A stretch of DNA of 64,000 bases from Escherichia coli (lineage in GTDB: Bacteria; Pseudomonadota; Gammaproteobacteria; Enterobacterales; Enterobacteriaceae). Both the position numbers and the translations under genes were made by a program. The notes beneath the pieces are model-generated. The model worked only from the letters and a program-made list of their open reading frames with translations. It was not told the DNA's origin and ran no database searches. Positions 1-64,000 of the stretch are shown here, piece by piece. The stretch is from assembly GCF_003334785.1 (NCBI RefSeq), contig NZ_QOWV01000005.1, one strand, 5' to 3'. The stretch's first letter is position 1. Each line of letters opens with the position of its first letter.

Positions 1-17284: not shown

Positions 17285-19420
17285 ATGAAATCAATGAATA
17301 TTGCCGCCAGTAGTGAACTGGTATCCCGACTTTCTTCTCATCGTCGCGTGGTGGCGTTGGGAGATACTGATTTTACGGACGTCGCGGCAGTCGTCATTAC
17401 CGCTGCGGATAGTCGCAGTGGCATTCTTGCGTTGCTTAAGCGCACCGGTTTTCATCTACCGGTGTTTTTGTATTCCGAACATGCTGTTGAATTACCTGCG
17501 GGCGTTACGGCGGTAATCAACGGCAACGAGCAGCAGTGGCTGGAGCTGGAATCCGCAGCCTGTCAGTATGAAGAGAATTTGCTGCCACCGTTTTATGACA
17601 CGCTGACGCAGTACGTTGAGATGGGCAACAGCACCTTTGCTTGCCCTGGACATCAACATGGTGCGTTTTTTAAAAAGCATCCTGCCGGACGCCATTTTTA
17701 CGATTTCTTTGGTGAGAACGTCTTTCGCGCCGATATGTGTAACGCTGACGTAAAATTGGGCGATCTGCTTATTCATGAAGGATCGGCGAAAGATGCGCAG
17801 AAATTCGCAGCCAAAGTCTTTCATGCCGATAAAACCTATTTTGTGCTGAACGGCACATCGGCAGCGAATAAAGTGGTGACGAATGCGCTGTTAACGCGTG
17901 GCGATCTGGTGCTCTTCGACCGTAACAACCATAAGTCGAATCATCACGGCGCGCTGATTCAGGCGGGGGCGACGCCGGTCTATCTGGAAGCTTCACGCAA
18001 CCCGTTTGGTTTCATTGGCGGTATTGATGCGCACTGTTTTAATGAAGAGTATCTGCGCCAGCAAATTCGCGACGTTGCGCCAGAAAAAGCCGACCTGCCG
18101 CGCCCGTATCGCCTGGCGATTATTCAGCTGGGAACCTATGACGGCACTGTCTATAACGCCCGTCAGGTGATCGATACCGTTGGGCATCTGTGTGATTACA
18201 TTCTGTTTGATTCCGCGTGGGTCGGTTATGAACAATTTATCCCGATGATGGCGGATAGCTCGCCGCTGCTGTTAGAACTTAACGAAAACGATCCGGGGAT
18301 CTTTGTGACTCAGTCGGTGCACAAACAGCAGGCGGGATTCTCACAGACGTCGCAGATCCATAAAAAAGATAACCATATCCGCGGACAGGCGCGTTTTTGC
18401 CCGCATAAGCGGTTGAATAACGCCTTTATGCTCCATGCTTCTACCAGCCCTTTCTATCCGCTGTTTGCTGCACTGGATGTTAACGCCAAAATTCATGAAG
18501 GGGAGAGTGGGCGTCGGCTGTGGGCTGAGTGTGTTGAGATAGGGATTGAAGCGCGCAAGGCTATTCTTGCGCGCTGTAAGCTGTTCCGCCCGTTTATCCC
18601 GCCCGTTGTTGATGGCAAATTGTGGCAGGATTATCCGACATCAGTGTTAGCCAGCGACCGCCGTTTTTTCAGTTTTGAGCCGGGGGCGAAGTGGCACGGC
18701 TTTGAAGGATATGCCGCGGATCAGTATTTTGTTGATCCGTGCAAGCTGTTACTCACTACACCAGGTATCGATGCCGAAACCGGCGAATATAGCGACTTTG
18801 GCGTTCCGGCGACGATTCTGGCGCACTATCTGCGTGAGAACGGCATTGTGCCGGAGAAGTGCGATCTCAACTCCATTCTGTTTTTATTAACTCCGGCGGA
18901 AAGCCACGAGAAGCTGGCACAACTGGTGGCGATGCTGGCGCAATTTGAACAGCATATTGAGGATGACTCGCCGCTGGTTGAGGTGTTGCCGAGCGTTTAT
19001 AACAAGTATCCGGTGCGCTATCGCGACTACACCCTGCGCCAGTTGTGTCAGGAGATGCACGATCTGTATGTCAGTTTCGACGTCAAAGACCTACAAAAAG
19101 CGATGTTCCGCCAGCAGAGTTTCCCGTCAGTGGTGATGAACCCCCAGGATGCGCATAGCGCTTATATTCGCGGTGACGTGGAGTTGGTGCGGATTCGTGA
19201 TGCCGAAGGGCGAATTGCGGCAGAAGGGGCGTTGCCTTATCCACCTGGCGTGCTTTGCGTGGTACCCGGGGAAGTCTGGGGTGGGGCGGTTCAACGTTAT
19301 TTCCTTGCACTGGAAGAAGGGGTGAATTTGTTGCCGGGATTTTCGCCGGAGCTGCAAGGTGTTTATAGCGAAACCGATGCGGATGGCGTGAAACGGTTGT
19401 ACGGTTATGTGTTGAAGTAA
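17285..19420 (+). CDS. speC: ornithine decarboxylase, constitutive
   Basis: Starts MKSMNIAASSELVSRLSSHRRVVALGDTDFTDVAAV...; start trimmed from ORF track (17225) to the MKSMN Met; ~711 aa. Confidence 0.95.
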   Translation: MKSMNIAASSELVSRLSSHRRVVALGDTDFTDVAAVVITAADSRSGILALLKRTGFHLPVFLYSEHAVELPAGVTAVINGNEQQWLELESAACQYEENLLPPFYDTLTQYVEMGNSTFACPGHQHGAFFKKHPAGRHFYDFFGENVFRADMCNADVKLGDLLIHEGSAKDAQKFAAKVFHADKTYFVLNGTSAANKVVTNALLTRGDLVLFDRNNHKSNHHGALIQAGATPVYLEASRNPFGFIGGIDAHCFNEEYLRQQIRDVAPEKADLPRPYRLAIIQLGTYDGTVYNARQVIDTVGHLCDYILFDSAWVGYEQFIPMMADSSPLLLELNENDPGIFVTQSVHKQQAGFSQTSQIHKKDNHIRGQARFCPHKRLNNAFMLHASTSPFYPLFAALDVNAKIHEGESGRRLWAECVEIGIEARKAILARCKLFRPFIPPVVDGKLWQDYPTSVLASDRRFFSFEPGAKWHGFEGYAADQYFVDPCKLLLTTPGIDAETGEYSDFGVPATILAHYLRENGIVPEKCDLNSILFLLTPAESHEKLAQLVAMLAQFEQHIEDDSPLVEVLPSVYNKYPVRYRDYTLRQLCQEMHDLYVSFDVKDLQKAMFRQQSFPSVVMNPQDAHSAYIRGDVELVRIRDAEGRIAAEGALPYPPGVLCVVPGEVWGGAVQRYFLALEEGVNLLPGFSPELQGVYSETDADGVKRLYGYVLK

Positions 19421-19423
19421 GAA

Positions 19424-19462
19424 TAAAAAAAACGGGTCACCTTCTGGCGACCCGTTTTTCTT
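19424..19462. terminator. bidirectional rho-independent terminator between convergent speC and nupG
   Basis: A-run, hairpin aacgggtcacc-ttct-ggcgacccgtt, T-run. Confidence 0.6.
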
Positions 19463-19469
19463 TGCGTAA

Positions 19470-20726
19470 TTAGTGGCTAACCGTCTGTGTGCCTGTCGGG
19501 ACACGAACGTGTTTATATTTGAACATCGCCATGAACGCGAAGGCCAGAACCACGGAGTAACCAGCGAAAATCAACCATACGGTCTGCCAGTCGGTAATGC
19601 CGTTTTGGGTGTACATCTCAACAACTTTACCGCTCACGATGCCGCCGAGGATACAGCCGAAGCCGTTAGTCATCATCAGGAACATCCCTTGTGCACTGGC
19701 GCGAATTGCCGGGCTAACTTCTTTTTCGACAAACACCGAACCAGAGATGTTGAAGAAGTCGAATGCGCAACCGTAAACGATCATCGACAGTACCAGCAGT
19801 ACAGTACCGAACGGAGTCGGGTCGCCGTAAGCAAACAGCGCAAAACGCAGGATCCACGCCACAATACTGATCATCATTACGTTCTTAATACCGTAGCGGC
19901 TTAAGAAGAACGGGATGGTCAGAATGAACAGGGTTTCAGAGATCTGCGAAATCGACATGATGATTGACGCATGCTGCACAATAAAGCTGCTGGCAAACAT
20001 CGGATCTTTGTCGAAGCTGTGCAGGAAGGTATTACCGAACATGTTGGTAATCTGCAGTTCCGCGCCCAGCAGCATTGAGAAGATAAAGAAGATTGCCATA
20101 CGCTTGTTTTTAAACAGCGCGAATGCATCGAGGCCCAGCAGGGTTGTCCAGCTCTGATTCGCTTGCTGTTTAGCAACCGGAATATGCGGCAGAGTCAGGG
20201 TAAACAGAACCAGAATGGCGGAAAGTGCTGCGCCAATATACAGCTGCATGTGGCTTAATTCGAAGCCAGACAGGCTCACCACCCACATTGCCATGATAAA
20301 GCCGATGGTGCCCCAGATACGGATTGGCGGGAAGTCAGTAACGATATCCATCCCGGCATTTTGCAGGCGATAGTAAGAGATGGTGTTGATTAACCCAAGC
20401 GTTGGCATATAAGCAAACGAGTTAATCAATATCACAAGGAACATCGCTTCCGGTGTCGTGACCTGTGCCGCCATGAACAGCGTGATAGCGCCAATGGTGT
20501 GGCAAATGGCATATACCCATTTCGCACTTAACCATTTGTCGGCCACAATCCCCAGCAGCGCAGGCATAAAGACCGCTGCGATACCCAGTGAGCTATAAAC
20601 TGCGCCAATAGAAGCACCGTCAAACTTCAGGGTAACAAACATATAGGAGCCGAGGGTCGTCAGCCAACTTCCCCACAGACAGAACTGCAGAAAAGAGAGG
20701 ATTTTCAGCTGCAGCTTAAGATTCAT
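19470..20726 (-). CDS. nupG: nucleoside:H+ symporter NupG
   Basis: MNLKLQLKILSFLQFCLWGSWLTTLGSYMF... MFS transporter; start trimmed to the MNLKL Met (418 aa). Confidence 0.95.
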   Translation of the reverse strand: MNLKLQLKILSFLQFCLWGSWLTTLGSYMFVTLKFDGASIGAVYSSLGIAAVFMPALLGIVADKWLSAKWVYAICHTIGAITLFMAAQVTTPEAMFLVILINSFAYMPTLGLINTISYYRLQNAGMDIVTDFPPIRIWGTIGFIMAMWVVSLSGFELSHMQLYIGAALSAILVLFTLTLPHIPVAKQQANQSWTTLLGLDAFALFKNKRMAIFFIFSMLLGAELQITNMFGNTFLHSFDKDPMFASSFIVQHASIIMSISQISETLFILTIPFFLSRYGIKNVMMISIVAWILRFALFAYGDPTPFGTVLLVLSMIVYGCAFDFFNISGSVFVEKEVSPAIRASAQGMFLMMTNGFGCILGGIVSGKVVEMYTQNGITDWQTVWLIFAGYSVVLAFAFMAMFKYKHVRVPTGTQTVSH

Positions 20727-20927
20727 GTTAATTTCCTCACATCGTGATGCGGATGAGTGTTTGAAAAAGCACATTTGACCGTGCGAGATGATGGGATTCT
20801 ATCAACTTCGCGGACTGGTTTTTTGTTACCTGTGGCAAATAATTGCAAACATTCCCAATTTGCAAAACGAAATTGTGATGTGGATAACATTTTTGCCCCT
20901 GAGCATCGTCAGGGGCGGTTAATGGAA

Positions 20928-22034
<1,107 letters not shown>

Positions 22035-22071
22035 TTATGCAAGTTGCCGGAGGCGTGCTCCGGCACTGTTT

Positions 22072-22350
<279 letters not shown>

Positions 22351-22374
22351 TCATCCTCTTTATCGACTCACGCG

Positions 22375-23427
22375 CTAAACCGGCGCGCCAGTGCGTAACT
22401 GCTGTAACAAACGCTCCACGGGAGCCGCCAGGCCAACTGACGGCGGTTGCGCTAAGTTATACCAGAGCGCATTGCCTTCATCCATGCAGCCGGTGAATGA
22501 CGACACGGGAAGCCACATAGGCACAATATCTAAGTGGAAATGGCTGAAGGTATGCCGAAACGCGGTCAGTTGCGTCAGGTTATCGGCAGCAATCTGCCGT
22601 TGCGCCAGCCACTGCCGCAAACTTTCTTCGTCGGCAAACTGCGGGAAACAGTATAAACCGCCCCACAATCCGCTCGGCGGACGCTGCGCCAGCAATACTT
22701 CATCTTCGTGCTGTAATAGCAAAAAGTAGCCGGTGCGCTCCGGCAGCGTCTGTTTCGGTTTTTTGCCCGGATAAAGCGCCCAGCTATTGTTGGCGGCGGC
22801 AATACATCCGTTTTGTAGCGGACAGAGCGAACATTTCGGTTTCGAGCGCGTACAAATCATCGCACCCAAATCCATCATCGCCTGATTAAACCGTTCCACG
22901 CCAACCGCGGGCGTCACCTGCTCGCTCAAACTCCATAATTTATTCTCGACCTCTTTTTTCCCAGGCCAGCCGCTTACAGCATAGCAGCGCGCCAGCACGC
23001 GTTTGACGTTACCGTCGAGAATCGGAAAGTGCTTACCCAGAGAAAGCGAGAGAATCGCGCCTGCGGTGGAACGCCCGACGCCCGGCAGTGCTGCAACTTC
23101 CTCAAAGGTTTCCGGGAATTTACCGCCGTGTAAGGTCGCCACTTGTTGTGCCGCTTTATGCAGATTGCGCGCGCGGGCGTAATAGCCAAGCCCGGTCCAC
23201 AAGTGGAGAACTTCGTCGAGCGGCGCATTGGCGAGATCGGTCACCGTCGGGAAGCGCGCCATAAAGCGTTCAAAATAGGGGATAACGGTCGCAACCTGAG
23301 TTTGTTGCAACATCACTTCTGAGAGCCATACTTTGTAGGGCGTCTTGTCAATTTGCCAGGGCAGAGTTTTTCGCCCGTATTTATCGTACCAGTCCAGAAC
23401 CTGGGCTGAAAATTGCGACGCTTGCAT
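22375..23427 (-). CDS. mutY: adenine DNA glycosylase MutY
   Basis: [25 protein letters not shown]...; 4Fe-4S Cys cluster; start trimmed to the MQASQ Met. Confidence 0.95.
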
Positions 23428-23587
23428 GGTCACCGAATTCACTGTTGTTGGGGGCAAGATTGCAGCACAGCGACGGCAGGGTGTAAACCGGAACTTTCCG
23501 CAGCCACGGCCTTATCATGCTTGCATCCGGCAACTAACTTTGGATAATGCCCGTTTTCAGAACACTTTCACAAGCGACTAAACCTTT

Positions 23588-24307
23588 ATGAAAAACGACG
23601 TCATTTCACCGGAATTTGATGAAAACGGCCGCCCACTGCGCCGTATCCGTAGTTTTGTGCGCCGCCAGGGGCGACTGACCAAAGGCCAGGAACATGCGCT
23701 GGAAAACTACTGGCCGGTGATGGGCGTTGAGTTCAGCGAAGATATGCTGGATTTCCCCGCGCTTTTTGGCCGTGAAGCGCCGGTGACGCTTGAGATTGGT
23801 TTTGGCATGGGGGCGTCGCTGGTGGCAATGGCTAAAGATCGCCCTGAGCAGGACTTCCTCGGCATTGAAGTGCATTCACCGGGCGTTGGTGCGTGCCTGG
23901 CTTCTGCGCATGAAGAAGGTTTAAGCAACCTGCGCGTGATGTGTCACGATGCGGTTGAAGTGCTGCATAAAATGATTCCTGACAATTCATTGCGCATGGT
24001 GCAGCTCTTTTTCCCTGACCCGTGGCACAAAGCGCGCCATAATAAACGCCGTATCGTTCAGGTGCCGTTTGCCGAACTGGTAAAAAGCAAACTGCAGCTG
24101 GGGGGCGTATTCCATATGGCGACCGACTGGGAACCTTATGCGGAACATATGCTTGAAGTGATGTCTTCTATTGACGGTTATAAAAACCTGTCAGAGAGCA
24201 ATGATTACGTACCGCGTCCGGCATCACGTCCGGTGACGAAATTTGAACAACGTGGTCATCGTCTTGGTCACGGAGTATGGGACTTAATGTTCGAGAGGGT
24301 GAAATAA
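23588..24307 (+). CDS. trmB: tRNA (guanine46-N7)-methyltransferase
   Basis: 239 aa; AdoMet-binding 'LEIGFGMG'. Confidence 0.9.
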
Positions 24308-24633
24308 TGGCAAAGAACCGTAGCCGTCGTCTGCGTAAAAAAATGCACATCGACGAATTCCAGGAATTAGGATTTTCGGTGGCATGGCGATTCCCGGAAG
24401 GTACATCGGAAGAACAGATTGATAAAACCGTTGATGATTTTATTAACGAGGTTATCGAACCGAACAAACTGGCCTTTGACGGCAGCGGTTATCTGGCCTG
24501 GGAAGGTCTGATCTGCATGCAGGAAATCGGCAAATGCACCGAAGAACATCAGGCGATTGTGCGTAAGTGGCTGGAAGAGCGCAAACTGGATGAGGTACGC
24601 ACCAGCGAACTTTTCGACGTTTGGTGGGACTAA
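24307..24633 (+). CDS. yggL: DUF469 protein YggL
   Basis: [23 protein letters not shown]...; start overlaps trmB stop (TAATG). Confidence 0.8.
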   Translation: MAKNRSRRLRKKMHIDEFQELGFSVAWRFPEGTSEEQIDKTVDDFINEVIEPNKLAFDGSGYLAWEGLICMQEIGKCTEEHQAIVRKWLEERKLDEVRTSELFDVWWD

Positions 24634-24639
24634 GAAAGC

Positions 24640-24800
24640 ATACGGGCGATGACAAATGCAAAACTGCCTGATGCGCTACGCTTATCAGGCCTGGAAAGAT
24701 GCACGATCGAGTAGGCGGGATAAGGTGTTTACGCCGCATCCGGCATGGAAAACGCGTACTTTGTTATCAATCTGGGGCCAGCAAATGCTGGCCTGATTTT
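24640..24800. repeat. REP/BIME palindromic units plus terminator downstream of yggL
   Basis: gcctgatgcgctacgcttatcaggcc and ggataaggtgtttacgccgcatccggca motifs; hairpin ggccagcaaatgctggcc + T-run. Confidence 0.6.
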
Positions 24801-24816
24801 TTCTTGAGGGAAGACT

Positions 24817-25536
24817 ATGATGCGCAAAATGCTGCTGGCGGCAGCACTTTCAGTGACGGCAATGACCGCTCACGCCGACTACCAGTGCAGCGTCACGCCG
24901 CGTGACGATGTGATTGTCAGCCCGCAAACCGTGCAGGTGAAGGGCGAAAACGGCAATCTGGTGATCACGCCAGACGGCAACGTGATGTATAACGGTAAGC
25001 AATATTCCCTGAATGCCGCCCAGCGCGAGCAGGCGAAGGATTATCAGGCTGAACTACGCAGCACGCTGCCGTGGATTGATGAAGGCGCGAAAAGCCGCGT
25101 CGAGAAAGCCCGTATTGCTCTGGATAAAATTATCGTTCAGGAGATGGGCGAAAGCAGCAAAATGCGCAGCCGTCTGACCAAACTTGATGCGCAGCTGAAA
25201 GAGCAGATGAACCGCATTATTGAAACGCGCAGCGATGGCCTGACGTTTCACTATAAAGCCATTGATCAGGTTCGCGCCGAAGGCCAGCAATTAGTGAATC
25301 AGGCAATGGGTGGAATTTTACAGGACAGCATTAATGAAATGGGCGCGAAAGCGGTGCTGAAAAGCGGCGGTAACCCATTACAGAATGTGCTGGGAAGCCT
25401 GGGGGGGCTGCAATCCTCAATCCAAACCGAGTGGAAAAAGCAGGAAAAAGATTTCCAGCAGTTTGGCAAAGATGTTTGTAGCCGCGTTGTGACTCTGGAA
25501 GATAGCCGCAAAGCCCTGGTCGGGAATTTAAAATAA
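24817..25536 (+). CDS. yggN: DUF2884 periplasmic protein YggN
   Basis: 239 aa with signal peptide MMRKMLLAAALSVTAMTAHA. Confidence 0.8.
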   Translation: MMRKMLLAAALSVTAMTAHADYQCSVTPRDDVIVSPQTVQVKGENGNLVITPDGNVMYNGKQYSLNAAQREQAKDYQAELRSTLPWIDEGAKSRVEKARIALDKIIVQEMGESSKMRSRLTKLDAQLKEQMNRIIETRSDGLTFHYKAIDQVRAEGQQLVNQAMGGILQDSINEMGAKAVLKSGGNPLQNVLGSLGGLQSSIQTEWKKQEKDFQQFGKDVCSRVVTLEDSRKALVGNLK

Positions 25537-25711
25537 TCCTCTATTTTAAGACGGCATAATACTTTTTTATGCCGTTTAATTCTTCGTTTTGTTACCTGCC
25601 TCTAACTTTGTAGATCTCCAAAATATATTCACGTTGTAAATTGTTTAACGTCAAATTTCCCATACAGAGCTAAGGGATAATGCGTAGCGTTCACGTAACT
25701 GGAGGAATGAA

Positions 25712-26758
25712 ATGGAGTTTTTCAAAAAGACGGCACTTGCCGCACTGGTTATGGGTTTTAGTGGTGCAGCATTGGCATTACCCAATATCACCATTTTAGC
25801 AACCGGCGGGACCATTGCCGGTGGTGGTGACTCCGCAACCAAATCTAACTACACAGCGGGTAAAGTTGGCGTAGAAAATCTGGTTAATGCGGTGCCGCAA
25901 CTAAAAGACATTGCGAACGTTAAAGGCGAGCAGGTAGTGAATATCGGCTCCCAGGACATGAACGATAATGTCTGGCTGACACTGGCGAAAAAAATTAACA
26001 CCGACTGCGATAAGACCGACGGCTTCGTCATTACCCACGGTACCGACACGATGGAAGAAACTGCTTACTTCCTCGACCTGACGGTGAAATGCGACAAACC
26101 GGTGGTGATGGTCGGCGCAATGCGTCCGTCCACGTCTATGAGCGCAGACGGTCCATTCAACCTGTATAACGCGGTAGTGACCGCAGCTGATAAAGCCTCC
26201 GCCAACCGTGGCGTGCTGGTAGTGATGAATGACACCGTGCTTGATGGCCGTGACGTCACCAAAACCAACACCACCGACGTAGCGACCTTCAAGTCTGTTA
26301 ACTACGGTCCTCTGGGTTACATTCACAACGGTAAGATTGACTACCAGCGTACCCCGGCACGTAAGCATACCAGCGACACGCCATTCGATGTCTCTAAGCT
26401 GAATGAACTGCCGAAAGTCGGCATTGTTTATAACTACGCTAACGCATCCGATCTTCCGGCTAAAGCACTGGTAGATGCGGGCTATGATGGCATCGTTAGC
26501 GCTGGTGTGGGTAACGGCAACCTGTATAAATCTGTGTTCGACACGCTGGCGACCGCCGCGAAAACCGGTACTGCAGTCGTGCGTTCTTCCCGCGTACCGA
26601 CGGGCGCTACCACTCAGGATGCCGAAGTGGATGATGCGAAATACGGCTTCGTCGCCTCTGGCACGCTGAACCCGCAAAAAGCGCGCGTTCTGCTGCAACT
26701 GGCTCTGACGCAAACCAAAGATCCGCAGCAGATCCAGCAGATCTTCAATCAGTACTAA
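25712..26758 (+). CDS. ansB: periplasmic L-asparaginase II
   Basis: 348 aa; signal peptide then 'LPNITILATGGTIAGGG', 'ITHGTDTMEETAYFL'. Confidence 0.95.
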   Translation: MEFFKKTALAALVMGFSGAALALPNITILATGGTIAGGGDSATKSNYTAGKVGVENLVNAVPQLKDIANVKGEQVVNIGSQDMNDNVWLTLAKKINTDCDKTDGFVITHGTDTMEETAYFLDLTVKCDKPVVMVGAMRPSTSMSADGPFNLYNAVVTAADKASANRGVLVVMNDTVLDGRDVTKTNTTDVATFKSVNYGPLGYIHNGKIDYQRTPARKHTSDTPFDVSKLNELPKVGIVYNYANASDLPAKALVDAGYDGIVSAGVGNGNLYKSVFDTLATAAKTGTAVVRSSRVPTGATTQDAEVDDAKYGFVASGTLNPQKARVLLQLALTQTKDPQQIQQIFNQY

Positions 26759-26874
26759 TCGCCTCGCCCCGGTATCGTGCCGGGGCTTTTTCACTTCAGA
26801 CTCACGTCCATTGCCAATTTTAATTACCCTAATGATAATCACCGGAATAAATTATTCCGCGTGAGGTTTTTCGG

Positions 26875-27882
26875 GTGAAAAAGCAATGGATTGTTGGCAC
26901 GGCACTGCTTATGTTGATGACTGGTAATGCCTGGGCAGATGGCGAACCGCCAACTGAAAATATCTTAAAAGATCAATTCAAAAAGCAGTATCACGGCATT
27001 CTCAAGCTTGATGCTATCACCTTAAAAAATCTTGATGCTAAGGGTAATCAGGCCACCTGGTCAGCGGAAGGCGATGTCTCTTCCAGTGACGATCTCTATA
27101 CCTGGGTCGGTCAGTTGGCAGATTACGAACTGCTCGAACAGACCTGGACGAAAGATAAACCGGTAAAATTCTCGGCGATGTTAACCAGTAAAGGAACGCC
27201 CGCGTCTGGCTGGTCGGTGAACTTTTACTCTTTTCAGGCGGCAGCCAGCGATCGTGGGCGGGTGGTCGACGATATCAAAACGAATAATAAATATCTGATC
27301 GTGAATAGCGAAGATTTCAATTATCGCTTTAGTCAGCTTGAATCTGCGTTGAATACCCAGAAGAACTCGATTCCTGCGCTGGAAAAGGAAGTGAAAGCGC
27401 TTGATAAGCAAATGGTGGCGGCGCAGAAAGCAGCGGATGCATATTGGGGAAAAGATGCAAACGGTAAGCAAATGACCCGCGAAGACGCCTTTAAAAAAAT
27501 TCACCAACAGCGTGATGAGTTTAATAAACAGAACGATAGCGAGGCGTTCGCGGTTAAATATGACAAAGAGGTTTATCAACCGGCGATTGCGGCATGTCAT
27601 AAACAGAGTGAAGAGTGTTATGAAGTGCCGATTCAGCAGAAACGAGATTTCGATATCAACGAACAACGGCGACAGACTTTTCTGCAATCACAAAAACTTA
27701 GCCGTAAATTGCAGGATGACTGGGTAACGCTCGAAAAAGGGCAATATCCGTTAACGATGAAAGTTTCAGAAATAAACAGTAAAAAAGTCGCGATTTTGAT
27801 GAAAATTGACGATATCAACCAAGCTAATGAACGCTGGAAAAAAGATACCGAACAACTGCGGCGCAATGGGGTGATTAAGTAA
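26875..27882 (+). CDS. yggM: DUF1202 periplasmic protein YggM
   Basis: 335 aa, signal peptide MKKQWIVGTALLMLMTGNAWA. Confidence 0.8.
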   Translation: MKKQWIVGTALLMLMTGNAWADGEPPTENILKDQFKKQYHGILKLDAITLKNLDAKGNQATWSAEGDVSSSDDLYTWVGQLADYELLEQTWTKDKPVKFSAMLTSKGTPASGWSVNFYSFQAAASDRGRVVDDIKTNNKYLIVNSEDFNYRFSQLESALNTQKNSIPALEKEVKALDKQMVAAQKAADAYWGKDANGKQMTREDAFKKIHQQRDEFNKQNDSEAFAVKYDKEVYQPAIAACHKQSEECYEVPIQQKRDFDINEQRRQTFLQSQKLSRKLQDDWVTLEKGQYPLTMKVSEINSKKVAILMKIDDINQANERWKKDTEQLRRNGVIK

Positions 27883-27894
27883 GTTTGATATAGT

Positions 27895-28030
27895 GCACGA
27901 TTTGTAGCAGGATGCGGCGTTGACCCCGCATCCGGCAATCAACGTCTGATGCGACGCTTGCGCGTCTTATCAGACCTACAACCGCTGCCACATGTCGGCT
28001 GGATAAGGCGTTCACGCCGCATCCGGCAAT
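27895..28030. repeat. REP/BIME cluster
   Basis: Repeated gatgcggcgt..gccgcatccggcaa palindromic units. Confidence 0.6.
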
Positions 28031-28036
28031 ACAAGT

Positions 28037-29173
28037 TTACTCAGCCAGAAAAAGCTCCAGCAGCGAATTTAAAAACAGCTTCCCATGTTCCGTTATCTGC
28101 CAGTAATCCGCACATTCGGTGAGATAACCCTGGGCAATCGCCTCGTCTAACTGTGGGCGAATCACATCTTCGCAAAGCCCGGTATACGCAATAAACTCCA
28201 CGCGCGGCGCGGCCTCCAGCAGACGGAAGCGATTCATAAAGAACTCAAACGGCTTATCTGTGGCTTCGACATCACGCTGGCTTTCCAGATACCTTCCTTG
28301 CATAAAACCACGCGGATGACGCGTTTTGGTGGTACGCAGAATGCGCCCATCCGGGAAGGTCACTTTGCCGTGTGCGCCGCAGCCAATACCGATGTAGTCA
28401 CCAAAGCGCCAGTAGTTGAGATTGTGCTGGCACTGATAACCGGGTTTGGCGTAAGCGGAAGTTTCATATTGCTGATAACCCGCTGCGGTTAATAACTGAT
28501 GCCCCTGTTCGAATATATCCCACAACGCGTCATCGTCCGGCAGCACCGGTGGTCGCGAACCAAACAGCGTATTGGGTTCGATGGTCAGTTGATACCAGGA
28601 AAGATGCGGCGGATTCAGTTCAATGGCCTGGCGTAGATCGCCAAGCGCCTCTTCCAGTGATTGATCCGGCAGCCCATGCATCAAATCAAGGTTAAAGCTA
28701 CGTAACCCTAAACCGCTCGCCAGCTTCGCCGCGCGTTTCGCTTCTTGCGGGCCATGAATACGCCCAAGTCGTTTCAGCTTTTCTTCGCTAAAACTCTGCA
28801 CACCAATAGAGATGCGGTTCACACCAGCACGCTGATAATCGACAAAGCGATCGGCTTCTACCGTGCCAGGGTTCGCTTCCATAGTAATTTCTGCATCCGC
28901 TGCCAGCGGCAAACGCGCACGCACGCCGTCCAGCAGCGTTTGCATCGCCGGGCCGGAAAGCAGGCTCGGCGTACCACCGCCAATAAAGATTGTCTTTACT
29001 TCACGGCCCTGAGCGTAAGCCACATCGTTGTCCAGATCGTTAAGCAGATGCTGAACATAATCGTCGTGCGGCACTTCTCCTTTCAACGCGTGAGAGTTGA
29101 AATCGCAGTACGGGCATTTCTGCACGCACCACGGGATGTGAATGTAGAGACTCAGCGGAGGTAATTTAACCAT
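28037..29173 (-). CDS. hemW: radical SAM haem chaperone HemW (YggW)
   Basis: 378 aa; '[12 protein letters not shown]' radical-SAM CxxxCxxC motif. Confidence 0.9.
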
Positions 29174-29759
29174 TACGTAAAGCGTCCAGCAGCAGTTTCA
29201 ACGCCTGACCACGGTGGGAAATGGCGCTCTTTTCTTCGCGGGTCAGTTCGGCGGCGGTTTTCCCTTCGGAAGGTACGAAGAAGATTGGATCATAACCAAA
29301 GCCACCAGTGCCCGCTGGTTCACGAGTAATCACGCCCGGCCAGCTACCGTGGCATACCAGCGGAGTGGGATCTTCCGCGTGACGCAGATATACCAGCACG
29401 CAGTGGAAACGCGCCTGACGTTGGTCGTCCGGTACGTCTTTCATTGTTTCCAGCAGTTTTTGCAGATTCTTTTGATCGGTCGCGTCTTCACCGGAATAAC
29501 GCGCGGAGTAAATGCCCGGCGCGCCGCCAAGCACATCTACCGCCAGACCAGAGTCGTCGGCAATTGCCGGTAAAGCGGTCACTTTTGCCGCATGGCGCGC
29601 TTTCAGAATCGCGTTTTCGATAAAGGTCAGGCCGGTTTCTTCAGCGGAATCAACGCCGAGGTCTGTTTGGGCCACGATATCAAGACCGAAGTCGCTAAGC
29701 AGCGACGCCAGCTCACGCACTTTACCGACATTGCCGGTTGCGAGGACAACTTTTTGCAT
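29166..29759 (-). CDS. rdgB: dITP/XTP pyrophosphatase RdgB
   Basis: 197 aa; [21 protein letters not shown]... Confidence 0.9.
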
Positions 29760-29766
29760 AGGATAC

Positions 29767-30069
29767 CTAATTAATTAACGCCGCGATTTCTGGCGGGATT
29801 TGTTGCGGATTAATGATTTTAATTTGTTTGTGGCGGCCAAGTTCGCCTTTTTCAATCACCACCTGGCTTTTGGCAACCCGGAATTGCTTACCGAGAAACT
29901 TCACCAGATGACTGTTGGCCTGGCCGTCAACCGGCGGCGCGGTAATGGCGACTTTAACTTCGTCGCCATGTAAACCGACAATAGAATCACGGCTGGCTTT
30001 CGGCTGAATATAGAGCCGTAAAACCAGACCGTCATCATTAACTGTTACGGCATTCATAACGCCATCCAC
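29767..30069 (-). CDS. yggU: DUF167 protein YggU
   Basis: ~100 aa; synteny. Confidence 0.8.
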
Positions 30070-30620
30070 AGCCCTGGCAGCAGCATATTTCCGGTTGCCT
30101 GTAATACTTCTGCGACACCCATATTGATGACATACAGCAGCAGAACGAGGATCATCGGCGAGAAATCAATCCCACCCATTGCCGGTAGCAGGCGGCGAAT
30201 CGGGCGCAGCAGCGGATCGGCCAGCTGAATCAGCACGTATTCAATCGGGCTACGCCCCTGGCTTACCCAGCTCATAATCGCCATCACCAGCAGGACCCAG
30301 AAAATCAGCAGGCCGATGGTTTTCAGCAGAATCAGTAAACCGGCAATCCAGATGATTGGCAGGAAGGTCACCACTTTAAACAGCACGATGGCTTTGATAA
30401 AACTGAGAATATAGGCAACCAGCAGCGAGGCGCTGTCAATTGGCCCCATTGCCGGAATAACGCGGCGCAGTGGCCCGATAATTGGCTGCGTTACCTTCAC
30501 TACAAACTGTGAGAAGGGGTTGTAAAAATCACAATGAGCCCACTGCATCCAGATGCGTAATAACAGCACCATGGTATACAGCTCAATGACCGTTGAAAGC
30601 AGGAAAGTCAACGTATTCAT
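30054..30620 (-). CDS. yggT: YggT family inner-membrane protein
   Basis: 188 aa, hydrophobic; synteny. Confidence 0.8.
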
Positions 30621-30637
30621 GGCGTTCCTTTAATTCC

Positions 30638-42642: not shown

Positions 42643-43563
42643 ATGAGCACCTTAGGTCATCAATACGATAACTCACTGGTTTCCAATGCCTTTGGTTTTT
42701 TACGCCTGCCGATGAACTTCCAGCCGTATGACAGCGATGCAGACTGGGTGATTACTGGCGTGCCGTTCGATATGGCCACTTCTGGTCGTGCGGGTGGTCG
42801 CCACGGTCCGGCAGCGATCCGTCAGGTTTCGACGAATCTGGCCTGGGAACACAACCGCTTCCCGTGGAATTTCGACATGCGTGAGCGTCTGAACGTCGTG
42901 GACTGCGGCGATCTGGTATATGCCTTTGGCGATGCCCGTGAGATGAGCGAAAAGCTGCAGGCGCACGCCGAGAAGCTGCTGGCTGCCGGTAAGCGTATGC
43001 TCTCTTTCGGTGGTGACCACTTTGTTACGCTGCCGCTGCTGCGTGCTCATGCGAAGCATTTCGGCAAAATGGCGCTGGTACACTTTGACGCCCACACCGA
43101 TACCTATGCGAACGGTTGTGAATTTGACCACGGCACTATGTTCTATACCGCGCCGAAAGAAGGTCTGATCGACCCGAATCATTCCGTGCAGATTGGTATT
43201 CGTACCGAGTTTGATAAAGACAACGGCTTTACCGTGCTGGACGCCTGCCAGGTGAACGATCGCAGCGTGGATGACGTTATCGCCCAAGTGAAACAGATTG
43301 TGGGTGATATGCCGGTTTACCTGACTTTTGATATCGACTGCCTGGATCCTGCTTTTGCACCAGGCACCGGTACGCCAGTGATTGGCGGCCTGACCTCCGA
43401 TCGCGCTATTAAACTGGTACGCGGCCTGAAAGATCTCAACATTGTTGGGATGGACGTAGTGGAAGTGGCTCCGGCATACGATCAGTCGGAAATCACTGCT
43501 CTGGCAGCGGCAACGCTGGCGCTGGAAATGCTGTATATTCAGGCGGCGAAAAAGGGCGAGTAA
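42643..43563 (+). CDS. speB: agmatinase
   Basis: 306 aa; arginase-fold metal ligands 'GGDHFVTLP', 'DAHTDTY', '[17 protein letters not shown]'. Confidence 0.95.
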
Positions 43564-43569
43564 GCACCA

Positions 43570-43765
<196 letters not shown>

Positions 43766-43768
43766 GCT

Positions 43769-44527
43769 TTACTTAATCCCATCCGCGCTCATGCGATCGC
43801 GAATATGCTGGGCGCGTTCGGCGGATGCAGGATGGTCGTCAAACATTGAGCTTTGGCGACCTTCTTCCAGTTTTGCCAGTTTTTCAAAGCTGGTGGCAAG
43901 ACCTGCCGGGCTGATGCCGCGTTGGCGCAGAAGATCGTAAGAATAATCATCGGCTTCTGCTTCCTGGCGCTGGGAGAATTGCGAATTGACTAATTTCTCG
44001 CCCAGATTACCAAGTTGTGATTGAGATAAACTTCCGACAATCCCGCCCGCAGAGGCCGCAGCTACTCGCACGGCATTTGTACCAAGTGCCACCTGCATTC
44101 CTTTTTTCACATGGCCTAACGCCACGTGCCCCATTTCGTGACCGATCACCGCTTCGACTTCGTTATCCGTCATCATATCCATCAGCCCGCTATAGACGCG
44201 GATACAGCCGTTAGCCATTGCAAAGGCGTTCACATCCTTCGCCATATACACTTTGTAATTTACCGGCTGACCGTTGATATTGTTGCCTAGCGCATTGGCA
44301 ATAGTTGTCAGACGTTTAGCGTATTCGCTATTGGCTGGCGCAATCGTCGCCTTGCTGTCCATCTCCTGACATGCCTGATCGCTCAGGGTTTTCACCTGCG
44401 CATCACTCAAACTGTAAGCCTGAAAAGCTTCCGCTCCTGATGAGAGCAGTCCGTTGGAGTCCATATTCTGGCAACCAGTCAGTACCGTTGCCACGCTCAT
44501 TGCTACCAATAAGGCGCGAATTTTCAT
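43769..44527 (-). CDS. loiP: outer-membrane M48 metalloprotease LoiP (YggG)
   Basis: Lipoprotein signal MKIRALLVAMSVATVLTGC, 'HEMGH' zinc motif; start trimmed to 252 aa. Confidence 0.85.
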   Translation of the reverse strand: MKIRALLVAMSVATVLTGCQNMDSNGLLSSGAEAFQAYSLSDAQVKTLSDQACQEMDSKATIAPANSEYAKRLTTIANALGNNINGQPVNYKVYMAKDVNAFAMANGCIRVYSGLMDMMTDNEVEAVIGHEMGHVALGHVKKGMQVALGTNAVRVAAASAGGIVGSLSQSQLGNLGEKLVNSQFSQRQEAEADDYSYDLLRQRGISPAGLATSFEKLAKLEEGRQSSMFDDHPASAERAQHIRDRMSADGIK

Positions 44528-44804
44528 GTTTTCTCTTCCGCACAAGGTCAGGATTATTCTAAAAATGCGCCGTTTGCAGGTGAATCGACGCTCAGTCTCA
44601 GTATAAGGAAAAGCGCAGCGGACGGGCGAGTAGATTGCGCAACATGCGAGCATGATCCAGAGATTTCTGAAGCGGCAAAAGGATGTTCCATGTACATGAC
44701 GCGCGGCTTGCGGTAAATTGTTGGCAAATTTTCCGGCGTAGCCCAAAACGCGCTGTCGTCAAGTCGTTAAGGGCGTGCCCTTCATCATCCGATCTGGAGT
44801 CAAA

Positions 44805-46796
44805 ATGTCCTCACGTAAAGAGCTTGCCAATGCTATTCGTGCGCTGAGCATGGACGCAGTACAGAAAGCCAAATCCGGTCACCCGGGTGCCCCTATGGGT
44901 ATGGCTGACATTGCCGAAGTCCTGTGGCGTGATTTCCTGAAACACAACCCGCAGAATCCGTCCTGGGCTGACCGTGACCGCTTCGTGCTGTCCAACGGCC
45001 ACGGCTCCATGCTGATCTACAGCCTGCTGCACCTCACCGGTTACGATCTGCCGATGGAAGAACTGAAAAACTTCCGTCAGCTGCACTCTAAAACTCCGGG
45101 TCACCCGGAAGTGGGTTACACCGCTGGTGTGGAAACCACCACCGGTCCGCTGGGTCAGGGTATTGCCAACGCAGTCGGTATGGCGATTGCAGAAAAAACG
45201 CTGGCGGCGCAGTTTAACCGTCCGGGCCACGACATTGTCGACCACTACACCTACGCCTTCATGGGCGACGGCTGCATGATGGAAGGCATCTCCCACGAAG
45301 TTTGCTCTCTGGCGGGTACGCTGAAGCTGGGTAAACTGATTGCATTCTACGATGACAACGGTATTTCTATCGATGGTCACGTTGAAGGCTGGTTCACCGA
45401 CGACACCGCAATGCGTTTCGAAGCTTACGGCTGGCACGTTATTCGCGACATCGACGGTCATGACGCGGCATCTATCAAACGCGCAGTAGAAGAAGCGCGC
45501 GCAGTGACTGACAAACCTTCCCTGCTGATGTGCAAAACCATCATCGGTTTCGGTTCCCCGAACAAAGCCGGTACCCACGACTCCCACGGTGCGCCGCTGG
45601 GCGACGCTGAAATTGCCCTGACCCGCGAACAACTGGGCTGGAAATATGCGCCGTTCGAAATCCCGTCTGAAATCTATGCTCAGTGGGATGCGAAAGAAGC
45701 AGGCCAGGCGAAAGAATCCGCATGGAACGAGAAATTCGCTGCTTACGCGAAAGCTTATCCGCAGGAAGCCGCTGAATTTACCCGCCGTATGAAAGGCGAA
45801 ATGCCGTCTGACTTCGACGCTAAAGCGAAAGAGTTCATCGCTAAACTGCAGGCTAATCCGGCGAAAATCGCCAGCCGTAAAGCGTCTCAGAATGCTATCG
45901 AAGCGTTCGGTCCGCTGTTGCCGGAATTCCTCGGCGGTTCTGCTGACCTGGCGCCGTCTAACCTGACCCTGTGGTCTGGTTCTAAAGCAATCAACGAAGA
46001 TGCTGCGGGTAACTACATCCACTACGGTGTTCGCGAGTTCGGTATGACCGCGATTGCTAACGGTATCTCCCTGCACGGTGGCTTCCTGCCGTACACCTCC
46101 ACCTTCCTGATGTTCGTGGAATACGCACGTAACGCCGTACGTATGGCTGCGCTGATGAAACAGCGTCAGGTGATGGTTTACACCCACGACTCCATCGGTC
46201 TGGGCGAAGACGGCCCGACTCACCAGCCGGTTGAGCAGGTCGCTTCTCTGCGCGTAACCCCGAACATGTCTACATGGCGTCCGTGTGACCAGGTTGAATC
46301 CGCGGTCGCGTGGAAATACGGTGTTGAGCGTCAGGACGGCCCGACCGCACTGATCCTCTCCCGTCAGAACCTGGCGCAGCAGGAACGAACTGAAGAGCAA
46401 CTGGCAAACATCGCGCGCGGTGGTTATGTGCTGAAAGACTGCGCCGGTCAGCCGGAACTGATTTTCATCGCTACCGGTTCAGAAGTTGAACTGGCTGTTG
46501 CTGCCTACGAAAAACTGACTGCCGAAGGCGTGAAAGCGCGCGTGGTGTCCATGCCGTCTACCGACGCATTTGACAAGCAGGATGCTGCTTACCGTGAATC
46601 CGTACTGCCGAAAGCGGTTACTGCACGCGTTGCTGTAGAAGCGGGTATTGCTGACTACTGGTACAAGTATGTTGGCCTGAACGGTGCTATCGTCGGTATG
46701 ACCACCTTCGGTGAATCTGCTCCGGCAGAGCTGCTGTTTGAAGAGTTCGGCTTCACTGTTGATAACGTTGTTGCGAAAGCAAAAGAACTGCTGTAA
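44805..46796 (+). CDS. tktA: transketolase 1
   Basis: [41 protein letters not shown]...; TPP motif 'GDGCMMEG'; start trimmed. Confidence 0.95.
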
Positions 46797-46810
46797 TTAG
46801 CATTTCGGGT

Positions 46811-46838
46811 AAAAAGGTCGCTTCGGCGACCTTTTTTA
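46811..46838 (+). terminator. tktA rho-independent terminator
   Basis: aaaaaggtcgc-ttcg-gcgacctttttt. Confidence 0.6.
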
Positions 46839-47109
46839 TTACCTTGATATGTCCGTTTGCGGACAAGCAATAGATAAGGCGTGTTGTAGATCACAAATAT
46901 TTATATGCAATAAATATCAATTATGTAATATGCATCACGATATGCGTATTGACATTTGTTGTTATATCTATAACTCAATGTTATATAAGAAATTAATAAT
47001 TCACTGTTTTCAAAACACCGGTTTCCCTGCTCAATTGCTTTCATTAAACCGCACGAGTATTTTATTTTTACCGCCGGACGGTACCCTAAAAATAAAATAA
47101 GGATAATTT

Positions 47110-47553
47110 ATGCGGCTTAGTGATTATTTTCCAGAATCATCAATCTCAGTTATACATTCAGCAAAAGATTGGCAGGAAGCTATCGATTTCTCGATGGTAT
47201 CATTGCTGGATAAAAACTATATCAGCGAGAATTACATTCAGGCAATTAAAGATTCCACCATTAACAATGGCCCTTATTATATTCTCGCACCAGGCGTGGC
47301 AATGCCTCATGCGCGACCGGAATGTGGGGCGCTTAAAACCGGGATGTCTTTGACATTACTTGAACAAGGTGTTTATTTTCCGGGGAATGACGAACCAATT
47401 AAATTACTCATCGGACTCTCTGCTGCCGATGCCGATTCGCACATTGGCGCTATTCAGGCGTTAAGTGAATTACTGTGCGAAGAAGAAATACTCGAACAAC
47501 TCTTAACAGCATCATCAGAAAAACAATTAGCGGACATTATCAGCCGCGGATAA
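47110..47553 (+). CDS. cmtB: PTS mannitol-family EIIA component (cryptic)
   Basis: 147 aa; phosphohistidine region 'GVAMPHAR'. Confidence 0.85.
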   Translation: MRLSDYFPESSISVIHSAKDWQEAIDFSMVSLLDKNYISENYIQAIKDSTINNGPYYILAPGVAMPHARPECGALKTGMSLTLLEQGVYFPGNDEPIKLLIGLSAADADSHIGAIQALSELLCEEEILEQLLTASSEKQLADIISRG

Positions 47554-47580
47554 TTACTCTCTCCTCTACAGGATAATATT

Positions 47581-48969
47581 ATGGAAAACAAGTCTGCTCG
47601 TGCAAAGGTCCAGGCTTTTGGGGGCTTTTTGACTGCAATGGTCATCCCCAATATTGGTGCTTTTATTGCCTGGGGTTTTATTACTGCGTTATTTATTCCC
47701 ACCGGTTGGCTGCCTAACGAACATTTCGCCAAAATTGTCGGCCCGATGATTACCTATTTATTGCCCGTGATGATTGGTTCTACAGGTGGTCATCTGGTCG
47801 GCGGTAAACGCGGGGCGGTCATGGGCGGAATAGGTACTATTGGTGTGATCGTTGGCGCAGAGATCCCGATGTTCCTTGGCTCAATGATCATGGGGCCGCT
47901 CGGTGGGTTGGTCATAAAATATGTCGATAAGGCACTGGAAAAACGCATACCTGCCGGTTTTGAGATGGTTATCAATAACTTCTCATTAGGTATCGCGGGG
48001 ATGCTCCTTTGTCTGCTGGGTTTTGAAGTTATCGGCCCGGCGGTGTTAATTGCCAATACTTTCGTCAAAGAGTGTATTGAGGCGCTGGTACATGCGGGTT
48101 ATCTGCCATTGTTGTCAGTCATCAATGAACCGGCGAAAGTGCTTTTCCTCAATAATGCGATCGATCAGGGCGTCTATTATCCGCTGGGAATGCAACAGGC
48201 TTCGGTTAACGGTAAATCCATCTTCTTTATGGTGGCCTCTAACCCAGGTCCGGGCCTGGGGCTGCTGCTGGCGTTTACCTTGTTTGGTAAAGGGATGAGT
48301 AAACGTTCTGCGCCCGGGGCGATGATTATTCACTTCCTCGGTGGGATCCACGAACTGTATTTCCCGTATGTGCTGATGAAGCCGCTGACCATTATTGCCA
48401 TGATTGCGGGCGGTATGTCTGGCACCTGGATGTTTAACTTACTGGACGGTGGTCTGGTGGCTGGCCCAAGTCCGGGGTCTATCTTTGCTTACCTGGCACT
48501 GACGCCGAAAGGCTCGTTCCTGGCGACAATTGCCGGTGTTACGGTAGGTACCCTGGTGTCCTTTGCTATTACTTCGCTGATACTGAAGATGGAAAAAACG
48601 GTGGAAACGGAGAGCGAAGATGAGTTTGCTCAGTCAGCCAATGCGGTTAAGGCGATGAAACAAGAGGGTGCATTCTCGTTAAGCAGGGTTAAGCGTATCG
48701 CCTTTGTTTGCGATGCGGGGATGGGCTCCAGTGCGATGGGCGCGACCACCTTCCGTAAACGCCTGGAAAAAGCGGGGCTGGCAATTGAAGTAAAACATTA
48801 CGCCATAGAAAACGTGCCTGCGGATGCGGATATCGTCGTTACTCATGCCAGTCTGGAAGGGCGCGTGAAACGTGTGACGGATAAACCACTGATATTGATT
48901 AATAACTATATTGGCGATCCAAAACTCGACACTTTATTTAATCAATTAACCGCCGAACATAAACACTGA
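47581..48969 (+). CDS. cmtA: PTS mannitol-family EIICB component (cryptic)
   Basis: 462 aa membrane protein with C-terminal EIIB 'FVCDAGMGSSAMGA'. Confidence 0.85.
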   Translation: MENKSARAKVQAFGGFLTAMVIPNIGAFIAWGFITALFIPTGWLPNEHFAKIVGPMITYLLPVMIGSTGGHLVGGKRGAVMGGIGTIGVIVGAEIPMFLGSMIMGPLGGLVIKYVDKALEKRIPAGFEMVINNFSLGIAGMLLCLLGFEVIGPAVLIANTFVKECIEALVHAGYLPLLSVINEPAKVLFLNNAIDQGVYYPLGMQQASVNGKSIFFMVASNPGPGLGLLLAFTLFGKGMSKRSAPGAMIIHFLGGIHELYFPYVLMKPLTIIAMIAGGMSGTWMFNLLDGGLVAGPSPGSIFAYLALTPKGSFLATIAGVTVGTLVSFAITSLILKMEKTVETESEDEFAQSANAVKAMKQEGAFSLSRVKRIAFVCDAGMGSSAMGATTFRKRLEKAGLAIEVKHYAIENVPADADIVVTHASLEGRVKRVTDKPLILINNYIGDPKLDTLFNQLTAEHKH

Positions 48970-48983
48970 TTACAGAGGTAAAA

Positions 48984-50261
48984 ATGAAAACCAAAGTTGC
49001 TGCTATTTATGGCAAGCGGGATGTCCGTCTGCGCGTATTTGAACTGCCAGAAATTACCGATAATGAATTACTGGTGAGTGTAATTTCTGACAGCGTCTGT
49101 TTATCGACCTGGAAAGCGGCGTTACTCGGTAGTGAACATAAACGCGTACCCGACGATTTAGAAAATCATCCGGTCATTACCGGGCATGAATGTGCCGGGG
49201 TTATTGTCGAAGTGGGTAAAAATCTCACTGGCAAATATAAAAAAGGCCAGCGTTTTGTATTGCAACCGGCGATGGGGTTACCAAGCGGATATTCAGCGGG
49301 CTACAGCTACGAATATTTTGGCGGCAATGCCACTTATATGATTATTCCCGAAATCGCCATTAATTTGGGCTGCGTATTACCGTATCACGGCTCTTATTTT
49401 GCTGCGGCGTCGCTGGCAGAGCCTATGTGCTGCATTATTGGTGCTTATCATGCCAATTATCACACCACGCAATATGTTTATGAGCATCGCATGGGCGTCA
49501 AACCTGGCGGCAATATTGCACTGCTGGCGTGTGCAGGTCCGATGGGCATTGGCGCTATCGATTACGCCATTAACGGCGGCATACAACCGTCGCGGGTGGT
49601 GGTGGTCGATATCGACGACAAACGTCTGGCGCAGGTACAGAAGCTGCTGCCGGTGGAACTGGCGGCCAGTAAAGGCATTGAGCTGGTGTATGTGAATACC
49701 AAAGGGATGAGCGATCCTGTCCAGATGCTGCGGGCGCTGACAGGAGATGCCGGGTTCGATGACATTTTTGTTTATGCGGCGGTGCCTGCTGTCGTTGAGA
49801 TGGCTGATGAATTACTGGCGGAAGATGGCTGTCTGAACTTCTTTGCCGGGCCGACGGATAAAAACTTCAAAGTGCCGTTTAATTTCTACAACGTCCATTA
49901 CAACAGCACGCACGTCGTCGGTACATCTGGCGGTTCAACGGACGACATGAAAGAGGCGATTGCCCTTAGCGCCACTGGGCAGTTACAGCCGTCGTTTATG
50001 GTGACCCATATCGGTGGCCTGGATGCGTTGCCAGAAACCGTGCTCAATCTGCCGGATATCCCTGGCGGTAAAAAACTCATTTATAACGGCGTGACCATGC
50101 CGCTCACTGCCATTGCCGATTTTGCCGAAAAAGGCAAAACCGATCCGCTGTTTAAAGAGTTGGCGCGGCTGGTTGAGGAAACGCACGGCATCTGGAATGA
50201 ACAGGCCGAGAAATATCTGCTGGCACAATTTGGCGTTGATATCGGGGAGGCCGCGCAATGA
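48984..50261 (+). CDS. yggP: putative zinc-type sugar-alcohol dehydrogenase YggP
   Basis: 425 aa; MDR/ADH-like 'GHECAGVIVEVG'. Confidence 0.8.
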   Translation: MKTKVAAIYGKRDVRLRVFELPEITDNELLVSVISDSVCLSTWKAALLGSEHKRVPDDLENHPVITGHECAGVIVEVGKNLTGKYKKGQRFVLQPAMGLPSGYSAGYSYEYFGGNATYMIIPEIAINLGCVLPYHGSYFAAASLAEPMCCIIGAYHANYHTTQYVYEHRMGVKPGGNIALLACAGPMGIGAIDYAINGGIQPSRVVVVDIDDKRLAQVQKLLPVELAASKGIELVYVNTKGMSDPVQMLRALTGDAGFDDIFVYAAVPAVVEMADELLAEDGCLNFFAGPTDKNFKVPFNFYNVHYNSTHVVGTSGGSTDDMKEAIALSATGQLQPSFMVTHIGGLDALPETVLNLPDIPGGKKLIYNGVTMPLTAIADFAEKGKTDPLFKELARLVEETHGIWNEQAEKYLLAQFGVDIGEAAQ

Positions 50262-51223
50262 TGTCCCTGGCGTGGCCATTATTTCGCGTTACGGAACAGG
50301 CAGCGTTGGCTGCCTGGCCGCAAACCGGATGTGGCGACAAAAATAAAATTGATGGCCTGGCGGTCACCGCGATGCGCCAGGCATTAAACGACGTCGCTTT
50401 TCGTGGACGAGTGGTTATCGGCGAAGGAGAAATTGACCATGCGCCGATGCTGTGGATTGGCGAAGAGGTGGGCAAAGGCGATGGGCCAGAAGTCGATATC
50501 GCGGTTGATCCCATTGAAGGCACGCGGATGGTGGCGATGGGGCAGAGCAATGCGCTGGCGGTCATGGCTTTCGCCCCTCGAGATAGCCTGTTACATGCGC
50601 CCGATATGTATATGAAAAAGCTGGTTGTTAATCGGCTGGCGGCGGGCGCGATTGATCTGTCTTTGCCTCTGACGGACAACCTGCGCAACGTGGCGAAAGC
50701 GTTAGGCAAACCGCTGGATAAGCTGCGCATGGTTACGCTGGATAAACCGCGCCTGAGTGCCGCGATTGAGGAAGCAACACAGCTGGGCGTGAAGGTTTTT
50801 GCCCTGCCGGATGGCGATGTCGCCGCCAGCGTGCTGACCTGCTGGCAGGATAATCCTTACGATGTGATGTACACCATCGGCGGTGCGCCAGAAGGCGTGA
50901 TTTCTGCCTGTGCCGTTAAAGCATTAGGCGGGGATATGCAGGCCGAGCTGATTGACTTTTGCCAGGCTAAAGGGGATTACACGGAAAATCGGCAGATTGC
51001 AGAGCAGGAGCGCAAGCGTTGCAAGGCAATGGGCGTTGACGTTAACCGTGTGTACTCGCTCGATGAACTGGTGAGGGGGAACGATATCCTCTTTAGCGCT
51101 ACGGGCGTGACGGGCGGTGAGCTGGTGAACGGTATCCAACAGACGGCGAATGGGGTGCGGACGCAGACATTACTGATCGGCGGCGCGGACCAAACGTGTA
51201 ATATAATAGACTCCCTGCATTGA
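50258..51223 (+). CDS. yggF: class II fructose-1,6-bisphosphatase (GlpX paralogue) YggF
   Basis: 321 aa; overlaps yggP stop by 4 nt. Confidence 0.85.
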   Translation: MMSLAWPLFRVTEQAALAAWPQTGCGDKNKIDGLAVTAMRQALNDVAFRGRVVIGEGEIDHAPMLWIGEEVGKGDGPEVDIAVDPIEGTRMVAMGQSNALAVMAFAPRDSLLHAPDMYMKKLVVNRLAAGAIDLSLPLTDNLRNVAKALGKPLDKLRMVTLDKPRLSAAIEEATQLGVKVFALPDGDVAASVLTCWQDNPYDVMYTIGGAPEGVISACAVKALGGDMQAELIDFCQAKGDYTENRQIAEQERKRCKAMGVDVNRVYSLDELVRGNDILFSATGVTGGELVNGIQQTANGVRTQTLLIGGADQTCNIIDSLH

Positions 51224-51244
51224 TGGTGATCTATCGGAAGACCA

Positions 51245-51754
51245 ATGGCGACGCTGACAGAAGATGATGTGCTTGAGCAACTGGATGCACAGGACAATTT
51301 ATTTTCATTTATGAAAACTGCGCATACCATTTTGCTCCAGGGGATACGCCAGTTTCTGCCGTCGCTGTTTGTCGATAACGATGAAGAGATCGTGGAATAT
51401 GCAGTGAAGCCGTTACTCGCCCAAAGCGGCCCGCTTGACGATATTGATGTTGCACTGCGTTTGATTTATGCGTTGGGGAAAATGGATAAATGGTTGTACG
51501 CCGATATCACGCATTTTTCCCAGTTCTGGCATTACCTGAACGAACAGGATGAAACGCCCGGATTTGCCGATGACATGACCTGGGATTTTATCAGCAACGT
51601 CAATAGCATAACCCGCAATGCGATGCTCTATGACGCGTTAAAAGCGATGAAGTTCGCTGATTTCTCCGTCTGGTCAGAGGCGCGTTTTAGCGGAATGGTC
51701 AAAACGGCGCTGACGCTGGCAGTAACGACCACCTTAAAGGAATTAACGCCGTGA
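51245..51754 (+). CDS. yggD: MtlR-like protein YggD (FumE)
   Basis: 169 aa; synteny. Confidence 0.75.
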   Translation: MATLTEDDVLEQLDAQDNLFSFMKTAHTILLQGIRQFLPSLFVDNDEEIVEYAVKPLLAQSGPLDDIDVALRLIYALGKMDKWLYADITHFSQFWHYLNEQDETPGFADDMTWDFISNVNSITRNAMLYDALKAMKFADFSVWSEARFSGMVKTALTLAVTTTLKELTP

Positions 51755-52464
51755 AAATTGAATTAACGGTGAATGGGCTGAAGATACAGGCACAGTACCA
51801 GAACGAAGAGATTGAAAATGTACATAAACCGTTGCTGCACATGTTGGCGGCCTTACAGACGGTAAATCCGCAGCGGCGTACGGTGGTTTTTCTTTGCGCT
51901 CCGCCGGGGACGGGTAAATCAACCCTAACCACCTTCTGGGAATATCTCGCGCAACAAGACCCGGAACTGCCCGCTATTCAGACGCTCCCGATGGATGGTT
52001 TTCACCATTACAATAGCTGGCTGGATGCGCATCAATTGCGCCCCTTCAAAGGCGCACCAGAGACATTTGACGTTGCGAAACTGACGGAAAATCTGCGCCA
52101 GGTCGTGGAAGGGGATTGTACGTGGCCGCAGTACGATCGACAAAAGCATGATCCTGTTGAAGATGCGTTGCACGTTACCGCACCACTCGTCATCGTCGAA
52201 GGAAACTGGTTGTTACTGGATGATGAAAAGTGGCTGGAGTTGGCATCTTTCTGCGATTTTTCTATTTTTATTCATGCACCTGCTCAAATTCTGCGGGAGC
52301 GCTTGATTAGTCGTAAAATTGCGGGAGGATTAACGCGGCAAGTAGCCGAAGCATTTTATGCCCGCACCGATGGCCCCAATGTCGAGCGTGTGCTGATGAA
52401 TAGCCGTCAGGCCAATCTGATAGTAGAGATGACTGAAGAAGGCCGGTATCACTTCACAAGCTGA
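51751..52464 (+). CDS. yggC: P-loop kinase-like protein YggC
   Basis: 237 aa; Walker A 'APPGTGKST'; overlaps yggD stop by 4 nt. Confidence 0.75.
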   Translation: MKIELTVNGLKIQAQYQNEEIENVHKPLLHMLAALQTVNPQRRTVVFLCAPPGTGKSTLTTFWEYLAQQDPELPAIQTLPMDGFHHYNSWLDAHQLRPFKGAPETFDVAKLTENLRQVVEGDCTWPQYDRQKHDPVEDALHVTAPLVIVEGNWLLLDDEKWLELASFCDFSIFIHAPAQILRERLISRKIAGGLTRQVAEAFYARTDGPNVERVLMNSRQANLIVEMTEEGRYHFTS

Positions 52465-52748
52465 CAATTTATTCCAGTTATTGTAGGGTTATTATTACGC
52501 CAGCCTGGAATAAAGCTTCCCACAAAAGGGGATAAAAGTGTGATGTGAGTCAGATAAATGTCTTCTTCGGCTGGACAAACATTCCTTTTATTCCACGTTT
52601 CGCTTATCCTAGCTGAAGCGTTTCAGTCGATTAAATGTTCGACAATTAACCAATCAGTCGCAGTTTGCGACAGGTAAGGTTTCCCCGGACGATTTGCTGG
52701 ATTACTCTGTCTGGCAAATTTGCTCAGGGAAAACCTTGCAGGAGATCT

Positions 52749-53768
52749 ATGACCGTACGCGTAGCGATAAATGGCTTCGGTCGCATCGGGCGTAATGTGG
52801 TTCGTGCTTTGTATGAATCCGGACGCCGGGCGGAAATTACCGTGGTGGCAATCAACGAACTGGCGGATGCTGCGGGCATGGCGCATTTGTTGAAATATGA
52901 CACCAGCCATGGCCGTTTTGCATGGGAAGTACGACAGGAACGCGATCAACTTTTTGTTGGTGATGACGCCATCCGCGTATTGCATGAACGTTCACTGCAA
53001 TCGCTCCCCTGGCGTGAACTTGGCGTTGATGTAGTCCTCGACTGCACCGGCGTATATGGCTCCCGCGAGCATGGCGAAGCGCATATTGCCGCCGGGGCCA
53101 AAAAAGTGCTCTTTTCACATCCTGGCAGTAACGATCTCGACGCGACCGTTGTTTACGGCGTCAATCAGGATCAACTTCGTGCGGAACACCGCATCGTTTC
53201 TAACGCTTCCTGTACCACGAATTGCATAATTCCCGTCATCAAATTGTTAGATGATGCGTACGGTATTGAGTCCGGCACTGTGACCACAATTCACTCCGCC
53301 ATGCACGATCAACAGGTTATTGATGCATACCATCCTGACCTGCGTCGCACCCGGGCAGCCAGCCAGTCGATCATTCCGGTCGATACTAAACTGGCCGCCG
53401 GTATCACACGATTTTTTCCGCAATTTAACGATCGCTTTGAAGCGATTGCGGTACGTGTGCCAACCATAAATGTGACGGCAATCGATTTAAGCGTGACGGT
53501 GAAGAAACCTGTAAAAGCCAATGAAGTCAACCTGTTGCTGCAAAAAGCAGCACAAGGTGCATTTCATGGTATAGTTGACTATACGGAATTGCCGTTGGTC
53601 TCTGTAGATTTTAACCACGATCCGCACAGTGCCATTGTCGATGGCACCCAAACCCGGGTCAGTGGCGCACACCTGATCAAAACGTTGGTCTGGTGCGATA
53701 ACGAATGGGGCTTTGCTAACCGAATGCTCGACACGACGTTAGCTATGGCTACTGTTGCTTTCAGGTAA
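52749..53768 (+). CDS. epd: erythrose-4-phosphate dehydrogenase
   Basis: [27 protein letters not shown]...; GAPDH-family 'ASCTTNC'; start trimmed. Confidence 0.95.
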
Positions 53769-53817
53769 GACGCAAGCAGCGTCTGCAAAACTTTTAGAAT
53801 CAACGAGAGGATTCACC

Positions 53818-54981
53818 ATGTCTGTAATTAAGATGACCGATCTGGATCTTGCTGGGAAACGTGTATTTATCCGTGCGGATCTGAACGTACCAGTAAAAGA
53901 CGGGAAAGTAACCAGCGACGCGCGTATCCGTGCTTCTCTGCCGACCATCGAACTGGCCCTGAAACAAGGCGCAAAAGTGATGGTAACTTCCCACCTGGGT
54001 CGTCCTACCGAAGGCGAGTACAACGAAGAATTCTCTCTGCTGCCGGTTGTTAACTACCTGAAAGACAAACTGTCTAACCCGGTTCGTCTGGTTAAAGATT
54101 ACCTCGACGGCGTTGACGTTGCTGAAGGTGAACTGGTTGTTCTGGAAAACGTTCGCTTCAACAAAGGCGAGAAGAAAGACGACGAAACCCTGTCCAAAAA
54201 ATACGCTGCACTGTGTGACGTGTTCGTAATGGACGCATTCGGTACTGCTCACCGCGCGCAGGCTTCTACTCACGGTATCGGTAAATTCGCTGACGTTGCG
54301 TGCGCAGGCCCGCTGCTGGCAGCTGAACTGGACGCGCTGGGTAAAGCACTGAAAGAACCTGCTCGCCCGATGGTGGCTATCGTTGGTGGTTCTAAAGTAT
54401 CTACCAAACTGACCGTTCTGGACTCCCTGTCTAAAATCGCTGACCAGCTGATTGTTGGTGGTGGTATCGCTAACACCTTTATCGCGGCACAAGGCCACGA
54501 TGTGGGTAAATCCCTGTACGAAGCTGACCTGGTTGACGAAGCTAAACGTCTGCTGACCACCTGCAACATCCCGGTTCCGTCTGATGTTCGCGTAGCAACC
54601 GAGTTCTCTGAAACTGCACCGGCTACCCTGAAATCTGTTAACGATGTGAAAGCTGACGAGCAGATCCTGGATATCGGTGATGCTTCCGCTCAGGAACTGG
54701 CTGAAATCCTGAAGAATGCGAAAACCATTCTGTGGAACGGTCCGGTTGGCGTGTTCGAATTCCCGAACTTCCGCAAAGGTACTGAAATCGTGGCTAACGC
54801 TATCGCAGACAGCGAAGCGTTCTCCATCGCTGGCGGCGGCGACACTCTGGCAGCAATCGACCTGTTCGGCATTGCTGACAAAATCTCCTACATCTCCACT
54901 GGCGGCGGCGCATTCCTCGAATTCGTGGAAGGTAAAGTACTGCCTGCAGTAGCGATGCTCGAAGAGCGCGCTAAGAAGTAA
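53818..54981 (+). CDS. pgk: phosphoglycerate kinase
   Basis: [45 protein letters not shown]...; start trimmed. Confidence 0.95.

Positions 54982-64000: not shown

Follow-up and report, generated by a model that had tools for sequence, protein, structure and literature searches.

Comparative sequence analysis of the cmtBA-yggPFDC cluster of Escherichia coli suggests a possible PTS-dependent route for a mannitol-like sugar alcohol

Background

Several described systems approach the cmtBA-yggPFDC cluster of Escherichia coli from different sides. The mtlADR operon of E. coli resembles it in its mannitol-subfamily EII, its EIIA function, its MtlR-fold putative regulator and its CRP-dependent promoter. 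The gat operon leads from a polyol PTS, through a Zn medium-chain polyol-phosphate dehydrogenase and a kinase, to a ketose bisphosphate and a class II aldolase, and a similar chain of reactions is put forward here for the cmt genes. In the sor operon, SorE is a full-length homologue of YggP and shares with it the residues at the Zn-ligand positions and many other invariant residues, and glpFKX likewise places a class II fructose-1,6-bisphosphatase (FBPase) gene in an operon (a predicted one in the case of yggF) whose substrate enters metabolism at or below fructose-1,6-bisphosphate (FBP). The kinase YggC can be compared with FrcK, with the 'fructose transport system kinase' of PDB 3c8u and with the PanK-GLYK-UK-PRK fold group. 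To our knowledge, no member of the FrcK/YggC subfamily has a defined substrate. The only studied relative of YggC, FrcK of Sinorhizobium meliloti, may have a regulatory role (PMC10433430).

The cmtBA-yggPFDC cluster is itself an ordinary, long-annotated locus of E. coli K-12. The cAMP-CRP complex binds and activates the cmtB promoter (PMC3105977), and yggC was earlier predicted to encode a sugar or polyol kinase (PMC3223725). The statement in the original prediction that the substrate of the cluster is undefined still stands: a full-text search found no paper assigning one, the subscription papers Sprenger 1993, Brown 2009, Sevin 2017 and Tan 2009 lying outside that search. The searched literature holds no report of a D-mannitol uptake or phosphorylation assay for CmtAB.

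Results

The analysed window is a stretch of 64,000 nucleotides of E. coli DNA, in which the cluster and its upstream surroundings comprise the following features.

44805..46796, + strand: tktA (transketolase), upstream neighbour (ORF and annotation)
46816..46837, + strand: intrinsic terminator of tktA, GGTCGC-TTCG-GCGACC followed by T6, visible in the sequence
46838..47109, + strand: cmtB control region, AT-rich, about 34% GC by composition profile
46880-46895 and 46924-46939: candidate CRP-like half-good sites (pattern search, 2 mismatches each)
47110-47553, + strand: cmtB, 147 aa (ORF list)
47581-48969, + strand: cmtA, 462 aa (ORF list)
48984-50261, + strand: yggP, 425 aa (ORF list)
50258-51223, + strand: yggF, 321 aa (ORF list)
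51245-51754, + strand: yggD (annotated fumE), 169 aa (ORF list)
51751-52464, + strand: yggC, 237 aa, GTG start (ORF list)

Positions 46800-52800 of the window are 100.0% identical to the corresponding stretch of E. coli K-12 MG1655, for which RefSeq lists the same six genes; the identities originally proposed for them hold. The block is separated by 313 nt from the upstream tktA stop codon and by 284 nt from epd downstream. The tktA terminator marks the upstream boundary of the cmtB-yggC unit, and the three Rfam matches obtained, all of them sub-threshold, fall on its hairpin. In the control region, CRP-like sites with two mismatches have to be read against a pattern search that found no excess of such sites over chance in the window. 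A junction script run on the ORFs gives successive spacings of 27, 14, -4, 21 and -4 nt from cmtB to yggC, and both of the predicted 4-nt overlaps are right: ATGA joins the yggP stop to the yggF start, and GTGA joins the yggD stop to the GTG start of yggC.

The transport components constitute an intact EIIA/EIICB pair of the mannitol subfamily. CmtB matches the EIIA-mannitol equivalog NCBIfam NF007358 with 326 bits (cutoff 192), and CmtA passes both MtlA IICB cutoffs (NF011663, 593 vs 589 bits; TIGR00851, 480 vs 468 bits) and is 52% identical to the bona fide MtlA of Rahnella. Motif searches located the phosphorylatable His67 of CmtB in GVAMPH and the EIIB Cys377 of CmtA in FVCDAGMGSS.

The original prediction had taken YggP for a zinc-type polyol dehydrogenase. 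The zinc part of that assignment is borne out, but YggP is better named a paralogue of a sugar-phosphate reductase, since it is 45-46% identical over 98% of its length to annotated SorE proteins (tblastn), which are located in genuine sor operons. Among the matches listed, dehydrogenases that are not of the SorE type reach at most 29% identity (tblastn), and YggP has no NCBIfam equivalog, its top match scoring 82 bits where 450 are required. In the alignment, C39, H68, E69 and E146 occupy the catalytic Zn ligand positions of medium-chain dehydrogenases and are invariant with SorE; a GPMG nucleotide loop and D209 are present as well. These features identify YggP as a Zn medium-chain dehydrogenase and a paralogue of the L-sorbose-1-phosphate reductase SorE. 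Residue D209, which is associated with NAD preference, is common to both proteins in the alignment and hence gives no sign of the direction of the reaction. At none of the loci examined does yggP belong to a sor-type operon; it always lies beside a mannitol-type EII and yggC.

Since SorE, the sole characterised relative of YggP, is a reductase, the cluster might operate in a sorbose-like, reductive sense. A ketose would be phosphorylated on C1 by the PTS, as in the fructose family, YggP would reduce it to a polyol phosphate, and a dehydrogenase encoded at another locus, such as MtlD or SrlD, would oxidise the latter. The MtlD-type genes that adjoin the cluster in Rahnella, [C.] innocuum and C. 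beijerinckii are in line with such a scheme. It is opposed by CmtA, which passes the cutoffs of mannitol and not fructose EII models, and it leaves the kinase and the bisphosphate enzymes without a place. Moreover, an ST131 strain loses the ability to grow on sorbose when sorE is deleted (PMC12817954). We infer that this strain carries yggP, because the block is found in all 5,426 of 5,426 complete E. coli genomes; YggP is then evidently no substitute for SorE in vivo, and its failure to rescue the mutant contributes to making the reductive scheme very unlikely.

YggF matches the glpX model TIGR00330 with 588 bits (cutoff 259) and can be aligned over its whole length with 1ni9, the structure of GlpX from E. 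coli (E = 5e-111), an alignment in which the metal and substrate stretches GEGEID, DPIEGT, DGDV and GGAPEG are kept. It is a class II (GlpX-type) fructose-1,6-bisphosphatase paralogue. In PMC8719807, FBPase activity of YggF in vitro is credited to Brown 2009, and the enzyme is reported to be less efficient than Fbp and GlpX. YggD corresponds to the Pfam family MtlR (PF05068, residues 5-167, E = 2e-53); a near-identical crystal structure (3c8g) and related MtlR structures (3brj, 6kcr) are available. Its renaming as fumarase E is ascribed to Sevin 2017, as cited in PMC8464067, and according to that citation the name goes back to a metabolomics screen carried out in vitro. Fumarase activity in vitro has been reported, and ChIP-exo detected no DNA binding (PMC8464067). 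Membership of a known fumarase family (class I FumA/B, class II FumC, FumD) was considered and rejected, as YggD matched only models and structures of the MtlR family. YggD is confined to the clusters of gamma-proteobacteria, and regulators of PRD/Mga/EIIA type, with the Gram-positive MtlR architecture, take its place in Bacillota and Fusobacteriota. On the basis of this gene context, YggD is probably a regulator of the cmtB-yggC unit.

YggC belongs to the P-loop kinase family PRK09270 (504 bits vs cutoff 402), its catalytic motifs are invariant, and every one of its closest folds is that of a small-molecule hydroxyl kinase. It is accordingly an intact P-loop small-molecule kinase of the FrcK/PanK/glycerate-kinase/uridine-kinase/PRK fold. 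The fold alone is shared with the PanK, Udk and PRK equivalogs, which were rejected as identities for YggC (TIGR00554, 51 vs 235 bits; Udk, 31-37 vs 180-220 bits). A Pfam search with E. coli YggC returned no significant match, PF00485 included. The kinase could conceivably act on the transporter or the regulator, in the manner of FrcK and together with YggD, instead of on a pathway intermediate, leaving the PTS and YggP as the whole of the catabolic chemistry. Fructose uptake is altered and mannitol transport de-repressed in frcK mutants of S. meliloti (PMC10433430), the 4-nt yggD/yggC overlap suggests translational coupling in E. coli, and the Bacillota clusters have the kinase gene placed between those for EIIA and EIICB. 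We regard a regulatory kinase as distinctly unlikely. FrcK itself differs from YggC in being partnered with an ABC transporter and not with a PTS.

The survey of the cluster covered 80 species-level loci and five further contexts, and a core of EIIA, EIICB, YggP and YggC was present in every complete locus. The E. coli gene order is repeated in 46 enterobacterial species-level loci, while the four-gene core extends over Enterobacterales, Vibrionaceae, Bacillota and Fusobacteriota, three phyla in all, with differing gene orders. EIIA, EIICB, YggP and YggC are thus inherited as one unit across these four groups, and the recurrence of the arrangement in the enterobacterial loci, together with that of the core in Vibrionaceae, Bacillota and Fusobacteriota, means that it is not due to chance. 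Around this core, yggF accompanies the cluster in 46-47 enteric loci and is absent from the clusters of Rahnella, Budvicia, Vibrionaceae and Bacillota; a YcdX-like PHP phosphatase is found in about 19 Vibrionaceae loci; a PRK14072-type PPi-PFK occurs in Ilyobacter, C. sporogenes, Lacrimispora/Hungatella and another Bacillota genome; and Anaerostipes carries a class II FBP aldolase gene 17 nt downstream of yggP. The lineage-specific additions all belong to the metabolism of ketose phosphates or bisphosphates.

Within E. coli, the six genes are co-directional and joined by short or overlapping junctions, and terminator-like sites inside the block are not in excess (6 vs 7.3 expected by chance). 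Five species comparisons yielded dN/dS values of 0.02-0.16 for the six genes (cmtB, 0.09-0.16; cmtA, 0.02-0.05; yggP, 0.03-0.06) and zero stop codons, from which it follows that the block is silent, not decaying. The lack of excess internal terminators, the linkage across phyla and the purifying selection on every gene together support the single catabolic unit originally predicted. They also bear on the notion of a silent remnant whose genes have become independent: YggF would be a spare FBPase for gluconeogenesis, YggD would serve as fumarase E, YggC would be a kinase of unrelated function and CmtAB a cryptic porter for mannitol. That notion can appeal to the historical 'cryptic' label, to the fact that no phenotype of the whole cluster is known, to the separate activities reported for YggF and YggD, and to the mild growth defect of a yggF deletion in glycerol fermentation (PMC8719807). 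However, it has to contend with the co-inheritance of the four-gene core in three phyla despite differing gene orders, with strong purifying selection on all six genes, with overlaps and tight spacing that point to co-translation, and with the dissimilarity of YggD to any fumarase family, and we consider it the least probable of the readings.

Transketolase genes adjoin the cluster or form part of it at five Vibrionaceae loci and in C. beijerinckii, Ilyobacter and Anaerotalea. The linkage occurs in at least four independent lineages, and the copies of Ilyobacter and V. mediterranei lie in the operon itself (in the latter across a 15-nt gap). The adjacency of tktA in Enterobacteriaceae may be simply inherited synteny, because tktA has its own terminator. 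The repeated linkage nevertheless invites a pentitol route, in which CmtAB would import a five-carbon polyol (D-arabitol, xylitol or ribitol) and YggP would convert its phosphate to xylulose-5-phosphate or ribulose-5-phosphate, which would pass straight to transketolase, with YggC and YggF in side roles such as salvaging or detoxifying misphosphorylated isomers. A transaldolase upstream of the cluster in V. hepatarius and an Rpe-family epimerase after yggP in C. beijerinckii agree with this route. Pentitol PTS operons with rpe, rpi and tkt-like genes are present in Listeria, and D-arabitol is accepted by E. coli MtlA. On the other hand, a pentitol substrate leaves the invariant kinase without a role; PPi-PFK, GlpX-type FBPase and class II FBP aldolase use C6/C7 bisphosphates and not pentulose phosphates, and the nearest relatives of the CmtA transporter are EIIs for mannitol, a C6 compound. 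A pentitol route is thus unlikely in our estimation.

Discussion

The reading that we tentatively put forward, and to which we give somewhat less than an even chance, is that cmtB to yggC constitute a single operon, dependent on cAMP-CRP, for PTS-dependent catabolism of a mannitol-like sugar alcohol. The polyol would be imported and phosphorylated on a terminal carbon by CmtAB, and YggP would oxidise the carbon beside the phosphate, in the reverse of the SorE reaction, to give a ketose-1-phosphate. YggC would then phosphorylate the other terminal hydroxyl, and the resulting ketose-1,6(7)-bisphosphate might either be split by an aldolase of class II or be dephosphorylated on C1 to a ketose-6(7)-phosphate destined for glycolysis or transketolase reactions. 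The C1 phosphatase would be YggF in enterics and a PHP phosphatase or a reversible PPi-PFK elsewhere, with YggD presumably acting as an MtlR-type regulator of the unit and not as a physiological fumarase. Given a regiochemistry like that of SorE, a kinase followed by a C1 phosphatase would not run in a futile cycle but form successive steps of a linear route. Because the accessory enzymes act on fructose or sedoheptulose bisphosphates, the evidence favours a product with six carbons (fructose-1-phosphate, converted to FBP) or seven (sedoheptulose-1-phosphate, converted to sedoheptulose bisphosphate and sedoheptulose-7-phosphate).

Several observations were counted against the proposed operon and its route. 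No K-12 growth phenotype tied to the cmt cluster has been reported, and the inability of YggP to replace SorE, the missing Pfam match of YggC and the negative ChIP-exo result for YggD were weighed in the same sense, as was the dispensability of the phosphatase. The last of these follows from its absence in Rahnella, Budvicia and most Bacillota, and implies that the phosphatase is not essential to the route.

The comparison with known systems places the cluster apart from each of them. With respect to mtlADR, cmt has its EIIA on a polypeptide of its own, YggP belongs to the Zn medium-chain enzymes of SorE type whereas MtlD is a long-chain dehydrogenase, and a P-loop kinase and FBPase II are added; in Rahnella mtl and cmt lie side by side, so that cmt is no substitute for mtl. 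The sor operon relies on a mannose-family EIIABCD, the SorC regulator and an SDR glucitol-6-phosphate dehydrogenase, with neither kinase nor phosphatase, and SorE differs from YggP in the loop at residues 94-112. As opposed to the situation in glpFKX, YggF is dispensable to the cmt cluster in several lineages. The closest analogue to the proposed cmt mechanism is the gat operon, although it employs another EII family, a GatD only about 25% identical to YggP, a kinase of PfkB/PfkA rather than P-loop type and an aldolase gene within the operon. The two systems are nonetheless distinct, since in Garciella a full gat-type operon adjoins a cmt-type cluster.

Gene organization and selection on the cmt cluster

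The original prediction of six co-directional genes with two 4-nt overlaps was borne out by an ORF list and a junction script. The window holds the following features:

46816-46837: hairpin-T6 terminator of tktA, 5' of the cluster
47110-47553, + strand: cmtB, EIIA of a mannitol-family PTS
47581-48969, + strand: cmtA, EIICB of the same PTS
48984-50261, + strand: yggP, SorE-type zinc dehydrogenase
49504-49520, + strand: sigma-54 -24/-12 motif CTGGCGGCAATATTGCA, inside yggP, over the codons for PGGNIAL
50258-51223, + strand: yggF, GlpX-type class II FBPase
51245-51754, + strand: yggD, MtlR-fold protein
51751-52464, + strand: yggC, P-loop kinase, GTG start

From cmtB to yggC, the junction script gives successive spacers of 27, 14, -4 (ATGA), 21 and -4 (GTGA) nt. 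A 270-nt stretch of about 34% GC separates the tktA terminator from cmtB, and 284 nt lie between yggC and the downstream epd-pgk-fbaA genes. Comparison with annotated orthologues agrees: the region 46800-52800 shares 100% identity with E. coli K-12 MG1655, whose RefSeq annotation has these six genes and no others there (labeling yggF 'glpX' and yggD 'fumE'), and the block was matched in all 5,426 of 5,426 complete E. coli genomes, with at least 80% coverage in 5,388. The cmt locus has long been known and annotated in E. coli K-12 as an orphan.

Two insertions flank the cluster in other strains and are absent from K-12. In many Escherichia strains, tktA and cmtB are separated by an additional stretch of some 1.2 kb that bears an SPFH/HflC-like gene on the opposite strand (at 5838-6755 of locus L004, from another E. 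coli; also in L005, L007 and L009). A 3.1-kb opposite-strand block between yggC and epd (12435-15513 of the Citrobacter locus L013, and some 11 other enteric loci) encodes two ABC ATPases, a transmembrane T-like protein and a small membrane protein, together resembling an ECF transporter, and a 141-aa protein. Being unrelated and on the opposite strand, both were rejected as parts of the cluster.

Set against E. albertii, Citrobacter, Salmonella, Raoultella and Buttiauxella, none of the six genes is truncated or interrupted by a stop codon, and in these same five comparisons their dN/dS values (0.02-0.16) resemble those of the flanking tktA and epd. These values reject a pseudogene or decay reading; as judged from its substitution pattern, the cluster is not a decaying 'cryptic' remnant. 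Among Escherichia loci (L004 and L005-L009), protein identity to the window is 86-95% for CmtB, 82-92% for YggC and 96-99% for the inner genes, and the lower values at both ends suggest edge recombination or relaxed constraint. In the Vibrio maritimus locus (L073), cmtA is undetectable and yggC is in two pieces; either the cluster is decaying there or the draft assembly is poor.

Comparative genomics of the cluster

A scan of 100,044 species (one genome per species) with a YggP alignment led to 117 confirmed loci. Eighty of them were retained, and tblastn with the E. coli proteins served to assign their architectures. The order cmtB-cmtA-yggP-yggF-yggD-yggC was found in 46 enterobacterial loci, and six more (Rahnella, Budvicia) keep this order without yggF. 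Some 18-19 Vibrionaceae loci have cmtB-cmtA-yggP-yggD-yggC followed by a YcdX-like PHP-family phosphoesterase that replaces yggF. The remaining pattern, in nine Bacillota loci devoid of yggD and of a phosphatase, is EIIA-yggC-EIICB-yggP adjoining a regulator of about 680 aa with HTH, Mga, PRD and EIIA domains; a search with a YggC alignment added five further contexts, every one with this Bacillota-type core. EIIA, EIICB, YggP and YggC are hence an invariant unit, which supports the original reading of a single catabolic unit, and the regulator and the phosphatase differ from lineage to lineage, these positions being filled by non-homologous proteins.

The neighbors of this core recur as well: they are ketose bisphosphate enzymes (class II FBPase, PPi-dependent phosphofructokinase, class II aldolase) and transketolase. 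In C. beijerinckii, the genes after yggP encode an Rpe-family epimerase, a 6-phospho-3-hexuloisomerase, an MtlD-type dehydrogenase and a transketolase; those in Ilyobacter, separated by short gaps, encode a PPi-phosphofructokinase of the PRK14072 type and a transketolase that is split. In Anaerostipes, 17 nt separate yggP from the start of a class II FBP aldolase; a PPi-phosphofructokinase lies immediately 5' of the regulator in C. sporogenes, Lacrimispora/Hungatella and another Bacillota genome; and ptsI and a split transketolase lie 3' of the cluster in Anaerotalea. Among the Vibrionaceae, transketolase is directly upstream of the cluster in four loci, V. hepatarius has a transaldolase, and in V. 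mediterranei 15 nt separate the PHP gene from the start of transketolase. Such transketolase or transaldolase genes occupy 2121-6634 of L059, 12369-14372 of L071, 11791-13572 of L089, 9707-11406 of L079 and 13775-14759 of L086. Since transketolase has been recruited beside or into the cluster in unrelated lineages, the adjacency of tktA and cmtB in E. coli may be more than synteny.

Other polyol systems are also found next to the cluster. In Rahnella inusitata, the yggF-less cluster is followed 1.4 kb downstream by a bona fide mtlA-mtlD-mtlR operon (12945-16822 of L048), so that two mannitol-type systems coexist there, and a convergent mtlD/EII operon adjoins the cluster of [C.] innocuum; these arrangements make it less likely that Cmt is simply a second mannitol system. 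In Garciella (18-3801 of L062), a galactitol-type operon encoding EIIC-GAT, a GatD-like dehydrogenase, a PfkB-type hexose-phosphate kinase and a GatY-type aldolase directly abuts the cmt-type cluster, and with this separate gat-type operon alongside, galactitol is an unlikely substrate.

Regulatory elements

An Rfam scan of 46500-53000 found no leader or riboswitch, its three matches being sub-threshold and all on the tktA terminator. Promoter and terminator scans gave nothing beyond shuffled expectation, and no sigma-70 promoter could be named from sequence alone. Two CRP-like sites, each with two mismatches, lie 5' of cmtB; the window holds no excess of matches of this quality (25, against 26.9 expected), and CRP control hence rests on the report that the cmtB promoter is bound and activated by cAMP-CRP, with yggF among the listed CRP targets (PMC3105977). 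In carbon-poor co-culture medium, yggF mRNA rises about 30-fold (PMC10972114). Elsewhere in the window, a one-mismatch CRP-like site, TGTGATGTGAGTCAGA, is located 5' of epd (52539-52554), and a perfect TGTGA-N6-TCACA at 38220-38235, far from the cluster. The sigma-54 motif inside yggP is identical to the intragenic site IS35 of Bonocora 2015 (PMC4591121), and of the 82 homologous loci only 8, most of them from Escherichia, keep its TGGC-N7-TTGC pattern, leading us to reject it as a conserved internal promoter. The cmtB gene and its upstream region (46838-47553) are markedly AT-rich, with GC of 0.34-0.42 against 0.48-0.57 in the other five genes; this composition would fit a candidate silenced promoter, e.g. 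one bound by H-NS.

Component proteins

CmtB passes the curated cutoff for mannitol EIIA and CmtA those for MtlA IICB, and they retain their phosphorylation residues (His67 and Cys377, respectively); a 2023 review continues to list the pair as mannitol-specific by annotation (PMC10305011). YggF scores 588 bits against TIGR00330, and its alignment with the GlpX structure 1ni9 runs from end to end and shows the catalytic stretches conserved. In the literature it counts as a minor FBPase, and its loss has mild consequences when glycerol is fermented (PMC8719807).

No equivalog model matched YggP. Among the tblastn matches listed (plasmid records), its sole close characterized relative is SorE, the L-sorbose-1-phosphate reductase (45% identity over 98% of the length), encoded in genuine sor operons of Klebsiella and Lactiplantibacillus; all dehydrogenases of other types listed are at most 29% identical. 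SorE works on the carbon adjoining the phosphate, converting L-sorbose-1-phosphate into glucitol-6-phosphate. Both proteins share Cys39, His68, Glu69, Glu146 and the nucleotide loop, and differ in the loop at residues 94-112; D209, considered as a clue to reaction direction through nucleotide preference, is uninformative, being present in SorE too. An ST131 strain deleted for sorE no longer grows on sorbose (PMC12817954), so that YggP evidently does not stand in for SorE in vivo. Equating the two enzymes is thus rejected by gene context and genetics alike.

YggC falls among the PRK09270 P-loop kinases; the E. coli protein has no significant Pfam match. The best structure superpositions of its confident AlphaFold model (pLDDT 93) are small-molecule hydroxyl kinases throughout, and its Walker A, DGFH, WPxYDRxxHD and EGNW motifs do not vary from one phylum to another. 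A 2011 study predicted a 'sugar/polyol kinase', with work 'in progress' (PMC3223725). The only relative studied, FrcK of S. meliloti, influences how fructose, mannitol and sorbitol are used, and 'the substrate ... is not readily apparent' (PMC10433430).

YggD carries a full-length MtlR domain (Pfam E = 2e-53); 3c8g is the crystal structure of a nearly identical protein, and the MtlR structures 3brj and 6kcr are related to it. It occurs in gamma-proteobacterial versions of the cluster only, being replaced elsewhere by a PRD regulator of Gram-positive MtlR architecture, and it matches no fumarase family. For these reasons, YggD is best read as a putative MtlR-type regulator of the cluster. On the other hand, a ChIP-exo study detected no DNA binding by YggD and its authors accepted the name 'fumarase E' (PMC8464067).

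A proposed ketose-bisphosphate pathway

No substrate assignment for the cluster was found in the literature searched, subscription papers being out of reach, and the original description of the substrate as undefined therefore stands. A PTS product is already phosphorylated, and a dedicated kinase is thus sensible only if it adds a second phosphate. YggP, running the SorE reaction backwards, would oxidize a polyol-1-phosphate to a ketose-1-phosphate. A second phosphate, added by YggC to the terminal hydroxyl at the far end of the chain, would make this a 1,6- or 1,7-bisphosphate. The 6- or 7-phosphate could then arise through a C1 phosphatase of the FBPase type or through a PPi-phosphofructokinase working reversibly; alternatively, a class II aldolase could split the bisphosphate. 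With the steps in this sequence, the kinase and YggF would form a linear path rather than a futile cycle. We regard this outline as tentative, with the balance tilting slightly against it. That it amounts to an undescribed PTS route, in which a SorE-like dehydrogenase yields a ketose-1-phosphate and a PanK/PRK-fold P-loop kinase a ketose bisphosphate, is a more doubtful proposition; if true, YggC would represent a new class of sugar-phosphate kinase and, as a corollary, 'fumarase E' would be a misnamed MtlR-type regulator.

The simplest option for the carbon skeleton is a C6 route from fructose-1-phosphate to FBP, which leaves the transketolase link without explanation. A pentitol route would account for transketolase but not for the kinase, the phosphofructokinase or the FBPase. 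In its boldest version, the proposed pathway would take a C7 polyol of the volemitol or perseitol type, via sedoheptulose-1-phosphate and sedoheptulose-1,7-bisphosphate, to S7P, or to DHAP and E4P. Such a route would explain the recurrent transketolase, PPi-phosphofructokinase, FBP/SBP aldolase and FBPase/SBPase-type phosphatase, and would account for every companion gene, but no precedent for it was found in the literature searched.

Few PTS-linked operons of E. coli K-12 that are complete still lack a substrate, and the cluster is one of them. All E. coli have it, as do common gut Clostridia ([C.] innocuum, Anaerostipes, C. sporogenes) and marine Vibrionaceae. Identifying the substrate would take several genes off the E. 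coli uncharacterized list, assign a function to the YggC/FrcK kinase subfamily and put the 'fumarase E' annotation to the test, and could possibly uncover a polyol from the diet or from algae on which gut and marine bacteria grow. Comparison across lineages reduces this 'unknown' to a short list of enzyme assays, and our analysis adds a cross-phylum functional core, the argument for YggD as a regulator and a testable model of a ketose-bisphosphate pathway that, in outline, would resemble the galactitol pathway.
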